In this document: piece after piece, positions 1 through 64,000 of the stretch | Position numbering within the stretch: position 1 is the stretch's first letter | How the letters are laid out: each line of letters starts with the position of its first letter | From: Nitrospirota bacterium | GTDB taxonomy: Bacteria; Nitrospirota; Thermodesulfovibrionia; Thermodesulfovibrionales; Dissulfurispiraceae | Length of the DNA: 64,000 nt | Direction: 5' to 3' | NCBI GenBank assembly: GCA_963790025.1 | Contig: CAWBMP010000004.1 | Location: forward strand, 1,280,001 to 1,344,000 | Position numbers and translations under genes: made by a program | The notes under the pieces: generated by a model | Told to the model about the DNA's origin: nothing | What the model saw: the letters and a program-made list of their open reading frames with translations, nothing else | Database searches by the model: none

Positions 1-35
1 CGCCTCAATCTGCGTTTTATTACCAGCTTCCACAT
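1..35 (-). CDS. 5' end of the next gene of the LPS cluster (runs off window)
   Basis: ATG at 35 preceded by GGAGAG; reads MWKLVIKRRLR, open to window edge. Confidence 0.4.
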   Translation of the reverse strand, partial: MWKLVIKRRLR

Positions 36-48
36 AGGCTCTCCATTT

Positions 49-615
49 TCAGCGCGTGCTTATTATCCGTGCCGGGACACCTGCCAGAACAGAATACGGC
101 CCACATGATTTGGTAACTACACTCCCGGCGCCTACTACAGAACCTTTTCCTATAATGACCCCCGCTAGAATTACCGCGCTGGCGCCTATCCAGACATCGT
201 CTTCGATTGTGACTTTCCCGTATATCCATTCCTGTTTTTTGATTAACTGTTCTCTGTCCTTAAAGGAGTGCTGGTAAGAAATAATGTGTACATTCGGTCC
301 AATCAAGACATTTTCACCTATCTCGACCTCGCCAGTGCCGGTAATAACACTAAAATTATTAATTTCGGTGCCTCCGCCTATCTTTACCCCGCCACGCGAA
401 CCGTTTATGTATGCATAACGGTTTAATGTGACGTTGTCGCCAATGATCACCATACCGGTGGAACTGGCGTCAATTGAACTATTCGACAGCACTTTCACGC
501 CTCTTCCCATTCTTATGTTGACAGGTTTCTTAATGTAACAGCTGAGTGAAACCTTGCTGTTGCTTTTTAATTTGCTTTTAATAACAAATAATATTTTATC
601 GAGCAGTCTGAACAT
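49..615 (-). CDS. Hexapeptide-repeat (left-handed beta-helix) O-acyltransferase
   Basis: Repeated IGxNV hexapeptides; VTIEDDVWIGA...VGAGSVVTK...GVPAR C-terminus. Confidence 0.9.
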   Translation of the reverse strand: MFRLLDKILFVIKSKLKSNSKVSLSCYIKKPVNIRMGRGVKVLSNSSIDASSTGMVIIGDNVTLNRYAYINGSRGGVKIGGGTEINNFSVITGTGEVEIGENVLIGPNVHIISYQHSFKDREQLIKKQEWIYGKVTIEDDVWIGASAVILAGVIIGKGSVVGAGSVVTKSCGPYSVLAGVPARIISTR

Positions 616-1973
616 TATATTGCGCGTTCTTTATTTTCTGCCGGAGAGGCTTCATATGCTTCTTTCTCTTTGAGCATCAAGACATAAAGAAGGCCGGCAA
701 AAAACATAAACATTTCCAGCATATGATCTCTTATTATGCTGTCAACTACACTCCTCAGGGTAAAGTCGGCAGTAATAAAGCAAAGCAGGAGAGCATAATA
801 GCTTTTATTGTTCCGGAATTTTCTTATAGAGATAAACATCAGATTCATTATAAACAACGTCCACAACAGAAGGCCTGGAAAGCCCGTCCCGATTGCAAAA
901 TCCACAATTCCGCTATGGCTATGCGTAACGCGGGTCGCGTCGTCACCGTATTTTTCCTTTAATGCATGTCCAAAGGCACTGCGTCCGAACCCTACTCCCA
1001 GCGGATTTTCCCGAACCAGTATAACTCCCTCTTTGAACCAGGCAATTCGTTCATAGTTCGAACCGTGGACGGCCTCACCGCTTTTCAGTTTGGGATAAGG
1101 ATATTTGTCATGATTGAGCCAACCCTTGTTATTTCGGGTATCGAGTGCAAGGGGCAGGGTTTCAAGGAAGGTCTTCCACCGCTGATCGGACTCGAAACTT
1201 ACATAGCTAAAGAAAAGCAGCAGCACAACAACAAAAGACAACAGGGCAGATTTTTTAATGCCGGAACAGCTTTTTGAAAAATATAATATTGTAAAAGCAA
1301 ACAGGAGGAGGACGGCTATAACAGTGCCGTTCCTTACCGCTTCGAGATAAATGCTGAAAAGCGTGAGCAGTAAAGACAAAAAAAGGATGCTGTTACTGAC
1401 TTTGAGGTGTTCTTTCCCATGCCGGGCCCTGAAATAGATTTCGACGCAAAGTATCGTAAGCAGGAAATGTGAAAGATAGCTGCTCTTATCCATTCCAGGA
1501 GTCAGCCCCGCCACCCTCGAAGGTAAGACAGCGATCTTCGCATAGGTATAAATTGAGTACAGATCGACATACAGGATATGGAACAAAAGTATGAAAAAGA
1601 GCAGCGTCATAATATTCCGGCCCTTAAAAAATGTTTCTTCTTTCTTGGCCCCTGTTGCCCCTGTTGAAATTCCGGCAAGGGCAGCAGTAATAAAAACCAC
1701 GAGCGATACGAGCCACTGGCCCTCTATTTCCTTGAGAGACCATGCAGTTTCTTTTGAAATAAAGATCGCCTCTATAATGATCCATGCGGTAAGGATAGCA
1801 AGTATAACGAAAGGGGCAGTAAATTCCTTTGTCTTGAGGGAAAAAGGAGTCCTGTAGGCCGTGTGTCCGAATATAAAAAACAGTAAAAAAATGGAGATGT
1901 CTCTGACGGAAATCGCGCCAATCGGCCAGATAAAGAACAAAAGTCCCATAATCAGGAACCCGCAGACTTTCAT
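615..1973 (-). CDS. O-antigen ligase (WaaL/Wzy_C family) membrane protein
   Basis: Many TM segments; RNG motif, ERIAWF...PLGVGFG, HSHSG; LPS cluster next to msbA. Confidence 0.75.
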   Translation of the reverse strand: MKVCGFLIMGLLFFIWPIGAISVRDISIFLLFFIFGHTAYRTPFSLKTKEFTAPFVILAILTAWIIIEAIFISKETAWSLKEIEGQWLVSLVVFITAALAGISTGATGAKKEETFFKGRNIMTLLFFILLFHILYVDLYSIYTYAKIAVLPSRVAGLTPGMDKSSYLSHFLLTILCVEIYFRARHGKEHLKVSNSILFLSLLLTLFSIYLEAVRNGTVIAVLLLFAFTILYFSKSCSGIKKSALLSFVVVLLLFFSYVSFESDQRWKTFLETLPLALDTRNNKGWLNHDKYPYPKLKSGEAVHGSNYERIAWFKEGVILVRENPLGVGFGRSAFGHALKEKYGDDATRVTHSHSGIVDFAIGTGFPGLLLWTLFIMNLMFISIRKFRNNKSYYALLLCFITADFTLRSVVDSIIRDHMLEMFMFFAGLLYVLMLKEKEAYEASPAENKERAI

Positions 1974-3742
1974 TACACTTCCGCACTCATGAACTGCATG
2001 CTGTAAAGCTCCTGGTAAAGCCCGCCCTGTGCCAGCAGTTCTTCGTGAGTGCCTTCCTGTATGATCGTGCCGCCGCTTAAGACAGCAATCCTGGTCGCCT
2101 TCTGTACTGTCGAGAGCCGGTGAGCAATAACGATCGTTGTCCTGCCGGACATCAACTTTTCGAGGGCCTTTTGAACCTGATGTTCTGATTCGGTGTCAAG
2201 AGACGAGGTGGCCTCATCTAGTATCAGGATTGCGGGATTTCTTATTATCGCCCGGGCAATGGTAATCCTCTGTTTCTGTCCTCCCGATAACCTCACTCCC
2301 CGCTCACCGATCATCGTCTCGTAGGTATCAGGCAATTCCATAATAAATTCGTGGGCAAAGGCCGCCTTCGCGGCCTCAACCACTTCTTCTTCTGTCGCAT
2401 CCGGCCGGCCGAAGAGTATATTTGCCTTTACCGTATCGTCGAACAGGACAATGTCCTGCGTCACTGAGCCGATGTGCTTCCTGAGTGATTGGAGGGATAG
2501 GGTCCGTATATCCTTGCCATCGATATAAATGGTCCCGCCTGTCGGGTACCAGAACCCGGCAACAAGGTCGACGAGGGTGCTCTTTCCGGCGCCGCTGTAT
2601 CCCACGAGGGCGACAATCTCGCCGCGCCTGACCGACAGATTGACACCGTGCAGCGCATCGTATCCGGAGACAGGATATCTGAAGGAGACATTATCGAAAA
2701 CAACGTCTCCCTTTACCGTTATATCATCACCGCCCTGCTTTTCAGGCTCTACCGAAATGATCTCCCTGACCCTCTCAATTGCAGTGCGGCCCTGCTGAAA
2801 ATTATTATGAACGCGGCTCAGGCGCTTCAGAGGCGTAAACATCAGCCCTACGGCGGCAAGAAACGAAACGAAGTCGCCCGGAGTAATTTTATCCGAAAGG
2901 ACCAGGTTGAAACCGTAAAACATAATAACAGCAATCCCGACCCCGCCTAACGACTCGGCAATGATGTAAGATGCCTCACTAATTCGTGTCTCCCTCATAC
3001 AGTTTCGATAAAAATCACCGAGTGCATGCTCGTTCATGGCCTTCAACTCCCGCTCCATGGTGAAGGCCTTGATTATTTTTATGCCTTGAAGGGTTTCGCT
3101 AAGAATAGTCGTCATTCTGGCGTAGATCAAGCGCGTCGTCATGCTCGCTTTTCGCATCCTCGAACCGAGTGCACCTATGCTGTAAACGATCAGCGGGACC
3201 ACGACAAAAGAGAGGAGGGCGAGGTCCCATTTCCGTGAAATTGCTACGCCTGCAAGTACCACAACGGTGCAGATCTCGACAATGAAGTCTTTTATAGTAC
3301 TCATAGCACCCTGGAGCAGGCCTATATCATTGAGAAGCTTGGAAACTATAACGCCGCTCGAGGTCCGGGTATGATAGCCGATGGACAAGGAAAGCAGCTT
3401 GTCATAAACTTCCTTCCTGAGGGTCCGCACGATCTTTGCGCCGATCGATGACATGAGATAGTTGTTGCAGAAAGTGACTACGCCTCTAACCGAGAAAAGG
3501 ACTATAACACCGATGGGCAGAATTAAAAGGTATTCAGCCTTTTTCATGATCAAAATGTCATCGACCGCGGATTTTGTGCTCCACGCAATTGCGCCGTTTA
3601 TGCCCGAAACGATGAGGCTGCATATTACTGCCGCAGCCAGCCTTGCGATATGAGGTCTGGACAATAGCCATAAAATGACGATATCGTCCTTCCCGCTGCC
3701 GGAGGGGTGGCTCCCGAAAATCTTCTCGATAGACATAGGCAT
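1973..3742 (-). CDS. msbA: Lipid A export ABC transporter, fused permease/ATPase
   Basis: TM domain plus Walker A GYSGAGKS, LSGGQKQR, ILILDEATSSLD; LPS context. Confidence 0.85.
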   Translation of the reverse strand: MPMSIEKIFGSHPSGSGKDDIVILWLLSRPHIARLAAAVICSLIVSGINGAIAWSTKSAVDDILIMKKAEYLLILPIGVIVLFSVRGVVTFCNNYLMSSIGAKIVRTLRKEVYDKLLSLSIGYHTRTSSGVIVSKLLNDIGLLQGAMSTIKDFIVEICTVVVLAGVAISRKWDLALLSFVVVPLIVYSIGALGSRMRKASMTTRLIYARMTTILSETLQGIKIIKAFTMERELKAMNEHALGDFYRNCMRETRISEASYIIAESLGGVGIAVIMFYGFNLVLSDKITPGDFVSFLAAVGLMFTPLKRLSRVHNNFQQGRTAIERVREIISVEPEKQGGDDITVKGDVVFDNVSFRYPVSGYDALHGVNLSVRRGEIVALVGYSGAGKSTLVDLVAGFWYPTGGTIYIDGKDIRTLSLQSLRKHIGSVTQDIVLFDDTVKANILFGRPDATEEEVVEAAKAAFAHEFIMELPDTYETMIGERGVRLSGGQKQRITIARAIIRNPAILILDEATSSLDTESEHQVQKALEKLMSGRTTIVIAHRLSTVQKATRIAVLSGGTIIQEGTHEELLAQGGLYQELYSMQFMSAEV

Positions 3743-3820
3743 AGATTAATTCAAATTCCTTTCATTAAGCGCAAAAGACAGTAATTATTATATACCACGT
3801 TGGACAGTCCGTGCCGCTTT

Positions 3821-4975
3821 TCAACTGCAAAGCCTGAAATAAAGCCTTTCCATCTTTGCCGCTGAAATCTTCCATTCGAAGTTGTCTACTATGAATTGGC
3901 GTGCATTACTCTTTATTGATTCATAACGTGAGCTGTGGTCTAATATGTCTCCTATCAATTGTATGCCGTCATCGGCACTTTCAGGTTTGTCAAGAAGAAA
4001 TCCTGTTGTGCCATGGGCGATCGACTCTTTAATCCCGCCGACATTTGAAGAAACCGTAATGCAGCCGCTTGCCATGGATTCCAGCATGACCATACCCTGC
4101 GGCTCTGAAAGAGAAGGCAACAGAGAGATATCGGTAATCTTGAAAATATTGGAGAGTTTCCGATGCGGCAAAGGAGGGACCTCCCTATATCGCTGCCCGA
4201 ACCGTGATGCCAACCCTGCCCTTAATTCCTTCCGGAAGACGTAACTCTTATCTCGTACCGCGTCTTCCGGTTCAGGTCCGGCAACGAGCACATAAAGATT
4301 CTCATATCTCGGCAGTAAAATGTTTGCAGTCTGCAAAAAAGTGTGGAAGCCTTTGACCTCCTGCAATCTTCCGACAAAGGATAAAACAACGCTGCCTGCA
4401 GGAATGCCCAATGTCTCTTTCAAGAGGTCTTTCTCACGTGTAGTCGCAGGCGCAAACAACGCACTGTCCACGCCGTTGCGGATGACCGCTATTTTGTCGG
4501 CCGGATAGTTTCTTTCGATCAATCTCTCTTTGACGTAGTCTGAAACGGCCGTGTAACAGTCTGCCACACCTCTTTTCGGATTAAAAGTTCTGTTAGTTAC
4601 GTGGGAGTGGACAACTATGGGCATTTTCAGACGCACGCTGCGCAGGAAATCATTAACGGGAAACTCCAATTGATGTGCATGGAGAATATCAGGAAAAATC
4701 CGTGCTGCTATCTTCGCAGTCCGCACATGCAAGGGATATGGGTCCAGCCTGGAGATTTTCCGGAAAAGCCTCCTGTACAGCCTCCCTTCCTTTATCCTGT
4801 ATATAGCGCCGGTTTCAGGGTTGATCTCGAATGTCTCTTTGTAGTCTTCCCCGTTGCATATGATGGTTGCGGAGGTAAAGTGCAAATGCTTCGCCAGATT
4901 AAATGCTACTATCGCTGGAGAAGCGCCCCGCCGGTCAGGGACTGCGAAGTGAGGGACATAAATTATTACGTGCAC
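3821..4975 (-). CDS. Glycosyltransferase family 4
   Basis: NGVD, FVGRL..KG, EPQGMVMLESMASG (Ex7E). Confidence 0.9.
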   Translation of the reverse strand: MHVIIYVPHFAVPDRRGASPAIVAFNLAKHLHFTSATIICNGEDYKETFEINPETGAIYRIKEGRLYRRLFRKISRLDPYPLHVRTAKIAARIFPDILHAHQLEFPVNDFLRSVRLKMPIVVHSHVTNRTFNPKRGVADCYTAVSDYVKERLIERNYPADKIAVIRNGVDSALFAPATTREKDLLKETLGIPAGSVVLSFVGRLQEVKGFHTFLQTANILLPRYENLYVLVAGPEPEDAVRDKSYVFRKELRAGLASRFGQRYREVPPLPHRKLSNIFKITDISLLPSLSEPQGMVMLESMASGCITVSSNVGGIKESIAHGTTGFLLDKPESADDGIQLIGDILDHSSRYESIKSNARQFIVDNFEWKISAAKMERLYFRLCS

Positions 4976-5026
4976 AGCCTGTTGTCAACTCCTTTTGCCC
5001 CGCCCCATTCTGTAACAGAGGCGAAA

Positions 5027-6475
5027 CTATTTATCATATATTGAAGCAGGATATTCGCGAAAAAGCGAATAAGCAGCCCTCCTTATGATATTTTGGACAG
5101 GGGAATAAGACAGCAATCTCCTGGCAAAGCGGGATTTTACAATTAATTTTCTCATAATACTGAGGACTATATAGTGGACGCCTCCCCAACGATAGCAAGG
5201 CAATATTATATTCCCAAAGGAATCAGTTATTGAGCCTTTCTTAAACCTGGAGGGGATATTCTCCCAGGAGAAATCTTTATATTTTTGCCGGAACCAACGC
5301 TCCCAGTGGGTGCCGGGGAAAATGAACGTCTTAAGGCTGATTTGTATTTCCGGAGAGATATTTTTTGTGCGGGCCAGAAAAAGCAAAGAGTCTACAGCCC
5401 ACCCGAATTTTTCCTCCGGCATCCCGGCTATCATTGTTCCCCGGCTCTGAATCCCAAACTCCGGGGGCAAGGTCAGGGCCGCGTAATTGTTCCGGACCGT
5501 GGAATTTTTCCTGATTACCTTGAGCATCTCATCATTGCCCGATTCTATCCCGAAAGACAGGGTTGTGCACCCCGATTCCCGTAATATCGCAAGGTAATCC
5601 TTATCGATAATATTTGTTCTGGACCAGCAACCCCAGTTAATTTTTACCTTTCTTCCTATTATTTCCTCGCAGACGGAAATGGCGTGTTTTCTGTTTGCCG
5701 TAAAAGTATCATCGAAAAAAACAATGTTTTCAATAAATGGAAACTGCCGTATGATATCCTCGATTTCATCGACAATATTTCTTGCAGAACGAAATCTGAC
5801 CTTTCTCCAATATCGGGTAGTAGAACAAAACTTGCACGTATTTCCGCAGCCCCTGCTGGTTATCATAGTGGCCGTGTTTCCGGAAATTGTCCCGAATCCT
5901 ATGTCATAGTCTTTCATTGGGAACAAGTCACGGGCAGGGAATGATATAAGATCAAGGTCTTCAATCGCGTCGCGCAGCTTATTGACGATCACTCTGCCGG
6001 TTTTTTCCCGAAAGGCTATTCCCTTTACAGCGTCAGGGTCTCTTTCGCATGAAACGGCGTCCAAATAATCAACAACGGTTGTCTCTCCCTCACCGAGCAC
6101 AAGAACATCAACCGACGGATTTGTGCTCAAGTAACTTTCGGGAAGGAAGAAAGGGTGGGGGCCGCCTACCACTATCCTTGCATCTGGAAACCGCTTTTTC
6201 AGCTCTTCCGCCCAAAAAGCGAGGTTGATTCTATTGGTAGTAGTGCATGTCATTCCTATAATGCCGGGATTATAATCCGATAGTTCATTTATTAAGGACT
6301 GGTCGGCCTTCAGATAGTATTTCGACAGGCAATTCTTGCTTACGCTAAGATCGAATGCCTTCACCTCATTTCCTGCGTTTCGGATCGCCGACCCGATATA
6401 TGCCAGTCCGAGCGGTACTGTATATCCCTTTCCGGATATCCCGCTGTCAGGAATATTTATCAGTGCTGTTTTCAA
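5027..6475 (-). CDS. B12-binding radical SAM protein (class B methyltransferase-like)
   Basis: PLGLAYI, VVGGPHP, GEGE cobalamin-binding domain; SRGCGNTCKFC CxxxCxxC; FDDTF, GIESG. Confidence 0.9.
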   Translation of the reverse strand: MKTALINIPDSGISGKGYTVPLGLAYIGSAIRNAGNEVKAFDLSVSKNCLSKYYLKADQSLINELSDYNPGIIGMTCTTTNRINLAFWAEELKKRFPDARIVVGGPHPFFLPESYLSTNPSVDVLVLGEGETTVVDYLDAVSCERDPDAVKGIAFREKTGRVIVNKLRDAIEDLDLISFPARDLFPMKDYDIGFGTISGNTATMITSRGCGNTCKFCSTTRYWRKVRFRSARNIVDEIEDIIRQFPFIENIVFFDDTFTANRKHAISVCEEIIGRKVKINWGCWSRTNIIDKDYLAILRESGCTTLSFGIESGNDEMLKVIRKNSTVRNNYAALTLPPEFGIQSRGTMIAGMPEEKFGWAVDSLLFLARTKNISPEIQISLKTFIFPGTHWERWFRQKYKDFSWENIPSRFKKGSITDSFGNIILPCYRWGGVHYIVLSIMRKLIVKSRFARRLLSYSPVQNIIRRAAYSLFREYPASIYDK

Positions 6476-6503
6476 GATAAGTACCTTTTTCCAATAAAGA
6501 CAA

Positions 6504-7613
6504 TCAACTGCCTGATCGAGACATATTTCGATTTTGGGAATTGCCCTTCAGGATTAACTCATATTGCTCGATCAGGGCACGGGCTATATCGGCATATGAG
6601 TAGGTCGAGGTTATATGATTATAGCCATCTTCGGCAATTTTGTTTCGCTCAGCATCATTTCTTAAATAGTAAGAAAGTTTTTCTTCAAAATCATCGGGTC
6701 CGTTATAAACAATAACATGTTTCCCTGGGACTACTATCGTATCAATGTCCACAGAGTCATCCGTAAGAAGAGCTGCTTTGCAGGCAGGGACCTCTAAAAT
6801 CCTCATATTTACGCCGCTCCGCTTTTCAAACCCCCACTGCGTGATATTAAGCACTATTCTGCTTTCGTTATAGAGTTTTATAAGTTCCGCTCCTCTTAGC
6901 TGCTCGCCCTTTACAACCCGGCGCACGGCGCCGTTAGAGAGATTTTTCTTCATCCATTTAGGCCCGAAAACGGCCGCGTTGCCGGAAACCTTCACAGCCC
7001 TTTCGACAAACGCCTGGCGTGATGGAGTCCATTTTCCCACAAAACTCCAATCGTAGCGCTTGGCGCAGTCCAGCGGATAATAGAATTCGGTATCGACGGA
7101 ATGGCGCATTAAGCTTATATTGTTAAAACCCCTTTTTCTACCCTCTTCCACGCAGGATGGACTGAGAAAGAAATAGTGATCAAAGCGGCCGGCCTCTCTG
7201 AAGGGTTCTTCCATGCGCTCTTCTCCCTCCAGCCACCAGCCGAAGGCGACAGATTTTTTTCTGATCTCTTTCAAAACATCCTCTGTAAAACGCGGCACCC
7301 CAGCCATAAAAAAAAGATCAGGGGATATCTCGTTTACTTTCTCCATTAATTTGGAGCTGCGGTAATTAATGGCCGAAAGAGGGTGGTTGTCAAAAAAAGT
7401 CCGGCTCTTTGGCAGAACGCGCAAATTGTGGGCCTGTTTATTAATAAAATGTATCACATGACGATCGAACCAGTTATTAGTGTTCGAATTAAACCAATAA
7501 ACCTCCACACCTGAATTCTGAAATGCCCTTTTCAGGGAGTCTATAAAATGAAGGTTAAGGCTAAAATTATACCCGCAAGCCACTAAAATTCTTTTAAGCG
7601 CAACATCACTCAT
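6504..7613 (-). CDS. Glycosyltransferase, CgeB-like (Glyco_trans_1_2)
   Basis: SFVG, LNI...NMRILEVPAC...LLTD, IAEDGY motifs. Confidence 0.8.
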   Translation of the reverse strand: MSDVALKRILVACGYNFSLNLHFIDSLKRAFQNSGVEVYWFNSNTNNWFDRHVIHFINKQAHNLRVLPKSRTFFDNHPLSAINYRSSKLMEKVNEISPDLFFMAGVPRFTEDVLKEIRKKSVAFGWWLEGEERMEEPFREAGRFDHYFFLSPSCVEEGRKRGFNNISLMRHSVDTEFYYPLDCAKRYDWSFVGKWTPSRQAFVERAVKVSGNAAVFGPKWMKKNLSNGAVRRVVKGEQLRGAELIKLYNESRIVLNITQWGFEKRSGVNMRILEVPACKAALLTDDSVDIDTIVVPGKHVIVYNGPDDFEEKLSYYLRNDAERNKIAEDGYNHITSTYSYADIARALIEQYELILKGNSQNRNMSRSGS

Positions 7614-7645
7614 ATTATTATTTTGACTTCAATCCCCCATACCTG

Positions 7646-8752
7646 TCAAACGGACTCATTTCTTAAAAAGGAATACAGTTCTTCACCCAAAACTTTATAG
7701 TCCCTTTTTTCTTTTATGATACCCCTGCCTTTATTTCCCATTTCAATGAGCCTTTCCTTCGGCGTTTTCAGGATTGTGCGCACCGCTGTCTGAATATCTT
7801 CCCTTGTAAAGTTACAAAAAAAAGCGCTTTCTTTATCGAAAAGCGATATATATTCGGGCAAATAATTGATCAAAGCCGGAAGACCGACGCTGTAATATTC
7901 CAGCGTCTTTGTCGGAGAGGAAACCCGGTAAAGGCTGTTTTCAGGAATAAGGCCGATGCCAATATCATACTGCTGCATCTTTTTCAGGAGTTCTCCTCGT
8001 GGAACAGCAGGGTGGATTGTAATTTTCGGGTCCCCGCAATTTCGAATGCGTTTTGTCACTGCATTATCGCTCCGCGTAAATATATCTAATGCAAAATCCT
8101 CCTCCATTCCGGCAAAGGCACCTACTATCAGTTCCGTTTCGCGCAGATGGTCTACTGTTCCTGTATAGATAAATTTCCTGACCTTGTTGACTTCAAATGT
8201 ATAAGAAGGCGCGGCATCAAAAGAGACACCCATCGGGAGGGACAGATGTTTGATGTCCAGGTCAGAATAAAATTGGTCCTTAAATTCTTGTGACATGGTG
8301 ATAAGGAAATCGCATTTGCCCATGAGTTTCTTTTCAAAATAGGTCCTGAGTTTATATTCTATGGCCTTCCTGACTACTGCGCGCCCTTCTTTTTGTGCTT
8401 CAAACAGCCTTCTGTACGAGTGAGGAAAGGAGTGCCAGAAACCGACACGATAATTAAAGTTTCTTTTGTTCCTGAGCACATCTTTCAGCACGGGAAAAAG
8501 GTTTCTGACAATCACAGTGTCTGTTTGGTCCAACGCGATCAAACCGTTTAGCACTTTGGTCGGAGCATTCCTCTTATAGCGATAAGGGATATATATTTTG
8601 TTACCTTCGCGCCTGCAGGAAGCCGTCCGTGTAAAAAAAACTATGGAAACCTCGCACAACTCCTGAAGGCGCTTTCCAAAGATACCTTCAATGGAAGAGT
8701 GGTCGGAACCCTCAAATTGATCTGTTATGCATAAAATCTTCATAACACTCAT
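7646..8752 (-). CDS. Glycosyltransferase (GT-B fold)
   Basis: FIYTGT, SSPTKTLEYYSVGLP. Confidence 0.8.
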   Translation of the reverse strand: MSVMKILCITDQFEGSDHSSIEGIFGKRLQELCEVSIVFFTRTASCRREGNKIYIPYRYKRNAPTKVLNGLIALDQTDTVIVRNLFPVLKDVLRNKRNFNYRVGFWHSFPHSYRRLFEAQKEGRAVVRKAIEYKLRTYFEKKLMGKCDFLITMSQEFKDQFYSDLDIKHLSLPMGVSFDAAPSYTFEVNKVRKFIYTGTVDHLRETELIVGAFAGMEEDFALDIFTRSDNAVTKRIRNCGDPKITIHPAVPRGELLKKMQQYDIGIGLIPENSLYRVSSPTKTLEYYSVGLPALINYLPEYISLFDKESAFFCNFTREDIQTAVRTILKTPKERLIEMGNKGRGIIKEKRDYKVLGEELYSFLRNESV

Positions 8753-9815
8753 AGACCTCTTCGACCGATATCAGCCTCATGACCCTGTCGTCTCTCTTTT
8801 TTTTGGGTAAAGCCCCAATGTATTCCCCGCTCTTTTGAATAACAGTATGCAAATGCAAATCCTGATAAGGACCGGTAACTGCAAGATTAGTTGCCGAAAA
8901 AAGAGAAAGCGTCGGGGTCCGCAGGGCGACTGCAAGATGCATGGTCCCGGTATCTCCTGTAATAAGCAACCTTAATCGCTTTATCAAGTACGGCAACTCA
9001 CTTACAGTGAACAGCCCGCAACTGTTGATAATTCGTCCACTGCCGCATGCCTCAACAATCCGTTCTCCCAAAGAACGCTCCCGTGAAATGCCTGTAATAA
9101 CAATTTTGGAAGACTGGTTTGTTTCCAGGATTTTTCGGGCCAACTTTATGAAATTATCGATGGGCCACATTTTATAGACATTTGCAGCTCCGACCTGAAA
9201 TCCGATATAATCACCTCCAGCCGGAAGGAATTTATCCATTTTTTTCTCATTTTCGGCGTCTCTAATTGAAGGAATTTCCAAAGTAGTCTCGATGGCCTGC
9301 CCACCGATGACCCTTACAATATCCAGTCTGTCTTCAATGGTGTGCTGTTTTTTTTGTTCAAAAACCATCGACAGATACTCCCCGTGAGGATTTTTTGTTG
9401 GGTGCTTTAAGATGAAATTGGCCCCGCTCAGGACCGAGAAAGCGATATCCTGGGGACCATTGCCGTGAAATATAAGAACAGCCTCGGGTCTTTTATTTCT
9501 TATCGCCCGAAGAGTATCAAGGAATTTCTTATAACCGCCGTAATATAGAATGATGTCATCGACGTAAGGGTAGCCCCGAAACATGGGAGCAATATTTTTG
9601 TGAAGGAATAAAGTAATATTTGCTTGCGGAAATGATTTCCGGAGGCTTTTAATGGCAGGCGTTGAAAGGATAGTGTCTCCCAATGCAGTAGATGAGATTA
9701 CCAGGAAACGCTTTGGCGCGTTATTTATCTCGCCAATCTTCTTCAACTGGGTTGGATGTTTATCAACATATCGTTTTAGATAAATATCCAGTAATCTATG
9801 GAAATATCTGTCCAT
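8712..9815 (-). CDS. Glycosyltransferase family 9 (heptosyltransferase-like)
   Basis: ALGDTILSTPAI, K.WP, ITGDTGTMHLAVAL. Confidence 0.9.
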   Translation of the reverse strand: MDRYFHRLLDIYLKRYVDKHPTQLKKIGEINNAPKRFLVISSTALGDTILSTPAIKSLRKSFPQANITLFLHKNIAPMFRGYPYVDDIILYYGGYKKFLDTLRAIRNKRPEAVLIFHGNGPQDIAFSVLSGANFILKHPTKNPHGEYLSMVFEQKKQHTIEDRLDIVRVIGGQAIETTLEIPSIRDAENEKKMDKFLPAGGDYIGFQVGAANVYKMWPIDNFIKLARKILETNQSSKIVITGISRERSLGERIVEACGSGRIINSCGLFTVSELPYLIKRLRLLITGDTGTMHLAVALRTPTLSLFSATNLAVTGPYQDLHLHTVIQKSGEYIGALPKKKRDDRVMRLISVEEVYECYEDFMHNRSI

Positions 9816-9826
9816 CGGAATAGCTG

Positions 9827-10810
9827 TCAGAACTGCCCTTTCGATTCGCTGATATGCTTCTCCACGACTCTCTTCAGAGAGGAGAAATATTCATCCCGGT
9901 GAAGGTAGCCCTTAAAATGTGCTATATATGTGTCCCCCTCCCCGGTCTCAAAAGTAAGATCATCGTGCATGTAGAAATTGTTATAGGGTTCGCAAGGTAA
10001 AAGTTTGATGCTGATGGGGCCGGGACCACTTCCTATTCTGATGTCCCTTTCATACTCTTCAATTGCATGCTCATCCGCATCAAGCACTAACTGCGCCAGG
10101 GCAGTCTGGTCCATAGCAAAATCCCTGGTATTTAATATTTCTTCCACCCATAAATTAACAAATTTTCTGGAGCGCTCATTATTTTTGAAATATATAACTC
10201 CGGCATTTATCACTTTGAACGGGACCGGTCTGTCGGAGTGGATTCCCGGAACGTAGTCAATCACGATATCGTTTAATCGTCGCATCGTAAGTGCAACATC
10301 GAAGTCTTTCTCGAAAACTGCAGCGACACTGCGCCAGACTATGGCGTCCGCGTCTATAAAAACAACATTATTGCCGGTCCTCTCAAGACAGTCCCGGCAA
10401 ATAACGGTCCGCTGTGAGCATAGATTCATAAAATATTTTTTCTTCCGCACCTGTTTATCTTTGTCCAGCTCTCCCCAGGCTTCTTTTCTTATGCCCAACA
10501 ATTTGGAGCGCATCACCCGTGAGAGATGTTTGAGACGATCGGAAATGGTGTAGTTATGATTAAAATCCGAAAAACCCAAAGAATCCACCCATGTGTTCTT
10601 CAGCCACTTCGATCGGGGCCAATGAATCCAATCGCTGTTTTCATATAGCTTTGACATCCCCTGAAGTTCAGCAGATGGTTCAGGAGTCAGATCATATAAA
10701 AACACCTTAGCCCTGGGATGAAAATGTGCAAGGGTTGAAAGTCCCAGCGACAGGAATTTGGCATAAGCCTGGTCCAATACGATGAGAAAATCAGGTCCAT
10801 TTTGTGTCAT
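9827..10810 (-). CDS. GT-A nucleotide-diphospho-sugar transferase family protein
   Basis: FIDADA (DxD), INAGV, DQTAL, IAHFKG. Confidence 0.7.
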   Translation of the reverse strand: MTQNGPDFLIVLDQAYAKFLSLGLSTLAHFHPRAKVFLYDLTPEPSAELQGMSKLYENSDWIHWPRSKWLKNTWVDSLGFSDFNHNYTISDRLKHLSRVMRSKLLGIRKEAWGELDKDKQVRKKKYFMNLCSQRTVICRDCLERTGNNVVFIDADAIVWRSVAAVFEKDFDVALTMRRLNDIVIDYVPGIHSDRPVPFKVINAGVIYFKNNERSRKFVNLWVEEILNTRDFAMDQTALAQLVLDADEHAIEEYERDIRIGSGPGPISIKLLPCEPYNNFYMHDDLTFETGEGDTYIAHFKGYLHRDEYFSSLKRVVEKHISESKGQF

Positions 10811-11589
10811 TTTTTCTTTATTTTAAGGTAACACGCTGATAGGAATGAATTGGTATATATTAACATTCTTTTTTTAAACCATGCTGTGCTATTCTTGACC
10901 ACTATTCGTTTTATAGCAAAAGGATCGGAGCCTGTTTTCACAACGCCCGGATTGGTGGTAAAGATACCTTTATAACCGGCGCTTTTGGCCGCTTTTAATG
11001 CGGCATCATTATAATCCCCGTAGGGCCAACAGAGATAGGGACATGGCCTTCCCAGGCGACTTTCGAGGGTTTGCTTCGGCTCATCCAGCTCATGGAAGAG
11101 TTCATGCCTGTTAAGGACGGTGCAGCGTGGGTGGCTCTTGGTGTGTGCATAGAACTCGACAATCCCGCTGTCCTGCATCTCTTTTATGTGTTCCCAGCCG
11201 AGCATTACTTCACCTGCGTGTCCGTTTTTTATCAGTGCCTTTGACTCCTTGTGTGTGGGTACTGCAGGCGGCAGCGGCTCCTCGGTGGCGATATTGCCGA
11301 CCCAGGCGGTAACGATAAAAATGCACGCGTTGATATTGTAGCGTTTCAATACCGGAAAGGCATAAATATAATTATCGAGCCAGCCGTCATCGAAGGTGAC
11401 GACGACCGATTTCTCTTTTACGGCTATATTTCCTGAAATATATGAAGTCAGTTCATCGAGGGTCAGGGTCCTATAGCCAGCTTTGTGGAGATAGAGCATT
11501 TGCCCACCAAAAACCTCAGGCGTAATTGTGACCATGTCACCCTTATGTGGGTTTACGTGGTGATACATCAACACGGGAACCGGCCTCAC
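10807..11589 (-). CDS. Polysaccharide deacetylase (NodB/CE4)
   Basis: VLMYHHV, TFDDG, HTKSH, WPYG; probable start GTG 11589 overlapping the upstream stop (GTGA), not 11676. Confidence 0.85.
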   Translation of the reverse strand: MRPVPVLMYHHVNPHKGDMVTITPEVFGGQMLYLHKAGYRTLTLDELTSYISGNIAVKEKSVVVTFDDGWLDNYIYAFPVLKRYNINACIFIVTAWVGNIATEEPLPPAVPTHKESKALIKNGHAGEVMLGWEHIKEMQDSGIVEFYAHTKSHPRCTVLNRHELFHELDEPKQTLESRLGRPCPYLCWPYGDYNDAALKAAKSAGYKGIFTTNPGVVKTGSDPFAIKRIVVKNSTAWFKKRMLIYTNSFLSACYLKIKKK

Positions 11590-12716
11590 CTGGGATCCCA
11601 AAAACGAAGTTTTTTCGGGGCAGAGCGGCCTCTCCCGTTCAACAGAGACACGTAGAGCGCATACATGCTGTCGCACATCTTTTCAGTGCTGAACTGCTGT
11701 TCAACCATCTTCCTTCCTTCCCTTCCCATGGCTGCCATTCCCTCTTTATCGCTCAACATTTTCAGCATTGCGTCTGCAAGGGCTTTGGCATTGCCGGGGT
11801 CAACGAGATAGCCGTTTATCCCGTGTTTAATGACCTCCCCGACGCCGCCGACATCAGTCCCGATAACCGGCTTCCGCATTGCCATTGCTTCGACAAAAAC
11901 CCCTCCATGCGCCTCCTGAAGAGTCGGAAGCACGAAAATATCAAATGAGTTGACAATAACCGGAATGTCCTGCCGCAAGCCGAGCATGAATACCTTGCCG
12001 GACAAACCGGCCCTCTCTATTGCATTGGAGATATTCCTGGTTTGCGGCCCGTCACCGGCAAACACAAAGACGGCATCCGGTATTTTTTCGAGCACCCTGG
12101 GTATTGCCTCGAGCAGGATTTTGTGCCCCTTCTTATTCCGCAAAATCGCTACAGTGCCGATAAGAGGCGCCTCCGGCCCGAGCCCAAGCTCCTGCCTGAG
12201 AGTCGCAGGAGTATTGTCAGGGTCAAATCTGCTCAAATCTATGCCTGTGTGAATGGTGACTATTCTTTCATTGCCGACGCCTGCGCTTATCAAATAGCGC
12301 TTAACATAATCACTGGTGGTAACTACCTTGTGAGACAATAATGAATAAGTGAATCGGGACGTTATAGGCAGCGCAATGTGGCGTGTCCTGACAATTACAG
12401 GCTTCCTTCCAGACATCCTTCCGGCTATGCCCGCAAGAAAGCTGTCTCTGCCGCTGTGGGAATTGATCACATCGATCCGCTCGCTGCTGATCACTTTCAT
12501 TATGAAGGCTATCGCAGGGAGGTCATAATGTTTTTTCATTCTGCAGATCCTGACCTCTATCCCTTCCGCTGCCGCCATCTTTCCCAGTGTACTGCCGGGT
12601 TGACAGAGTATAAACACCCTTGCGCCGATCTTTTTCAGACCGATGGACTCTTTAAGCGTCCTGTTTTCCTGACCCCCCCAGCCTTTCGACGATTCCGTAT
12701 GGAGTACAGAGATCAT
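11586..12716 (-). CDS. Glycosyltransferase family 4
   Basis: WGGQENR, KGH, EAHGGVFVEAMAM. Confidence 0.9.
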   Translation of the reverse strand: MISVLHTESSKGWGGQENRTLKESIGLKKIGARVFILCQPGSTLGKMAAAEGIEVRICRMKKHYDLPAIAFIMKVISSERIDVINSHSGRDSFLAGIAGRMSGRKPVIVRTRHIALPITSRFTYSLLSHKVVTTSDYVKRYLISAGVGNERIVTIHTGIDLSRFDPDNTPATLRQELGLGPEAPLIGTVAILRNKKGHKILLEAIPRVLEKIPDAVFVFAGDGPQTRNISNAIERAGLSGKVFMLGLRQDIPVIVNSFDIFVLPTLQEAHGGVFVEAMAMRKPVIGTDVGGVGEVIKHGINGYLVDPGNAKALADAMLKMLSDKEGMAAMGREGRKMVEQQFSTEKMCDSMYALYVSLLNGRGRSAPKKLRFWDPR

Positions 12717-13438
12717 TTTTCCGCTACTATCTTAAGATGTGCCCTATTGTAGAAACATGACGAAAATCTTAAGTTAAATCCGGTTTTTTTCAATAGTAAC
12801 TTGAATGTTTCAGGCGAAAAATACCATAAGTGACCCGGAGGTCCGAAATATTTCCATTTTGCACCAGCCAGCCTTGCTTTTATATGAGATACACAAGGGA
12901 CCACTATAACAGTTACTCCACCGGGTTTTAAAATCCGTTTTATTTCCTTCATAGTGCTGATAGGGTCATGTAAATGTTCCAAAACATGCAAAGCAACAAC
13001 TACATCGAAACTTGCATCTTCAAATCTATGGTCCTCAAGAGTTCCCTGTGAAACATTTAATCCTGATGCTTTTGCATAATCCAGATGTCTGGAAGATAAA
13101 TCTATACCCATGGCATCCCACTTTTTGCTTCTTAAAGCCGCCAACATCAAATCGCCCTGTGAGCAGCCAATTTCCAGCAAACGGCCGGGCTTTGAAAATT
13201 TTTCGATCCATTTGAGCAACAACCTGTATCGCAAACGCCTTCCCATCCCGCCTGCGGGAACAAAGGGTTCACCTTCATTTACATAAGCGTTTTTCTTTGA
13301 ATATTTAGTAATTATTTCATCAAGAGGCGGCAGAGGGACAGTATATACAAAGCCGCATTCATTACATTTAACAATACTATAGATGCCTTTTTGACATACA
13401 AATTCATATCCATCAGAATTGCATAAAATACATTTCAT
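12713..13438 (-). CDS. Class I SAM-dependent methyltransferase with N-terminal CxxC...CxxC
   Basis: CILC...CNEC; LLEIGCSQG; HVLEH; LKPGG. Confidence 0.9.
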   Translation of the reverse strand: MKCILCNSDGYEFVCQKGIYSIVKCNECGFVYTVPLPPLDEIITKYSKKNAYVNEGEPFVPAGGMGRRLRYRLLLKWIEKFSKPGRLLEIGCSQGDLMLAALRSKKWDAMGIDLSSRHLDYAKASGLNVSQGTLEDHRFEDASFDVVVALHVLEHLHDPISTMKEIKRILKPGGVTVIVVPCVSHIKARLAGAKWKYFGPPGHLWYFSPETFKLLLKKTGFNLRFSSCFYNRAHLKIVAEK

Positions 13439-13566
13439 GTTTTGTCCTATTGAAAAAAATTAACCACAGAGAACACAGAGAAAACCTTTTGTACCATCGA
13501 GTTGTCGAAAATTTGATTCCACTCTCCCCTGCGCCCTCTCTAACTATTAGTCTTTTTTCCTTTCTT

Positions 13567-14724
13567 TTATAAATTATTCTTTTTTTCTCTGTGTTCTCTG
13601 TCGTGAATCACCTTTCTAATGACATCTAAAACTTCTTCGGGTTTTATATCATCAAGACATTTACTTATTTTACTTCCATTGCACCCGTCATTGCCACAGG
13701 GAATGCAGTCCCAGGTCCTTTGAATTACCGTATGGATGCCAAACGTCTGAACGCCGCTTCTTTTTTGATAAGCCTTGCTTTCATTTGATTCAATGCTTTT
13801 CGAGTTCTCCCACGGGCCCCAATGAAAAGCGCCGCTCGGGCCGAACAGTGCAACAACAGGCGTGTTGACGGCAGCGGCAATATGCATGGGTGCAGTGTCA
13901 ACACCAAAGAACAGACCGCATATCCTTGAAATCGAGCCCAGCTGTTTTATTGTAGTCCTGGCACTTAAATCTATGACCCTCGGAGAATAACCAACGAGTG
14001 ACAGGATTTTCTTTGTTTTTTCAACCTCTCTTCTGTCGGCAGATGATGTAACGATTACAGCAAAGCCGTTACCAATCAGCCATCTTATAATTTCCGCCAT
14101 ATATTCATCTTTCCAGCACTTGAAAAGCCAGCGTGAAGTTGGATGAATATGCACAATATCAGCAGTTTCAGCTATATCGTGTTCCTTAAGAATTTTTTTT
14201 ATAAATGCCTTATCTTCATTCGAATCATAAAAATCCACCGAGAAATCGTTTGTAACTATTCCAACTTGCTGCACGACGGCAAGGTTCTGCAAGACCATAT
14301 GTTTACCGGCATCGGGCAACGACAGATATGTGTAACAAAACCTCTTGCCAATAAAGCCTTTTTTAAATTTCCACCCTAACCTGTATCTGGCCCCTGTGAT
14401 ACAGGAGATAATGGCCGCCCTATCCCCGCCTGTGAGGTCAACAGTCAAATCAAAGCCCTTTTTCCGCAGTATTTTCAAAAAGGAATATTCCTTGATATAT
14501 TTCCGTATTACAGGCATTTCCTTTGTTTTCCTGTCAAAAACTATAATGTCATCAATAAGAGGGTTCCCGGTCAACACCTCTTCCGTACCTGAATTAACAA
14601 GGGCCGAAATGCCGGCGTTTGGAAACTTCCCACGTAATGCCCTAAAAACAGGAACTGTAAGAAGGACATCTCCGATGTTGCGGAGCTTTATGACGAGAAT
14701 TTTATTTATGTTATGAAATTCCAT
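13567..14724 (-). CDS. rfaQ: LPS heptosyltransferase III-like (GT9)
   Basis: KLRNIGDVLL, HPTSRWLFKCW, GVDTAPMHIAAA, FGPS..WGPW. Confidence 0.8.
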   Translation of the reverse strand: MEFHNINKILVIKLRNIGDVLLTVPVFRALRGKFPNAGISALVNSGTEEVLTGNPLIDDIIVFDRKTKEMPVIRKYIKEYSFLKILRKKGFDLTVDLTGGDRAAIISCITGARYRLGWKFKKGFIGKRFCYTYLSLPDAGKHMVLQNLAVVQQVGIVTNDFSVDFYDSNEDKAFIKKILKEHDIAETADIVHIHPTSRWLFKCWKDEYMAEIIRWLIGNGFAVIVTSSADRREVEKTKKILSLVGYSPRVIDLSARTTIKQLGSISRICGLFFGVDTAPMHIAAAVNTPVVALFGPSGAFHWGPWENSKSIESNESKAYQKRSGVQTFGIHTVIQRTWDCIPCGNDGCNGSKISKCLDDIKPEEVLDVIRKVIHDREHREKKNNL

Positions 14725-15859
14725 GGCGCTTGTCAGGATGATTTTTTAGACTGATGACGCGGTCAATCGTCTCGGCAAAGGCTTGTGCAGTACTTTCAAT
14801 GGAAAATTCCCCGGCTTTTCTCCTTGCGGCCTCACTCATAAGATGTGCGCCGTTCAGCGCATCAGTGATACGTGCCGACAGTTCCCGCGCATCGAGCATA
14901 TCGTTCAATATAAAACCCTCCTTCCCATTCTCTATAAGCTCTCCTGCCCCGTTGTTCCTGGTTGTGATGACCGGGATACCGGAAGCCATCGCCTCGAGGG
15001 TGGCATTACTGAAAGGATCATAAATCGTAGGGAGGACAAAAAGGTCTGCTGCGGCATAATATTTTTCAATATCTCTTTGCGGCCCAATAAAATAAACTCT
15101 GTCCGCAATGCCCAGTCGCGAAGCCAGTGCTTTAAATTGATGGGCAGGACCCTTGCCGATAACTACTGCATGTACCTCCCCGCTTTTCAGGCGCGGGACA
15201 GCTTCCAGCAGCACCTGCAGCCCTTTTCTCCTGAAGCCGGAGCCGACGAACAGCAGGAGCTTGGCATCGCGCCTAAGTCCAAGATTATCCTTGATTTGGT
15301 TGCGCCATTTATCTTTATTGTCCGGCGTAAACCGGGCCAGATCAACCCCGTTGTAAAGCAAATGGATTTTTTCTTCGGGTACGGCGTAATGTTTTATGAT
15401 GTTTGCTTTTACCATATTGGAATTGGCAATTATACAGGGAGTATCTGAGAACAACCTTTTTTCTATGTTGAGAAGCGATAAGTGAAGGGGGTTTATTTTA
15501 AAGGATATCCCCTTGTAAAAAGGTTCCGTCTCCGATCGTATTGCAAGCATTTCCGCATGGCAGCCTTCTCCAGCCCTGTAGATATCCTGGCATACGGTCC
15601 TCTCAAAACTTATAGTGCACTGGGGTGTATTTTTTTTGATCGCCTTGCAGACATTTCTGTTAAATGTAGTTACTGAGAGGAAAGAGTTTATCCGCGAACT
15701 GGGTATATAGCTGAAGCGGACCCCGTCTGCGGCTTCCCAGTGTGTCGAGAGAATGGTGATCTCGTAATTGCGCTTTAACTGATTGACCAGCGTTTTCATA
15801 TAGTTTTCCGCCCCGCCGTGAAGGGAAAAGCGTTTCTTTATAAAAAAAAGTTTTTTCAT
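14711..15859 (-). CDS. rfaG: LPS core glucosyltransferase, RfaG/WaaG-like (GT4)
   Basis: GGAE, DIYRAGEG, GSGFRRKG, YDPFSNATLEAMASG. Confidence 0.75.
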   Translation of the reverse strand: MKKLFFIKKRFSLHGGAENYMKTLVNQLKRNYEITILSTHWEAADGVRFSYIPSSRINSFLSVTTFNRNVCKAIKKNTPQCTISFERTVCQDIYRAGEGCHAEMLAIRSETEPFYKGISFKINPLHLSLLNIEKRLFSDTPCIIANSNMVKANIIKHYAVPEEKIHLLYNGVDLARFTPDNKDKWRNQIKDNLGLRRDAKLLLFVGSGFRRKGLQVLLEAVPRLKSGEVHAVVIGKGPAHQFKALASRLGIADRVYFIGPQRDIEKYYAAADLFVLPTIYDPFSNATLEAMASGIPVITTRNNGAGELIENGKEGFILNDMLDARELSARITDALNGAHLMSEAARRKAGEFSIESTAQAFAETIDRVISLKNHPDKRHGIS

Positions 15860-16881
15860 GCGTACGGAAAGGCATTAATACAGTCATTGACTGCCTTAAA
15901 TACATCGTCAACAGGAATTTCGTTCACCTCATTTTCCGCAGTAAGAACAATATTCTCAGTTTTCCACGGATACCAACTTAATGACTTCTTCTTCGTCATA
16001 AGGGCAACCGTAACTTTATGCAGTGCAGCGGCCATGTGGAGTGATCCTGTATCGAGGGTAATCACTATGTCGGAAAGGGCCAAGGCAGCAATTAATGACT
16101 TCAATGACGGAGTCGGATAAGCCATAATACGACCTTCAAAATGCCTGATTATACGTTCCGCTGACTCATTATCTCCTGGAAAGGTAGGATTGTTTTCAGA
16201 ACCGGGGGCCCATAAAAGCAAAACATGTGCCGTATCCTGAAGGAGTATTTTATCAATGAGTGTTATATAGTTGGCCGTTGACCATTTGTTCGCCTTGATT
16301 CTCGCACTGATCGCTACTGCCAAAAGAGGCTTATCAGTACCTATTCCCGCAGTTTTTTTATAAATCCCGACCCTTTTGAACTCCCCTTCATCGGGGACCA
16401 GGACCAAGTTTCCAGGCTGGCCGGAGATACCTAAAGCGCTGAGAAGGTTAAACACTTTTCCGACTTCATGTTCATTGCCGGCTAAAGGTACCACCACTTT
16501 ATTGTAAAAAAAATTCAGCGCGTCTTTTTTGCCGTAACCTATCCTCAGTTTTGCCCCGGTAAAAAAAGTATATTTTGCCGAAGTAGGGGAATAATATGAA
16601 CCGCAGGCTATCGCCATATCATATCTTTCCTTTCTTAGGCTCCGGAGCACTTTGAGATTATCCAGCCAGACAGACAATTTGGTTTTATGCGGCGCGTGTT
16701 TGGCTTTCTCGTATATATATATTTTATCTATGTCCGGATTACCCGCAACCACTTCGGCATTATAAGAATTTACCAATATGCCGATTTTAGCGTCAGGATA
16801 TCTTTCTCTTACAGAATGGATTGCGGGCGTCGTGCAGATCAGGTCACCAATGTTATCACGGCGGATAAAGAGTATTTTTAT
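15856..16881 (-). CDS. Glycosyltransferase family 9, probable non-canonical ATA start
   Basis: Frame is open upstream of the called 16776 start as (I)KILFIRRDNIGDLICTTPAI, a typical GT9 N-terminus; GAGGTG SD 4 nt before ATA at 16881; LDTGSLHMAAAL. Confidence 0.85.
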   Translation of the reverse strand: MKILFIRRDNIGDLICTTPAIHSVRERYPDAKIGILVNSYNAEVVAGNPDIDKIYIYEKAKHAPHKTKLSVWLDNLKVLRSLRKERYDMAIACGSYYSPTSAKYTFFTGAKLRIGYGKKDALNFFYNKVVVPLAGNEHEVGKVFNLLSALGISGQPGNLVLVPDEGEFKRVGIYKKTAGIGTDKPLLAVAISARIKANKWSTANYITLIDKILLQDTAHVLLLWAPGSENNPTFPGDNESAERIIRHFEGRIMAYPTPSLKSLIAALALSDIVITLDTGSLHMAAALHKVTVALMTKKKSLSWYPWKTENIVLTAENEVNEIPVDDVFKAVNDCINAFPYA

Positions 16882-17030
16882 TGCACACCTCTGAATGATT
16901 TTATTTTTTACCCTTTTTTATTATATCATTAAGCTTATTGCAATCTCCCCTACTGGTACCCCAAAAAGTCTTCGACTTTTCAGGGACCCCGCTTAAAAGA
17001 GGGGAACCCAAGGGAAAATATGGAGAGTAA

Positions 17031-18341
17031 ATGATAACGGAATATATCTCCGGCAGAAAAAAAATAGCGGTTGTGGGCATGGGATATGTCGGCCTGCCCT
17101 TGTGTGCGGGGTTGGGCAGGGCGTTTAAGGGTGTAATAGGTTTCGACATCAGCGAATCCCGGATAAAGGAGTTGACGTCGGGATTTGACAGGACCGAGGA
17201 AATATCTGCTGAAGACATACTTGCTGCATCTATCGAATTCACGGCACAGCCCTCCAAGTTAAGAGAAGCCTCCGTTATTATTGTTGCAGTGCCCACCCCA
17301 ATAAATCCCCACAAGATGCCTGATCTAAGGCCTCTTGAATCGGCTTCCGGGACAGTTGGGAAGAATCTTACTAAAGGTTCGGTTGTTGTTTATGAATCAA
17401 CAGTTTACCCGGGGGTAACCGAGGAGATATGCGGCCCCATACTGGAGCTGCATTCGGGACTGAAGGCCGGTAGCGGCTTTAAACTAGGGTATTCCCCTGA
17501 GAGGATAAACCCGGGCGACAGGCAGCACAACCTGCAGACCATAGTAAAAGTGGTTGCCGGGCAGGACAGCGAGACCACAGATCTGCTTGCCGGCATATAT
17601 GGAAGTGTTGTAAAAGCCGGGGTTCACCGCGCCCCTGACATACGCACTGCCGAAGCTGCCAAAGTTATAGAGAACATCCAGCGTGACCTCAACATAGCGT
17701 TGATCAATGAACTGTCGGTCATTTTTCATCTCATCGGGATCGATACCGGGAAAGTGCTTGAGGCCGCAGCAACAAAGTGGAACTTCCTGCCTTTTCAGCC
17801 GGGTCTGGTGGGGGGGCACTGTATTGGCGTAGACCCTTACTATCTCACTTTCAAGGCCCAGGAGGTCGGCTATCACCCGGAGGTGATACTGGCGGGAAGA
17901 AGAATTAACGATTACATGGGGAGATATATTGCGGAGCAGACCATAAAAGAGCTTATAAAGACGGGCATCGCGGTAAAAGGAAGCAGGATATTAATTATGG
18001 GCTTCACCTTTAAGGAAAACGTGAAGGATGTGCGCAATACAAGGGTGATTGACATCTATAACGAACTTCTGGAGTACGGAGTGAGACCTTTCATTATCGA
18101 TCCGGAGGCCGAAAAAAACGAGGTGAAGGCTGAGTACGGTATTGACCTTATTGAGAAGCCGCAAGATTATTCCCCCTATGAAGGCATTATTGCTGCGGTC
18201 CAGCATGAAAAGTTCACCAAATTCTCTATGGAATACCTCAGGTCGCTTTGTAATACCAGCCCTGTTCTAATTGACGTAAAAGGAGTTTTCGATAAGCATA
18301 CAGCCGCAGCTGCCGGTTTCAGCGGATACTGGAGGCTATGA
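17031..18341 (+). CDS. UDP-N-acetylhexosamine/nucleotide-sugar dehydrogenase (WbpO/TviB-like)
   Basis: GMGYVGLP, ESTVYPG, PERINPGD, GGHCIGVDPYYL, TFKEN..D.RN. Confidence 0.9.
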   Translation: MITEYISGRKKIAVVGMGYVGLPLCAGLGRAFKGVIGFDISESRIKELTSGFDRTEEISAEDILAASIEFTAQPSKLREASVIIVAVPTPINPHKMPDLRPLESASGTVGKNLTKGSVVVYESTVYPGVTEEICGPILELHSGLKAGSGFKLGYSPERINPGDRQHNLQTIVKVVAGQDSETTDLLAGIYGSVVKAGVHRAPDIRTAEAAKVIENIQRDLNIALINELSVIFHLIGIDTGKVLEAAATKWNFLPFQPGLVGGHCIGVDPYYLTFKAQEVGYHPEVILAGRRINDYMGRYIAEQTIKELIKTGIAVKGSRILIMGFTFKENVKDVRNTRVIDIYNELLEYGVRPFIIDPEAEKNEVKAEYGIDLIEKPQDYSPYEGIIAAVQHEKFTKFSMEYLRSLCNTSPVLIDVKGVFDKHTAAAAGFSGYWRL

Positions 18342-18521
18342 AGGCAAAAAACATGAACCACAGAGCACACAGAGATTTTTCTCTTAGCACTGAAAGAACT
18401 AAACTACGGAGAACACAGAGATATTTCTGCGGTAGGCATATTTCTCCGTGTACTGTATTTTTAGGTTTTGTTTTTCTTGAAATATTAATTTTCTCTGTGT
18501 CCTCTGTATTTGACGCGGCCT

Positions 18522-19508
18522 TTAGCCGCCTATTCTTGACATAGGCTTCAGGTGGGCAAAACTTTTTTCGTGATTTATGGCGTGCCCCTTCGGTTTGATC
18601 TCGACAGAAAGCCGGAGAAGCCTTTCGATTTCTTCATCAGAAGCACCTGATCTCATGACCGATCTCAGATCGATTTCCGTCTCGGAAAACAGGCAGGGCC
18701 TGAGCTTTCCCTCGGACGTTAACCTGAGACGGTTGCAGGAATTGCAGAAATGGTGGGTTATAGGGCTTATGAAACCTATTACACCAGGTGCGTTCTCGAA
18801 GCGGTAATACCTGGCAGGACCCGATCTCCTCAGCTTCACAGGATTGAGCGGCGCTACAGCTGAGACCCGTCTCTTGATTTCCTCAGTCGAAATATATTTG
18901 TCCTGGCCCCATAGCTCGCTCCCACCCATAGGCATAAATTCTATAAAGCGCACATGAAAGGGCGTTTTAATGGTTAATTGTGCGAAGGCCTCTATCTCAT
19001 CATCGTTACACCCTCTCACTGGCACCATATTCAGTTTTATGGGTGATAATCCAGCCTGTTGGGCCTCGTATATGCCTTCAAAAACATCATCAATGTTTCC
19101 ACCCCTGGTTATTTCCCTGTATTTATCGGCCTTGAGGGAATCGAGGCTTACATTGATCCTGTTCAGCCCCGCAACAGCAAGCTCGCCGATATGTTTCCGG
19201 AGCAGTACGCCGTTAGTGGTAAGGCTTATATCTTCAATGCCTTTTATAGCATGTATAGAAGCGATCAGGAAAGAAAGATTTTTCCTGATGAGCGGTTCCC
19301 CACCGGTAATGCGAATTTTATTGACCCCGAGTTTTGCAGCGATGTTAACGATCCGTAAAATTTCTTCATATCGAAGAATATCTTTATGTGCCAACGGCTT
19401 TATTCCCTCCGAAGGCATACAATATGTGCAGCGCAAATTGCAGCGGTCAATTACGGATATGCGCATGTAATCGATAACGCGACTGTACTTGTCCTGAATA
19501 CCTTCCAT
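18522..19508 (-). CDS. moaA: GTP 3',8-cyclase
   Basis: CNLRCTYC, TGGEP, RFIEFMP, FCNSCNRLRLT...PCL, C-terminal IGG. Confidence 0.95.
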   Translation of the reverse strand: MEGIQDKYSRVIDYMRISVIDRCNLRCTYCMPSEGIKPLAHKDILRYEEILRIVNIAAKLGVNKIRITGGEPLIRKNLSFLIASIHAIKGIEDISLTTNGVLLRKHIGELAVAGLNRINVSLDSLKADKYREITRGGNIDDVFEGIYEAQQAGLSPIKLNMVPVRGCNDDEIEAFAQLTIKTPFHVRFIEFMPMGGSELWGQDKYISTEEIKRRVSAVAPLNPVKLRRSGPARYYRFENAPGVIGFISPITHHFCNSCNRLRLTSEGKLRPCLFSETEIDLRSVMRSGASDEEIERLLRLSVEIKPKGHAINHEKSFAHLKPMSRIGG

Positions 19509-19576
19509 ATTACTATATTATAGTGAGGATACTGCGATTAAGAAAGAAAAAACGCAGCCGTAAAAAAGTTAACACC

Positions 19577-19716
19577 GACGGTTTCGTAAAAAGTTCAAAG
19601 GCAAGGCGCGCAAATACTGAGGAATGAGGCGTACTTTTTGGTACGCCGAATGGGTCCCAAAAAGTCCGAGACTTTTTGGGGCAGGACTAAGCATATGAGC
19701 TTGTTACGAAGCCGTC
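19577..19716. repeat. MITE/REP-like element with imperfect 21-bp terminal inverted repeats and a nested palindrome
   Basis: GACGGTTTCGTAAAAAGTTCA (19577) vs TGAGCTTGTTACGAAGCCGTC (19696), 18/21 complementary; internal CCCAAAAAGTC-cga-GACTTTTTGGG. Confidence 0.65.
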
Positions 19717-20662
19717 ATTTCTTCTTTTTCTTTTTGCTGGCAAACACTTCGGCAATCTTCTTCAGGGCGGCGTCGGCCTCTGCTGATTGAGGATACTTTT
19801 CAATGAGCCGTTCCAATATCACCTTGCCGGTCTTTTTATCGCCGCTCTCGATAAAGGCATATCCCTGCTTAAGCATGGCTGCTCTTACCTTATCGTGAGA
19901 TGGATATTTTTTCAGGAAATTTTCATAGGTGAGAATAGCATCCTCGTATTTCTTTTGATCGTAATAGGTCTCACCTATCCAGAACCAGGCGTATGGAGTC
20001 AGGGTGTGCTTGGGAAAATCATTCGTGATCTTTTCAAATTTTTGCCTTGCCTCGGCATAGTGCTTCCCCTTGACATCTATTTGCGCGTCATCGTAAAGCT
20101 TCTGGGGAACAGTATAATCGGTTGAAGCAGGGGTCTTCTGCTCTGCGAGAGGAGTTCCACCAGCAGGCGACGTGACCTCAGGGGCGGATGCAGCGGTCGG
20201 CATCTGCTGACTGCCGTTTGTCTTAAGTGCCTTTACCTCGTTTTCGAGGCTGGCGATCCGGGCCTGCTGCAGATCTTTTTCAGCAAGCAGGTCTTTTATG
20301 GTCTTGTCAACGTTGTACTTATTCTCGTCAAAGCGGCCTTCAAGCACCTGAATAGCTTTTGACAAGTCGCTTACCTGTGAGAGCAGTGACGACTGGCTCT
20401 CCTTCAAGGCGCCGACTCCCTGCTCTTTTATTAAGGTAACATCGTGTGACATGCCATCTACCGAGGCTTTCAACTGGTCGATTTGAACCCTTTGAACGTC
20501 GATATTTTTTTGGAGGGATTCAATGTCACTGGTGCTTGCACAACCCGATAGCATTGGGATACAAAGTGATAATAAACCACAAAGAACACAGAGTTTTGTA
20601 AAAATGAGTTCGCAGAACTTTTTATTGGTTTTAAAAAAATTTACTCCTTCCGGTGCTATCAT
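19715..20662 (-). CDS. cpoB: Tol-Pal system protein YbgF/CpoB (lipoprotein, coiled coil + TPR)
   Basis: LSGC lipobox, coiled coil, TPR (AWFWIGETYY, AMLKQG); downstream of pal. Confidence 0.85.
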   Translation of the reverse strand: MIAPEGVNFFKTNKKFCELIFTKLCVLCGLLSLCIPMLSGCASTSDIESLQKNIDVQRVQIDQLKASVDGMSHDVTLIKEQGVGALKESQSSLLSQVSDLSKAIQVLEGRFDENKYNVDKTIKDLLAEKDLQQARIASLENEVKALKTNGSQQMPTAASAPEVTSPAGGTPLAEQKTPASTDYTVPQKLYDDAQIDVKGKHYAEARQKFEKITNDFPKHTLTPYAWFWIGETYYDQKKYEDAILTYENFLKKYPSHDKVRAAMLKQGYAFIESGDKKTGKVILERLIEKYPQSAEADAALKKIAEVFASKKKKKK

Positions 20663-20802
20663 CCCTCTCCTTTGTGAACTGGCTTATAAGCCGGGCCTCC
20701 AGGCCCGGCTTAAGGCCCGGCCTGGAGGCCCATACTTCTGGCTACTATTGGTGGCTACTGTGGCCTAAGGCCCCTACTGTTGGTGGCTGTGGTTAAACTG
20801 CA

Positions 20803-21342
20803 TTATTTGGCTTCAGTCAAGACAAAATGGTCCCTTCTGTTTTTTGCCCAGCACTCCTCGGTGCTATCCGTGCAAAGCGGCTTCTCTTTTCCATAACTTA
20901 TTGTCTTTGTCCTCTCGGATGGGATACCGAGTGAAACAAGGAAAGACTTTGCCGAGTTTGCTCTCCTTTCACCAAGTGCGAGGTTATATTCACTGGTGCC
21001 TCTTTCATCGCAGTTCCCTTCGATTACGACATGTGTTTTAGCGTTTGTCGAGAGCATCTGTGCCAGGTTCTTCAGTATTGGCTTGGCCTCATCTTTGATA
21101 TCTGATTTATCGAAATCGAAATGAATGTCTTCGACCGTTGTCGTCAGTTCTCTTTCAGCCTGTCTTTCTACAGCCTGTTGGGCCGGTGCGGCAGGCGCCT
21201 CCATGGTCTGCGGGGCCTCGGCTTTTGGAGCAGGAGCAACCTCTTTCGGTTGTTCCGGGGCCTGGGTAACCTGCTTTTGAGCACAGCCTATAAGGGCTAT
21301 CATGCCGAGAATGAATAAAACTGCAACAAATAAACGTTTCAT
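20803..21342 (-). CDS. pal: Peptidoglycan-associated lipoprotein
   Basis: LIGC lipobox; IHFDFDKS, IEGNCDERGTSEYNLALGERRA, SYGKEKP, KNRR. Confidence 0.95.
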   Translation of the reverse strand: MKRLFVAVLFILGMIALIGCAQKQVTQAPEQPKEVAPAPKAEAPQTMEAPAAPAQQAVERQAERELTTTVEDIHFDFDKSDIKDEAKPILKNLAQMLSTNAKTHVVIEGNCDERGTSEYNLALGERRANSAKSFLVSLGIPSERTKTISYGKEKPLCTDSTEECWAKNRRDHFVLTEAK

Positions 21343-21427
21343 TATGTTCCTCCTTGAGTTAAAGATTGTTATAATTTAACAGATATCATGTATCTATGCA
21401 ATATTTGCCAAATCAGCAAAAATCAAA

Positions 21428-21874
21428 TCAGCATAACGAATAACGCGATAAAGGGGGCGAGATGTCTGAATAAAGGGTAAGAGGCTTTTCATGCAGCAAG
21501 GTCCTGCTGTCGCCTTCCGGCAAAGCACAGGCTTCACCCTCAGGCATAGTTATACCATGAGCAACAGGCATATGTTCCCGTTCCGGGGTTTTTCTGATTA
21601 TATTGTCTGTGGGCAGGACAGCCCTTTTTTTCAAAAAAATGATCCTGACAGCGGACTGGGAACTCCCGCTGCATGGGTGGTGAGTAATTGTTGAGCCGAT
21701 CAGTTCCAGAAGAAACAGACGGGGCATTATTATATCAACTCCGGCTGGCTCCTCAAATGCTCTGTTCAGCTGCTCACCCATGAGGGTATACGAAAGAGTT
21801 GAGACAGTAAAGAGTAAAAAGTATGACAGAAAAACAGAATGAAACAGACGGCATTTCCCCGCATCCGCACACAT
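21428..21874 (-). CDS. Hypothetical protein with N-terminal hydrophobic segment
   Basis: 148-aa ORF co-oriented upstream of pal; no family recognised. Confidence 0.4.
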   Translation of the reverse strand: MCADAGKCRLFHSVFLSYFLLFTVSTLSYTLMGEQLNRAFEEPAGVDIIMPRLFLLELIGSTITHHPCSGSSQSAVRIIFLKKRAVLPTDNIIRKTPEREHMPVAHGITMPEGEACALPEGDSRTLLHEKPLTLYSDISPPLSRYSLC

Positions 21875-22198
21875 GGGGAAATATTAACAAAAACCTATAG
21901 CCGGTAGCAAGCTGTAACTAAAAAGCGGCTAAGGGTCCCCCGCCTATAAAACTTTATTATATGGCCTTAAAAAACTTAAACTATCAAGAAATGCGTCTTG
22001 TATTGTAGTATGGCCGATATATTGGTTAATTTGTTATAATAAAGTTTTCGCGAATGGGTAGCTATGGCCATGCAAATAACTTTGGTTTAATAACAGTAAC
22101 TGTGCTGCATGCACTTTGATGAAAGACCACCTCTGCGATGGGTGGTGCATATTGCGTGCAAGAGTGAATCCAATTAAGTTATAAGGAGGATGTTTAGG

Positions 22199-23059
22199 AT
22201 GAAGGGCAATGTCCTTGTGGTTGATGATGAACAAATTGTACTCAAGAGCTGTGAGAGGGTACTTGTCCCCGAAGGTTTTGGGGTTAATATCGCTTTTTCG
22301 GCAGAAGAAGCCATCGGCTTGCTGGATAAAAACACATATGACCTTATTATTACCGATCTGAAGATGCCCGGGATGAACGGCCTGGAATTTATGGCAACAG
22401 TACGGGCCAAGGACCCGAATATTAATTTCGTAGTTATAACAGGCTACCCTTCACAGGAGAGCATAAAAGAGTCTTTGAATTTAAGAATAATCGATTACCT
22501 GCCTAAACCGTTTTCGCCGGCATTGCTTCTTGAGGTCGCCAACAAGGGAGTGGTATTCAAGCAAAAAGGCGCTGCCCCTGAAAGCAAGGATGATGTTTAC
22601 AATGCTGAAGCCGCCGGAAAGCTGGACGCAATAATACGCAACTATAAGAATAAACCCGGCAGCCTGATCCCGGTGCTCCAGGAAGCGCAGGAACTTATCG
22701 GCTTCCTCCCCCCTGTTGTGCAGCGGCACGTTGCGCGGGGCCTCGGAGTACCTGTAAGTGAAGTGCATGGCGTAGTTTCATTTTATTCTTTCTTTACAAT
22801 GAAGCCCAAGGGCAAGCACAATGTTAGAGTTTGTCTTGGCACAGCCTGCTATGTAAAAGGAGCTGAAGAAATTGTCAAGAAGTTCTCTGACGGTCTCCAC
22901 ATAGAAGTTGGCGGCATCACGGAAGACAAGAAATTCTCTCTTGAGACGGTGAGGTGCCTCGGCGCTTGTGGTCTTGCACCTGTCGTGGTAGTGGACAAGA
23001 ATGACACATACGGACATGTCAACCCTGTCAAGGTGCTGGATTTACTGAAAGACTATTAA
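22199..23059 (+). CDS. Response-regulator receiver fused to NuoE/HndA-like [2Fe-2S] subunit
   Basis: REC: VVDDE, TDLKMPGMNG, ITGY, LPKP; NuoE: LIPVLQEAQ, SFYSFF, CLGTAC, CLGAC; AGGAGG SD before ATG 22199. Confidence 0.9.
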   Translation: MKGNVLVVDDEQIVLKSCERVLVPEGFGVNIAFSAEEAIGLLDKNTYDLIITDLKMPGMNGLEFMATVRAKDPNINFVVITGYPSQESIKESLNLRIIDYLPKPFSPALLLEVANKGVVFKQKGAAPESKDDVYNAEAAGKLDAIIRNYKNKPGSLIPVLQEAQELIGFLPPVVQRHVARGLGVPVSEVHGVVSFYSFFTMKPKGKHNVRVCLGTACYVKGAEEIVKKFSDGLHIEVGGITEDKKFSLETVRCLGACGLAPVVVVDKNDTYGHVNPVKVLDLLKDY

Positions 23060-23143
23060 AAAACGATAGAGGGTAGAGGACAGAGGTTTGAGGCCTCAAA
23101 CCTCCAATTTCTTTCCTCCAACATGAATTTTTAAGGAGGCTAT

Positions 23144-23527
23144 ATGTCCAGAATAACGGTTGATGATTTAAAGCGGATAAAGGAAGAGCATAAAGCTGCA
23201 TTTACCCTCCGGGAAGGTGGCAGCAGGGCAAGAATAACCGTTCATATGGGCACTTGCGGGATCGCCGCAGGTGCGCGGAAGGTGATGGAGGCGCTTCTTG
23301 ATGAGATCAGCAAGAGCAATGTCAATGACGTCGCGGTTACCACATCGGGATGTGCCGGATTCTGCAGCAGGGAGCCTATGGCAACGGTTGAGCTTCTCAA
23401 CGAGGCGCCGGTGAAATATGGTTTCCTCAATGAAGAAAAAATACGAAAAATATTTCAGGAGCATGTATTAAAAGGGCAACCGGTCGAAGAATATGCCCTT
23501 GTGTTGGGCAGTGAGACTGCATATTAA
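23144..23527 (+). CDS. Thioredoxin-like [2Fe-2S] ferredoxin (HndB/HydD-like)
   Basis: MGTCGIAAGA, GCAGFCSREP. Confidence 0.85.
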   Translation: MSRITVDDLKRIKEEHKAAFTLREGGSRARITVHMGTCGIAAGARKVMEALLDEISKSNVNDVAVTTSGCAGFCSREPMATVELLNEAPVKYGFLNEEKIRKIFQEHVLKGQPVEEYALVLGSETAY

Positions 23528-23532
23528 AAACA

Positions 23533-23608
23533 GGCGATAGGCAATAGGCAATTGGCTATAGGCGATAGGTGCTTTTTTCCTATAGCCTATAGCCCATAAC
23601 CTATAGCC
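23533..23608. repeat. Inverted array of 7-bp tandem repeats
   Basis: GCGATAG/GCAATAG/GCTATAG x5, then CTATAGC-type units x4. Confidence 0.8.
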
Positions 23609-23624
23609 TGATTTTATAGGAGGA

Positions 23625-25508
23625 ATGATGGAAACGTATCGTGCAAGTGTCATGCTATGTGGAGGCACCGGCTGTATAGCCGGCGGCAGTTTAAAGCTGA
23701 AGAAAGCACTTGATGAAGAGATAAAGCGCAGGGAGCTTGATAATGAAATAAATGTTGTCCTGACCGGCTGCAACGGCTTCTGCGCAGAGGGGCCGGTGAT
23801 GACAGTGTATCCCGATGATATTTTCTATGAAAAGGTCACGGTAGCCGATGTGCCTTTGCTCATCGAAGAACACTTTATCAAAGGCAGGCCTGTGGAGCGG
23901 CTCATGTATAAGGAGCCCATAAAGAAACAAACCATACCGCTCATGAAGGAGATTCCCTTCTTCAGCCTTCAGGTACTCAGGGCCTTGCGGAACAAGGGGT
24001 TGATCGATGCGGAAAAGATAGATGAGTATATTGCGCGCGACGGATACCAGGCTGCGGCAAAGGCGCTGACCGAAATGACTCCCGAGCAGGTAATAGACGA
24101 AGTCAAGAAGTCGGGTGTTCGCGGCAGAGGCGGAGCCGGCTTCCCCACCGGCCTGAAATGGGAGTTTTGCGCCAAGGTCAAGAACGACCAGAAGTATATT
24201 CTGTGCAACGGCGATGAGGGCGACCCGGGTGCGTTTATGGACAGGAGCGTGATGGAGGCCGACCCTCACGTTGTCCTCGAAGGAATGATCATAGGCGCAA
24301 AGGCAATTGGAGCTAACAAAGGATACATATACGTCAGGGCCGAATACCCGCTGGCAGTGCACAGACTGCAGATTGCCATAGATCAGGCAAAGGAATACGG
24401 CCTTCTCGGCGACAATATTCTGGGTACCGGGTTTAATCTTGATATCGAGATTTATCAGGGTGCAGGCGCATTCGTATGCGGTGAAGAGACAGCGCTCATG
24501 CGTTCCCTGGAGGGCAAGCGCGGCATGCCGAGGCCCAGACCTCCGTTCCCGGCCGTTAAAGGATTGTGGGACAAGCCTACGGTGCTCAACAATGTGGAGA
24601 CTTATGCAAACATTCCTCCTATAATTCTGAACGGCGCAGAGTGGTACAGGACCCTCGGCACCGAGAAGTCGGCAGGCACGAAGGTGTTTGCGCTGAGCGG
24701 CGCGATAAGCAATATAGGATTGATCGAGGTGCCGATGGGTATACCTCTCAGGAAAATAATTTTTGACATTGGAGGGGGCATCCCCAAGGGGAGACAATTC
24801 AAGGCGGTACAGCTTGGAGGGCCCTCGGGCGGTTGTATCCCGGAGCATCTTCTCGATACCCCGGTCACCTATGAGGACATCGTGAAGACAGGGGCCATTA
24901 TCGGGTCCGGCGGCATGGTGGTTATGAATGACCTGAACTGCATGGTCAGCGTTGCAAAGTTCTTTCTCGAGTTCACCGCTGAAGAATCGTGCGGCAAGTG
25001 CACGCCCTGCAGGGTCGGTACTACAGTCATGCTGGATATGCTGGATAAAATCACCAAAGGGAAAGGAAAAGAAGGTGACATAGAGCTGCTGCAGGACATG
25101 TCCCTTGATATTATTGCGTCATCGCTCTGCGGCCTCGGACAGACGGCGCCGAACCCCGTATTGACGACAATAAAATATTTCAGGGATGAATACGAGTCCC
25201 ACATTAAAGATAAGTGGTGCAAGACAGGCGTATGCAAGGAACTCTGCACATTCTATATTGAAGAAGAGAAATGCAAAGGCTGCGGTGTCTGCAAACGTGT
25301 GTGCCCCCAGAAGGCGATCGCCGGTGAGAAGAAGGTGCCGCACCGCATCGACCAGTCACTGTGCATACAGTGCCGTTCGTGCTATGAAGTCTGCAAGTTC
25401 GGCTGCGTGCAAATAGGCCCTCTGAGCATGCGTAACGAACTTCTTGAACAGTGGGTCGGGGCAGCCGGAGCTGCCAAGACAGTGACACTGTCGGGAAAGG
25501 AGGAATAA
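23625..25508 (+). CDS. NuoF/HydB/HndC-like NAD(P)H- and FMN-binding subunit with extra Fe-S domains
   Basis: N-terminal CGGTGC/GCNGFC; GRGGAGFPTG, NGDEGDPGAFMD, GAFVCGEE, GGPSGG, ESCGKCTPCR; C-terminal 2x[4Fe-4S]. Confidence 0.95.
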   Translation: MMETYRASVMLCGGTGCIAGGSLKLKKALDEEIKRRELDNEINVVLTGCNGFCAEGPVMTVYPDDIFYEKVTVADVPLLIEEHFIKGRPVERLMYKEPIKKQTIPLMKEIPFFSLQVLRALRNKGLIDAEKIDEYIARDGYQAAAKALTEMTPEQVIDEVKKSGVRGRGGAGFPTGLKWEFCAKVKNDQKYILCNGDEGDPGAFMDRSVMEADPHVVLEGMIIGAKAIGANKGYIYVRAEYPLAVHRLQIAIDQAKEYGLLGDNILGTGFNLDIEIYQGAGAFVCGEETALMRSLEGKRGMPRPRPPFPAVKGLWDKPTVLNNVETYANIPPIILNGAEWYRTLGTEKSAGTKVFALSGAISNIGLIEVPMGIPLRKIIFDIGGGIPKGRQFKAVQLGGPSGGCIPEHLLDTPVTYEDIVKTGAIIGSGGMVVMNDLNCMVSVAKFFLEFTAEESCGKCTPCRVGTTVMLDMLDKITKGKGKEGDIELLQDMSLDIIASSLCGLGQTAPNPVLTTIKYFRDEYESHIKDKWCKTGVCKELCTFYIEEEKCKGCGVCKRVCPQKAIAGEKKVPHRIDQSLCIQCRSCYEVCKFGCVQIGPLSMRNELLEQWVGAAGAAKTVTLSGKEE

Positions 25509-25514
25509 AACATT

Positions 25515-27968
25515 ATGATTGAGCTTACTATAGACGGGAAAAAAGTCACAACGGCTCCCGGGACAACTATTCTTCAGGCCGCCATCAATAACGGCCTGTA
25601 TATACCCAACCTTTGCTATGATAAGCGGCTGAGACCATACGGCGGCTGCAGGCTATGTGTTGTGGAAGTACAGGGACAGGCAAGGCTCTTTGCTGCCTGC
25701 TCTTCCCCTGCAGAACAAGGCATGGTTGTCATGACCGAAACGCCAAAGCTTACAAAGGCACGGAAGCTGGTGCTCGAACTGCTTTTGGTCCACCACCCCC
25801 TTGATTGTCCGATTTGTGACAAGGCAGGAGAGTGCGAGTTGCAGGACCTGGCATTCAAGTACGGGCCGTCGCAGAGCAGGTTTTCAGGGGAAAAGAAGCA
25901 TGCAACTGAGAGGCTTGATGCCCCTATAGTGGAAAGGAACCCCAATCGCTGTATACTCTGCGGCAAGTGTGTCAGGGTGTGCTATGAGCACCAGGGGGTC
26001 GGGGCCATCAATATATTGGGCAGGGGGTTTAAATCGAAAATAAGCCCTGCTTTCGAAGAGACACTTGACTGTGAATTCTGCGGGCAGTGCATCGATGCAT
26101 GCCCGGTTGGAGCGCTGGGCACCAAGCCTTACCGTCACCGCTCAAGGGTTTGGTATATGGATGAGCATCAGATTGTCTGCCCGTATTGCGGCTGTGGATG
26201 CACTACGAATCTGAGTCTGCGAGAGGGCAGGATAATGCGGGCCCGGGGCGAGCAGGGAATCGGGATAAACGACGGTAACCTCTGCAGCAGGGGGAGGTTC
26301 GGGTTCGACTATATATATTCGGAAAACCGTCTGAAGACGCCTATGATAAGAAAGGATGGGACATTAACGGAAGTTTCATGGGAAGAGGCACTGGAGTATG
26401 TCGCAGACAGATTGCAAGCGATTAAGACAGAGCACGGCGCGTCTGCCATCGGCGCTATCGGCTCCCAGCGATGCACGATGGAAGACAACTACATGCTTCA
26501 GAAATTCATGAGGGATGTAATCGGCACCGATAATATTGACTCTGCAGCGCGGTTCGGCTATGCAAAAGCGCAAAAGGTCATTGAAACAGCGTTTGGCCTT
26601 AACAACCTGCCGATTGACTGGGAATCCCCTCTCCATGCCGATTTTATCCTTGTGGTGGATTCCGATATCACCTCCACGCTTCCTGTATGGGGATTGAACT
26701 TTATACAGGCAAAAAATGAAGGGGCCACCCTGGTGGTTGCTGATTCCAAAGAGACAAAGCTTGCGAGAAACAGCACCAAGTGGTTGAGAATAAAACCCGG
26801 GGCCGGCGTCGCTCTTCTGAACGGCATCATGAAAGTGATAACCGATGAAGGGCTCTATAATAAAGAGAATGCAGCGAAGGTGCCCCAGTTCGACGCCTTA
26901 ATGGCGGGTCTTAAAGAATTGCCCCTCTCCGCAGTGTCGGAAATCACCGGGCTGCCGGAAGATGCAATTGGAAAACTTGCCAGATCATACGCTGCCTCCG
27001 GCAAGAGAGTTATTGCCATGACTTCGGCATCCTCGGAAAATACAAAGAGCGTAAATGCGCTCCTTGCCGCAGCGAACCTTGTGCTGCTTATGGGGGACGC
27101 CCCTGAAACACTCCAAATCCCGGCTGAGTTCTCCAACACACTCGGCATGTGGATGGTAGGTGTCAGGCCGCTTGCCGACGGCAAAAATGTCTATGACATG
27201 CTGTATACCCCCGGCACCATAAAAGCACTTTATATCATGGGAGAAAACCCTCTCGTCTCATTCCAGGATTTAAACGTAGTGGAGGAGACGATAAAAAACC
27301 TTGAATTTGTCGTGGTGCAGGACATCTTTATCAGCGATACCGCAAAACTGGCCGATGTGGTGCTGCCTGCCTGCAGCTGGGCTGAAAAAGAAGGGACCTT
27401 TATGAATGCCATGGGAGGCATACAGAAAATCCCTAAACTCATAGTGGAAGCCGGTGAGTCCGTTCCTGACTGGCAAATCTTCAGGAACCTTGCGCGGCAG
27501 ATGAACAAGGACCTCGGCATCAAGGACCTTACCGATATACGGGCCTCCGTTTCCGATATTGCAGTATCCGGCCCGAAGGATGAATTCCGCCCCTCATTCA
27601 ACCCGGTCTCTTTTGAATTAATAGAGACTGTGAGTGATGAGTATCCGGTATATCTCGTCACCTGGAACGTCCTTCAGCATTCCGGCGCGCTATCGGTCCT
27701 TTCCAAAAACCTTGACTCGGTCGTGGCAGATGCATTTCTCCAGGTAAATACCAAAGATGCGGAGAAATACCATATCAGCGATGATACCTTTGTAAAGGTC
27801 ACCTCGAAAAGAGGAGAGGTGTTTTTGAAGGCGGTGCTTTCCAATGAGGTGCCGGAGGGTACTGTCTTTGCTCCTGTTCACTTCGCCCACGCCAAGGTCA
27901 ATACCCTGACATACCCGGCGATAAACGGGGGCTTGCCGCTGGTTACGGTCAAGATTGAAGCGGCCTGA
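25515..27968 (+). CDS. NuoG/FdhA-like Fe-S molybdopterin-oxidoreductase-family subunit, catalytic Cys/Sec absent (SfrA-like)
   Basis: CRLC, HPLDCPIC, CILCGKC, CEFCGQC, CPYCGCGC...C; DSAARFGY at the position of FDH DxCARx(C/U)H. Confidence 0.85.
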   Translation: MIELTIDGKKVTTAPGTTILQAAINNGLYIPNLCYDKRLRPYGGCRLCVVEVQGQARLFAACSSPAEQGMVVMTETPKLTKARKLVLELLLVHHPLDCPICDKAGECELQDLAFKYGPSQSRFSGEKKHATERLDAPIVERNPNRCILCGKCVRVCYEHQGVGAINILGRGFKSKISPAFEETLDCEFCGQCIDACPVGALGTKPYRHRSRVWYMDEHQIVCPYCGCGCTTNLSLREGRIMRARGEQGIGINDGNLCSRGRFGFDYIYSENRLKTPMIRKDGTLTEVSWEEALEYVADRLQAIKTEHGASAIGAIGSQRCTMEDNYMLQKFMRDVIGTDNIDSAARFGYAKAQKVIETAFGLNNLPIDWESPLHADFILVVDSDITSTLPVWGLNFIQAKNEGATLVVADSKETKLARNSTKWLRIKPGAGVALLNGIMKVITDEGLYNKENAAKVPQFDALMAGLKELPLSAVSEITGLPEDAIGKLARSYAASGKRVIAMTSASSENTKSVNALLAAANLVLLMGDAPETLQIPAEFSNTLGMWMVGVRPLADGKNVYDMLYTPGTIKALYIMGENPLVSFQDLNVVEETIKNLEFVVVQDIFISDTAKLADVVLPACSWAEKEGTFMNAMGGIQKIPKLIVEAGESVPDWQIFRNLARQMNKDLGIKDLTDIRASVSDIAVSGPKDEFRPSFNPVSFELIETVSDEYPVYLVTWNVLQHSGALSVLSKNLDSVVADAFLQVNTKDAEKYHISDDTFVKVTSKRGEVFLKAVLSNEVPEGTVFAPVHFAHAKVNTLTYPAINGGLPLVTVKIEAA

Positions 27969-28064
27969 AATTAAAAGCAGGTATAGGGAAAGGTTAAGGT
28001 TAAGTAAATGAAAAAACTTTCCCCCTTAACCTTTGCCTTGACCTTTACCTGTCTTATTGAGCCT

Positions 28065-28823
28065 ATGAAGGGATCCATAAAACGAAAAATATATAAGAAC
28101 AGTGGAAATTCTTTTGAGGAATTTGATGATTCCATTGCTACTGAAAAAAGACTAATAGTTTCAGTCAACGGCAAAGAGGTGCTCAGTTTTTACTGCACTC
28201 CCATTATGGTAAGGGAGCTGGTTGTCGGCATGTTTATGACCGAGGACATCATTAAGGGCGGGTGGTGCGCCGAGCGGATGGAGATACACTACGGCAAAGA
28301 GGTGCTTGTCGATATCCCTGCCGAGGGAGAGGCTTCAACAGACGGGGCTGTGATAACTTCAGGCTGCATCGGCGGCATTACTTTTCCAAAACGCCTGAAA
28401 CTGCAGAAAATCCATGATTCTTTCAATATACGCGCTGAAAGAATAAAAGCCCTGTTCAGGAAATTTCAGAACGCTTCGGAGCTTTACAAGCTAACCGGCT
28501 GTGTCCACAGTGCAGCCCTCAGCAATGGGAGCGAAATATTCTGCCTTGCCGAAGACATAGGAAGACATAATGCCGTAGATAAAGTTATCGGGTACGCAAT
28601 CCTGGAGCAAATTCCCTTCAAAGACACAATTATGCTTGCCAGCGGAAGGCTCTCCTCTGAGATTGTGTCCAAGTGCGCACGGTGGGGCATCCCTATTGTT
28701 GCGAGCCGGACCTCACCCACAAGCCTCGCCGTCGACATCGCGGAGGAAAGTGGCGTAACAGTCGTAGGTTTTGTCAGGGCCGACCGGTTGAATGTTTACA
28801 CCAATCCTCAAAGGATAAAATAG
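28065..28823 (+). CDS. fdhD: Formate dehydrogenase accessory sulfurtransferase
   Basis: TSGC, TGCVHSAAL, EDIGRHNAVDK, SGRLSSEIV; start 28065 preferred because the upstream codons derive from a hexamer repeat. Confidence 0.9.
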   Translation: MKGSIKRKIYKNSGNSFEEFDDSIATEKRLIVSVNGKEVLSFYCTPIMVRELVVGMFMTEDIIKGGWCAERMEIHYGKEVLVDIPAEGEASTDGAVITSGCIGGITFPKRLKLQKIHDSFNIRAERIKALFRKFQNASELYKLTGCVHSAALSNGSEIFCLAEDIGRHNAVDKVIGYAILEQIPFKDTIMLASGRLSSEIVSKCARWGIPIVASRTSPTSLAVDIAEESGVTVVGFVRADRLNVYTNPQRIK

Positions 28824-29126
28824 AAAAAAAGAGCATGGCATTTGCTCGTCCAAAGTCTGATAAAACACCTGCATTTGTTACGCATTTACCTGGATAACCT
28901 GCTCGATTCTTGCGAACAACCTCATGCAGTTTTCCGATAAGAACAGTGAAAATTGCGATGAGGGTTGTATCCCAAAACTTGCTGTTCTTAAGAAATCTGC
29001 CCTCTTTAAGGTTGCACCAAGAAGTTGTTACTCGCACCCGCTCCTCTCAGGCTCCACGTTACTTCTTAAAGTAGAGAGTTTCAGTATCGCTATACTGCTA
29101 TGCATGGGAACGGGGTCAGTGAGAAC

Positions 29127-29147
29127 GGGGTCAGGTCTATAATGTTT
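29127..29147 (+). repeat. REP-like inverted repeat, left copy flanking RAYT
   Basis: GGGGTCAGGTCTATAATGTTT, exact reverse complement of 30039-30059; partial extra copy AACGGGGTCAG at 29109. Confidence 0.85.
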
Positions 29148-30003
29148 ACCTTTTTGCATGACCTCGAACAACCCGGCTTATATATGTAAAATGCAAATTG
29201 AGATGATTTGCGATTGCCCGCTGAGTATATCCAAATTCGTAGACAGCAGTAATTATTTTGCTGTCCCTCTGACTTTTATCCATTAATATGTTTTTGCTGA
29301 ATATGCTATCCAACCCGGGTCTGTTGACATACCGTTGCGTTTTGGATATTTCGGCAATATTCTTATGTTTATTGAGATGATGATTCAGGCTATCAACGAA
29401 TTCTTCTTTTCCGAGGACTACCTGGCCCTTAACAGCATTCCAAATACTTTCTTGTTCGATGCCTGATTTCACAAACTCACTGTATTTTCTTTCTGCCTCA
29501 CTCCTTTCCTCGCTGAATTGCCCTAGTATCCAGTCAGTGGTAAGACACGGATGAGGCGTTTTCTTTCCTGCGGTTTCCCCGCAGCTGGACCATTTCCAAT
29601 CTTCAGGCTGTTCAACTATGTGCGCACGTACCGGATTCAGCACAACATATCGGCACACTTCAAGAAGATGACTGTCTTTCTGGATCACAATAGCCTTATA
29701 TCTACCTTGCAACAGATGACCTGATCGGTTGCGCTTTTTGTTGTAAGCCTGGCTGTAGACACTGTTTAATTGCCTCATCCCTATGGACAGATTTCCATCC
29801 GGCGTTTCAATCATCAAATGATAATGGTTATCCATCAGACAGTAGGCATGGCATAGCCAATTGTACCGTCTATTGATATCGACAAGAATCCCAAGGAATG
29901 TTTCACGGTCAGCGTCATCCCTGAAAATTGACTTCTTCTCGTTTCCACGAGAAGTAACATGATATACAGCGCCAGGATATTGTATGCGCAACGGTCGAGC
30001 CAT
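29146..30003 (-). CDS. REP-associated tyrosine transposase (RAYT, Y1 HUH) with C-terminal HTH
   Basis: MARPLRI..PGAVYHVTSRGN, CLMDNHYHL (HUH), RYVVLNPVRA, WKWSS; start ATG 30003. Confidence 0.9.
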   Translation of the reverse strand: MARPLRIQYPGAVYHVTSRGNEKKSIFRDDADRETFLGILVDINRRYNWLCHAYCLMDNHYHLMIETPDGNLSIGMRQLNSVYSQAYNKKRNRSGHLLQGRYKAIVIQKDSHLLEVCRYVVLNPVRAHIVEQPEDWKWSSCGETAGKKTPHPCLTTDWILGQFSEERSEAERKYSEFVKSGIEQESIWNAVKGQVVLGKEEFVDSLNHHLNKHKNIAEISKTQRYVNRPGLDSIFSKNILMDKSQRDSKIITAVYEFGYTQRAIANHLNLHFTYISRVVRGHAKR

Positions 30004-30038
30004 AACAGCCAATTTATCAGATTCATCATGAACATGTA

Positions 30039-30059
30039 AAACATTATAGACCTGACCCC
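30039..30059 (-). repeat. REP-like inverted repeat, right copy flanking RAYT
   Basis: AAACATTATAGACCTGACCCC. Confidence 0.85.
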
Positions 30060-30181
30060 ATTTCCACATTTCCACATACCAATATTCTTGCCTTTTCTTT
30101 CAATTTATTGGTATGTGTCCCTATTTTTTTAGGGCTAACGAGTTTTTAATAAAACTTACCCACGACAAACAAACTGCAAAA

Positions 30182-31165
30182 CTAGGCAAATAGTAGTACG
30201 AATTGTTCAAACAGCTCCCTATGAAAGTGATTGATCATTTCCTCTCTCATGACCGTTAGTGCCTCAAAAGGAGTGAGTTTCGGTTTGTAGGATCGCTCAG
30301 CAGTCAATGCGTCATACACATCCGCAATACAGCAGAGTCTGCCATATACATGGATTTGATCGCCTTTGAGTCTGCGGGGGTACCCATTGCCGTCCTCCCT
30401 CTCGTGGTGCTGCATCTCGATAATCTTACACTCCTCCGTTAATTGGCCTGCCTCGGAAAGGATCTTGTAGCCCTGATACGGATGTGTTCTCATTTTCTGT
30501 ATCTCTTCTTTTGTAAGTCTTCCTGGCTTGTTGATTATCCCTGGATCAACACGGACTTTGCCGATATCGTGCAGGAAAAAGCCCGCTCCCAGTTCATGCA
30601 TATCATGAGCATCGGAATCTTTAAACAGTACCTTTGAAAGCATAATCGATAAAACTCCGACGTTTACCGAATGGGTGTACGTATAAAAATCATGAGATGT
30701 GATCCTCAATAAATAGTTCGCCGTAGCATCGTCCGAAATGAGAAGGTCCACGATTTCAGCAATTTCCTCTTTTGCTATTCGAATGTTTTCGGCCTTGGGG
30801 TCCGACAGCAGCTTGCCCATAAGTTCAACGGTCGACTTATATACCACTCTTGCTTTTTTCTCCGGAGCAAGTGTCCTGCTGTGAATGGCGTCTCTTAATT
30901 CATCCGAAACCAGTTTCTCAGTCTCCCACTTTTGAGGAGGCGCCAAATCCTCGTCTCCATGGCTCATTGATCCAAAATCTTCAAACGGCATTCCCTTGGA
31001 GCTATTTATATTCACCTCATCAAACCCGCCATCGATGATTTTTGCTATTTCAGAATGGTGTTTAATTGTAAATTCGTTTTTCAGGAAGGGATGATCAAGC
31101 CACGAAACAGGCAAGACGACGTGCATACCGACCTTCAACTCTTTTACCTTTATCCTCTGGATCAT
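30182..31165 (-). CDS. HD-GYP c-di-GMP phosphodiesterase with DUF3391-like N-terminus
   Basis: YTYTHSVNV, LHDIGK, HHEREDGNGYP, IADVYDALT. Confidence 0.9.
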   Translation of the reverse strand: MIQRIKVKELKVGMHVVLPVSWLDHPFLKNEFTIKHHSEIAKIIDGGFDEVNINSSKGMPFEDFGSMSHGDEDLAPPQKWETEKLVSDELRDAIHSRTLAPEKKARVVYKSTVELMGKLLSDPKAENIRIAKEEIAEIVDLLISDDATANYLLRITSHDFYTYTHSVNVGVLSIMLSKVLFKDSDAHDMHELGAGFFLHDIGKVRVDPGIINKPGRLTKEEIQKMRTHPYQGYKILSEAGQLTEECKIIEMQHHEREDGNGYPRRLKGDQIHVYGRLCCIADVYDALTAERSYKPKLTPFEALTVMREEMINHFHRELFEQFVLLFA

Positions 31166-31263
31166 ACAGCTATTTTAAACTATACCAGCATAAATTAAAA
31201 AAAGTTCTGATTTGTCCCGATTCGTTTTTGTCTGAGAGAAAAAGTAGGGTCTACCATAGGATT

Positions 31264-31460
31264 TATGCAGATGACTATGGCAGCTTTATTCATGTAAGAT
31301 ATGCTTAACGGGGGTGTGGCTTGTGGGGTCAGTGGCCTGTTCATTCAGGCTCACTTGAGTCTGAAATGCCGCCTCCGTCATCTGCATCATCCTCAAAAGG
31401 GTCGACCGGGATGGTGCCAAATGTGGCTCTGTAAGTAGACGAGACCTGAGGATGATAATC
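31264..31460 (+). ncRNA. IS110 bridge RNA (target-binding and donor-binding loops)
   Basis: Two stem/internal-loop/hairpin modules: 31308-31378 with guides GTGGGGTC and GAGTCTGA; 31386-31456 with guides CGGGATG and GTAGAC; these match the flank and end sequences. Confidence 0.8.
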
Positions 31461-31480
31461 TTGTCTGCAAAGGAGACTAC

Positions 31481-32680
31481 ATGAAAAAAGATGATCCCCT
31501 CGAACTGCGTGTAAGCGTCGATATTGGCTGCCGCAGTCACAACGTTGCAATCGGCCTATCCAGCGGTGAAGTCCTCGATGAATTCTCAATCGTGCATGAA
31601 CCTGAAGGGTTCCGGCAATTCTTCTGTCGCATCGAGAAGCAGGAGCAAAGGTTTAGTTGTCCCGTTGCCGTAGCAATGGAGGGCTTCAACGGCTACGCAC
31701 GTCCGCTGGACACGCTCGTTCGGGCCCGCAATTATCGCCTCTTCAATATCAACAATCTCAAGCTTGCTCGATTCAAGGAGATATTCCCCGGTGCCGCGAA
31801 GACCGATGCAATCGACGCAAGGAAAGGACTGGAGCTTTTTCAGCTTCGAGATCATCTGCCGATAGCCAAGGATGTGCTGCAGGAGGTACGCAAAACGCCG
31901 CGGGACAACGACATTCTAAAGCGGCTATCACGGCGCCGACGTCGTTTGGTCGATGAGCGAGTACGGGTAGTAAACAACCTACAGGCCGATCTTCACGCTG
32001 TATGTCCGGGACTTCTGGAGATTACCGGTGAGGCCGACAATATGTGGTTTCTTGGATTTCTGACCAGCACGGATGACCTTCGCACGCTTGCACGCATGCG
32101 GGAAACAACTATCCGCAAGATCCCGGGCATTGGTAAGAAATATGCCTCTGTTATTGTTGAATGGCAGAAAACAGCACAGTTTAGTCACGACGTCGAGTGG
32201 GTCGGTGAAATGATCCAGGAAGATGCAATCCGCGTGATGGAACTCCATGCCAAGATAAAATCACTTGAAGCAAAGATGGAGGGTGTTGCACACGGCTCGG
32301 ATATTGCGCAAACGCTCGCAACCATTCCAGGATTCGGTTCCATTTGTACATCTGAACTCGCCGGAGAGATTGGAACTATCGAGCGCTTTGGCAGCGAAGC
32401 AAGTCTGGCTCTGTATATTGGGATGGCGAATCTTGACAATAGTTCAGGCAAGCAAAAAGGATCAAAACCACCAACGCAGGTTAATACTCGGGCTAAGGCC
32501 GCAATGATGGTTGCCGTAGATCGGCACCGAAAACAAGTTCCGCAGTCTCAACAATATTATGAGAAAAAAAGAGCTGAAGGCAAGAAACATAACCAGGCAC
32601 TACGTGCGCTTGGTCGTCATCTTTGCCGTGTTATTTTCAAGATGCTGAAGGAGAACAGAGGGTACATCTTATCTAAATAA
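31481..32680 (+). CDS. IS110 family DEDD recombinase/transposase
   Basis: RuvC-like DEDD (SVDIG, AMEG, KTDAID), IPGFG, catalytic Ser in DNSSGK; AAGGAG SD. Confidence 0.95.
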   Translation: MKKDDPLELRVSVDIGCRSHNVAIGLSSGEVLDEFSIVHEPEGFRQFFCRIEKQEQRFSCPVAVAMEGFNGYARPLDTLVRARNYRLFNINNLKLARFKEIFPGAAKTDAIDARKGLELFQLRDHLPIAKDVLQEVRKTPRDNDILKRLSRRRRRLVDERVRVVNNLQADLHAVCPGLLEITGEADNMWFLGFLTSTDDLRTLARMRETTIRKIPGIGKKYASVIVEWQKTAQFSHDVEWVGEMIQEDAIRVMELHAKIKSLEAKMEGVAHGSDIAQTLATIPGFGSICTSELAGEIGTIERFGSEASLALYIGMANLDNSSGKQKGSKPPTQVNTRAKAAMMVAVDRHRKQVPQSQQYYEKKRAEGKKHNQALRALGRHLCRVIFKMLKENRGYILSK

Positions 32681-32831
32681 GAAAAAATATATTGAAAATT
32701 CCAGCGGGATGTTCAGGCTTGATTATATGCATTTGCGGTCCATGTGTCCATGACTATTTTCATTTATAATCCGCACCATGCTTGGAAAGTCCGATGTGTT
32801 TGTTTTTGTACGTAAAAGCGACACAAAAACC

Positions 32832-33500
32832 TTACGATTCCATCGGCAATATATTTGATTCAGAGTCAAACTTCGGGGAATTCACCGTGTTCGACACCTT
32901 ATACATTTCCATCTCTTCTGAGGGATACGGTCTTAAAATCTCCTTCAATGCCTTATAATCCTGACATGCTGGATCGAGCCATATATCCACGTCCTCTGGA
33001 GGCACGATCACCGGCATACGGTTATGAATGGACGACACTAAATCGTTAGATTCGGTTGTTATTATCGCGCAGCCGCAAATTTTATCCCCGTCAAAAGAAG
33101 ACCAATAATTATAGATTCCAGCAAAACCAAAAGGCTTTCCAGATTTTAACCTTATATAAAATGGAGTCTTCTTCTGTCTCTCCCTCTTCCACTCGTAAAA
33201 ACCATCCGCTATTACCAGGCATCTTTGCTTTTTGAATGCCTCTTTGAAACTTGGCTTTTCATCTATTGTCTCGGCTCTGGCGTTGATCATGGGGCTGCCT
33301 TCGGAAAGATCTTTTATCCATGGGGGCAAGAATCCCCATCGACACCTTATCAGTTCCCTCTTGCCTAAATTGTTTACGATGATAATTTCTTGAGAAGGGG
33401 ATACATTATAGCTCGCGGAAAGGTCGAAAGAAGGAGACTCGATATGGAATATCTCGACGACAGACGTTATCGGAGCAATCCTGACAAAGCGGCCACACAT
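32832..33500 (-). CDS. SOS response-associated peptidase (SRAP/YedK/HMCES)
   Basis: N-terminal MCGRF, INARAET, DGFYEW, IHNRMPV. Confidence 0.95.
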   Translation of the reverse strand: MCGRFVRIAPITSVVEIFHIESPSFDLSASYNVSPSQEIIIVNNLGKRELIRCRWGFLPPWIKDLSEGSPMINARAETIDEKPSFKEAFKKQRCLVIADGFYEWKRERQKKTPFYIRLKSGKPFGFAGIYNYWSSFDGDKICGCAIITTESNDLVSSIHNRMPVIVPPEDVDIWLDPACQDYKALKEILRPYPSEEMEMYKVSNTVNSPKFDSESNILPMES

Positions 33501-33710
33501 AAATTAAGATACCATACCAGCCGTCCAGAGTGAGGACCATCTCGACTTATAACCCACCTGCCGTTTATGATATAACCATGACAATTTTCTACGGAATCAT
33601 TCCACTCGGCGCGGTTTTATTACGGCTCTACCTCCTGATTTCTTTCCTGAGCAGAAAACACCGGATATAAAATAGGAAACGCGGCAGTCTTTACTTAAAG
33701 GAGACCCACT

Positions 33711-33854
33711 ATGACAATTGCATGGGAGAAGTTGGAAAGCGAGACACGGGGCGTGGCAGACATATACCGGACTAAGGTTCCCGGCGGCTGGTTAGTGACG
33801 GCCCATGGTGGCGGGATAATGTTTGTACCTGATCCCAACCACAAATGGAAATAA
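33711..33854 (+). CDS. 47-aa small protein (not in ORF track)
   Basis: AAAGGAGA SD; MTIAWEKL...RTKVPGGWLV...IMFVPDPNHKWK; TAATG overlap with resolvase start. Confidence 0.75.
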   Translation: MTIAWEKLESETRGVADIYRTKVPGGWLVTAHGGGIMFVPDPNHKWK

Positions 33855-34558
33855 TGAGAACAGCTATTTACGCCCGAGTATCAACAGTCGATAAGGGCCA
33901 GGATCCGGAAATCCAGCTTCGGCCGCTCAGAGAATACTGCCAAGCTAGAAGCATGGAGATCGCTGGCGAGTATGTGGATCACATGACCGGCAGCAAGGAC
34001 CGGAGGCCTGAACTGGACAAATTAATGGATGCAGCTCGCAAGCGCCAGATCGATTGCATTATAGTTTGGAAGCTGGACAGGTTCGGCAGATCTCTTAAGC
34101 ATCTGGTAACTTCCATTGATGAGCTGAACAGCCTAGGCGTCGCTTTTATCAGCTATCAGGAAAACATCGATCTCTCCACGGCAGCCGGTAAACTCATGTT
34201 ACACATCATCGGCGCCATGGCCGAATTTGAGCGCGAGCTGATAGGGGAAAGAGTGAAAGCCGGAATTGTGAACAGCCGTGCGAAAGGTAAGGCGCATGGA
34301 AGGAAGTCTTTAGCGCCTGTTGATATCAGAAGGGTGATCGAGGCCTTCGAACAGGAGCCCACTGCTTCAGTTCGTAAGCTGGCTAAGCTAACTAATGTCC
34401 CTAAGTCATCAGTGGGCCGTATATTGACAGACTTTAAGGCAGGGCTCCTGGACCAGGATGGTCTGCGTTATGCAGCCCCTCTTTTGCCTGTCCCAAAAAC
34501 CACCTCAGATTCCGGGGGGCAAGATGACCAAAAGACGCCACTTTTGCCGGTCGTATGA
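33854..34558 (+). CDS. Serine recombinase (resolvase/invertase family) with C-terminal HTH
   Basis: AIYARVST, KLDRFGRS, MAEFERELI; start 33854 coupled to the upstream ORF. Confidence 0.95.
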   Translation: MRTAIYARVSTVDKGQDPEIQLRPLREYCQARSMEIAGEYVDHMTGSKDRRPELDKLMDAARKRQIDCIIVWKLDRFGRSLKHLVTSIDELNSLGVAFISYQENIDLSTAAGKLMLHIIGAMAEFERELIGERVKAGIVNSRAKGKAHGRKSLAPVDIRRVIEAFEQEPTASVRKLAKLTNVPKSSVGRILTDFKAGLLDQDGLRYAAPLLPVPKTTSDSGGQDDQKTPLLPVV

Positions 34559-34561
34559 TAC

Positions 34562-34589
34562 TGTCCCACAAACAGATGTTTTATGGACA
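34562..34589. promoter_or_regulatory. Putative res-like resolvase binding site
   Basis: Imperfect palindrome TGTCCCACAAAC-AGAT-GTTTTATGGACA; similar half-sites at 34489 and 34634. Confidence 0.45.
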
Positions 34590-34813
34590 AGATGAAAAGG
34601 GCAAAAATGATCAGCTCATCAGATAAAATCACCTGTCCCAAAGATGGCTCGACTCGGTATGTAGCAGCCTGCGAGCATAACTGCCCCAGGCGCGAAAAGT
34701 GCGGAGCCCTAGACACGTACCGGCACCCATTCCTTTTCAGTAAAGGGACAGACACGGTGTTGAAGGGGCCCCAAAGTGATTCTATGAGGCACAACACTAA
34801 ACAGAAGTCGTGA
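34583..34813 (+). CDS. Possible small Cys-rich protein
   Basis: CPKDG...CEHNC...C; start uncertain. Confidence 0.3.
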   Translation: MDKMKRAKMISSSDKITCPKDGSTRYVAACEHNCPRREKCGALDTYRHPFLFSKGTDTVLKGPQSDSMRHNTKQKS

Positions 34814-35125
34814 CTAACACTTTCATATAGTAACTCTTGCCGACGCGCCATCAGTTAATACTAAAGATTTTTTTCCAGTATAAAACACCCATGGATGTTG
34901 ACTTCACCCCGCTAATATTTATAAAGAACTCAGCACAAAAAATAACCTCATAACTGTCAGTGTTCGATTCTATTGCCAGTTCTGCTGTTCTGACACTGAA
35001 TGATAGGATTAAATAGGGCTACTGCATCAATACCCACGCCACCGTTGCATTTTACAGCACATAGCTTCGTTTTGTATCTCATAATACTTGCCAATAAAAA
35101 CAACGTGTTACTGTATAGAATTTTT

Positions 35126-35216
35126 ATGTTGTTACATAGTACAACATTTGTTGGTTTGGTAAGGTTTAAAAAAATACCGTATAAACAACCATATTCGTTT
35201 TGGCACGGAAAGTGAT
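35126..35216 (+). promoter_or_regulatory. Possible sigma-54 promoter with upstream palindromic activator site
   Basis: TGGCACGGAAAGTGAT at 35201 (good -24, imperfect -12); ATGTTGT-N8-ACAACAT at 35126-35147. Confidence 0.4.
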
Positions 35217-35247
35217 ATATAGTAAATATAAAACAAAGCACTTAAAG

Positions 35248-35605
35248 GGAGGATACAATGAGATTATTTGAAAGGTTTGAAAGAATCATGATGGCAGCAG
35301 CTTTTGCTGAAGAGGGAGAGCTTGATACTGCAAAGCAGATGATGAAAGAAAACGAAACAAGGAAGGACCTTCGTTCCACACAGCGGAAAGAGCATGACAA
35401 ACGGCAGGAATTGAGGGCGGAATAACAAGGAGGATACAATGAGATTATTTGAAAGGTTTGAAAGAATCATGATGGCTGCAGCTTTTGCTGAAGAGGGAGA
35501 GCTTGATACTGCAAAGCAGATGATGAAAGAAAACGAAACAAGGAAGGACCTTCGTTCCACACAGCGGAAAGAGCATGACAAACGGCAGGAATTGAGGGCG
35601 GAATA
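35248..35605 (+). repeat. Direct tandem duplication, 177-bp units with 181-bp period
   Basis: 35248-35424 vs 35429-35605; one synonymous difference seen (GCA/GCT). Confidence 0.95.
35258..35425 (+). CDS. 55-aa small protein, copy 1 (AAAFAEEGE motif)
   Basis: GGAGG SD; MRLFERFERIMMAAAFAEEGELDTAKQMMKE...RQELRAE. Confidence 0.8.
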   Translation: MRLFERFERIMMAAAFAEEGELDTAKQMMKENETRKDLRSTQRKEHDKRQELRAE

Positions 35606-35606
35606 G
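35439..35606 (+). CDS. 55-aa small protein, copy 2 (identical product)
   Basis: AGGAGG SD; same peptide, ends TAG. Confidence 0.8.
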   Translation: MRLFERFERIMMAAAFAEEGELDTAKQMMKENETRKDLRSTQRKEHDKRQELRAE

Positions 35607-35608
35607 CC

Positions 35609-36034
35609 ATGAAAAGGAGTTTTGACACCCTAATGTCGGCAGTAACATTTGCCGAGTCAGGCGAGTTTGATACTTCGCGTGAACTCATGAAGGAAGGCAA
35701 GAGGATATTGGTATCGGTTAATTCAGAAACTTCTGGGAAGGAACTATTCCGCTATGCATCAAATATATGCAAGAGAACAGGGGCAAGTCTGGATGTTTTG
35801 TATAGCGGCAGCCTTGTTGACGGAGTATTGGCTAACAAGTTAACAAAACTTTTAGCCGATGATGTCAGCTACAGATTGGTGCTTGGGAAAGGCAATGTGA
35901 AAAAGGATATTATAAATTACACAAATACCCATTCGGACATAATTTTTGCGGTTGTTGATAACGAGGTCCCTAGTCTTCCACAAATCAGGCAAAGATTAAA
36001 ATGTCCACTGGTTGTAGTGTCGCGTGCAACATAA
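35609..36034 (+). CDS. Universal-stress-protein-like protein with N-terminal AVTFAESGE motif
   Basis: KRILVSV...YASNICKR...LDVL...CPLVVV USP-like pattern. Confidence 0.65.
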   Translation: MKRSFDTLMSAVTFAESGEFDTSRELMKEGKRILVSVNSETSGKELFRYASNICKRTGASLDVLYSGSLVDGVLANKLTKLLADDVSYRLVLGKGNVKKDIINYTNTHSDIIFAVVDNEVPSLPQIRQRLKCPLVVVSRAT

Positions 36035-36496
36035 ATCAACTGTCCTGAACAGCACTTACGTTTTCAACCTCTGTAAACGAAACTCATGGCTATCACTTTC
36101 AAATAGAAATCGAGACCATTAGGGAAGACGGCTTATCATAACGGTTTCTTCCGGCATAAAACATTCATAATGTTTTGACTCCACCCTGCAAACTGAGTCT
36201 ATCTCTATTTCAGGGATAATTGGTTATGTAGTTTTTATCGCTGGATTGGCGTAATAATATGCTCTTTAGATTATATATAAGGAAGTAAGATGAGAAAAGA
36301 TAAACCTCCGTTTACAAAATTTATTATTCAAATTCCTAAATAGTGTCTGTACATAAACTGATATAGAACTCAACACAGTTAAGAATACTGTGTGCCATAA
36401 CAGGGACAGCAGGAGCAGAAAAAAAACCGAATAACACTGATACAGACCCGGACATATACAGGCAGGGAAATTAAAAAACGAAAGGAGGAAAACATT

Positions 36497-37012
36497 ATGG
36501 AATATAAAAATCTGATGTTAGCTGAGTCCCGAAATGGCAATACTGAGGCAATCAAGCAGCTTCTTGAAGCGGGCACGGATGTGAATGCAATGAATAATTT
36601 TGGAGATACCCCATTAATGTTGGCAGCCCGTTATGGCCACACTGAAACAGTAAAGCTCCTTCTGGAAGCGGGCGCTGATGTTAATGCTAATAATAATTAT
36701 GGCTGGACTGCTCTAATGTGGGCGGCCCGTTATGGCCACACTGAAACAGTAAAGTTCCTTCTCGAAAAAGGCGCAGATGTAAATAGAGAGAACCGTCATG
36801 GCAACACAGCACTACTGCTTGCAGCTTATGAAGGCAGTACTGAGACGATGAAGCTACTTCTTGAAGCTGGCGCTGATGTTAACGCAACGAACGGAGAAGA
36901 CGATAGTGTATTGAGCTATGCCTATGAACTCAAGGACGAAGCCAAGCGAGAGGCGATAATAGAGATGTGTAGGGAATACGCCCTGGATAATGGTGGTGAA
37001 ACAAGTGACTAG
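36497..37012 (+). CDS. Ankyrin repeat protein
   Basis: Repeats of G.TPLM.AA..GH.ETVKLLLE.GADVNA. Confidence 0.95.
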   Translation: MEYKNLMLAESRNGNTEAIKQLLEAGTDVNAMNNFGDTPLMLAARYGHTETVKLLLEAGADVNANNNYGWTALMWAARYGHTETVKFLLEKGADVNRENRHGNTALLLAAYEGSTETMKLLLEAGADVNATNGEDDSVLSYAYELKDEAKREAIIEMCREYALDNGGETSD

Positions 37013-37365
37013 TGGCCTTTCAGGGTACATAAAAAAAGGGTAGGCGAAGAAGGGGAAAAATACAATGTGCCCGGAACCCGAAGAATGTTTCTTGCTTCTT
37101 GATGGTAACAAGTATCTTTGGTTTCAATGTTTTATTCTCCTTTATCGAAAGAACTATAAAAACAATAATTATGATATCTAATAGGGAATATATAAGACAA
37201 CCAAAGAGGTAGGCTCGCCGTGTTCAAGAAGGAATTCCTTTTTAGTACACTCTTTCCTATGCTAAATCTTGAAGCATTTACACCAATTTTATAGAATACT
37301 TTTTGCCAAGTTTCTTGCTGTGGATGACCAAAGACAGTTCCCTGGCGGTCAAAAAGATTATGATA

Positions 37366-37551
37366 TTATTGCCTCCACCATACACGAAAAAGATAGATTG
37401 CAGGCACGATAAACACAATCGTCACAATAACGATCCAGTTAAGAAATAACGGTTGGAAGCAAACACCCAGGACAATTCCAAGTGAAATCATGGATAATTT
37501 TAAGAGGCCCACCTGCCACCATTTAAGCGTAAATGATTTAAATAAATTCAT
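37366..37551 (-). CDS. Small two-TM membrane protein
   Basis: 61 aa, two hydrophobic helices. Confidence 0.65.
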   Translation of the reverse strand: MNLFKSFTLKWWQVGLLKLSMISLGIVLGVCFQPLFLNWIVIVTIVFIVPAIYLFRVWWRQ

Positions 37552-37579
37552 AACATTATCCTACCATACTTGGAACATT

Positions 37580-37780
37580 GTAATAAGTTCTCTGACCCAT
37601 GAAGCTACCCATCCACTCGAAGGGCCACCTACTCCGTAGATATGGGAAGCGTAAACTATTGACCGGCCGGGGATTTAGTGGTACCATTCACCTGGCGCAT
37701 CGCCTGGATCGGGAAACAAGCGGTATAATACTTGCCGCAAAAACAGAAATTACCTACCGCTCGCTCTTGATTAATGCTAT
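37580..37780 (+). pseudogene. RluA-family pseudouridine synthase remnant
   Basis: IHLAHRLDRETSGIILAAKT catalytic motif in a short, truncated frame. Confidence 0.7.
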
Positions 37781-37853
37781 TTGGTGTTTGTTACTGTCAA
37801 CTATTTAGCCTGCGAATAACACCTATATTCAAAATGAGTTTTACGCCTTCGCC

Positions 37854-39671
37854 TTACCTTAAAGCGGACACGTTTTTCATGAATTTGTGCACTTTTTCGC
37901 TTACCTCCTTAGGCCCTTTCACTGACGCCAAGCACCTTTTCCCGAAACACAAATAAAGAGCCTCCTCAAAGGGATAGCCGAGACTTGCAATCTTTGCCCT
38001 ATCTTTTTTCATCGACAGAATCCTGATTACCTTTTCCGGCATAAATATGATCTTCACCTCTGAAAGGAACCTCTCTGGCCTTTCCCTGGCGACAATAAGA
38101 ATCTCAAACGGGTCTTGAAACTCCCATCTTATGGTGCTCCCGCAAACTGCCGCAGCGGGGCCGAACCTCTCACAGCTCTTTTTCATGGCAGCGATGGCCG
38201 CGTCACCGGCCCACTTCAGGCTTAAATCACCTTGTTGACGAAAAAGCCTCTGGAGAAGCGCTGCAGCATGGAAATTTGACAAGGCGGAATTATATTCAAG
38301 CAACCTGCCGGGTGTAGACGGCTCAACAAGCATTGTCCCGAGATAGGGCCTGAACCCGCCATTTACGCGGTTAGTGAACTTCTCTACCAGAAGTCGTCCT
38401 ATATCTGAAGATACAGATATATAGGTCTTTGCTCCAGTTACATAATAAAGATCCATAAGCGCCTGACCAAAGAGGGCATTATCATCAAGAAAACCCTTCA
38501 GACCCTTCTCGCCCTTGCGGTAGAAACGAGAGACTCCGTCCTCCGGAGAATAAAGGTTCCGAAGCATAGAATCTGCAGCGGTGGTTGCATATTTAAGGTA
38601 AGTGCCCCGTCCCGTTGCACCGTAAGCTGCCACAAGGGCACTAATCATCCGGGCGTTAGGACCGGCATAGAACATAGTGTCAATATTTGGGGCTCTAAGG
38701 CCGGCACGTTTTCCGGATGTGTAATAGTGCTCATCTGCGTCTTGGCTTCCGTAAAAGAGGCCTTCTTGGGGGTCAAAGAAAGTTCTTATTATATAGTCCA
38801 TCGTCTCAACCGTGATTTTCTTATAAAGTGGCTTTCTGAAAACCTGGTAAGCAAAAGCGTAATTCCTTCCGATCTCCGCATTCAGATCAAGCATTTTTTC
38901 AAAATGAGGCGCTGACCAGTTGCTCCGCGTAGCGTATCGGAAGAAGCCGCCCTCCACGGCATCATGAATCTCTCCCCGCCCCATCTCGTCCAGCGTCTTT
39001 ACAATAATCTCTTTCGCTTCAACATCTCCTCTTCGAACAAATTCCGACAAGAGAAAATTGACAGCATCCGGATTCGGAAATTTCTGAGGTCCGCTGAAAC
39101 CCCCATATTTGTGGTCGAATTCTGATTTGAGAAATCCGACTGTTTTTTCGATATCAGACTGGCCCTGTGGAGAGATATTACTGTCCGAGGCCTCTTCCTC
39201 TTTTTCCCTTTCGTCCTTCCTGACAAATTGTTCCTGATAAAGGACAAGCGACCTCTTTAGCCATGAAATCATCTCATCAGACGGTATATAGGTGCCGCCA
39301 TGGATGATATCTCCAGCAGCTGTAAGCACCAGGGTGCTTGGCCAGCCCCCTTGGTTATAAAATGTGTCGATATCTGGCCTGATATCCGCATCGACCCTTA
39401 CCGGAATGAAGTTCTCGTTGATAAACCGTATTACGGCATCATCGGAATAGGTTGTTTCATCCATCACGTGACACCAGTGACACCATACCGCGCTCAATGA
39501 AAGAAGGATGGGCTTGTTATTCCTCTTCGCCTTCTCCAACGTATCCGTGTTCCACAATCGCCATTGAATAAGACCGGCCCTATTGAAATGCGGGGAGAAC
39601 CTGAAATCGGCCGCTGTGACCTGATCTAAGATGAAAAGGACGCAGAAAATAGTTAAGAAAAAACTCTTCAT
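37854..39671 (-). CDS. Thioredoxin domain-containing protein (DUF255/YyaL/SPATA20 family), signal peptide
   Basis: WCHWCHVMD, GGWP, GGFFRYAT, PHFEKML. Confidence 0.85.
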   Translation of the reverse strand: MKSFFLTIFCVLFILDQVTAADFRFSPHFNRAGLIQWRLWNTDTLEKAKRNNKPILLSLSAVWCHWCHVMDETTYSDDAVIRFINENFIPVRVDADIRPDIDTFYNQGGWPSTLVLTAAGDIIHGGTYIPSDEMISWLKRSLVLYQEQFVRKDEREKEEEASDSNISPQGQSDIEKTVGFLKSEFDHKYGGFSGPQKFPNPDAVNFLLSEFVRRGDVEAKEIIVKTLDEMGRGEIHDAVEGGFFRYATRSNWSAPHFEKMLDLNAEIGRNYAFAYQVFRKPLYKKITVETMDYIIRTFFDPQEGLFYGSQDADEHYYTSGKRAGLRAPNIDTMFYAGPNARMISALVAAYGATGRGTYLKYATTAADSMLRNLYSPEDGVSRFYRKGEKGLKGFLDDNALFGQALMDLYYVTGAKTYISVSSDIGRLLVEKFTNRVNGGFRPYLGTMLVEPSTPGRLLEYNSALSNFHAAALLQRLFRQQGDLSLKWAGDAAIAAMKKSCERFGPAAAVCGSTIRWEFQDPFEILIVARERPERFLSEVKIIFMPEKVIRILSMKKDRAKIASLGYPFEEALYLCFGKRCLASVKGPKEVSEKVHKFMKNVSALR

Positions 39672-39864
39672 ATATTAATATATACCATACCTCGACAGCA
39701 GCTCTACACAATGACAACTCTCGGCTGATTGCCGATGTCTCACCTATTGCTAACCGAGAGTTTCAAAAAACGCTGGAAGTGGAGCAAAGTGAAATTTAAA
39801 AAAATCGGTTTCTCCAGAATGTCGATATTTATAATAAAAAGGCATTTCCTGATATAATGCTGCA

Positions 39865-40347
39865 GTGAAGAGAACAGAGCATTCAAAAGGCGGTCTTCTC
39901 ATCGTTGCTTTCTTTGAAGCGGCCAAAGGACTGCTTGTTTTGGTTACCGGTTTCGGTCTGCTGGCGTTTATTCATAAAGACCTTCACTTGGCTGCCATGC
40001 AGCTTGTTCGATACTTGCATATAAATCCTGCCAGACACTATCCCCAGATTTTCATCGATGCAGCCGATCACTTGGACGATGTGCACCTTCGGGTACTGGC
40101 CTTTTCAGCTTTGCTTTATTCAGCAGTTCGCATCGTCGAAGCTTTTGGTTTGTGGAAGCAGCGGCAGTGGGCCAAATGGTTTGCTCTTTTGACCGGTGGG
40201 ATATACATTCCTGTCGAACTATTCGCGATCACGCGCAGAGTGACCTGGCCTAAAGTTGCCGTATTTATCGTTAATCTAGGCATCGTGGTATATATGGGTT
40301 ATGTTTTATACCGATCAAGACAAAGCAGCAAACATGCCAAACGATAA
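39865..40347 (+). CDS. DUF2127-like membrane protein
   Basis: FEAAKG, EAFGLW...WAKW, YIPVE, VNLGIVVY. Confidence 0.75.
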   Translation: MKRTEHSKGGLLIVAFFEAAKGLLVLVTGFGLLAFIHKDLHLAAMQLVRYLHINPARHYPQIFIDAADHLDDVHLRVLAFSALLYSAVRIVEAFGLWKQRQWAKWFALLTGGIYIPVELFAITRRVTWPKVAVFIVNLGIVVYMGYVLYRSRQSSKHAKR

Positions 40348-40665
40348 TTGCCATCTAAGTTGCCCCATATAAATTATGCAGCATCATTGCAGTCCACGAA
40401 TAGTTTCATTTGATGCAATAAAATTCTCCCTCGCATTGTGACCATTTTTCTTCGATAGTGTCAAGTATTTTTCGCTTTTTATCTCATGACCCGACTCCTG
40501 CAGTATTTATGGGGAAGCGTTCAAATAAGCTTCCTTACTGTAACAAACAGTCCTGAGAGTTGCTATAATTATGTATGTTTCGAACGCTGATCGATAAGTT
40601 TCTCCAGAACAGACGCCCGTATAGTAACGATTGTTTTAGTAATAAATGAGAAAGGAGAACGGCAG

Positions 40666-41199
40666 ATGCAGGCACGCGGACCACTCATGATAGAGCACCG
40701 CCTTATTGAACGGATGCTCTCTATAATTCAGGCTACTCTGGTGAACGTTGAAGAAACCCAGAAAATTGATCCCCTCTTTATTGACAAGGCCATTGACTTT
40801 ATCATGACTTATGCTGACCGGACTCACCACGGTAAAGAAGAAGATATTTTGTTTAAGGACTTGAATAAAAAAGACTTGTCAGATATAGATCGTAAAGTTA
40901 TGAACGAGCTAATTGAAGAACATGTTTTCGGCCGGAGCACCACCAAGGCCCTGGTCGAGGCAAATGACCGCTATCGAAACGGCGACACCTCGGCCCTTGG
41001 AGATATTGTGAGTTGTATGCATACACTCGTGGATTTCTACCCAAAACATATCGAAAAAGAGGACACAGTTTTCTTCGCTGCCTCCCGTAAATACTTTACA
41101 GAAGCGGAGGACCAGGCAATGCTCGCCGAGTTTTGGGATTTCGATCGACGAATAATACACGAGAAATATAAGGCTGTTGTTGCTGATTTAGAAAAATGA
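40666..41199 (+). CDS. Hemerythrin/HHE cation-binding protein
   Basis: EHRLI, HHGKEEDILF, EEH, HIEKED.VFF. Confidence 0.9.
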   Translation: MQARGPLMIEHRLIERMLSIIQATLVNVEETQKIDPLFIDKAIDFIMTYADRTHHGKEEDILFKDLNKKDLSDIDRKVMNELIEEHVFGRSTTKALVEANDRYRNGDTSALGDIVSCMHTLVDFYPKHIEKEDTVFFAASRKYFTEAEDQAMLAEFWDFDRRIIHEKYKAVVADLEK

Positions 41200-41417
41200 C
41201 GATCAGATACTTCCTGAAGTGTTGTGAGTAGTGTATGAGGTCCTGAGAGTCTCACATTTTTTCTAAAAAAGAAGGGGCGACGACAGAGTGCTGGAGGCAA
41301 TAAGGATGAGGCGATCGATTATAAAAATGGGCCGTCTCATTAAAATTCATCTGACACTTTAACCGGAGCGATCGAGTAAAGTGATCGTGCACTCTATATC
41401 GAAGATGGAAAAATAGC

Positions 41418-41747
41418 GTGGAATTCAAATACTATCTTTATTTTTTGATCGGTGGGGCCATCGTAAGTTTAGTTACTTATTTCGCAAGTCACGCCAAACC
41501 TCTTCTGGCGGCTTTCTTTGCCACTATGCCGATCATCACAATCATCACATTTCTGAGTATTTATCATGAAGTCGGCGAGAAAGCCATTGCACCATATGCT
41601 AAGGGTTTGATTATTATGATGCTCCCATGGATGATTTATATTTTCTCAATTATTTTATTGACGTCAAGAGTTGGTTTTTTACCCTCGCTCATAACAGGGT
41701 ATGTTCTTTATATTGCAGTTGCCTTTATAATTTTGAAAAAATTATAA
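41418..41747 (+). CDS. Small 4-TM membrane protein (DUF3147/GlpM-like)
   Basis: FLIGG.IV...AAFFATMP; hydrophobic. Confidence 0.65.
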   Translation: MEFKYYLYFLIGGAIVSLVTYFASHAKPLLAAFFATMPIITIITFLSIYHEVGEKAIAPYAKGLIIMMLPWMIYIFSIILLTSRVGFLPSLITGYVLYIAVAFIILKKL

Positions 41748-42009
41748 GATTGTTGCGTCCTGTAAAGATAACAAGAAAAGAGGCACCGGACACCTGGCAC
41801 TGGCTCCTCCCTAACAGAAATTTTTGATTGTATTATTATTGTTCAGATTACAATCCTTTGTTTATAGGGCATAATAATGTGGAACGTGCTCGGGTTGAGA
41901 GATAAGTATTGTGACCCCATAATTACTATGAAGAAAGTTAGGAAAGAGAATATGGGACTCTCAAGTGCGACGGAACGGGCCACAGCTACAATGACAGCAC
42001 GGTTTGTCT

Positions 42010-42277
42010 TCATTCTCACTTTCGTATTAGCCCCGTATGTCTCAGGAAAGACTTCTACGAAGCACACAAGGATCCAGTACACAAAAGTATGGAGAACATG
42101 CGCAGGGAACCCCGGGGTAGGCAGATCCTTATGCTTTTCCATGTTAACAGGCTCGTGCCATTCAAACCCTCATATATTGACAGTGTTCAAGTATTGCTGA
42201 GGGAGCACCAGAATCTCAAGATCAAGATTGCAAAGAAGAAATTAGAGAAATGCAATGAGGAAATGGAATTCCGGTGA
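42010..42277 (+). pseudogene. C-terminal remnant resembling a PhnD/SsuA-like substrate-binding protein
   Basis: CLRKDF...PRGRQILMLFHVNRLVPFKPSY; no intact 5' part. Confidence 0.35.
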
Positions 42278-42408
42278 CACAATACTTAATTCGACTTTTA
42301 CAACGGAGTCATCAAATTATTAATTATATATGTGGATTTAATCAATTTGTCTAATATAATGCAGTTTGCTATTATGGTATAAAAAATAGCCCGAGAGGAG
42401 GCAATCTT

Positions 42409-42828
42409 ATGAAAGACACGTTACAGCCTGGACTAACATACGAGTTTAGATTCACGGTCCCGGAGAACAAGACTGTACCTTTTCTTTATCCTGAATCACC
42501 GGAGTTTCAGGTGATGCCGAAAGTGCTGGCAACGGGATTCATGGTGGGACTCTTTGAATGGGCTTGCATCAAAGCTATAAATCCCTATTTGGATTGGCCG
42601 AAAGAGCAGACGGTTGGGACAGGCATCTGTTTGAGCCACATTGCCGCTACTCCACCCGGTCTTACTGTAACAGTGAAGGTGCACCTGGATAACCTGGAGG
42701 GACGAAAACTCACGTTTTCTGTAACAGGGCATGATGGAGTGGATAAAATTTCAGAAGGCACCCATGAGAGATTCGTGATTGATGCTGCCAAATTTGACAA
42801 AAAGGTGGGGGAAAAGGCAAGAATTTGA
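42409..42828 (+). CDS. Fluoroacetyl-CoA thioesterase-like hot-dog protein (FlK)
   Basis: VLATGFMVGLFE, TVGT...SHIAATPPG, GTHERF. Confidence 0.85.
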   Translation: MKDTLQPGLTYEFRFTVPENKTVPFLYPESPEFQVMPKVLATGFMVGLFEWACIKAINPYLDWPKEQTVGTGICLSHIAATPPGLTVTVKVHLDNLEGRKLTFSVTGHDGVDKISEGTHERFVIDAAKFDKKVGEKARI

Positions 42829-42986
42829 GAGGTCAACATGATGATTATCAAAAGTACTCATAACAGTGAGCGTGATAATCCATGGTGTTGTCTTCTGTCA
42901 ACTATTGGTTCTTTTCATCTGCGCTCTGCAGATGATATTTCCTTCAGACAAGAGATATAAAGAAGGCACATACAGAGAGGAATATA

Positions 42987-43451
42987 TTAAACTATTATTT
43001 CAGGTATGATCATCCACTGCAGCGACCACGCCAGATTTTCATACCGTTTAAGGCATACCACCCCTGCCATCCTGAAAAAAATCACATTTTTATCGGCATC
43101 TCCGCAAAGCAATAAGGAGGCAAGTTTTCCGAGATGAGGAAGATGTCCCACAAGCATCAAATTATCGGTCATCGTTTTTAAACGCTCTGCCCATATAGCA
43201 GGATCATCATCAGGTTTCAACCCGTCAGTTTCCGTGGGGCCTGTCAGCGGCCTCAAGTAGTCAGCCAGTATCTGCGCTGTTTGTTTTGCTCTTAACCTGG
43301 GACTATGATATATTTCAGTGACACTGATGTTCAGCCCCGATGCATAAGATGCCATCTTTGTAATATCGGCCACTCCCTTCTCGCAAAGAGGTCTTGCCGC
43401 ATCCACTTCTTCGTTTATAGCTTTAGCATGCTGTATCAGGCAAACAAACAT
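42987..43451 (-). CDS. sixA: Phosphohistidine phosphatase
   Basis: LIQHAKA, HSPRLRAKQTA, LVGHLP; AAAGGAG SD before ATG 43451. Confidence 0.85.
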   Translation of the reverse strand: MFVCLIQHAKAINEEVDAARPLCEKGVADITKMASYASGLNISVTEIYHSPRLRAKQTAQILADYLRPLTGPTETDGLKPDDDPAIWAERLKTMTDNLMLVGHLPHLGKLASLLLCGDADKNVIFFRMAGVVCLKRYENLAWSLQWMIIPEIIV

Positions 43452-43468
43452 AAGAACTCCTTTCATGC

Positions 43469-44614
43469 TCAAGAATCTTGGCCATCTCCTGCCTTCCTTC
43501 TGTCTTCAGCTCTTCTGTCTTCACCTTTTCGCCGATCGCAGCATAAAGCCGATCCCTTCGAAAGTATCTGCAACATATCGTCCGGCATAGGAGAATAGTT
43601 GATCGCATCTTCAGAGGATATCATGCCTTTTGTGTAAAGATCGTACAAAGACAGGTTCATCGTCTGCATGCCGGACCGTCCCTGCCCTGCCTGCATTAAC
43701 GGATAAATCTGTTGAAGCTTACCTTCGCGTATCAGACTCCTCACGGCGGGCGTTATCAGGAGAATTTCGAGTGCCAGCACCCTGCCGTTGCTATTGATGC
43801 TCGGGATTAGCCGCTGCGATATAATACATTCGAGCACGGAAGACAACTGAAGCCGGACCTGCTCCTGCTGGTGGGGCGGAAATGCGTCCACTATGCGGTT
43901 GATCGTCTGAATGGCCGAACTGGTATGGAGTGTTGTCAGAATGAGTTGTCCGGTCCCTGCAAGGCTTATAGCAGCCTCCATGGTGCCGGCGTCGTACATC
44001 TCGCCGATGAAGACAATATCGGGGTCCTGATGCATTATATTTTTTAAAGCATATTTAAACGACGTGGTATCTGAATTGACCTCTCTTTGATTGACAAGGC
44101 ATTTCTTATGGTTGTGCAGAAATTCTATCGGGTCCTCGACAGTGACGATATGCGCTTCGCGCTCGGAGTTGATCCTGTCAATTATTGATGCCATAGTAGT
44201 TGATTTTCCGCTTCCGGCAGGACCGGTCACGAGAATGAGTCCATGCGGTTTCTTCAACAGGTCCGCAAGCATCTCCGGCAGGCCCAACTCTTTGAATGAT
44301 TTGATTTCGAAAGGTATCGCCCTGAACGCGCCCGCAACAGCGCCTCTTTGCATAAAAATATTGGCCCTGAATCGGCTCAGCCCCTTTATGCCGAAAGAAA
44401 TATCAAGCTCACTGTTTTGTTCCAGCTTGTTCTTTTGCAGGTCTGTCAGAATGCTGCAACAAAGCGGCCGAGTATCATCCGGCGTCAGCGTCGGGGAGTC
44501 CTCAAAGGGTACGAGCCGGTCAACAATTCTCAGCATCGGAGGGCTGCCGGTAGTTATATGGAGATCGGAGGCCCCCTGTTCTATCATCCGTTTCAGAAAA
44601 TCATAAATATCCAT
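43469..44614 (-). CDS. pilT: Type IV pilus retraction ATPase PilT paralogue with degenerate motifs
   Basis: ASDLH, GPAGSGKST, EDPIE, NQREV, AVRSLIRE; altered GEMYD and AGTGQL. Confidence 0.8.
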   Translation of the reverse strand: MDIYDFLKRMIEQGASDLHITTGSPPMLRIVDRLVPFEDSPTLTPDDTRPLCCSILTDLQKNKLEQNSELDISFGIKGLSRFRANIFMQRGAVAGAFRAIPFEIKSFKELGLPEMLADLLKKPHGLILVTGPAGSGKSTTMASIIDRINSEREAHIVTVEDPIEFLHNHKKCLVNQREVNSDTTSFKYALKNIMHQDPDIVFIGEMYDAGTMEAAISLAGTGQLILTTLHTSSAIQTINRIVDAFPPHQQEQVRLQLSSVLECIISQRLIPSINSNGRVLALEILLITPAVRSLIREGKLQQIYPLMQAGQGRSGMQTMNLSLYDLYTKGMISSEDAINYSPMPDDMLQILSKGSALCCDRRKGEDRRAEDRRKAGDGQDS

Positions 44615-44634
44615 AATTAGCTCACAGTAGACCG

Positions 44635-46383
44635 TCAGTCTTCAAATGTGACCCTCAGTATCTCGTCGATCGAAGTGGTCCCGTCCAGCACTTTTTGGAT
44701 GGCGCTCCGGCGCAGTGTCGACATCCCCAACCGTACCGCCTCTTTTTTGATCTCGACTGTGGATGCGCCCTGCAGGATCAGTTCTCTCACATCTTCCTTA
44801 ATAGGCATAACCTCGTATAGCGCTATCCTGCCTTTGTATCCCGTGTTATTGCACTCAGAACACCCCAATCCTATATAACATTGGGCATTAGATATTTCCT
44901 CAGGCGTCATCCCGACTTTTAGAAGGGCTGTTTCCGAGATCGTTTGCTCTTCTTTACAGTTCAGGCATATCTTTCGTGCGAGCCTTTGCGCAAGCACAAT
45001 TATGACCGATGAGGATACCAAAAGAGGCTCAATTCCCATATTAATCAGCCTGGTAACTGTGCTCGGCGCGTCATTGGTATGTATCGTGCTCAAAACCAAA
45101 TGGCCGGTGAGAGCGGCTTTTATTGCAATCTCAGCGGTTTCAAAGTCCCTGATTTCCCCCACCATTATAATATCAGGGTCCTGGCGCAGAAAAGACCTGA
45201 GAGCAGCGGCAAAAGTAAGGCCTATATCCTCCCGTATGTGCACCTGGTTGATACCGAAAAAATTGTATTCCACCGGGTCCTCGGCCGTCATTATATTCAC
45301 TCCGGGCTTGTTGAGCTGTGATAGCGCGGAATACAGTGTAGTTGTCTTGCCGCTTCCGGTCGGTCCGGTGACCAATATCATGCCGTAGGGTTTTTCGATT
45401 GCATCCATAAAATGCTGAAGCGGTTTTTCTTCAAATCCTAATTTTGTAAGGTCCAATTGCAGACTTGACTTATCGAGGAGCCTCAAAACCACCTTTTCAC
45501 CCCAGAGTGTAGGAAGAGTGGAGACCCTGAAGTCTATTTCCCTGTCTTCACCGAATTTGAGTTTTATCCTGCCATCCTGCGGAAGTCGGCGTTCTGAAAT
45601 ATCGAGATGTGACATGATTTTCAGTCGCGATGTCAGGGCATTTTTAATCTTGACCGGAAGCTTCAGGACCGGCTGCAATACTCCATCCGTCCTATATCGT
45701 ACGCGGACGAGAGTTTCGGAGGGTTCTATATGGATGTCACTCGTACCCGCTTTTATGGCATTCATCAAGATGCCGTTCGCCAGCTTTACGATGGGGGCAT
45801 CAACTTCCCTGGGAAAGTCCTTGTCATCTTTTTCCTCAACTACTGTTAAATCCTCAAGAGCGCTGCCTATGACCTTGTTCAGGTCCTCGATTTCCAGCAG
45901 GTCCTTTTGACCGGCACTGGAATTTTTTGCGGATGCCTTAACGGTATCTTTCTTGGGATAATATTTTTCTATGGCATCCATAATCATCGACTCTGCCGCC
46001 ACATGCACCGAAATTTTCATGCCTGTAAGGAATCTCACTTCATCTGTGGCGAAGTTATTTGAAGGGTCCACAACAGCAACCCTTAAGGCTGCACCGTCTT
46101 TAGAAATGGGGATGAGCTGGTATTTCCTGGCAGTTTCATAAGGAATGAGCTTGAGCAGGGAAGTGTCGATTTTGTAGTCCGAGAGGTTGATTGCGGGAGC
46201 ATTGTATTGCCTGCTCAGAAAAGTTATCAGGCTCTCCTCATTAATAATCCCGAGCTTGAGCAGGATTGAGCCAAGTCTTTTGCCTTCTATTTTCTGAAGA
46301 CGAACAGCCTCGTTAAGCTGTTCTTCTGTGATAAGTTTCGCTTTGAGCAGCAACTGTCCTAATAGAGATGTACCTACCGTCAC
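44635..46383 (-). CDS. pilB: Type IV-A pilus assembly ATPase with MshEN domain
   Basis: LGQLL...Q...RLGSIL; SDIHIEP, GPTGSGKTT, FLRQDPD, CxxC...CxxC Zn site. Confidence 0.95.
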   Translation of the reverse strand: MTVGTSLLGQLLLKAKLITEEQLNEAVRLQKIEGKRLGSILLKLGIINEESLITFLSRQYNAPAINLSDYKIDTSLLKLIPYETARKYQLIPISKDGAALRVAVVDPSNNFATDEVRFLTGMKISVHVAAESMIMDAIEKYYPKKDTVKASAKNSSAGQKDLLEIEDLNKVIGSALEDLTVVEEKDDKDFPREVDAPIVKLANGILMNAIKAGTSDIHIEPSETLVRVRYRTDGVLQPVLKLPVKIKNALTSRLKIMSHLDISERRLPQDGRIKLKFGEDREIDFRVSTLPTLWGEKVVLRLLDKSSLQLDLTKLGFEEKPLQHFMDAIEKPYGMILVTGPTGSGKTTTLYSALSQLNKPGVNIMTAEDPVEYNFFGINQVHIREDIGLTFAAALRSFLRQDPDIIMVGEIRDFETAEIAIKAALTGHLVLSTIHTNDAPSTVTRLINMGIEPLLVSSSVIIVLAQRLARKICLNCKEEQTISETALLKVGMTPEEISNAQCYIGLGCSECNNTGYKGRIALYEVMPIKEDVRELILQGASTVEIKKEAVRLGMSTLRRSAIQKVLDGTTSIDEILRVTFED

Positions 46384-46449
46384 TATTTAGGATAATTGAA
46401 AAAAAATATTAAAGTCAATTAAGATATCGGCGGCGAGGGACCAATCACT

Positions 46450-49400
46450 ATGGATGAAAAAATGGAAGGGTTAACTGAAAATACTATTTTGACTGAATTA
46501 TACCGCATCGGCGTTGCCCTTCTGTCTGCCGGCAGGCTGGAGGACGTCCTTGATACCCTTCTCGCTGAGGCGCTAAATACTATGAAGGCCCCTGCGGGAA
46601 GTGTCGCGCTTTATGACAAAGAAAGCGATTCGCTTACGATCAAGGCCCTCAGAGGGTTTTCGAAGGATTTCTCCCTCGTGCCCCACTGGAAAAGAAAGAG
46701 CGGCGGGATGACCGATGCAGTACTTAACAAAAAGACACCGCTGGTAGTTTCGAATATGGAGAAGTTCCCATTTATTGTCAACGACCTCCTTGTCAGGGAG
46801 GGGGTAAAGAGCGTCATCGCAACCCCGCTTTATGCCGATGACAGAGTGATCGGCATTTTATACATTGACGACTTTTCAAATCGGCCATGGCAGCGGAGAG
46901 AAGTGAAGTTTCTGACCCTCCTGGGCATACAGGCAGCTTACGCAATCGAAAAATTCAGACTTATCGGGGCCATCTCCGAAGCGAAGGCCTATCTCAAAAA
47001 TGTCCTTGATGATTCCGCTGATATCATAATTACTACCAATACCAAAAATGAAATTGTAGAATTCAACAGCAGCGCGGCGCGGAAACTCGGGTATACAAAG
47101 CAAGAGGCAGCTGGAATGGAGGTCGCTGAATTGTGGCTGAATCCCAGGGAGCGGCAGGAAGTAATGAAAATTCTTCGACAGAATGGATATGTTACAAATT
47201 ATGAGACGAAGCTTAAAACAAAGCAGGGGGGCATAATCGATGTAAGCCTGACGCTGTCTCTGCTCAAAAGCGGTGATGGAGAAGTGCTGGGCACGGTAGG
47301 AATCAGCAAGGACATCACCGAAAAAAAACGACTCGAAAAGGCCGTAGAAGAGCGAACCCTTGAACTGCTGGCGATGAATGAAAAACTGGAAGACAAAGTC
47401 TATGAAAGGACAAGGGATATCGAACTGGCGAACCAAAAGCTTGAAAGGTCCAATAAGCTGAAAAGCCGGTTTATCGCTACAATCAGTCATGAATTGAGGA
47501 CACCTCTTAATTCGATACTGGGTTTTTCCGAACTGCTGCTCGATGAGGTATCAGGCCCCCTTACTGAGCGGCAGAAACGGCAAGTAAATAATATTTACAG
47601 TTCAGGCACCCATCTGCTGCAACTGATAAATAATGTGCTGGACATAGCCAAAATAGAGTCAGGCAAAGTCGAACTTCATAATGAAAGTTTTTTGGTAAAG
47701 GATGCCGTTATAGAAGTCGAAGGGGTAATACGGTCCCTCGCCGATAAAAAGAATCAGGTTGTGAAGATAAAATCAGACGGCATTCCATTCATTGTGGCGG
47801 ACCGGATAAAATTCAAGCAGATACTTTACAATCTCCTTTCAAATGCAGTGAAATTTACCCCGGACGGAGGAACTATAACGATAGAAGCCGGGATCATAAC
47901 CGCTGCCGGTCTGCCGCTACAGGCAAGAAACCTTGCCGCCTCTCCGGAAAAGAACAGTTTTTTACGGCTTTCGGTGGCGGACACGGGTATCGGAATAAAA
48001 AATGAAGACCTGGACCGGGTTTTCGCTGACTTTGAACAGGGGGACAACAGCCTGTCGCGGAGATACGAGGGCACAGGCCTTGGCCTCGCCCTTACAAAGA
48101 GGCTTGTTGAATTGCATGACGGAGAAATTTTTGTCGAGAGCACGGAGGGAGAGGGATGCAAATTCACTCTGATTATCCCGATTGTTGACACAACAGAAGT
48201 CGAAGAAACCGTTCCTCTTCAGGCCGGGACCGAAACCGAGACGTTCATCCGTGATGAACTTGACCCGTCAAAGCGCAGAGGCGACCCGCCGTTTATTCTC
48301 GTTGTAGAAGATGATCTGTCGACCTCTGAAATATTGACGCTTTATCTTGCTCAGGGTGGATACCGCATCGCCCATGCATATAATGGGGATGAGACCCTCC
48401 GGCGTATGAGAGAAGTCAAGCCGTTTACTGTGCTGCTGGATGTTATGCTTCCGGGGAAAGACGGGTGGGAAGTATTGCAAGAGATAAAATCCGATCCTGA
48501 ATTGAAAGAAGTACCGGTCATCATATGCTCCGCCAGAGACAATAAAGAGCTCGGTTTCGCACTCGGTGCGTCCGACTATCTTGTAAAGCCTGTTGACAAG
48601 AAATCACTGCTCATGAAACTCGATGAATTGAGTTCTTGCGTAAATAAACGCAAGGGACAGATGACTGTATTATTGTGCATTGATGAGCATGACGACACCG
48701 TCAATCTTCTGGAATCCTTTCTTGAGCCTGCTCAATATACTGTTATTACAGCTTGTTCCGGACAGCAGGGAATCGAAATGGCGGTAAAACACGTTCCTGA
48801 TTTTATTGTCCTTGATCTCATGGTGTCCCAAACTGACGGGTTCGAAGTAATGCAGGCGCTTAAAAGCAACGTCGCGACTGCAGACATACCGATCCTCGCC
48901 GTCACCTCAAAAGACCTTACCGTTCATGAGAGGCTGGCGCTCATGGGGAAAGTAGAGAAATATATTCGGAATAACAATTTCACCAAAGAAGACCTGCTGA
49001 TGCATATAAGAGATCTTGAGGTAACGTATCCTGCACGGGCGGGCCTTGTTGACGAAGTCAGCGGATTGTTTGACAACTGCTATTATCATCTGCGCCTTCA
49101 GCAGGAAATAGGCAGAACAAGCAGGTTTAATGGCACTTTTAGTGCCCTTGTGCTCGACCTCGACAATTTTACCGAGTACATAAGAGCTCATGGAATACGC
49201 CGGGCAAATATTTGTATTCGGAAGATAGCAGAGTTTCTGAGGAAAAGTCTGCGCGGTTCGGATGTTATCGCCAGGTACGGTATCGATGAATTTGCATCAA
49301 TGCTTGCCAACACCCCTAAAAGCGGGGCAGAAATCGTTGCAAAGCGGTTGTTGACCTACATTGAGAGCTACCCTTTTTATGGCGAAGAAGTAATGCCACA

Positions 49401-49536
49401 GCGAAAGGTCACAGCCAGCATTGCGATAATAGACTATCCTAACGATGCATCTTCACCTGATACAATTATATTGAAAGCGCGCCAACTGCTTCGCAGGGCA
49501 AAGGCGAATGGTGGCGGGCGGATAGAATCTTATTGA
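46450..49536 (+). CDS. Hybrid sensor kinase GAF-PAS-HisKA-HATPase-REC-REC-GGDEF (degenerate)
   Basis: SHELRTPL, NLLSNAVKFT, GTGLGL; REC VVEDD/LLDVMLP/KP; RGSDVIARYGIDEF. Confidence 0.9.
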   Translation: MDEKMEGLTENTILTELYRIGVALLSAGRLEDVLDTLLAEALNTMKAPAGSVALYDKESDSLTIKALRGFSKDFSLVPHWKRKSGGMTDAVLNKKTPLVVSNMEKFPFIVNDLLVREGVKSVIATPLYADDRVIGILYIDDFSNRPWQRREVKFLTLLGIQAAYAIEKFRLIGAISEAKAYLKNVLDDSADIIITTNTKNEIVEFNSSAARKLGYTKQEAAGMEVAELWLNPRERQEVMKILRQNGYVTNYETKLKTKQGGIIDVSLTLSLLKSGDGEVLGTVGISKDITEKKRLEKAVEERTLELLAMNEKLEDKVYERTRDIELANQKLERSNKLKSRFIATISHELRTPLNSILGFSELLLDEVSGPLTERQKRQVNNIYSSGTHLLQLINNVLDIAKIESGKVELHNESFLVKDAVIEVEGVIRSLADKKNQVVKIKSDGIPFIVADRIKFKQILYNLLSNAVKFTPDGGTITIEAGIITAAGLPLQARNLAASPEKNSFLRLSVADTGIGIKNEDLDRVFADFEQGDNSLSRRYEGTGLGLALTKRLVELHDGEIFVESTEGEGCKFTLIIPIVDTTEVEETVPLQAGTETETFIRDELDPSKRRGDPPFILVVEDDLSTSEILTLYLAQGGYRIAHAYNGDETLRRMREVKPFTVLLDVMLPGKDGWEVLQEIKSDPELKEVPVIICSARDNKELGFALGASDYLVKPVDKKSLLMKLDELSSCVNKRKGQMTVLLCIDEHDDTVNLLESFLEPAQYTVITACSGQQGIEMAVKHVPDFIVLDLMVSQTDGFEVMQALKSNVATADIPILAVTSKDLTVHERLALMGKVEKYIRNNNFTKEDLLMHIRDLEVTYPARAGLVDEVSGLFDNCYYHLRLQQEIGRTSRFNGTFSALVLDLDNFTEYIRAHGIRRANICIRKIAEFLRKSLRGSDVIARYGIDEFASMLANTPKSGAEIVAKRLLTYIESYPFYGEEVMPQRKVTASIAIIDYPNDASSPDTIILKARQLLRRAKANGGGRIESY

Positions 49537-49561
49537 ATAACGATGTGAAGTAGAAATATTT

Positions 49562-50626
49562 TTAAAGGTCCTTATTAAGTCTTTTCAGCAGTCTCTCCGT
49601 ATCGAACTGGGTATCAATGAGTTCTTTTATGCGAAGCACTTTTTCTTTCTGACAGATAGTTGTCTTCCCGATAAAAGCCTCTATTCTGTCTACTGCAGTA
49701 AAAGTATCCAGCGGGACCGACACTATCGGGATCCCAAGAAACTGTGCTTTCCCAAGTACGACGTCATTCGTATAGAGCCCTCCCGTGATGATAATGCATT
49801 TAGTCGATGTTTCCATGGCTACAAGCTGTATATCGGAACGGTTGGCACCGGTTATGACCGCCTTGTTAGGTATTCGGCTGAAATAATTGAGGGCGCTGTG
49901 CACATCCATTGCACCGATGGAAAAGTGTTCAACGAGTTCGTCGAGTTTGTCCTCGCAGCATAGCACCTTCCCGTTAAGTATCTCTACAAGCTGCCGTACA
50001 GAAATAGATTCAAGCAGGCTGTCCTTTTGAAAGATGCCGAAAATCGTCACGCCGATCTTTTCCAAAAAGGGGGTTGCTTTCTCCTTGACGTAGCTGAGCG
50101 AGTTTGCCGGCACTTTGTTGAAAATGCCTCCGATAAACTGTTCTCCAATAAGTTTGCCGGCGCCATAGAGGGAATCGATTGACTTGTATCCCCTCCATGC
50201 TTCCACCATAATCACCTTGGCGCCTGTCAGCTCAATCAGACTGGCCGCGTCAATGCCGAGTGTTGATCCTTCAAATAAATCACCCCCCCCGCCTATAATA
50301 AGAATATCTTTGTCCTTTTGCGCGTTGAAGGCATCCAGTATTTGCTCTTTTATATCTATAACATTCCCTTCAAGTATCAAATTTTGCATTTCATAGCTGA
50401 GCACAAAGGGCGAAATTACCTTAAGAGGGTCGGGGAGCGCAAGAGATTCCTGCATAAAAACGGCATCGGCAGCAAACAGATCGTGCCCTTTCTTAACCGG
50501 CGTCTTACCGACAGGCTTTAAATAACCTACCTTATACCCAAGCTCTATCAGCTTCCGGGCGAGCCCCAAAGCAAAAAACGTCTTGCCGGTGAAGCTTCTG
50601 TTTGATGCGATAAAAATAGGAACCAT
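49562..50626 (-). CDS. Phosphotransacetylase N-terminal-like protein (BioD-like P-loop + DRTGG)
   Basis: FTGKT, YLKPVG, IGAM, ITGANRSDIQ, IITGG; no PTA catalytic domain. Confidence 0.85.
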   Translation of the reverse strand: MVPIFIASNRSFTGKTFFALGLARKLIELGYKVGYLKPVGKTPVKKGHDLFAADAVFMQESLALPDPLKVISPFVLSYEMQNLILEGNVIDIKEQILDAFNAQKDKDILIIGGGGDLFEGSTLGIDAASLIELTGAKVIMVEAWRGYKSIDSLYGAGKLIGEQFIGGIFNKVPANSLSYVKEKATPFLEKIGVTIFGIFQKDSLLESISVRQLVEILNGKVLCCEDKLDELVEHFSIGAMDVHSALNYFSRIPNKAVITGANRSDIQLVAMETSTKCIIITGGLYTNDVVLGKAQFLGIPIVSVPLDTFTAVDRIEAFIGKTTICQKEKVLRIKELIDTQFDTERLLKRLNKDL

Positions 50627-50723
50627 GATAGTCCTCCTTTTTAAAAACCAAGGTAAAGGTCAAGGTATGGGTAGAGTTTTTCATTTCTTTCGCTCTACCT
50701 TTGCCTCCACCTCTACCTCGCCG

Positions 50724-52820
50724 TTATTCTGTTCGTGCAAAAATAATCCTTGCATCTATGGCAAAGGCACCTCTATCCAAAACCATTAAAGGATTTATGT
50801 CGAGTTCGCGTATAACCGGAAAATCTGTAACTATTGAGGATATTTTCAAAATGCCGTCTGCTATGGCATCGATGTCTACGCTTTTTTCTCCACGCGCTCC
50901 TTTCAAAAGCGCCCCGGTCTTTATCTCGCTGATCATGGATAAGGCCTCTCTGCGTGTAACAGGCGCAATCCTGAACGAGACATCCTTCAGTATTTCAACA
51001 TATATACCGCCCAATCCGAACATGATCATATGCCCGAATGTCCTGTCATAGGTTACGCCCAGGATTACCTCCTTGCCTCCCTTGATCATTTCGTACATCA
51101 TCACCCCGTTGATCATAGCATCCGGCATAAAACGTTTTGCATTGGCGGTTATTTCGATAAAAGCGTCTTCCGCGGCTATTTCGGAATTAATATTGAGCTT
51201 CACTCCGCCAACATCAGTCTTGTGGAGAATATCAGGAGATGAAATCTTCATTACCAGCGGGAACCCTATGCGTTCGGCAATGGCAGCGGCTTCTTTTGCC
51301 GTTCTTGCGAGGGCCCTTTCCGGAAACGTAAACCCATATTGGGAGAATATTGTCAGGGCGTCATCATCACCAACTTCAAACCTGCCTTTTTCCAAAAGTT
51401 TATCGATACTATTTTTTGTCGCATCTATATTATTTGAGGCGCTCGGGGCTATAAGTTCTTCAGTATTGTTCTTCCAGACCGTGAAATCGCAAAGCTTTTT
51501 AAGAGATTTTACCGCCGTTTCGGGAAAAGAAAACGACGGAACGCCGTTGACCTTCATCTTTTCGATTGAGGGCCTTACGCTAACTTCTCCTATAAAGGAG
51601 GTGATAATCGGCTTATCGGTCTCTTGCGCGGTACGAATTATGATATCGGCGGTGTTTGCAACATCGGTCATTGCCTGAGGCGTAAGGATAACAAGAATAC
51701 TATCGACATTGGGGTCGCTGATTGCGCTGTTGAGGACAACGGCATACCGCTCCGAAGTGGCGTCTCCGATAATATCGACAGGATTATATAATGATGCAGT
51801 TGAAGGGAGCATTTTTGAAATATAATCTATGCTCTTCTTTGTCATAATAGGCAGCATAATGCCGGTTTGTTCGGACATGTCGGCAGCCAGTATTCCGGGG
51901 CCGCCGGCATTGGTGATAATCAGCAGCCTGTTGCCGGCAGGGAGTTTCCCGGATGCAAAGGCAAGAGCGGTATCGAACAGGTCCTGTATACCCTGGGCAC
52001 GCATAATGCCCGTCTGCCTGAAAGCGGCGTTGAATGCGGTCTCCGATCCTGCGAGAGCACCGGTATGTGATGAGGCCGCACGGGCGCCGGCCTCGGTACC
52101 CCCGGATTTTATCAGGATGATCGGCTTTATTTTTGTCGCCTTTCTTGCCACATCCAAAAATCTCTTACCATCTATAACATCCTCAATATAGCCCAAAACA
52201 ACGTCGGTATCCGGGTCGGTGGCGAAATATTCAATAAAGTCTGTCTCATTGAGGTCCGTTTTATTGCCGAGACTGATGAACTTCGAGAATCCCATATTGT
52301 TACCCAGCGCCCAATCAAGAATAGCGATCCCGAGGGCTCCGGATTGGGAGAAAAAAGCTATTTTCCCTTTGGGCAGCATCCCACCTGCAAAAGAGGCGTT
52401 CATATTATTAGAAGTATTTATTATACCGAGACAGTTCGGACCCAGTATCCTGATACCGTGTGTTATGCTGATTTCCTTAAGTCTTTTTTCGAGTCTCACG
52501 CCCTCGGGCCCCGCCTCCTTGAACCCGGCGCTCAGAATGACCGCGGCCTTGACGCCTGCATTAGCGCAATCAAGGAGTGCATCAGGCACAGCACAAGCCG
52601 GTACAGCTATTACGGCAAGCTCCGGAGGCTTCCCAATTTCGGCAACCCTGCGGTATGACCTGAGACCTAGCAGGTTGTCGGCTGTCGGATTAACAGGATA
52701 GATGCTTCCTCCATAGTTGAACTTTATGAGATTGTGCAGGACGGCATAGCCCACCTTTTTGGGATCTTTTGACGCACCAATGACGGCTATTGATTCAGGA
52801 TCAAACAGGGATTCAAGCAT
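50724..52820 (-). CDS. Acetate/acyl-CoA ligase (ADP-forming), fused alpha/beta
   Basis: IAVIGAS, GPNCLG, SQSG, SSHTGAL phospho-His, HKTDVGGV, ELDINP. Confidence 0.9.
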   Translation of the reverse strand: MLESLFDPESIAVIGASKDPKKVGYAVLHNLIKFNYGGSIYPVNPTADNLLGLRSYRRVAEIGKPPELAVIAVPACAVPDALLDCANAGVKAAVILSAGFKEAGPEGVRLEKRLKEISITHGIRILGPNCLGIINTSNNMNASFAGGMLPKGKIAFFSQSGALGIAILDWALGNNMGFSKFISLGNKTDLNETDFIEYFATDPDTDVVLGYIEDVIDGKRFLDVARKATKIKPIILIKSGGTEAGARAASSHTGALAGSETAFNAAFRQTGIMRAQGIQDLFDTALAFASGKLPAGNRLLIITNAGGPGILAADMSEQTGIMLPIMTKKSIDYISKMLPSTASLYNPVDIIGDATSERYAVVLNSAISDPNVDSILVILTPQAMTDVANTADIIIRTAQETDKPIITSFIGEVSVRPSIEKMKVNGVPSFSFPETAVKSLKKLCDFTVWKNNTEELIAPSASNNIDATKNSIDKLLEKGRFEVGDDDALTIFSQYGFTFPERALARTAKEAAAIAERIGFPLVMKISSPDILHKTDVGGVKLNINSEIAAEDAFIEITANAKRFMPDAMINGVMMYEMIKGGKEVILGVTYDRTFGHMIMFGLGGIYVEILKDVSFRIAPVTRREALSMISEIKTGALLKGARGEKSVDIDAIADGILKISSIVTDFPVIRELDINPLMVLDRGAFAIDARIIFARTE

Positions 52821-52955
52821 TGAATAAGTTTACCCGGGAATTACTCTGCGGTCAAGTGGCCCGGCACAGCATAATTAAAAGAAGATGTTAGAATACGGGC
52901 ATGGATGAGATAAATTCACGTATGCTTGCATTTAGACTTTGCAGATGCCGATCAG

Positions 52956-53405
52956 TCATCTATTGATTGCCGATTCCAACCATGCCCGCATCTCGGTTTC
53001 CGGATAAGCCCCGTAGAGTGTATCTACAAGCTTGCCGTTCCCGTAAACCAGTATCGATGGAACAGCCCTGATTTGAAAGCGGCTGGTAAGAACAGGTTCT
53101 CTTTCGATGTTGACCCTTACGACCTTCACGAGGCCGGCTTTCTCATGCGCCAGCCTTTCCAAGAGGGGCTGAATCATAGAACAAGCACTGCACGTTTGGG
53201 ACCAGAACTCGACTATTGCCTTCCCGGCCCATTCCAAAACTTCCTTCCCGTAATTCTCTATAGTCCCCTCGACAGGCCTCACAGGAAATTCGAGAAGGCG
53301 TCTGCATTTTCCGCAACGAGGCCGCTCCATCAGCCTGCTTGACTGGACATGGTTCAGAGTTCTGCACGACCTGCATCTGAGGTATACCGAATCACCTGTA
53401 TTCAT
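52956..53405 (-). CDS. trxC: Thioredoxin 2 (zinc-finger thioredoxin)
   Basis: CRSC...CGKC Zn finger; WSQTCSAC active site; IRAVP. Confidence 0.75.
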   Translation of the reverse strand: MNTGDSVYLRCRSCRTLNHVQSSRLMERPRCGKCRRLLEFPVRPVEGTIENYGKEVLEWAGKAIVEFWSQTCSACSMIQPLLERLAHEKAGLVKVVRVNIEREPVLTSRFQIRAVPSILVYGNGKLVDTLYGAYPETEMRAWLESAINR

Positions 53406-53682
53406 GTTTAATATCTAATGGCAAATACGTAATTTCATATGATAACATGCAAAGTGCAGTACCATGTAAATTACGTCGAAGGCTTCAGTCTTCTGCTCCC
53501 GGCAAAACCGAGAATTTTGAAACTTTTCCCCATCATCATCTACCTCCCGATTAATTCGTCTACGATAGCAAGTCAAAAATAGACGCACTTAATGCATCTT
53601 TCTTACAGTGTATCATCTTTTATGCAATACCTTAAGAAAAGACATCGCGAAAGTGTAAATGGCGCCTATCCGCCTGATAGTC

Positions 53683-55035
53683 TTATATTACGGGCAGCCT
53701 GGCTATAGATTCTTTTATCATTGCCTCCGGATACTCGTGATCTATGAGTTTTCCTCTAAGGTAATCGTCATATGCAGCAAGATCGAGGTAGCCGTGGCCG
53801 CTAAGGTTGAAGAGGATGCATTTCTCCTTGCCTTCCTCTTTGCATTGCATCGCCTCATCGATCGCCGCACGTATTGCATGTGAGGTTTCCGGAGCAGGTA
53901 TGATCCCCTCGCTTTTTGCAAAAAGTACGGCCGCTTCAAAGCATGAGAGTTGCGGGTATGCCCTTGCCTCAATGATACCGTCGTAATAAAGCTGCGAAAC
54001 AAGGGGCGAATCGCCATGATACCGCAACCCTCCAGCATGAATACCAGGGGGAATAAAGTCGTGACCGAGAGTATACATCATCATAAACGGTGTAAGTCCG
54101 GCGGTATCTCCGAAGTCGTATCTGAACTCTCCTTTGGTAAGCGTGGGACAGGATGCCGGCTCCACGGCTATGGCCCGAAGTTCTTTTCCATGCATTTTGT
54201 CGTAAAGGAAGGGGAAGCTGATGCCGCCGAAATTGCTGCCGCCGCCACAGCAGCCGATTATAATATCAGGGTATTCACCTGCGAGGGCAAGCTGTTTTTT
54301 TGACTCGAGGCCGATAACCGTTTGATGCAGGAGTACGTGGTTCAAAACAGAGCCAAGGGCATAGTTGGTATCTGTATGAGTTGCAGCGTCTTCAACCGCC
54401 TCAGAGATCGCCAGCCCCAGACTTCCGGGAGTTGCCGGGTCTGCCTCAAGTGCCTTTCTGCCGGAATTAGTGACTGTCGAAGGACTCGGATGCACTGTCG
54501 CACCCCATGTCTCCATGGAAATCTTCCTATAGGGCTTCTGGTCATAGCTCACGCGCACCATATATACCGTGACATCCAATCCGAACATATTGCCTGCAAG
54601 GGCCATCGACGAGCCCCACTGGCCGGCGCCGGTTTCGGTGGCGATTCTGGTTATCCCTGCTTTTTTGTTATAAAACGCCTGCGGAACAGCGGTATTGGGC
54701 TTATGACTTCCAGCCGGACTCACTCCTTCATATTTATAGTAAATCCGGGCAGGAGTTTTCAATACTGCCTCCAACCGTTTTGCCCTGAACAAAGGGGCAG
54801 GCCTCCAAAGAGTATAAATATCCAGGACCTCATCGGGAATCGTTACCCATCGTTCGGCAGACATCTCCTGTTCAATAAGAGACATTGGGAATATGGCTGC
54901 CAGGTCATCAGGGCCGACGGGCTTTTTTGTTGCGGGATGAAGCGGCGGGCCAGGAATATGGGGCATATCTGCCATGATGTTGTACCATTGCTTCGGTATG
55001 TCTTTTTCAGGTAGAAGAATTTTTGTTTCGGACAT
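53683..55035 (-). CDS. trpB: TrpB-like PLP enzyme (tryptophan synthase beta type 2)
   Basis: [32 protein letters not shown]; no trpA adjacent. Confidence 0.9.
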
Positions 55036-55193
55036 TTCCCCTCCATGCTATAAGTGCTTGAATCATGATGATCTTAATGGTTTATTATACAATTAAGATA
55101 GCATTTGTTGAACTCCGGCCGCTGCGCATCGCTATGATACAAATCCTCTCCTTAAACCAGGTATACGTTGTCTTTAAACAATGCGCCAAGGTC

Positions 55194-56426
55194 TTATGAT
55201 TGCTCCAAGGAGTCAGTATTCGTTAGCTGCGGGAAAAGGCGTGTCCATATTGCGATGATGATAAGTGTGCCAATGCCGCCGATCACTACAGACGGCACAA
55301 CGCCAAACCAGGCGGCGGTTACACCGGATTCAAATTCTCCCAGCTGGTTCGAGGTACCAATAAACATCGAGTTCACGGCGCTCACCCGTCCTCGCATTTC
55401 ATCGGGAGTCTTTATCTGGATAAGAGAGTGCCGAATGACAACGCTGATCACATCCGCAGCTCCAAGTACAACCATTGTACAAAGTGACAGGACGAACGAA
55501 GTCGATATAGCAAACACAATGGTAGCCACACCAAAAATCGTTACTGCACCAAACATGATCCGCCCGACTCGGCGTCGGAGCGGGTGGCGCGCCAGTAATA
55601 TCGACATTGCGAGCGCTCCGACCGCAGGGGCTGAGCGCAGCAAGCCCAATCCCCAGGGACCGGTTGACAGGATGTCTCGCGCATAAATGGGCAAAAGTGC
55701 CGTTGCTCCGCCAAAGAGCACAGCGAAAAGATCGAGGGATATGGCCCCCAAGATAGCCGGACGGCCTCGGATAAAGGAAATGCCCGCAAATAGTGACTGA
55801 AGGGTGACCAGTTCGTGCTTTGCGGGTACATGTTCACTCTTGATCAGGGAAGTGAATATGCTCGCCGCGAAAAACAAAACAGCGGCAGTAAAATAGACTG
55901 TGGCAGGGCCCGCAGCATACAGCAATCCTCCGATTGCGGGGCCCAGAATGGTGGCAGTCTGGAATGATGAGGCGCCCCAGGCGGCGGCACGCGGTATAAG
56001 TGCGATAGGAACCAGGGTAGGCATCAGCGACTGCATAGTAGGCCACTCGAAGGCATGTGCCGCTCCAACAACAAACAATGCGGCAAAGATGCTCCTCTCG
56101 CTCAGCCAGCCGCTGGAGCTTCCTATTGCCAGTACCCCTATGGCAACGGCCTCAATTGCCAGGCAGAGACGAGCAACAATGCGGCGGTTATAGCGGTCGG
56201 CAACATGTCCCGTAACAAGCGTTAGAAAAAACATCGGCAGAAACTGTACGAGGCCGACAAGGCCGAGATCCATTGCACTGCCTGTTAATGCATATATATG
56301 CCAGCCCACGGCAACTCCCAGCATCTGGAAGGCAAGGGAAGTGGACACCCGTGCGCACAGGAACAAAGCAAAGGGCTTGTGCCGCAGAATTGATTGAGAT
56401 ACAGCTGGATTAGGTGGCAGATCCAT
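55194..56426 (-). CDS. MFS transporter (EntS/MFS_3-like)
   Basis: GHVADRYNRR, LDLFAVLFGGATALLP, RGRV, SNQLGEFESG. Confidence 0.9.
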   Translation of the reverse strand: MDLPPNPAVSQSILRHKPFALFLCARVSTSLAFQMLGVAVGWHIYALTGSAMDLGLVGLVQFLPMFFLTLVTGHVADRYNRRIVARLCLAIEAVAIGVLAIGSSSGWLSERSIFAALFVVGAAHAFEWPTMQSLMPTLVPIALIPRAAAWGASSFQTATILGPAIGGLLYAAGPATVYFTAAVLFFAASIFTSLIKSEHVPAKHELVTLQSLFAGISFIRGRPAILGAISLDLFAVLFGGATALLPIYARDILSTGPWGLGLLRSAPAVGALAMSILLARHPLRRRVGRIMFGAVTIFGVATIVFAISTSFVLSLCTMVVLGAADVISVVIRHSLIQIKTPDEMRGRVSAVNSMFIGTSNQLGEFESGVTAAWFGVVPSVVIGGIGTLIIIAIWTRLFPQLTNTDSLEQS

Positions 56427-56485
56427 AATAGTATAAATGCAAACGCGGAATTGTTCTGTTCAGTCAAAAAACCGAGTACATCAGC

Positions 56486-57202
56486 TTACCGACCTTTTAC
56501 AAGCGGATCAGGCAATCCAGCTTCCTTGAACCCTTTTGCCCGTAACAAACAGCTATCGCATCGGCCGCAGGGAACAAAACCGTGCTGCGCAATGCGTGAC
56601 GCATGAGCAGCCTCATCACTGCCTTTCTGCGGGTCATAACAGCTCCAGGTTTGCGCATAATCCAGACCGAGGGCAACGCCTCTTTTAATTATTCCGGCCT
56701 TTGTCAGATCAATCAGAGGTCTATAGATTTTAAATTGCATTTTCCCCTCTACAGATATCTTTGTAGAAAGGTTTGCCATCATTTCAAATGCGGTGAAATA
56801 TTCCGGGCGGCAGTCAGGATACCCGCTATAGTCAATAGCGTTTGCACCAATAAAGATATGCGGCGCCCCGAGGACTTCGGACCATGCCAGGGCAAAAGAA
56901 AGGAAAATAGTGTTGCGCGCCGGGACATAAGTAACGGGAATATCGGATGACACATCGCGGTCTTTAGGCACTTCAATGTCCGAGGTCAGAGCGGAACCGC
57001 CGATTTCTCTGAGGTCGAATTTAATAAAAAGGTGGTTGCGAATGCCGAGGCTTGCCGCCACCATTTTAGCGGACTCAAGCTCTACACGGTGTCTTTGCGC
57101 GTAATCAAAGCTTAAAGCGTGCACATCGTAGCCCTCTGCTTTTGCAATGGCGGCTGTTGTCGAGGAGTCGAGTCCTCCGCTCAGAAGCACTACAGCTTTC
57201 AT
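56486..57202 (-). CDS. queC: 7-cyano-7-deazaguanine synthase
   Basis: SGGLDS, TYVPARN, YPDCRP, SCY...CGRCDSC. Confidence 0.95.
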
Positions 57203-57837
57203 GTTTTTTGCCCCATTATGCTTTCGGTCCCGTCCAGCAGACGCTTGATATTATCCTTATGTTTAATGAAGATGAGCAGGGTCATAACGCATGAAATGAA
57301 TATCTTCTCTTTAGAATAGTCTATCAAATAAAAGCTTAGAGGCAAGAGTCCAAAGGCTGTAAGGGCGCTCAGAGAGGAGTACCGCGTCCACTTTGCAGTG
57401 AGGACCCAGATAAGGACCGAAAAAAGGGCCACATACGGTGACAGAACAATGAGGACCCCTATGCTTGTTGCAACTCCTTTGCCACCTCTGCCTTTGAGCA
57501 GAAAGGAAAAATCATGACCGGCTATCGAAGCGAGCCCCAACAATCCTTCGATTGCCGCATGAGGATCGGAAATTGAAAACGGCAGTGTGCCGGGGTCCCA
57601 AATCCGGTAACCCTGGCTGTCGAGAGTTTTATAAATAACCAACGGGACAGCCCCTTTAGCAATATCCCCGATAAGTGTGAGCAGAGCAGCCCTTTTGCCC
57701 ACGGCCCTCAGAACATTGGTGGCCCCGATATTGCCGCTCCCGACCTTTCTAAGGTCAATCCCTTTCACGCGTGCAATAATCAACCCAGTCGGAAGCGACC
57801 CGATTAAAAACGAAAACAGCACAAGGACTAATAGCAT
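57199..57837 (-). CDS. plsY: Glycerol-3-phosphate acyltransferase
   Basis: [34 protein letters not shown]. Confidence 0.95.
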
Positions 57838-57871
57838 GCCGTTTTCCTAAGCAGTAATTCGGAAAGCGATA

Positions 57872-57932
57872 AGTGTAATGAAGGATATGTTTCCGGAGCG
57901 AATCGCGGAGGAAACATATCCTTCATTACACT
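57872..57932. repeat. Perfect 23-bp inverted repeat with 15-nt loop between pgsA and plsY
   Basis: AGTGTAATGAAGGATATGTTTCC / GGAAACATATCCTTCATTACACT. Confidence 0.9.
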
Positions 57933-57940
57933 GAAACCAA

Positions 57941-58477
57941 TCATTGAATCCGTTTCCAGAAAGATATGGTGTAGTTCACGCCGGAAGTGATCGCAAGCAC
58001 AAGGGCCACATACATAAGGATGAGGCCCACATCGTAAAAATCAACATTGCCGATGCCGCCGGGCAGAAGGAGGAGTACTATAGATACCATCTGCGCGGTA
58101 GTCTTTAGCTTGCCTCCTGTTTCCGCCGGGATGACGATGTCTTTCGACAATGCTACGACCCTTAAGGCAGTGACCACAAATTCCCGCACAATTATTATTA
58201 TCGCGATCCATGCGGAAAGCCTGACCATATCAACTAATAGAATCAGCGCGGAAATAACAAGAAATTTATCTGCGATCGGGTCAAGGATTATGCCGAATTT
58301 CGTTATTTGACCCGATCTTCTTGCCAGGTAGCCGTCTAAAAAATCTGTCAGTGAGGCAATCAGAAAGATGCTGATGCCCAAATACGGACTGCCTGGAGTA
58401 ATAATAACAAAGAAAGGAATAAGAAATATCCTGCTGAAGGTGAGGATTGTGGGTACATTAAACCTGATCGTACGCAT
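57941..58477 (-). CDS. pgsA: CDP-diacylglycerol--glycerol-3-phosphate 3-phosphatidyltransferase
   Basis: TDFLDGYLARR...G..LDPIADK, RE, GKLKT. Confidence 0.95.
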   Translation of the reverse strand: MRTIRFNVPTILTFSRIFLIPFFVIITPGSPYLGISIFLIASLTDFLDGYLARRSGQITKFGIILDPIADKFLVISALILLVDMVRLSAWIAIIIIVREFVVTALRVVALSKDIVIPAETGGKLKTTAQMVSIVLLLLPGGIGNVDFYDVGLILMYVALVLAITSGVNYTISFWKRIQ

Positions 58478-59039
58478 CCAGCAATTCGCCCCATTTCCCG
58501 TTCGCTTTTAATATCAGATCGCAAATCTCCCTCACCGCGCCTCTGCCGCCGCGCGCTTTGGTGACAAAAAGGGCCGCCTCCTTAGCCTCTTCAGCCGCAT
58601 CAGCCACAGCAACAGCAAGGCCGACTCTTTTAAACAGCGGAACATCCACAACATCATCCCCGATATAGGCCACTTCTTCAGCCGCAACTCCGAATTTCGA
58701 GAGCAGTTCCTGATAGGCTGTGATTTTGTTGTGAGAGCGCTGGTAGACCTCTGTGATTCCCAGCTCAGAGGCCCGCCTGTCCACAACTTTGGAATTTCTT
58801 CCTGAAATAATCGCAACTTTGACACCGGCCTTTTTGAGCATTACCAGCCCATGCCCGTCGCGGACATTAAACGATTTGAATTCATTGCCTTCGTTATCGA
58901 GAATAATGCCCCCATCCGTAAGCACCCCATCAACATCCAGTACAAGCAGCTTGATCTTACCGGCTATTTTTATTATGCTAAGCGGGATTTTTTCGAGTTT
59001 TGCCGGATGTTTCGTTGCCGGGGCTTTTCGTGCGCCCAC
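58458..59039 (-). CDS. kdsC: KDO 8-phosphate phosphatase
   Basis: LDVDGVLTDG, FNVRDG, GDDVVD, GGRGAVRE. Confidence 0.9.
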   Translation of the reverse strand: MGARKAPATKHPAKLEKIPLSIIKIAGKIKLLVLDVDGVLTDGGIILDNEGNEFKSFNVRDGHGLVMLKKAGVKVAIISGRNSKVVDRRASELGITEVYQRSHNKITAYQELLSKFGVAAEEVAYIGDDVVDVPLFKRVGLAVAVADAAEEAKEAALFVTKARGGRGAVREICDLILKANGKWGELLDAYDQV

Positions 59040-60007
59040 TACGCAATCCCCTGCCTGAGTATGTCGTGCAAGTGAATTATGCCTTTTGCCTTTCCCTCGT
59101 CATCAGGCACTGCAAGGGAAGTAATAGATTTCTCCTCCATAATTGCCAGGGCCTTCGCCGCGAGTTCATGTTCAGCAATTGTCTTCGGATTCTTCGTCAT
59201 CACTTCTTCAGCCGTCATATCGAAAAATGATCTGCCCCATTTTTCTATTCCCCTCCTCAAGTCGCCGTCAGTGACAATGCCCTGGATTATCATGTCATTT
59301 GCGCATACAAGCGTTATGCCTAGCCTCTTGTATGATATTTCCATGACCGCTGCTATCATGGGGGTTTCAGGGGAGACCACGGGAAGCGCATCTCCCGTAT
59401 GCATAAGGTCCTTGACCCGGATAAGCAGTTTCTTGCCGAGACTGCCGCCGGGATGAAAAAAAGCGAAATCCTCCTCATTAAATCCTCTCTTTGTCAAAAG
59501 TGCTACGGCAATGGCATCTCCCATCGCCATGGCGGCTGTTGTAGAGGCCGTTGGCACAATACCGAAAGAGCACGCTTCCTCGGCTACAGACACATCAAGG
59601 GCGGCATCAGCGGCTTTAGCCAATGTTGAAGCCGGGTTCCCTGCCAGGGATATCAACCGGACATTGAACCGCTCCAGAAAAGGTAGCAGCCCGACAAGTT
59701 CCTCTGTCTCCCCGCTGTTTGAAAGGGCAATAACAACATCATCAGAAGTGACCATGCCGAGGTCCCCATGCCCCGCTTCGGCAGGGTGCATGAAAAAGGC
59801 CGGCGTGCCGGTTGATGCCAGAGTGGCCGCTATTTTCTTACCCACCAGGCCGGATTTCCCCATGCCGGTGACAACCACCCTCCCCTTGCAGTTGAAGATA
59901 ATATCAACCGCCCTTGCGAACATGCCGTCGAGCTTTCCGATCAGTCCGGCGACCGCACCTGCCTCAATGGTAAAAACTTTTTTTGCAATATCAATTATAT
60001 TGTCCAT
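59039..60007 (-). CDS. kdsD: Arabinose-5-phosphate isomerase (SIS + 2 CBS)
   Basis: GMGKSG, HGDLG, SNSGET, PTAST, HPGGSLG; start 60007 preferred. Confidence 0.95.
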   Translation of the reverse strand: MDNIIDIAKKVFTIEAGAVAGLIGKLDGMFARAVDIIFNCKGRVVVTGMGKSGLVGKKIAATLASTGTPAFFMHPAEAGHGDLGMVTSDDVVIALSNSGETEELVGLLPFLERFNVRLISLAGNPASTLAKAADAALDVSVAEEACSFGIVPTASTTAAMAMGDAIAVALLTKRGFNEEDFAFFHPGGSLGKKLLIRVKDLMHTGDALPVVSPETPMIAAVMEISYKRLGITLVCANDMIIQGIVTDGDLRRGIEKWGRSFFDMTAEEVMTKNPKTIAEHELAAKALAIMEEKSITSLAVPDDEGKAKGIIHLHDILRQGIA

Positions 60008-60026
60008 GAAATCCCTTCTCAGATTT

Positions 60027-60482
60027 TTAATCGCATTGCAGCCATGCCGGAGGAATCTTTTTTCTGCGGGCTTCATCCTCGATACGGGCCAGATCTTTCT
60101 CCCTGTCTTTCAGGAGTTTATTAGCATCTATCAGATTGTCCTGAGTTTTCTTTATCTTTCTGTCTATATACTTTTTATCTTTCCCGGTTTCCTTACAGGC
60201 TGCATTCTTAAGATCAGACAGCAAAACTTCTTCCTTATCTATTTCATATTGTGCCTGCCCGATCCTTTTTTTGTAGTAAGCGGACCGCTTGCACCAATAT
60301 TCCTTCTCCGTGTCCTCTTTTGTTTTCGGGGGGTCCTCTTTCCCGCTGTCAGGCTTCGAAGCCTTTGCACCCTGTGCGGTATCATCAGAAGCCGTATCAC
60401 CGGTTGAATGGGCCACGGAAAAAAGACCTAACCACAGAGACACAGAGACGCAGAGATAAAAAATAAAAAGTCTGTGTTTCAT
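60027..60482 (-). CDS. Hypothetical exported coiled-coil protein
   Basis: Signal-peptide-like N-terminus, charged helical body, ends [12 protein letters not shown]. Confidence 0.65.
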
Positions 60483-61303
60483 TTTTCTTCCTGGGCAAGC
60501 AGGTCATGAATGGCCCGCAACGTTTTCAGTAAAGCTCCCAGACTTTCCAGCGGCAGCATATTCGGTCCATCGCATAGGGCCTTGTCGGGGTCGGGGTGGA
60601 CCTCCATAAACAGACCATCGACACCCACTGCAACAGCGGCCCGCGCAAAAGGCGCCCCGAATTCACGCTGGCCTCCTGAGGCGTTGCCAAGACCGCCGGG
60701 CAGTTGCAGGCTGTGGGTGACATCAAAAATCACCGGATAACCGAAAGAGCGCATGATGGGCAATCCCCTGAAATCCACCACAAGATTATTATAGCCGAAA
60801 GATGTGCCCCTTTCCGTGAGCAGTAGTTGTCTGTTTCCTGTTGATACGAACTTGTCGACAATATGCCTGGCATCCCAAGGAGCAAGAAACTGTCCTTTCT
60901 TGATATTTACAGGCTTGCCTGTTTCGGAGGCGGCAACAATTAAATCGGTCTGCCGGCACAAAAATGCCGGGAGTTGCAACACATCGAGGACGGCAGAAGC
61001 TGTTTTTATCTCCCGGACAGAGTGCACGTCGGAAAGTACCGGTATGCCGAATTTGCGTTTAACTTCCGCCAGTATCGAAAGACCTTTTTCAATTCCAGGA
61101 CCCCTATAGGACGAAACAGAGGTCCGGTTTGCCTTATCATAGGAGCTTTTAAAGATAAAAGGCAGGCCGGCAGCGCTGCATAAGGCCTTCAGCTTCCCGG
61201 CAGTGTAAAAAGTGATGTCTTCATTCTCTATAACGCACGGTCCCGCAATGATTACAGGTAAATTGCCGTTGCCTATGAAAAAAGTCTCTAATTGTATTTC
61301 CAT
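60479..61303 (-). CDS. kdsA: KDO 8-phosphate synthase
   Basis: [43 protein letters not shown]; start 61303 preferred. Confidence 0.95.
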
Positions 61304-61444
61304 ATGATTGACTGGTGAATGACTGCCCGATTTTTTGTGTATTATATCATTAAAGCGCTTAAATTCATAAATACGGTGTAGCACCGAGAGCGTATTTATG
61401 AATTTAAGCGCTGAGCTATTCTTTGTCAGTGGCGGGGGGACTAA

Positions 61445-61630
61445 TCAGCTTTTTTTCCCCGCCTTCCGGATGGAGCAGTCGGCACTTTTCCCATTGTCGG
61501 CATCGGGGCATCCGCCGGAGGGTTGGAGGCGCTGGAGTCAGATCTGCGCCTTGCAAGAGGGGATTTGGAACAGCGCGTTGCAGGACACCAAGCAGAGCTA
61601 AAGAAGATCACCGGGATAAAACAATCATAG
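61445..61630 (+). pseudogene. Internally deleted CheB (CheB/CheR-type) remnant
   Basis: FPIVGIGASAGGLEALE (CheB catalytic Ser motif) joined directly to a coiled-coil tail; no start codon. Confidence 0.65.
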
Positions 61631-61733
61631 GCAAGTAATGGCTCAATCATTTGACATAATACCCTTACGTCATTAAGGTAGGTAATGTAGTGCTGCGCAA
61701 ACGCTCCGGGATGACTATGACAAGGGGACAAAT

Positions 61734-62357
61734 ATGCTTCATGCGATATATACGTTTTTCATTGCTTTGTCAAATAATTTCGATAATATTGGAGTCAGAA
61801 TTGCATACAGCATTCGTGGAATAAAAATATCTCACTCGATAAATCTTTGGATTTCCGTGATAACATTTTTTATTTCGGGTTTTGCCGCTTATTCAGGCAC
61901 AGTAATATCGGGGTATTTCAGCAAACAACTGTCCGGGATAATTGCCATGGTGCTTCTTTCCGCTATCGGTATATGGATGATAGGGGACGAGTACATAAAA
62001 AGAAGGCGTAATCGTAATCTTGCCGAAAAGTCCACCGAAGAAGATGCAAAAAATATCCTGGATATTCTGGCTAATCCCGAAAAAGCAGATATGGATAAGT
62101 CAAAACATATCGATTTCAAAGAGGCAACTGTACTTGGGATTGCACTCTCAATAAACAATGTTGGTGGAGGATTAAGTGCCGGGATGATCGGTTTAAGCTC
62201 CTTTTGGGTTGGATTGTTATCCGCCGTGATAAGTTTTATTGCCCTTTGGTCGGGAAACTACATTGCCGAATACTTTATAAAGTGGAATATAAGCAATAAA
62301 GCGACAGTTGCAGCGGGTCTTGTACTAATTGGAATCGGGATAGGGCAGCTATTCTAA
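61734..62357 (+). CDS. MntP/YtaF family membrane protein (Mn efflux-like)
   Basis: SNNFDNIGV, EATVLGIALSINN; about 6 TM segments. Confidence 0.8.
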   Translation: MLHAIYTFFIALSNNFDNIGVRIAYSIRGIKISHSINLWISVITFFISGFAAYSGTVISGYFSKQLSGIIAMVLLSAIGIWMIGDEYIKRRRNRNLAEKSTEEDAKNILDILANPEKADMDKSKHIDFKEATVLGIALSINNVGGGLSAGMIGLSSFWVGLLSAVISFIALWSGNYIAEYFIKWNISNKATVAAGLVLIGIGIGQLF

Positions 62358-62370
62358 TGTTTTTGAAAAC

Positions 62371-62399
62371 TTGACATTTGGCCCGTCCATCGATAAAAC
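62371..62399 (+). promoter_or_regulatory. Sigma-70-type promoter upstream of the riboswitch
   Basis: TTGACA-N17-TAAAAC. Confidence 0.55.
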
Positions 62400-62404
62400 T
62401 ATTT

Positions 62405-62570
62405 AACTAGGTGCCGAAAGGCTTAATAGGGAATCCCGTGAAGGCGGATAACGCTGATTCGGGAGCGGTCCCGCCGCTGTAACCGGGGACGAAAGTCGAC
62501 GCTGCCACTGGTAGAGATATCGGGAAGGCCGGCAAGTAGAATGATCCGGGAGCCAGAAGACCTGCCAGAC
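62405..62570 (+). promoter_or_regulatory. Cobalamin riboswitch
   Basis: AGGTGC...AATAGGGAATCCCGTG...CGGTCCCGCCGCTGTAA...GCCACTGG...GGGAAGG...AGCCAGAAGACCTGCC B12 box. Confidence 0.95.
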
Positions 62571-62692
62571 AAACTAGTGTCAGTGTCAGTTTTAAGTGTC
62601 GGGGAAAAGTTTCATCTGCCACTAATGACAGACATTATTCACTAATAAGGCCTTCTCGCGGACGGAAGGCGGGGATGAAGGAATCAGGGTGC

Positions 62693-62729
62693 AATCCTCA
62701 AGACATTTTGTCTTGGGGATTTTTTGTTT
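62693..62729 (+). terminator. Intrinsic terminator (riboswitch expression platform)
   Basis: AATCCTCAAGACA-TTT-TGTCTTGGGGATT then TTTTGTTT, just before the SD. Confidence 0.75.
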
Positions 62730-62741
62730 GAGGAGGGTGGC

Positions 62742-64000
62742 GTGACACAATTAGAAAGAGCGGCAAAGGGAGAAGTTACAAAAGAGATTGCAACGGTCGC
62801 GGCAGCCGAAGGGCTTTCCGTTGATGTTGTAAGGGAAAATGTTGCAGCAGGGAAAATAGTCATTCCAGCCAACAGGAACCGTTTAAAAAGAACCATAGGT
62901 ATCGGTAAGGGTCTGAGGACCAAAGTAAATGCGTCAATCGGGTCCTCCACGGATATCGCGGATGTCGGGATGGAAGTGGAAAAAGCCGAGATTGCTGAAA
63001 AATACGGCGCGGACACTCTGATGGACCTAAGCGTCGGCGGCAATATATCCGGCATCAGAAAAGCGGTGATGGATGCAATAAGCCTTCCGGTAGGCACGGT
63101 CCCTCTGTACGAGGCCTTTGCAATTGCTATTGAAAAGTACGGCGCTGCTGTCAACATGCCTGCAGAACTCCTTTTTGAGATTACCGAAAAGCAGTGCGCA
63201 GAGGGGGTCGCCTTTATGGCAATCCACTGCGGCATCAACAGAAAAACAGTCGAAATGCTCAGGAAACAGCATTACCGTTACGGCGGCCTTGTCTCAAAGG
63301 GAGGTTCCTATATGGTTGCATGGATGGAGCACAACAAAAAGGAAAACCCCCTATATGAGCATTTCGACAGGGTAGTGGATATTCTTAAAAAGTACGACAC
63401 GGTACTGAGCCTGGGCAACGGTTTTCGGGCCGGCGCCATTCATGATGCAACCGACAGGGTGCAAATACAGGAACTGCTCATAAACTGCGAACTTGCAGAA
63501 CTGGGCAGGGAGCGGGGATGCCAGACAATGGTTGAAGGCCCCGGTCATGTGCCGATTAACGAGATAGAGGCGAATGTCATCATGGAAAAGAAGATGAGCG
63601 GCGAATCCCCTTTTTACATGCTGGGTCCGATTACGACCGATATAGCACCTGGCTACGACCATATCACCGCCGCAATAGGCGCAGCACTTTCATCTGCGTA
63701 CGGTGCGGACTTTATCTGCTATGTTACCCCTTCCGAGCACCTGGGACTCCCTTTTCCGGAAGATGTGCGCGAGGGCGTCATCGCATCCCGGATCGCAGCA
63801 CACATTGGAGACATGATAAAGCTCAAGAACACGGATGCCGACAAGTCAATGGCAAAGGCAAGAAGGGACATGCAATGGCAGACCCAGTTCTCTTTGTGCA
63901 TCGATGCCGAAAGGGCAAGAGAAATTAAGAGCAAGAGAGGAAACGGCAGTGACCACTCCTGTACCATGTGTGGAAAGTTTTGTGCGAATGATATACTTAA
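62742..64000 (+). CDS. bzaF: ThiC-family radical SAM enzyme, probably 5-hydroxybenzimidazole synthase (runs off window; absent from ORF track)
   Basis: GAGGAGG SD, GTG start MTQLE...; KVNASIG, RYGGLVSKGG, LGNGFRAGAIHD, EGPGH, CTMCGKFC; under a B12 rather than TPP riboswitch. Confidence 0.75.
   Translation, partial: MTQLERAAKGEVTKEIATVAAAEGLSVDVVRENVAAGKIVIPANRNRLKRTIGIGKGLRTKVNASIGSSTDIADVGMEVEKAEIAEKYGADTLMDLSVGGNISGIRKAVMDAISLPVGTVPLYEAFAIAIEKYGAAVNMPAELLFEITEKQCAEGVAFMAIHCGINRKTVEMLRKQHYRYGGLVSKGGSYMVAWMEHNKKENPLYEHFDRVVDILKKYDTVLSLGNGFRAGAIHDATDRVQIQELLINCELAELGRERGCQTMVEGPGHVPINEIEANVIMEKKMSGESPFYMLGPITTDIAPGYDHITAAIGAALSSAYGADFICYVTPSEHLGLPFPEDVREGVIASRIAAHIGDMIKLKNTDADKSMAKARRDMQWQTQFSLCIDAERAREIKSKRGNGSDHSCTMCGKFCANDIL

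Follow-up and report, generated by a model that had tools for sequence, protein, structure and literature searches.

The closest precedents for the gene cluster described here are the predicted Nuo-Bfu enzymes and the receiver subunit of mycobacterial complex I. Nuo-Bfu was predicted as a complex I with a BfuABC head, its BfuB sequences falling into clades 38 and 39, the latter including Nitrospirae (Schut et al. 2022, PMC9304861); the term "response regulator" is absent from the main text of that study and from one of its supplementary files. For NfnABC, PMC11829005 describes a C subunit whose N-terminal domain is embedded between A, at its Fdh-like domain, and B, at its Rossmann fold, and anchors the subunit while its cluster domain moves, and assigns the C1 cluster to the proposed bifurcation site. 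Gating of Bfu enzymes has been attributed to substrate binding and domain movement, and phospho-regulation is not described in the accessible parts of the Bfu literature cited here. In mycobacteria, the orphan response regulator MSMEG_2064/Rv3143 was reported as a subunit of complex I (PMC10068793, PMC9274095), namely a stand-alone protein bound at NuoB/A/C/I with a buried Asp and no known kinase. Caulobacter FixT provides a receiver coupled to an Fe-S cluster within a two-component circuit, in which the receiver itself binds the cluster and inhibits its kinase (PMC7078487). No description of a receiver-NuoE fusion was found in the literature searched, which largely excluded subscription journals, so a mention elsewhere is possible. 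The absence of a characterised example, as claimed in an earlier note on this DNA, thus holds for the fusion within that literature, while the mycobacterial protein shows that a separate receiver can be a complex I subunit.

The window analysed here is a 64,000-nucleotide stretch of a Nitrospirota genome (G000; all other G, L and P numbers denote further genomes, loci and proteins compared). It contains an operon with a gene that joins a receiver to a NuoE/HydC/BfuC-type subunit (Table 1). Translation of this gene gave a single reading frame with zero internal stops, preceded by an AAGGAGG ribosome site 9 nt 5' of the ATG at 22199. Pfam assigned residues 5-113 to Response_reg (E 1.5e-25) and residues 143-286 to 2Fe-2S_thioredx (PF01257, E 2.5e-48), which we take, by the InterPro-to-Pfam mapping, to be the NuoE-like domain of BfuC. 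The receiver contains D9, D10, the phospho-acceptor D53 (codon at window positions 22355-22357), T81, K103 and P104, and the NuoE-like part carries the four [2Fe-2S] cysteines C212/C217/C253/C257. All of these residues were kept in 166 of 166 distinct full-length homologues, a set collected by similarity, with four decayed copies turning up later. The earlier note's description of an intact receiver (acidic pair, phospho-Asp, Thr, Lys-Pro) joined in frame to a complete four-cysteine NuoE-like domain is therefore confirmed.

Table 1. Features of the operon and its surroundings, in window coordinates.
Feature	Position	Strand	Basis or remark
148-aa ORF upstream of the operon	21428..21874	-	ORFs of similar length in the corresponding place in L002, L003
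sigma54-like motif, imperfect (GG...GG for GG...GC)	22011..22026	+	pattern scan
Extended -10-like element, TGn-TATAAT	22032..22040	+	read from sequence, also in L003
REC-GcvH-like gene remnant, 3' end	22089..22184	+	tblastn, HMM
REC-NuoE/HydC/BfuC fusion, 286 aa	22199..23059	+	Pfam and alignment
9-bp GC hairpin followed by T-rich tail	23083..23104	+	between fusion gene and hndB
HndB/HydD-like thioredoxin-fold small subunit, 127 aa	23144..23527	+	weak, sub-cut-off PF01257; NF041612
NuoF/HydB/BfuB, 627 aa	23625..25508	+	Pfam, bifurcating signature
NuoG/FdhA-like BfuA, 817 aa	25515..27968	+	Pfam, alignment to 6tg9_A
FdhD sulfurtransferase	28008..28823	+	Pfam and annotation; lineage-specific addition
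IS200-like transposase, downstream of fdhD	29146..30075	-	
HD-GYP-like gene	30182..31165	-	
More mobile-looking ORFs	within 29146..34558		

Comparison of residues 138-286 with solved structures identified HydC/NfnC/BfuC of HydABC, NiFe-HydABCSL and NfnABC (8a6t, 7t2r, 7q4v, 9bov, 9n5u) as the closest relatives (E about 1e-32 to 1e-41), with which the fusion shares the four C1-cluster cysteines. The best PDB sequence matches were HydC of bifurcating hydrogenases (8a6t_C, 7t2r_C, 7q4v_C), and none of the 60 matches listed spans both domains. The receiver fold superimposed on Spo0F (6ifh) with an rmsd of 1.3 A, and a fold search matched each domain only separately. In a single-chain model (pTM 0.51) the two domains had no mutual orientation and the linker at about residues 124-132 a pLDDT <50. 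Contigs of run X1 cross the fusion junction without differences; as they possibly derive from the source sample, they were left out as support for it. A second copy of the 5' end of the fusion gene, including the ribosome site and about 75% identical, lies at G000:C5:563335-562969 (L105); it has a frameshift near the phospho-Asp, stops before the NuoE part and is probably a pseudogene fragment.

Uniqueness to this assembly, which the earlier note had set beforehand as refuting, was not observed, since the fusion occurs in 196 of 301 genomes of the class, as judged by a proxy for full length (best E-value <=1e-80, with the best 150 matches listed), and related fusions occur in other phyla. It was absent from one genus (15 genomes) and most of family f11. 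All of the best 120 matches listed in a homologue search were full-length with both Pfam domains at 67-95% identity, so the fusion is no assembly artefact; their named taxa were mostly Nitrospirota. A profile search recovered further receiver-NuoE fusions of <50% identity, including a family of about 370 aa with 394 matches at E <=1e-60 and names such as Deltaproteobacteria and Rectinema. Similar proteins were found in two Acidobacteriota loci next to a kinase and an NtrC-like gene. An AU test rejected a single clade for the two fusion families alone (p 0.004) and did not reject it for all fused rows together (p 0.2), the REC tree being a quick build of poor resolution. Other signalling architectures were seen as well: P0183 combines the HATPase-like domain of the cassette described below with a NuoE domain and represents a second kind of signalling fusion at the N-terminus of NuoE, and P0122, P0127 and P0189 combine a receiver with the N-terminal helical region of NuoE without the cluster domain, some in tandem, as possible decoy subunits.

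Regarding the remaining operon genes, the HndB-like gene follows the fusion in 41 of 45 loci, and NuoF and NuoG do so in all 45 loci with enough DNA. The NuoF of the window comprises an N-terminal [2Fe-2S] thioredoxin domain, an FMN domain and a C-terminal 2x[4Fe-4S] domain (PF01512, PF10589 and two Fer4 stretches); SLBB is not among the Pfam matches listed, and the GGPSG motif of the SLBB region is present. Residues A/E232, M234, F367 and GGPSG are given as markers of bifurcating enzymes in PMC7311640, and the window protein displays this signature (A-F-M, F, GGPSG), while the conventional NuoF of the same genome shows the non-bifurcating pattern (T-F-K, Y, GGIST). The Fe-S motifs of the 817-aa BfuA are intact (Fer2_4, NADH-G_4Fe-4S_3, Fer4_Nqo3 and Molybdop_Fe4S4 in Pfam). 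Alignment with R. capsulatus FdsA revealed that the Mo-ligating Cys/Sec and the neighbouring His are replaced by Gly and Tyr, and the Mo ligand was kept in none of the BfuA homologues with the motif captured; the subunit is predicted to lack a catalytic pterin site. A NuoG/FdhA tree placed it no closer to NuoG than to FdhA, with deep forks unsupported either way.

The gene order gamma-beta-alpha, the FdhD neighbour and the best PDB match of the 817-aa subunit resemble FdsGBA (6tg9). However, the replaced Mo-ligating Cys and adjacent His, the bifurcating-type beta subunit and the absence of fdhD from 37 of 45 loci with enough downstream DNA set the operon apart, and a formate dehydrogenase identity was rejected on account of the lost Mo ligand. 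A hydrogenase identity was rejected because the [FeFe] H-cluster family (PF02906) was not found in the genome (98.8% complete), whereas control genomes matched. Unlike HydABC, NiFe-HydABCSL and NfnABC, the operon is devoid of an H-cluster, NiFe or NADPH domain. From the signature and the missing Mo ligand and H-cluster, we concluded that it encodes a BfuABC-type core without its own third-substrate site, a bifurcating-type module by its genes with presumed bifurcating activity. Two additions were noted at other loci. In 7 of 45 loci (L001, L002, L006, L007, L096, L097, L098) nuoG and fdhD are separated by a gene for a PAS-GAF-GAF protein without output domain, which is absent from the window, and an NfnS/NfnL-like pair is located within the operon in 5 of 60 loci (L093, L119, L127, L129, L123), four of them with nuoF-nuoG tandem-duplicated; the NuoF (BfuB) of L123 is a 1047-aa protein with a fused GltD-like domain.

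The module of the window resembles Nuo-Bfu in its BfuC, its bifurcating-type BfuB and a BfuA that is the size of NuoG and has no catalytic site of its own. Two Geobacteraceae loci (L124, L125) carry the Nuo-Bfu head inside the nuo operon, and their proteins share 43% (NuoE), 50-51% (NuoF) and 36-37% (NuoG) identity with those of the window. In Geobacteraceae, however, NuoE is 170-171 aa long and lacks the receiver that the BfuC of the window carries. Unlike Nuo-Bfu, the module adds the HndB-like subunit, and in relatives the genes of the head usually make up an operon of their own or a divergent one, which also includes a kinase, further receivers and a DRTGG/kinase/PHP cassette. While this genome does not have bfuABC amid a 14-gene nuo cluster, G090 does: a single strand reads nuoABCD, kinase, lone receiver, fusion, hndB, nuoF, nuoG, DRTGG/kinase/PHP/HATPase cassette and nuoHIJKLMN, and the module fills the nuoEFG slot of its complex I operon. 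A conventional NuoF orthologue was not found in G090 (best match 49%, versus 68-71% for true orthologues). The module also runs in the same direction as nuo genes in G004 and G166, and nuoA adjoins it in 15 of 40 loci (14 divergent), the other 25 having no nuoA within the DNA stretch examined. In the genome of the window, a nuoABCDHIJKLMN operon without EFG lies about 190 kb from the module; the genome further encodes a conventional NuoEFG as well as a second nuo operon that is complete. We filed the module as one that probably works like Nuo-Bfu, not as a textbook member.

We therefore favour, at about even probability, that the module is an alternative electron-input head for complex I and is regulated by phosphorylation. 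A rather unlikely alternative retains the same phospho-control and makes the module a soluble NADH/ferredoxin/NADPH hub for a separate formate dehydrogenase or an Nfn transhydrogenase rather than for complex I. FdhD after the module and two selenocysteine-type FdhA genes in this genome would fit such a hub, but fdhD is found at only 8 of 45 loci and BfuA lacks the Mo ligand; the NfnS/NfnL-like genes at 5 of 60 loci, the one BfuB with a GltD-like domain, the equal closeness of BfuA to FdhA and NuoG and the conventional NuoEFG kept inside the nuo operon in 7 of 40 loci fit as well, whereas the H-cluster family not found in the genome and the nuoEFG slot occupied in G090 speak against it. As for the gene copies concerned, both FdhA genes (G000:C4:299459-303762 and about 694408) have an in-frame stop at the catalytic Cys/Sec, and one of them comes after a NuoE-NuoF fusion without the NuoE cluster domain. 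The conventional nuoEFG (G000:C4:536405-531278, L102) lies away from the EFG-less nuo operon and has its nuoG split between two frames, possibly through an error of assembly; an intact REC-GcvH-like gene directly follows it and a pyrophosphatase-like gene adjoins.

For the preferred complex I head, control by phosphorylation would require a kinase. None is adjacent to the fusion in the window, as the earlier note had stated, but an orthologous HAMP-HisKA-HATPase kinase is encoded elsewhere in the same genome, 160 kb off (G000:C4:1462265-1463407), so the fused receiver is not an orphan. Analysis of 40 related loci placed this kinase upstream of the fusion in the same operon and on the same strand in 19, and it was present in 185 of 196 fusion genomes versus 16 of 105 others, counts that overstate independence because the genomes are kin. 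Seven of the 11 kinase-less fusion genomes were rechecked; five had a sub-threshold candidate (45-57% identity) and G166 none. In G080 (98% complete, 80 contigs) the receiver is intact and no kinase above 38% identity was found. The periplasmic part of the kinase in most relatives carries CxxCH and CxxxxCH (haem-c-type) motifs, whereas the form encoded in this genome, 380 aa long, lacks the periplasmic domain. It belongs to L101 (G000:C4:1459732-1463963), together with DRTGG, anti-sigma-kinase-like, DRTGG-like, PHP and HATPase genes and a divergent lone receiver; at 24 of 40 loci the module is found together with genes of this DRTGG/kinase/PHP/HATPase cassette.

Helix alpha1 of a receiver is its kinase-docking helix. 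In this genome, the alpha1 motif SC.R occurs in only 4 of 80 receiver matches, namely the fusion, the lone REC beside the kinase, the REC-GcvH-like protein and the broken fusion copy, and an SC/SA motif is common to the operon's receivers in relatives (47/50, 35/36, 14/15 and 4/6). Synteny, co-occurrence and the alpha1 motif make the kinase a candidate cognate partner of the fused receiver. MSMEG_2064/Rv3143 is physically tied to complex I and proposed to control its assembly or activity through phosphorylation, and the fused receiver would be a comparable case; unlike the mycobacterial protein, the receiver of the window is fused to a bifurcating-type input head, and a candidate kinase is identifiable.

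Natural variants connect the phospho-site with this kinase. Three genomes of genus g5 (G050, G116, G147), scoring just under the fusion cut-off, still encode the fusion at full length, but the acidic pair, D53 and the lysine are missing from its receiver; in G166 the Thr, the Lys and part of the pocket are gone. The kinase was not found in G050, G116 and G166, and G147 retains only 255 aa of it, with the sensor and HAMP domains missing, at the head of the cassette. The bifurcating signature of NuoF was kept in the three decayed-receiver loci examined. Cysteines of the HndB-like subunit are changed to serines in L136 and L137 (G050, G116) and kept in G147. In G144 (L033) the receiver is gone while kinase and module are retained, which indicates that the receiver is dispensable. 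Decay together with the kinase and this loss point to a regulatory, dispensable receiver whose phospho-site appears to be maintained by the kinase, with about two independent decay events. A phospho-site that is intact almost only in kinase-keeping genomes suggests direct control of the enzyme by the kinase.

These variants also bear on the very unlikely reading of the receiver as a structural or passenger domain derived from a neighbouring gene, phosphorylated without regulatory effect. Receiver genes directly upstream of the NuoE-type gene mean that such a fusion could easily arise, MSMEG_2064 is reported to be required for complex I assembly with its Asp buried (PMC10068793), and decayed receivers are still present in four genomes. 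Yet homologues across the class, at pairwise identities of at least 47%, keep all catalytic residues, and decay of these residues goes with loss or truncation of the kinase; the family of about 370 aa retains the phospho-Asp in 116 of 120 sequences, and at the locus of the window the REC-GcvH-like neighbour decayed and the fused receiver did not.

The region upstream of the fusion gene holds the 3' end of that neighbour (tblastn 52% over 31 aa, E 8e-9; HMM E 1.4e-5), whose protein matches GCV_H at or below the cut-off. In 45 of 56 loci the fusion comes after a REC-GcvH-like gene, the usual operon start. The fusion, described earlier as heading the operon, does so at present but only secondarily. 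Intact -24/-12 motifs were detected 5' of the REC-GcvH-like first gene in 20 of 35 relatives, compared with 2.5% of random windows. The sigma54-like motif of the window is possibly a decayed ancestral promoter; it is not conserved in L003, and the strict sigma54 pattern occurs in the window at chance-level counts. The -10-like element, matched against what we take to be the extended -10 consensus, is a candidate present-day promoter. An NtrC-like activator adjoins the operon in 4 of 40 loci, and an orthologue of this regulator was not found in the genome of the window (best matches 41-50%, versus 60-66% among orthologues), so the identified targets of the kinase in this genome are non-DNA-binding.

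With these regulatory genes in mind, the receiver may instead serve as an input through which the complex signals its own redox state. It would then act as a phosphate sink or as a feedback inhibitor, available or not depending on the module's redox state or assembly, and would tune the kinase signal to a sigma54 activator and other receivers; we consider this improbable. Up to four receivers, an NtrC-like activator among them, appear to share one kinase, the ancestral operon carries the sigma54 motif at 20 of 35 loci, the receiver tether appears flexible in the single-chain model, and FixT offers a precedent for an Fe-S-binding receiver as feedback regulator (PMC7078487), although the cluster of the fusion belongs to a separate enzyme domain. 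In this genome, however, the NtrC-like gene was not found, the REC-GcvH-like neighbour is decayed and the sigma54 motif is imperfect, yet the fused phospho-site is intact. The output face of the receiver also argues for a role beyond that of an input. Residues Q86 (166/166), I97 (164/166) and P102 (164/166) on the beta4-alpha4-beta5 face of the fusion homologues differ from those of the sister receivers and are thus fusion-specific, suggesting a conserved partner, and two of the three genus-g5 receivers without phospho-site still have a PSQES-like motif. A complex prediction of the receiver (1-123) against NuoF (1-602) and the NuoE part, with BfuA left out, scored 0.00 and is evidence neither way.

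For the preferred reading as a complex I head, we infer phosphorylation, kinase pairing, contact surface, docking, bifurcating activity and direction of control as follows. REC-BfuC, the HndB-like subunit, BfuB and the pterin-less BfuA would form an NADH/ferredoxin module that docks as an alternative head on the complex I arm (NuoA-D, H-N). The HAMP-HisKA-HATPase kinase would phosphorylate D53, and the phosphorylated receiver would act on the module itself via its beta4-alpha4-beta5 face. Control would most likely concern how BfuC is anchored between BfuA and BfuB, or how the head docks, and hence which head serves complex I; this is preferred because, by analogy with NfnABC, the receiver is joined at the anchored end of BfuC. 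More tentatively, and with clearly less than even probability, a kinase of haem-c ancestry may phosphorylate BfuC and thereby switch complex I between NADH and NADH-plus-ferredoxin heads without new expression. The direct two-component gating of a redox complex proposed in the earlier note thus gains comparative support from the invariant phospho-site, the docking-helix motif, the co-occurrence and co-decay with the kinase and the lack of a detected cognate DNA-binding regulator in this genome, while its effect and the receiver's contact surface are a matter of prediction.

A receiver on the subunit carrying the C1 cluster, together with D53, a candidate kinase and naturally decayed variants, provides a handle on post-translational control. 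The fusion also opens a route to testing the predicted Nuo-Bfu and exchangeable complex I heads in anaerobes, and as the module subunits are all soluble, heterologous expression should be possible. If the proposal is true, the receiver-BfuC fusions of several anaerobic phyla would represent a general phospho-switch for electron bifurcation.

Follow-up and report, generated by a model that had tools for sequence, protein, structure and literature searches.

The locus examined here raises the question of which sequence the bridge RNA of an IS110-family insertion sequence (IS) is aimed at, and whether the RAYT-like element beside it carries the true targets. The window, i.e., the whole 64,000-nucleotide stretch of DNA that was analysed, contains both elements, and a sequence-only reading had proposed that the bridge RNA is programmed against the repeats of that neighbour (family A). 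Our analysis indicates, with a probability of roughly 0.85, an IS110 with a two-loop bridge RNA aimed at the terminal repeats of a different but closely related RAYT-like family (family B), together with their solo and decayed remnants, the ends of the family-A neighbour being near-cognate and empty.

The IS and its transposase were delimited as follows:

31252..32714, + strand: IS of the IS110 family, 1463 bp long with one TC core counted in
31250..31251, + strand: left copy of the TC core, with which the left target AGTAGGGTC (31243-31251) ends
31481..32680, + strand: IS110 transposase, 399 aa (PF01548, PF02371, NF033542 and a clade profile)

A total of six copies of the IS were found in the genome by blastn, with identities of 99.4-100%. 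The left junction in the window reads AGTAGGGTC (31243-51) followed by TACCATAGG (from 31252), and the right junction reads GGGATGTTC (32706-14) followed by AGGCTTGA (from 32715), with the second copy of the core at 32713-14. The junctions ..GGGTC|TACCAT.. and ..ATGTTC|AG(G/A)CTT.. are common to all six copies, and when these were compared, TC was the only sequence common to both junctions; excision of 31252-32714 therefore gives AGTAGGGTCAGGCTTGA, and the empty site rebuilt with the TC core is AGTAGGGTC|AGGCTTGA. A single TC is likewise carried by GGGGTCAGG in the unoccupied sites. The element is without terminal inverted repeats, and its short core, found at either junction, occurs a single time in the empty site, in keeping with the IS110 family. 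Both the junctions and the repeats at 29127-30059 bear out the earlier statement that TC-core excision rebuilds a site resembling the GGGGTCAGGTCT repeats around the RAYT. In the public contigs of four runs, contigs end at the IS ends, and no joints were found among those assembled contigs.

The transposase combines an N-terminal DEDD (RuvC-like) domain with a C-terminal Tnp domain, scoring 75 bits against PF01548 (cut-off 29), 61.3 against PF02371 (cut-off 21.3) and 164.6 against NF033542 (cut-off 140). Residues D14, E67, D109, D112 and S322, which we take to be the catalytic residues of the IS110 transposase, are invariant across the transposases of 13 relatives. The protein is distant from that of IS621: a profile of the clade was required to match the IS621 transposase 8wt6 in the PDB (E = 1.4e-6, confined to the C-terminal domain), and the PDB search with the single transposase sequence gave no match.

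The leader of the IS contains a predicted RNA with the following parts:

31307..31454, + strand: bridge RNA with two loops, in the 5' leader about 150 nt ahead of the transposase gene, supported by covariation in 51 relatives
31307..31379, + strand: target-binding module with outer stem, internal loop and inner hairpin (helices 1 and 2 of alignment A1)
31388..31454, + strand: donor-binding module (helices 3-5 of A1)
31322..31330, + strand: left target guide (LTG) UGUGGGGUC, identical in sequence to left target plus core on the top strand
31358..31364, + strand: right target guide (RTG) AGUCUGA, 7 nt, complement of TCAGACT, in which a U.G wobble accepts G at position 5
31407..31415, + strand: left donor guide (LDG) CGGGAUGGU, matching the IS right end CGGGATGTTC, read directly from the sequence
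31435..31439, + strand: right donor guide (RDG) GUAGA, complement of TC+TAC at the IS left end

The left end holds a predicted non-coding RNA with two stem/internal-loop/stem modules, as in the IS110 family. Compensatory changes were observed in 16 of the 31 pairs of the fold; in alignment A1, six pairs changed on both sides in each of helices 1 and 2, three in helix 4 and one in helix 5. The five-helix fold pairs 98.1% of 1569 cells, compared with 37-49% when the 3' partners were slid. Cells with changes on both sides numbered 104 versus 24.2 in shuffles, a value matched by 0 of 500 shuffles, though the rows of this and all other covariation tests are related elements, so that the shuffle counts overstate independence. 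The minimum free energy fold of the single sequence, which pairs both guides with each other, was rejected, as covariation supports the other structure. An Rfam scan of 28500-33500 (E <= 1) returned no matching family, and a scan of the leader for consensus promoters found nothing.

Pairing rules for the guides were taken from PMC11208160. On the donor side, the LDG matches seven contiguous bases of the right end, with the second core base unmatched in the alignment used; relatives conserve both the LDG and the right end, while the third-from-last base of the right end varies and the LDG does not. The RDG covaries in five of five cases, since the relatives with the left end TATCAT (L013, L014, L019, L046 and L057) all carry AUAGA.

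On the target side, the leader contains TGTGGGGTC (31322-30) and ...GTCTGA (31358-64). Among the relatives, GGGGTC ends 29 of 39 sites, and the three distal LTG positions covary with the flank (52/114 matches versus 40.4 shuffled, reached by 5 of 5000 shuffles). The right guide had been taken as 4 nt by the sequence-only reading, a length that has to be revised: by position, the covariation with 38 sites of relatives gives a signal at right-target (RT) positions 4, 5 and 7, a weaker one at 6 and none at 8-12, which gives the 7-nt AGUCUGA. At RT positions 5-8, 81 of 152 comparisons match versus 61.3 in shuffles, and 0 of 5000 shuffles reach that value. The right targets of the copies in the genome itself are TCAGGCT (five times) and TCAGACT (once). 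The current site has an A where the guide has G, and so requires an rG.dT wobble, as had been noted before. Position RT 7 is mismatched in 12 of the 38 natural sites of relatives, so a single mismatch need not block use. Overall, the loop sequences fit the flanks of the target as well as the ends of the IS itself, and the LTG, RTG and RDG covary with flanks or ends.

By analogy with IS621, the leader RNA would be made and would guide recombination. The donor loop fits the element's own ends, GUAGA pairing with TC+TAC and CGGGAUGGU matching CGGGATGTTC, while the target loop, UGUGGGGUC plus AGUCUGA, specifies 5'-(T)GGGGTC^AG(A/G)CT-3', and the strands would be exchanged at TC. In this genome, the specified sequence is the terminal inverted repeat of the multicopy RAYT-like Y1-transposase family B and of its solo or decayed remnants.

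The neighbouring element belongs to another family:

29127..30059, - strand: neighbouring RAYT-like element, family A, with a likely CDS at 29146-30003 and inverted terminal repeats GGGGTCAGGTCTATAATGTTT at 29127 (+) and 30059 (-)

It is bracketed by GGGGTCAGGTCTATAATG at 29127-29144 (+) and, in reverse complement, at 30042-30059, with a Y1_Tnp gene between them. The family-A protein scores 46 bits against PF01797 and 91.2 against NF047646 (cut-off 80), i.e., it is a Y1 (HUH) transposase of RAYT type, and the element has three genomic copies at 99% identity plus one fragment. The family-B protein is 42% identical to that of the neighbour, scores 59.1 against PF01797 and 77 bits against NF047646, just below the cut-off of 80, and its family comprises three intact copies plus broken ones. 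An inverted repeat pair brackets the gene in family A and in the family-B copies, and among 30 RAYT-like loci of five further genomes, 6 likewise had inverted bracketing repeats.

These repeats are not classical REPs. According to PMC2817692, a REP is an abundant extragenic palindrome with >100 copies per genome, whereas only seven A-type and about 21 B-type copies were counted here, mostly at element ends. Their hairpins are at most 4 bp; fold z-scores are about 0 for family A and for the solo repeat C3:268478, and -1.9 to -2.9 for the family-B ends, which carry a TGCA-N4-TGCA hairpin 7 nt past the core. A RAYT is typically domesticated and present in one copy per genome, according to PMC5581495, whereas families A and B are multicopy, which is IS-like behaviour.

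Insertion sites distinguish the two families. All six insertions lie in GGGGTC|AG(G/A)CTT, which is the family-B terminal repeat or a solo remnant of it, with the same half-sites in all six copies and the insertion point 6 bp inside the repeat. Copies 2 and 6 occupy family-B 3' ends, copy 3 a 5' end, and copies 1, 4 and 5 solo or diverged repeats. At the window's own insertion, the right half of the site reads as follows:

32715..32734, + strand: AGGCTTGATTATATGCATTT, right half of the interrupted target site and a solo, diverged copy of the family-B terminal repeat

This half can be aligned both to the right flanks in the five other copies and to family-B ends that are unoccupied. The empty sites with the sequence GGGGTCAGGCTTGC are both ends of the family-B elements. 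The motif GGGGTCAGG occurs 47 times in the genome versus 20.1 expected, and the five occupied sites from which GGGGTCAG is rebuilt belong without exception to the GGGGTCAG(G/A)CTT class, which makes up 20 of 95 sites (hypergeometric P = 2.7e-4). Owing to the same half-sites in six of six copies, the excess of GGGGTCAGG and the class bias of the occupied sites, the likeness between the IS sites and the RAYT repeats exceeds chance.

Is the neighbour's repeat the one for which the RNA is programmed, so that 29127 and 30059 are true, still-empty targets? The left guide does fit the RAYT right-hand repeat, as had been pointed out (TGGGGTC on the minus strand, 30060-30054), and the left side reads AATGGGGTC in family-A ends and family-B 5' ends alike. 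Family A also shares TGGGGTCAGG with family B, so that family-A ends fit the left guide, the core and two to three following bases as well as family-B 5' ends do. Given a 4-nt right guide as in IS621 (PMC11208160), family-A ends would be perfect targets, and the relatives L021, L034 and L052 do occupy TCAGGTCT sites, though with a right guide unlike the window's. However, the right guide of the clade covaries out to position 7, and the two families differ at right-target positions 6-7. Against AGUCUGA, family-B ends (TCAGGCT) pair at 7 of 7 positions, with six Watson-Crick pairs and one wobble, whereas family-A ends (TCAGGTC) give four Watson-Crick pairs, two wobbles and one mismatch. Occupancy points the same way, with 0 of 7 family-A ends (GGGGTC|AGGTCT) versus 6 of about 21 B-type sites, a vacancy of family A that is not significant alone (P = 0.18), so 29127 and 30059 stay possible low-efficiency targets. 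We therefore regard programming for the neighbour as unlikely. To judge from the pairing, family-A ends appear near-cognate for the window's bridge RNA, not cognate, and would be used poorly or not at all. Hence the proposal of an IS110 using RAYT repeats in parallel to IS621 and its REPs holds insofar as the target loop matches GGGGTCAG-type RAYT-like ends, with the repeat being that of family B and not the neighbour's; the two sites named as unoccupied targets are indeed empty and match the left guide, the core and two further bases, but at right-target positions 6-7 they add one wobble and one mismatch.

Targeting of family-B repeats by base pairing may be supplemented by a further feature of RAYT-type ends that gates insertion, such as a short hairpin, a transient single-stranded state or processing of the ends by the Y1 transposase. 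When an additive guide-match score, a crude one that counts a wobble as 0.5 and ignores contiguity, was calculated for every genomic TC, about 100 unrelated, non-repeat sites ranked with the family-B ends and none was occupied, which suggests that the guides as scored do not fully explain site choice. The TGCA-N4-TGCA hairpin of the family-B ends would be a candidate, and a rule of sequence plus structure is described in the ISPpu10 preprint. Nevertheless, the hairpin and its z-scores are modest, and it is missing from the diverged sites in which copies 1 and 5 lie. Such gating is possible but doubtful, and it would add to the base-pairing explanation rather than supplant it.

Compared with known systems, the IS targeting family-B ends resembles IS621 of E. 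coli in its DEDD and Tnp transposase, a left-end two-loop bridge RNA, a 2-nt core at both junctions (PMC11208160) and a natural target in a RAYT-linked repeat (PMC11208160 and, reportedly, Choi et al. 2003). It differs in its core (TC, versus CT in IS621), its right guide (7 nt versus 4 nt) and its target, the roughly 28-copy termini of multicopy RAYT-like elements in place of an abundant REP. In Pseudomonas putida, ISPpu9 and ISPpu10 are also IS110-family elements with all copies in one conserved repeated intergenic sequence or REP (PMC8450116 and the ISPpu10 preprint), and a target stem-loop requirement was shown for ISPpu10 that would be only a possibility for the window IS. Both differ from the window IS in host phylum and target sequence. 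Partridge and Hall, in 2003, reportedly dealt with IS110-superfamily elements specialised on the terminal repeat of another transposon. Those are IS1111-type and target DDE (Tn3-family) transposons, whereas the window IS, which is of the IS110 type and has a long left and a 34-nt right end, is aimed at RAYT-like elements of the Y1 (HUH) kind. An RNA-guided IS aimed at RAYT-type ends is clearly a further example of a habit known from IS621, ISPpu9 and ISPpu10 in REPs. In the literature searched on RAYT with IS110, on IS110, REP and bridge RNA, and on the motif GGGGTCAGG, for which the 10 of 278 matches listed were unrelated papers, as well as in one 2026 preprint, the association was not reported, and the supplementary target tables of PMC11208160 may list the motif. 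The locus is a multi-copy, self-consistent case of natural bridge-RNA targeting outside Proteobacteria, with guides readable from genome data alone and a right guide in the clade exceeding that of IS621, and it suggests that safe landing sites can be reached through parasitism of one transposon by another. Its practical value is modest, i.e., extra natural guide/target pairs for bridge-recombinase engineering and a marker for annotating RAYT-like ends.

The relatives extend this pattern. The GGGGTC left target is kept by relatives across many phyla, and the right guides covary with the sites; conservation of the left guide follows from that of its target, the terminal GGGGTC of RAYT-like elements. 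Of 71 related loci, 8 have a Y1 gene no more than 1.2 kb away, and several relatives lie directly on the ends of RAYT-like genes, as in L003, where the gene starts 40 nt from the IS end. That the likeness of insertion site and RAYT repeat is a coincidence, the IS having no preference for such repeats, might be argued from a shared motif that is short and nothing more, yet these neighbouring genes, the GGGGTC sites of relatives from many phyla and the single repeat family holding all six copies make it highly improbable. We suggest tentatively, at slightly less than even odds, that this IS110 clade is, across many phyla, an obligate parasite of RAYT-like transposons, with the left guide fixed on the invariant GGGGTC terminus and the 7-nt right guide drifting after the local variant of the RAYT end (AGGCT, AGGTC, AGATC, GGACC and others). 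If so, insertion 6 bp inside the terminus would cripple the RAYT end, or the IS would travel inside the RAYT element. Within the order, RAYT-like genes occur in 181 of 301 genomes, and their co-occurrence with the IS is uninformative. DNA of the IS was not found in the four other genomes of the same genus searched, and besides G000, close relatives of the IS (87-88% amino-acid identity) were found only in G291 and G161 among the 301 genomes.

The window occupies C4:1280001–1344000 of the host genome (3.45 Mb, five contigs), which harbors six copies of the IS110-family element, sharing 99.4–100% identity by blastn. Every copy shows ..GGGTC/TACCATAGG.. at its left junction and ..GGGATGTTC/AG(G/A)CTT.. 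at its right. Since the two junctions share nothing but TC, and unoccupied genomic sites (GGGGTCAGGCTTGC) carry a single TC each, the core was assigned as TC and the window element (copy 1) as 31252–32714. The sequence-only reading had rebuilt the empty site as AGTAGGGTCAGGCTTGA by removing the element with a TC core, which is correct, and its sequence observation holds across the six copies. Two copies (C4:1511258–1512743 and C5:250323–251808) are 1 nt shorter, with the transposase match limited to residues 1–225, and are probably frameshifted and inactive.

Features of the window copy and its neighbors (window coordinates)
29146–30075, minus strand: ORF of the Y1 'IS200-like' transposase gene of family A, the adjoining RAYT-like element; likely start ATG 30003
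30182–31165, minus strand: unrelated HD_5/DUF3391 gene
31307–31379, plus strand: predicted target module of the bridge RNA
31322–31330: left target guide (LTG), UGUGGGGUC
31358–31364: right target guide (RTG), ..AGUCUGA
31388–31454, plus strand: predicted donor module
31407–31415: left donor guide (LDG), CGGGAUGGU, against the right end CGGGATGTTC
31435–31439: right donor guide (RDG), GUAGA, against TC+TAC
31481–32680, plus strand: IS110-type transposase gene, with 229 nt of non-coding DNA ahead

One genome per species was scanned for relatives of the transposase, and 71 loci (27–91% identity) were obtained from Nitrospirota, Thermodesulfovibrionales, Syntrophaceae, Binatia, 'delta proteobacteria', Gallionella, Nitrospira, Verrucomicrobiia, Acidobacteriota and others, with leaders that align well. 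Two stem/internal-loop/stem modules in the predicted bridge RNA were supported both by RNAalifold and by counting pairs in a hand-written structure, with 98.1% of 1569 cells paired, against 37–49% when the 3′ partners were slid by 1–3 columns. Both-sided changes were found in 16 of the 31 pairs, amounting to 104 cells versus 24.2 in shuffles (0/500 reached 104). The guides were assigned with the pairing rules of PMC11208160, by which the left guide is complementary to the bottom strand and so has the top-strand sequence, the right guide is complementary to the top strand, and the core is included in each. All five relatives with the left end TATCAT carry AUAGA at the RDG position, a covariation that confirms this assignment. 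Inside the left end (31272–31300), TGACTA + 17 nt + TAAGAT was read by eye as a candidate promoter that could drive the bridge RNA from ~31308; it is absent from the output of a consensus promoter scan. The IS circle would join TTGAAA + 17 nt + TACCAT (32692–32714 with 31252–31257), a sigma-70-like arrangement also read by eye.

The length of the right guide was evaluated by comparing the right target expected from each right guide with that observed at 38 two-flank sites, 32 from relatives and six from the own copies (loci L015, L026, L042 and L055, with a flank cut off or misparsed, were left out). At right-target positions 5–8, 81 of 152 cells matched versus 61.3 in shuffled pairings, and none of 5000 shuffles reached 81, though the rows are related elements and such counts overstate independence. 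Positions 4, 5 and 7 carry the signal, position 6 shows less of it and positions 8–12 none, with the same pattern when one site per distinct guide was kept (22 rows); because the signal reaches position 7 and no further, the predicted right guide covers the core plus five bases (7 nt). For the window copy, the perfect right target would be TCAGACT, which occurs exactly at the copy-5 site and at the site of a 91%-identical relative (L001).

Two RAYT-like families were revealed in the host genome. Family A comprises three copies at 99% identity and one fragment, with ends GGGGTCAGGTCTATAATGTTT; family B comprises three intact, one interrupted and one internally deleted element plus several fragments, with ends GGGGTCAGGCTTGCATACGTGCATTTAAG at the gene-start side and GGGGTCAGGCTTGCGTTCATGCATTTAGC at the opposite side. 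The 5′ ends of both share the same left-hand sequence (AATGGGGTC). The family-B protein (306 aa) is 42% identical to that of family A over 221 residues; against the NCBIfam RAYT model (cut-off 80 bits), family A passes with 91.2 bits and family B falls slightly below with 77. Neither is a classical REP system, because the repeats total ~28 and are largely the ends of elements, each family has several gene copies and the hairpin is ≤4 bp. One family-B element (C4:1209016–1211461) is divided by a ~1.45-kb stretch of unrelated DNA that may itself be an insertion sequence.

Family-B 3′ ends hold copies 2 and 6, and a family-B 5′ end holds copy 3. Copy 4 lies within a solo B-type repeat, copies 1 and 5 within diverged solo repeats, and 0/7 family-A ends are occupied. 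Against the RTG, family-B ends (TCAGGCT) form six Watson–Crick pairs and one U.G wobble, versus four Watson–Crick pairs, two wobbles and one A×C mismatch for family-A ends (TCAGGTC). Thus, the proposal of an IS110 element whose predicted bridge RNA matches RAYT-type end repeats is supported, but its aim at the neighboring family-A repeats is not, as those ends are empty and family B fits better. The 4-nt right guide assumed there is likewise too short: of 95 genomic positions with GGGGTCAG, whether present as such or recreated by taking out the IS, 20 continue (G/A)CTT, and all five occupied ones fall in this class (P = 2.7e-4), so the bases beyond position 4 matter. The emptiness of the seven family-A ends alone is not significant (P = 0.18), and position 7 is mismatched in 12/38 natural sites (relatives and own copies); these ends therefore appear near-cognate rather than excluded, and might still serve as targets. 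By a crude additive match score, ~100 unrelated genomic sites rank level with family-B ends and none is occupied; either contiguity of pairing matters or some feature of family-B ends adds to site choice. For ISPpu10, a preprint abstract states that the target stem-loop contributes to target choice. Copy 2 (C4:206499–208240) has a family-B 5′-type left outer flank (GGAAACAATGGGGTC) and, on its right, a family-B element reduced to its final 267 bp, a chimera that suggests rearrangement between copies.

Among the relatives, 29/39 sites end in GGGGTC and 23/39 continue AGG. In 8/71 loci, a Y1 gene is located no more than 1.2 kb from the IS, and at L003 a RAYT-like ORF begins 40 nt past the IS end. 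RAYT-like genes were present in all five genomes examined that carry IS relatives, but they also occur in 181/301 genomes of the order, too widespread for co-occurrence to discriminate. In 6/30 RAYT-like loci from those five genomes, the gene lies between inverted GGGTC(A/G)G(G/A) motifs, including a GGGTCGGACC variant, the site type occupied by the relative L009. These patterns support, without proving, a clade-wide specialisation on RAYT-type ends. Around some RAYT-like genes elsewhere (L100, L104, L105), GGGTCGGACC-type repeats replace GGGGTCAGG; the right end of the L009 element reads ..ATGATC, G being the first base past the core.

IS621, ISPpu9 and ISPpu10 are already on record as IS110-family elements landing in REPs, and IS4321 and IS5075 as landing in terminal repeats of other transposons. 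The present element extends this record to a new host lineage and, as a new class of target, to the ends of RAYT-like elements present in multiple copies; it also adds a TC core and a 7-nt right guide. No earlier report of IS110 targeting RAYT-like termini was found in the literature searched.

The left end of the window copy lies 86 nt (31166–31251) upstream of the HD_5/DUF3391 start codon (31165, minus strand), and the promoter region of this gene may have been cut or replaced by the IS. Directly downstream are an SRAP-family gene (32832–33500) and a serine resolvase gene (33845–34558); this part of the window may belong to a more extensive mobile or variable segment. Short tandem partial duplications (for example GAACGGGGTCAG ×2, ATTTCCAC ×2, GGAAACAAT ×2, and an extra GGGGTC 8–15 nt upstream) were observed immediately outside both RAYT-like ends and the left flanks of IS110 elements, at window 29108–29134 and 30060–30075, at C5:55797 and C5:56781, and at loci L016, L017, L021, L032, L034 and L106.

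Follow-up and report, generated by a model that had tools for sequence, protein, structure and literature searches.

Bridge recombinases are under development as programmable tools for the insertion, excision and inversion of DNA. Among the known systems, IS621 of Escherichia coli works with a bridge RNA of 177 nt (PMC11208160, PMC11208158), in which the left guides are sense and the right guides antisense with respect to the top strand, the core being part of all four pairings (Durrant 2024, PMC11208160). A T at the second core position is almost invariant in IS621 and its relatives (PMC11208160, PMC11208158), and the enzymes studied so far show a strong preference for this base. ISCro4 and IS622 (Perry et al. 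2025, bioRxiv 10.1101/2025.05.14.653916) are further systems of this kind. In the IS1111 group the seekRNA or bridge RNA is located at the right end, and IS4321 and IS5075 target the terminal repeats of transposons of the Tn21 family (both cited in Durrant 2024, PMC11208160).

The element described here lies in a window of 64,000 nt from a Nitrospirota bacterium (assembly GCA_963790025.1, contig CAWBMP010000004.1, positions 1,280,001-1,344,000 of the forward strand); all coordinates given below are those of the window, and all features are on its plus strand. Drawing on the boundaries, the core, the RNA structure, the covariation of the guides, the promoter halves and the catalytic residues, we consider it very probable that 31252-32714 is an intact and recently active IS110-group insertion sequence which moves by a bridge-RNA mechanism of the IS621 type. 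As that mechanism is already known, the element refines the picture without changing it. An earlier note on this DNA had put it forward as a candidate new orthologue with a core other than CT, and we likewise describe it as a further member of the known bridge-RNA system, with TC as its core. There is also a small chance that the clade represents a natural TC-core bridge recombinase that is orthogonal to the CT-core enzymes.

Recombinase, left-end structure and promoters

The recombinase gene (31481-32680) encodes 399 aa and is preceded by a ribosome-binding site, AAGGAG (31470-31475), 5 nt ahead of its ATG. The protein matches the Pfam families DEDD_Tnp_IS110 (PF01548, E = 7.2e-21) and Transposase_20 (PF02371, E = 1.2e-16) and reaches 164.6 bits, against a cut-off of 140, with the NCBIfam model NF033542, 'IS110 family RNA-guided transposase'. 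Its DEDD residues (D14, E67, D109 and D112) align with those of IS621, as does S322 with the ESG-motif serine of that enzyme; all five, as well as S321, are invariant among 17 relatives, in an alignment from which one locus (L043) was excluded for the two stop codons in its ORF. The identification of the protein as an IS110-family RNA-guided transposase is supported by these matches, in agreement with its earlier description as a DEDD/Ser IS110 recombinase, and the 399-aa reading frame bears out the word "intact" as far as sequence can do so. A profile made from the 17 relatives found the ISCro4 transposase (PDB 9t56, E = 2.8e-10) as its best match of solved structure, a member of the same class of bridge recombinases, followed by the IS621 transposase (E = 9.2e-09), whereas a single-sequence phmmer search of the PDB returned no chain at E <= 0.001; we therefore regard the protein as distant from the studied enzymes. 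The similarity to both is not close, being at the level of profiles and mainly in the Tnp domain. The comparison with ISCro4, which concerns the proteins only, is confident only in the C-terminal Tnp domain (252-391), the N-terminal domain scoring 7.9 bits, and the relationship with the 328 aa of the IS621 PDB chain was detected by profile search only. The clade is large, with 3486 proteins at E <= 0.001 among 8000 candidates scored, and homologous loci occur in genomes labelled as Nitrospirota, Binatia, delta- and betaproteobacteria and others.

The element has a left end of 229 nt and a right end of 34 nt and lacks long terminal inverted repeats. The left end has a minimum free energy of -87 kcal/mol (z = -3.69), which none of 200 shuffled sequences equalled. 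When a structure of 45 pairs, specified by hand, was laid over 98 distinct homologous left ends, 90.9% of the cells were paired, as compared with 36.9-41.5% when the partners were slid against each other, and 23 of the 45 pairs had changed on both sides. The covariation score was 0.186 versus 0.031-0.062 for the slid partners, and between 0 and 1 of 500 shuffles matched the observed values. Two checks of the kind that had been suggested, the folding of the left end and the examination of pairing across homologous left ends, thus speak for the structure, and the left end is predicted to encode a bridge RNA of ~192 nt (31265-31456). A search of Rfam with 30500-33500 gave no match at E <= 10, and none of the sequencing runs recorded as RNA contained the stretch.

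The putative RNA begins with a helix, P1, the 5' strand of which (31267-31273) covaries with a 3' strand (31379-31385) that links the target module to the donor module; 4 of the 9 pairs of helix 1 have changed on both sides, and column 20:151, for example, reads GC in 49 sequences, AU in 33 and GU in 12. In the window copy the 5' strand can be extended to 31265-75, where ATGCAGATGAC is fully complementary to GTCATCTGCAT (31377-87). The earlier note had described this as an extra 11-bp stem enclosing the first module; the complementarity is there, but we had to reject the 11-bp stem as a feature of the family, in which the conserved part is a 7-bp helix between the 5' end of the RNA and the linker and the outer 2+2 pairs belong to the neighbouring helices. 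Nested in P1 is a variable 5' stem-loop, P2 (31274-31307), with a conserved TA (31295-96) inside a -10-like hexamer. A single hairpin closed near its ends is found in 40 of 88 unique P2 segments (mean z = -1.28), the one in the window copy being weak (-4.2 kcal/mol, z = -0.6). What had been called an extended 5' region is thus the usual 5' stem-loop of the family with a 7-bp helix added to it, and the RNA would exceed the 177 nt of IS621 by ~15 nt. Support for the 5' stem-loop is moderate, and the two stem-loops with internal loops, which are characteristic of the IS110 group, are conserved by covariation.

The first of these, the target-binding module (31308-31378), consists of an outer stem (31308-15 and 31318-20 with 31368-78, GT 31316-17 being bulged) and an inner hairpin (AGTGGCCTG, 31331-39, with CAGGCTCACT, 31346-55). 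Both had been read in the window copy before, and on re-reading they are accompanied by compensatory changes in the 98 homologues, with 99.7% and 92.9% of the cells paired in helices 2 and 3 and 5 and 7 pairs, respectively, changed on both sides. The stems and inner hairpin of the donor-binding module (31386-31456) were re-derived as well: an outer stem (31386-95 with 31447-56), a middle stem (31400-03 with 31443-46) and an inner hairpin (31416-19 with 31424-27), which make up helices 4-6 and covary in the homologues (75.7%, 97.7% and 94.4% of cells paired; 3, 3 and 1 pairs changed on both sides). The RNAalifold consensus paired ATCATCC with the region of the left donor guide instead of with the 3' strand of the donor outer stem, and was not adopted because this guide resembles that strand.

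Sequences at the two ends of the element might be brought together as a promoter. The right end (RE) carries a -35 box, TTGAAA (32692-32697), which is present in 68 of 78 unique end pairs (TTGCAA in 6, TTGTAA in 2, TTGATA and TGACAA in 1 each), and the left end (LE) a -10 box, TACCAT (31252-31257; also positions +1 to +6 of the right donor), which is likewise present in 68 of the 78 and replaced by TATCAT in 8. Only across the joined ends would the two form a promoter, TTGAAA-17-TACCAT, with fixed spacing, and a sigma-70-type promoter is predicted to be reconstituted at the RE-LE junction of a circle. Close to these boxes lie the arms of a sub-terminal inverted repeat, GGATTT (31259-31264) and AAATTCC (32696-32702), which covary in the 78 end pairs (RE-11:LE+8, C:G in 63; RE-12:LE+9, C:G in 56 and T:A in 5; RE-13:LE+10, T:A in 65). 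A consensus promoter scan of the integrated left end gave no plus-strand promoter, and a scan of 31150-31480 listed no terminator-like sites.

There are indications that transcription might also begin inside the element. The homologues have room for an internal sigma-70-type promoter, with xTGACx (31271-76) as its -35 and the -10-like TAAGAT (31295-300), from which a shorter RNA would start at ~31307-09, P1 and P2 then being mainly promoter DNA. In 89 of 98 sequences the spacer between the two hexamers measures 17-18 nt, in 97 of 98 the second hexamer ends 7-9 nt ahead of the target-module stem, and T31295 and A31296 reach at least 90% conservation within a variable stretch, but a constraint on the hairpin could explain such constant lengths equally well. 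Likewise, both hexamers match at 4 or more of 6 positions with a spacer of 16-19 in 47 of the 98, but A2 and T6 occur together in just 45 of 98 hexamers and the consensus scan gives no plus-strand site there in the window copy. The weak expression of bridge RNA from integrated IS621 loci, as reported by Hiraizumi 2026, would also be in keeping with a shorter transcript. The covariation of the P1 5' strand with the linker tells against it, since it places both strands in one transcript, and we hold it improbable that the shorter RNA is the form in use. The two are not necessarily mutually exclusive, and there is a small chance that both are made from two promoters, such that the circle would give the full RNA, with the linker locked in P1, and the integrated element the shorter one, in which the linker would be free, as it is in IS621. 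Such a pair of conformations could tilt the reaction toward insertion (from the circle) or excision (of the integrated form), as a switch of direction at the level of RNA.

Boundaries, copies and core of the element

The span of the element was set by the flanks of its copies and by 14 empty sites. It covers 1463 bp (31252-32714) if the core TC is assigned to the right end (32713-14), and 31250-32712 is an equally valid span since the 2-nt core is present at both junctions. The span given earlier, 31249-32720, contains the element but also includes three bases of flank on the left and six on the right. The genome harbors six copies of 99-100% identity, with a length of 1463 bp in four and 1462 bp in two. 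The 399-aa ORF is intact in four copies, and a 1-bp deletion in two cuts it to 243 codons. Among the four copies compared base by base, which leaves the two frameshifted copies aside, the only substitutions are two in L002/L003, both of them synonymous. In the contigs of the DNA sequencing runs the element assembles as a separate contig of 1475 nt, as multi-copy repeats do.

The empty sites all read TGGGG-TC-AGGCTTGC and fix the crossover core as TC. The corresponding 14-mer, GGGGTCAGGCTTGC, has 46 sites in the genome within 2 mismatches, of which 14 are exact and continue with the repeat. The earlier note had left a choice between TC and GT; sites that would fit a GT core (TGGGGTTCAGGCTT) lack the continuation of the repeat that the 14 sites of the TC form possess, and GT is rejected in favor of TC. 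This core is found in all six copies and in 78 of 78 unique end pairs (the filter that selected the latter itself required TC at the right junction), and TC stands at the end of the left target guide in 96 of the 99 unique pairs. Insertion at this short core is scarless, as in the IS110 group.

It might be argued that the element has the design of a bridge-RNA system but belongs to a lineage that is immobile in this genome, its copies having multiplied as the repeats around them recombined or were duplicated. Besides the two frameshifted copies, two further observations might be taken in this sense: one and the same right flank is found beside copies L003 and L006, and the contigs of 4 of the 11 DNA runs available as contigs, when compared with the element, contained no joints, neither an RE-LE circle junction nor a polymorphic empty site bridged by a contig, although contigs show either of these poorly. 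The left flanks, in contrast, are different in all six copies, which occupy distinct places on three contigs and all read xTGGGG-TC on their left side; every junction is base-exact beside the TC core; the four copies compared base by base do not differ in their left ends; and 14 unoccupied copies of the target remain in the genome. Copy L004, moreover, lies in a site outside the repeats that is the best match to both target guides. Immobility is quite improbable on these grounds, and we keep to the reading of a recently active element.

Guides and their partners in the DNA

The left target guide (LTG), GUGGGG+UC (31323-31330), corresponds in sense to the top strand of left target plus core, which in the window copy are GTAGGG (31244-49) and TC (31250-51) in the flank. 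As had been noted before, guide (GTGGGGTC) and flank (GTAGGGTC, 31244-51) differ at one position, a guide G over a bottom-strand T; the guide is exactly the left flank of copy L004. Across 99 unique pairs of guide and left flank, identity at -4, -5 and -6 was 0.74, 0.57 and 0.38 for the cognate partners and 0.65, 0.48 and 0.26 for permuted ones, and none of 2000 permutations matched the observed total. The right target guide (RTG), AGUCU+GA (31358-31364), is antisense to the core TC and positions +1 to +5 of the right target, AGGCT (32715-32719), where G32717 forms a U:G wobble with U31360; the right flank of L004, AGACT, matches the guide perfectly. The longer stretch proposed earlier (GAGTCTGA, 31357-64, against TCAGGCTT, 32713-20) pairs with two wobbles. 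In 93 unique pairs the Watson-Crick fraction at +3, +4 and +5 was 0.75, 0.62 and 0.60 for cognate versus 0.51, 0.46 and 0.37 for permuted partners, with none of 2000 permutations matching the observed total. From +6 to +8 cognate partners did no better than permuted ones in these 93 pairs, and the pairing and covariation thus sustain the earlier guide up to +5 but not its position +6. Guide-target covariation across homologous insertions, the absence of which would have spoken against the proposal, is accordingly seen for both target guides.

In the donor loop, the left donor guide (LDG, 31407-31415) begins with CGGGAUG (31407-13), which recurs unchanged in the right end of the element at 32705-11, as stated in the earlier note, and ends with U31415 at the first core base. 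The left donor itself, CGGGATGT with the core TC (32705-32714), was defined from its sequence, the flanks and the end pairs. G31414 faces T32712 of the donor in a mismatch, and the second core base is unmatched; donor position -1 is T in 66, A in 8 and G in 4 of 78 unique ends. The LDG is invariant in 98 sequences. As a separate observation, with the donor -1 position and the second core base unpaired, this guide departs from the rule, given in Durrant 2024 (PMC11208160), that the core takes part in all four pairings.

The right donor guide (RDG, 31430-31439) is discontiguous: UG (31430-31) and GUAGA (31435-39), on either side of a variable 3-nt bulge (31432-34), pair with the core TC and TACCA of the left end. 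G31435 and C31254 form C:G in 87 and T:A in 11 sequences with none of 98 discordant; 31255:31431 is C:G in 96 and T:G in 2, and 31256:31430 is A:T in all 98, whereas the bulge positions vary. The earlier note had read GTAGAC (31435-40) as a guide to the left junction, and it is indeed the reverse complement of GTCTAC (31249-54). GUAGA is sustained by covariation, but C31440 is better seen as a candidate handshake base than as part of the donor guide. All four guides are therefore found at the positions given in the earlier note, and the RTG, the LTG and the RDG are confirmed to covary with the DNA that they read. The note's remark that the guides follow the logic of IS621 also holds, the left ones being sense and the right ones antisense as in Durrant 2024 (PMC11208160).

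Candidate handshake guides occur in both loops, at the positions expected from the IS621 model (Hiraizumi 2024, PMC11208158). Those of the target loop are AA (31365-31366), of which A31365 is able to pair with T32712 at donor -1 and has no partner in the G at target -1; those of the donor loop are CG (31440-31441), of which C31440 could pair with G31249 at target -1 and has no partner in the T at donor -1. The former fits the T found in 66 of 78 donors and the latter the G found in 96% of 99 targets, which amounts to one base pair per loop. Neither shows covariation because both guide bases are invariant; more generally, the LTG, the LDG and the two handshake bases are nearly invariant, and their covariation is weak or absent.

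The way in which such an element might move can be outlined with IS621 as the model for the circle, the transcription, the binding of RNA and the chemistry of recombination. The element would be excised as a circle, and the joining of RE and LE would build the promoter from TTGAAA, a 17-nt spacer containing the core, and TACCAT. Transcription would start at ~31264-66 and give the ~192-nt RNA ahead of the recombinase message. In this RNA, P1 would enclose the variable 5' hairpin and the target module, and the donor module would follow. AGUCU-GA would read the top strand of the core and right target, while in the donor loop CGGGAUG would read the right end and UG..GUAGA the core and TACCA of the left end. 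The DEDD/Ser recombinase would exchange strands at the 2-nt core TC, after which A31365 and C31440 could each pair with the other DNA as handshake guides. An RE-LE donor, given recombinase and RNA, would be expected to recombine with a TGGGGTCAGGCTTG target.

That the leader is instead a cis-regulatory 5' UTR governing translation or stability of the transposase message, its junction matches being left over from protein-bound sub-terminal repeats, is most improbable, for although the RNA continues into the ribosome-binding site and ATG with no terminator-like site between them in the 31150-31480 scan, the 6-7-bp sub-terminal inverted repeat is present and near-invariance of the LDG and RDG is what protein-binding repeats would show, the variable loop segments track host DNA outside the element, the guides have the sense, antisense and common 2-nt core of the IS621 pattern, RDG position 31435 co-changes with left-end 31254 in 11 of 98 sequences, and the protein belongs to a family with a demonstrated guide function.

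Relation to described systems and natural targets

The element shares with IS621 a DEDD/Ser recombinase, an RNA encoded in the long left end, a promoter split between a -35 in the right end and a -10 in the left end, and the order of 5' stem-loop, target loop and donor loop. The left guides of both read the bottom strand and the right guides the top strand with a 2-nt core common to them, the RDG of both is discontiguous with flipped-out bases, the candidate handshake bases stand directly 3' of the core-binding bases (PMC11208158), and repeats serve as natural targets. The differences are of several kinds. The core is TC here and CT in IS621, which, together with the distant protein, sets the element apart from the IS621-like clade of CT-core recombinases; the LTG has 6+2 and the RTG 2+5 nt, versus 7+2 and 2+2; the RDG bulge has 3 nt instead of 2; and the LDG, unlike that of IS621, leaves donor -1 and the second core base unpaired. 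The linker has 7 nt and is paired in P1, whereas that of IS621 has 11 nt and is described as flexible, and the sub-terminal inverted repeat has 6-7 bp as compared with 2-3 bp.

With the IS1111 group the element has in common the recombinase family, the use of the terminal inverted repeat of another mobile unit as target and longer sub-terminal inverted repeats. It differs in the location of the RNA, which here lies in the 229-nt left end, the right end having 34 nt, and by this distinction, which is that of Durrant 2024 (PMC11208160), a long left end with the RNA and a short right end place it in the IS110 group. One text search of the literature returned no bridge-RNA paper that used the term "TC core"; elements with a TC core may nevertheless be among the orthologues tabulated by Durrant 2024 and Perry 2025. 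The clade to which the element belongs combines a fixed TC core with a longer RTG and a closed three-way layout of the RNA, and natural covariation reveals the rules of its guides. This makes it a defined candidate through which the range of sequences open to these enzymes could be broadened, and a natural test of core recognition.

The natural targets are themselves parts of mobile units. They are terminal inverted repeats (TGGGGTCAGGCTTGC..., the sequence of the empty sites) of units of roughly 1 kb (~985 bp) that carry a RAYT-like tyrosine-transposase gene of 316 aa. Interpretations of the target as a sigma-54 promoter, as a Tn3-type inverted repeat or as an integron attC were dropped, since the repeats turned out to bound the RAYT-like gene as inverted terminal repeats; a search near the window copy found no transposase ORF of Tn3 size. 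The REP-targeting IS110 elements ISPpu9 and ISPpu10 of Pseudomonas putida likewise target one conserved multi-copy intergenic repeat (PMC12288879; bioRxiv 10.64898/2026.03.19.712850). Unlike theirs, the target here is the terminal inverted repeat of a gene-carrying unit. The association with RAYT units is seen in other phyla as well, a Y1 homologue being present in 16 of 149 foreign loci, which adds a case in which one mobile element homes to the end repeats of another across phyla.

The element at 31252-32714 (+) had been proposed in the earlier note to be an IS110 element with a bridge RNA; that observation is confirmed and its interpretation is supported, with the core dinucleotide settled and three details corrected as explained below. 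In all respects that are visible from sequence the element works like IS621, the E. coli system in which bridge RNAs have been studied, and it matters mainly as a candidate orthologue of that known bridge-RNA system. According to Durrant 2024 (PMC11208160), bridge RNAs are predicted for 85.7% of the IS110 elements in ISfinder, and their structures are diverse.

Copies, core and target repeats

The genome (3.45 Mb in 5 contigs) carries the element in six copies with 99-100% identity. The flanks of these copies diverge on the left immediately before xTGGGGTC|TACCAT and on the right after GGGATGT|TCAG(G/A)CTT. When up to 2 mismatches were allowed, GGGGTCAGGCTTGC was found at 46 genomic sites, and since the 14 exact ones continue with the right-flank repeat, the empty site is TGGGG-TC-AGGCTTGC. 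Both junctions carry the 2-nt TC, and the insert measures 1463 bp. The prediction of a non-CT core, either TC or GT, was thus borne out and is resolved as TC by the exact empty sites. A GT core would require TGGGGTTCAGGCTT, and among the genomic sites of that form none runs on into the repeat. In IS621 and its relatives the second core base is an almost invariant T (Hiraizumi 2024, PMC11208158), in contrast to the TC of this element; one text search of the literature returned no bridge-RNA paper with the phrase "TC core".

An intact ORF of 399 aa is retained in four of the six copies, two of which carry just two synonymous differences. The remaining two (L005 and L006, 1462 bp each) have a 1-bp deletion that ends the ORF after 243 codons, and which is either a genuine frameshift common to both copies or an error in the consensus of a repeat. 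Among the sequencing runs on record, none of RNA contains the stretch, and no circle of the element was seen in the contigs of the DNA runs, which show circles poorly. The copies L003 (C4:206744-208240, on contig C4) and L006 (C5:250322-251808, on contig C5) have identical right flanks and different left flanks, that of L003 resembling the other repeat type, a pattern suggestive of recombination, either among the copies or among the repeat units.

The empty sites are of two sequence types and come in inverted pairs; one such pair, with a spacing of ~985 bp, encloses a 316-aa ORF that matches Pfam Y1_Tnp (E = 6.7e-16) and weakly Bac_DnaA_C (a DnaA_C-like HTH), and that scores 76.9 bits, just below the cut-off of 80, with the NCBIfam model "REP-associated tyrosine transposase". 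It is thus the terminal repeats of RAYT-like units that the element targets. Units of ~985 bp, with inverted repeats starting TGGGGTCAGGCTTGC and each with the 316-aa gene, whose Y1 domain is IS200-like, lie among other places at C4:1215128-1216113 (12129-13114 of L156, a stretch of C4), C5:55796-56781 and C5:249362-250347, and the unit exists in several copies, some full, others truncated or miniature (~570 bp in one case). A tblastn search with the 316-aa protein (E <= 1e-5) yielded matches in 20 of 155 loci, namely 16 of the 149 foreign loci from genomes and metagenomes, which carried flanks of just 600-1500 nt, and four of the six own-genome copies; at several foreign loci the match starts within ~100 nt of the right end. 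A further RAYT-like unit, of 2.45 kb (L156 6016-8462; C4:1209015-1211461), contains a 432-aa ORF with weak helix-turn-helix matches, all under the Pfam cut-offs, followed by a truncated Y1 gene of 261 aa, and looks like a nested insertion into a RAYT-like gene.

The repeat that harbours the window copy is diverged and stands alone. Its tblastn match is a non-adjacent 309-aa Y1_Tnp ORF (IS200-like; 29146-30075, -) with ~41% identity over 231 aa. Between this ORF and the element lies an HD-GYP-type gene (HD_5 + DUF3391; 30182-31165, -), and to the right of the element are an SRAP gene (32832-33500, -) and a serine resolvase gene (33845-34558, +); no Tn3-size transposase ORF was found near this copy. 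The sole copy outside the repeat family, L004, adjoins an inverted duplicate of its own right flank, TCAGACTTAATACTTG (C2 ~40071-40139), and its site may be a small palindromic one.

Fold of the predicted bridge RNA

The left end folds with -87 kcal/mol (z = -3.69), and 0 of 200 shuffled sequences folded as well. Loci for homologous left ends came from GTDB genomes (69) and metagenomes (80); they gave 107 distinct left ends, of which 98 (202-223 nt) were retained and nine longer ones, with a false left anchor, were dropped. A structure derived from the window copy was assessed on a MAFFT alignment of these 98 sequences. For its 45 pairs, 90.9% of 4237 cells are paired and the covariation score is 0.186, versus 36.9-41.5% and 0.031-0.062 with the 3' partners slid by 1-3 columns, a control that somewhat favours the tested structure because the latter was derived from one of the aligned sequences. 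Both-sided changes, which are untouched by the bias of the slid control, occur in 23 of the 45 pairs, for example at columns 75:143 (GC 61, AU 34) and 20:151 (GC 49, AU 33), and column shuffles reached the observed pairing or covariation values in 0 to 1 of 500 cases. The features supported by covariation, all on the + strand, are the target module with its outer stem and inner hairpin (31308-78), the donor module with outer, middle and inner stems (31386-31456), and a helix at the RNA 5' end, P1 (31267-73 with 31379-85). The two-module fold proposed for the left end is upheld by its z-score and by these compensatory changes. Unaided, RNAalifold predicted the target module and mispaired part of the donor module; Rfam contained no match for the RNA.

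The extra stem of 11 bp that had been described around the target module is perfect in the window copy, but the family keeps only 7 bp of it. Bases 31377-78 pair with 31308-09 in 98/98 left ends, with 9 double changes, and 31387 pairs with 31455 in 97/98 versus 36/98 for 31265:31387; the outer bases thus belong to other helices, and the conserved P1 is reduced accordingly. P1 joins the RNA 5' end to the entire linker separating the two modules, which is therefore paired, whereas the 11-nt linker of IS621, like its 5' stem-loop, is described as flexible and does not show up in the cryo-EM map (PMC11208158). The segment that separates P1 from the target module, P2, is a variable hairpin; 40 of 88 unique versions of it fold into one hairpin whose closing pairs lie near the ends (mean z = -1.28), and that of the window copy is weak (-4.2 kcal/mol, z = -0.6).

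Target and donor guides

As described by Durrant 2024 (PMC11208160), the left guides of IS621 pair with the bottom strand and the right guides with the top strand, with the core within each pairing, and this strand logic holds for the guides of the element, all encoded on the + strand. The left target guide (31323-30, GTGGGGTC) is identical to the left flank of L004 and differs by one base from the window copy's own left flank. Over 99 unique guide/flank pairs (of 117), identity at -4/-5/-6 is 0.74/0.57/0.38 versus 0.65/0.48/0.26 for permuted pairs, positions -1 to -3 being uninformative because they are conserved; 0 of 2000 permutations reached the observed total, and this covariation supports the match to the left flank that had been noticed. 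The right target guide (31358-64) is antisense to TC plus AGACT, and the right flanks read AGGCT in five copies (one U:G wobble) and AGACT in one. Among 93 unique pairs of 103 events, with 45 distinct guides, the Watson-Crick fraction at +3/+4/+5 is 0.75/0.62/0.60 versus 0.51/0.46/0.37 permuted, again with 0 of 2000 permutations reaching the total. At +6 to +8 the cognate values (0.16/0.24/0.26) are no better than the permuted ones (0.23/0.23/0.25), so that G31357, originally counted as an eighth base, is unsupported as part of this guide. Compared with IS621, the left target guide is shorter and the right one longer.

The left donor guide CGGGATG (31407-13) is indeed identical to the right end at 32705-11, as the earlier note had stated, and is invariant among the aligned left ends. 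On its 3' side G31414 is mismatched to donor T32712 and U31415 agrees with the first base of the core, whose second base is unmatched, so that this guide, unlike that of IS621, is imperfect at the core; donor position -1 is T in 66, A in 8 and G in 4 of 78 unique ends. For the right donor guide, G31435 and left-end base 31254 form C:G in 87 and T:A in 11 of the 98 left ends, with none discordant, and 31430-31 can pair with 31256-55 (A:T in 98; C:G in 96 and T:G in 2). A 3-nt bulge of variable bases (31432-34) splits this guide, which resembles the discontiguous guide of IS621 except that the latter has a shorter bulge of two flipped-out uridines (PMC11208160, PMC11208158).

Just 3' of the core-binding GA, each loop has one base, C31440 or A31365, that does not fit its cognate DNA: C31440 instead fits the final base of the left target, and A31365 the donor base directly before the core. 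Both are invariant, and their position and complementarity make them candidates for a handshake-guide arrangement of the kind described in Hiraizumi 2024 (PMC11208158). Of the proposed donor guide GTAGAC, 31435-39 stands, and its last base, C31440, is a candidate handshake base, which would account for the match of the hexamer to the integrated left junction.

Recombinase and predicted promoters

The 399-aa ORF (31481-32680, +) matches Pfam DEDD_Tnp_IS110 (E = 7.2e-21) and Transposase_20 (E = 1.2e-16), and scores 164.6 bits (cut-off 140) with NCBIfam NF033542, "IS110 family RNA-guided transposase". Of 8000 candidate proteins scored, 3486 were relatives at E <= 0.001, with identities of 71-90% for the best 120. 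The single sequence found no PDB match at E <= 0.001; a profile of 17 relatives matched the transposases of ISCro4 (9t56, E = 2.8e-10) and IS621 (8wt6, E = 9.2e-09), chiefly in the C-terminal domain. Residues D14, E67, D109, D112, S321 and S322 are invariant in these relatives, and in the profile alignment they coincide with the DEDD residues of IS621 and the Ser of its ESG motif.

Read off the coordinates of the two ends, the joined ends align TTGAAA (32692-97), a 17-nt spacer that includes the core (32698-32714) and TACCAT (31252-57). Among 78 unique end pairs, 68 have TTGAAA as the -35 hexamer; at -10, 68 have TACCAT and 8 have TATCAT. Transcription would be predicted to start ~7 nt downstream of the -10 hexamer, at 31264-66 directly ahead of P1, and the transcript would measure about 192 nt as far as the last base of the donor module. 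A sequence scan found no terminator-like site between the RNA and the RBS (31470-75, +) that precedes the ATG. A sub-terminal inverted repeat, AAATTCC ... GGA(A)TTT, surrounds the donor region; its right arm has one extra T, it is longer than that of IS621, and it shows some covariation (RE-12:LE+9, C:G in 56 and T:A in 5).

P2 also contains a promoter-like signal (31271-31300), with a -35-like xTGACx and a -10-like TAnnnN spaced by 17-18 nt in 89/98 homologues. In 97/98 the target module follows the end of the -10-like hexamer at a distance of 7-9 nt, and in just 45/98 the hexamer has both A2 and T6. Acting as an internal promoter, the signal might yield a shorter RNA from the integrated copy; an equally good reading of the fixed spacings is that the length of the hairpin is constrained. 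With 11/12 positions matching, TGGACA-17-TATAAT (32722-32750, -) comes closest to a consensus promoter in this region; it lies in the right flank and faces the right end of the element.
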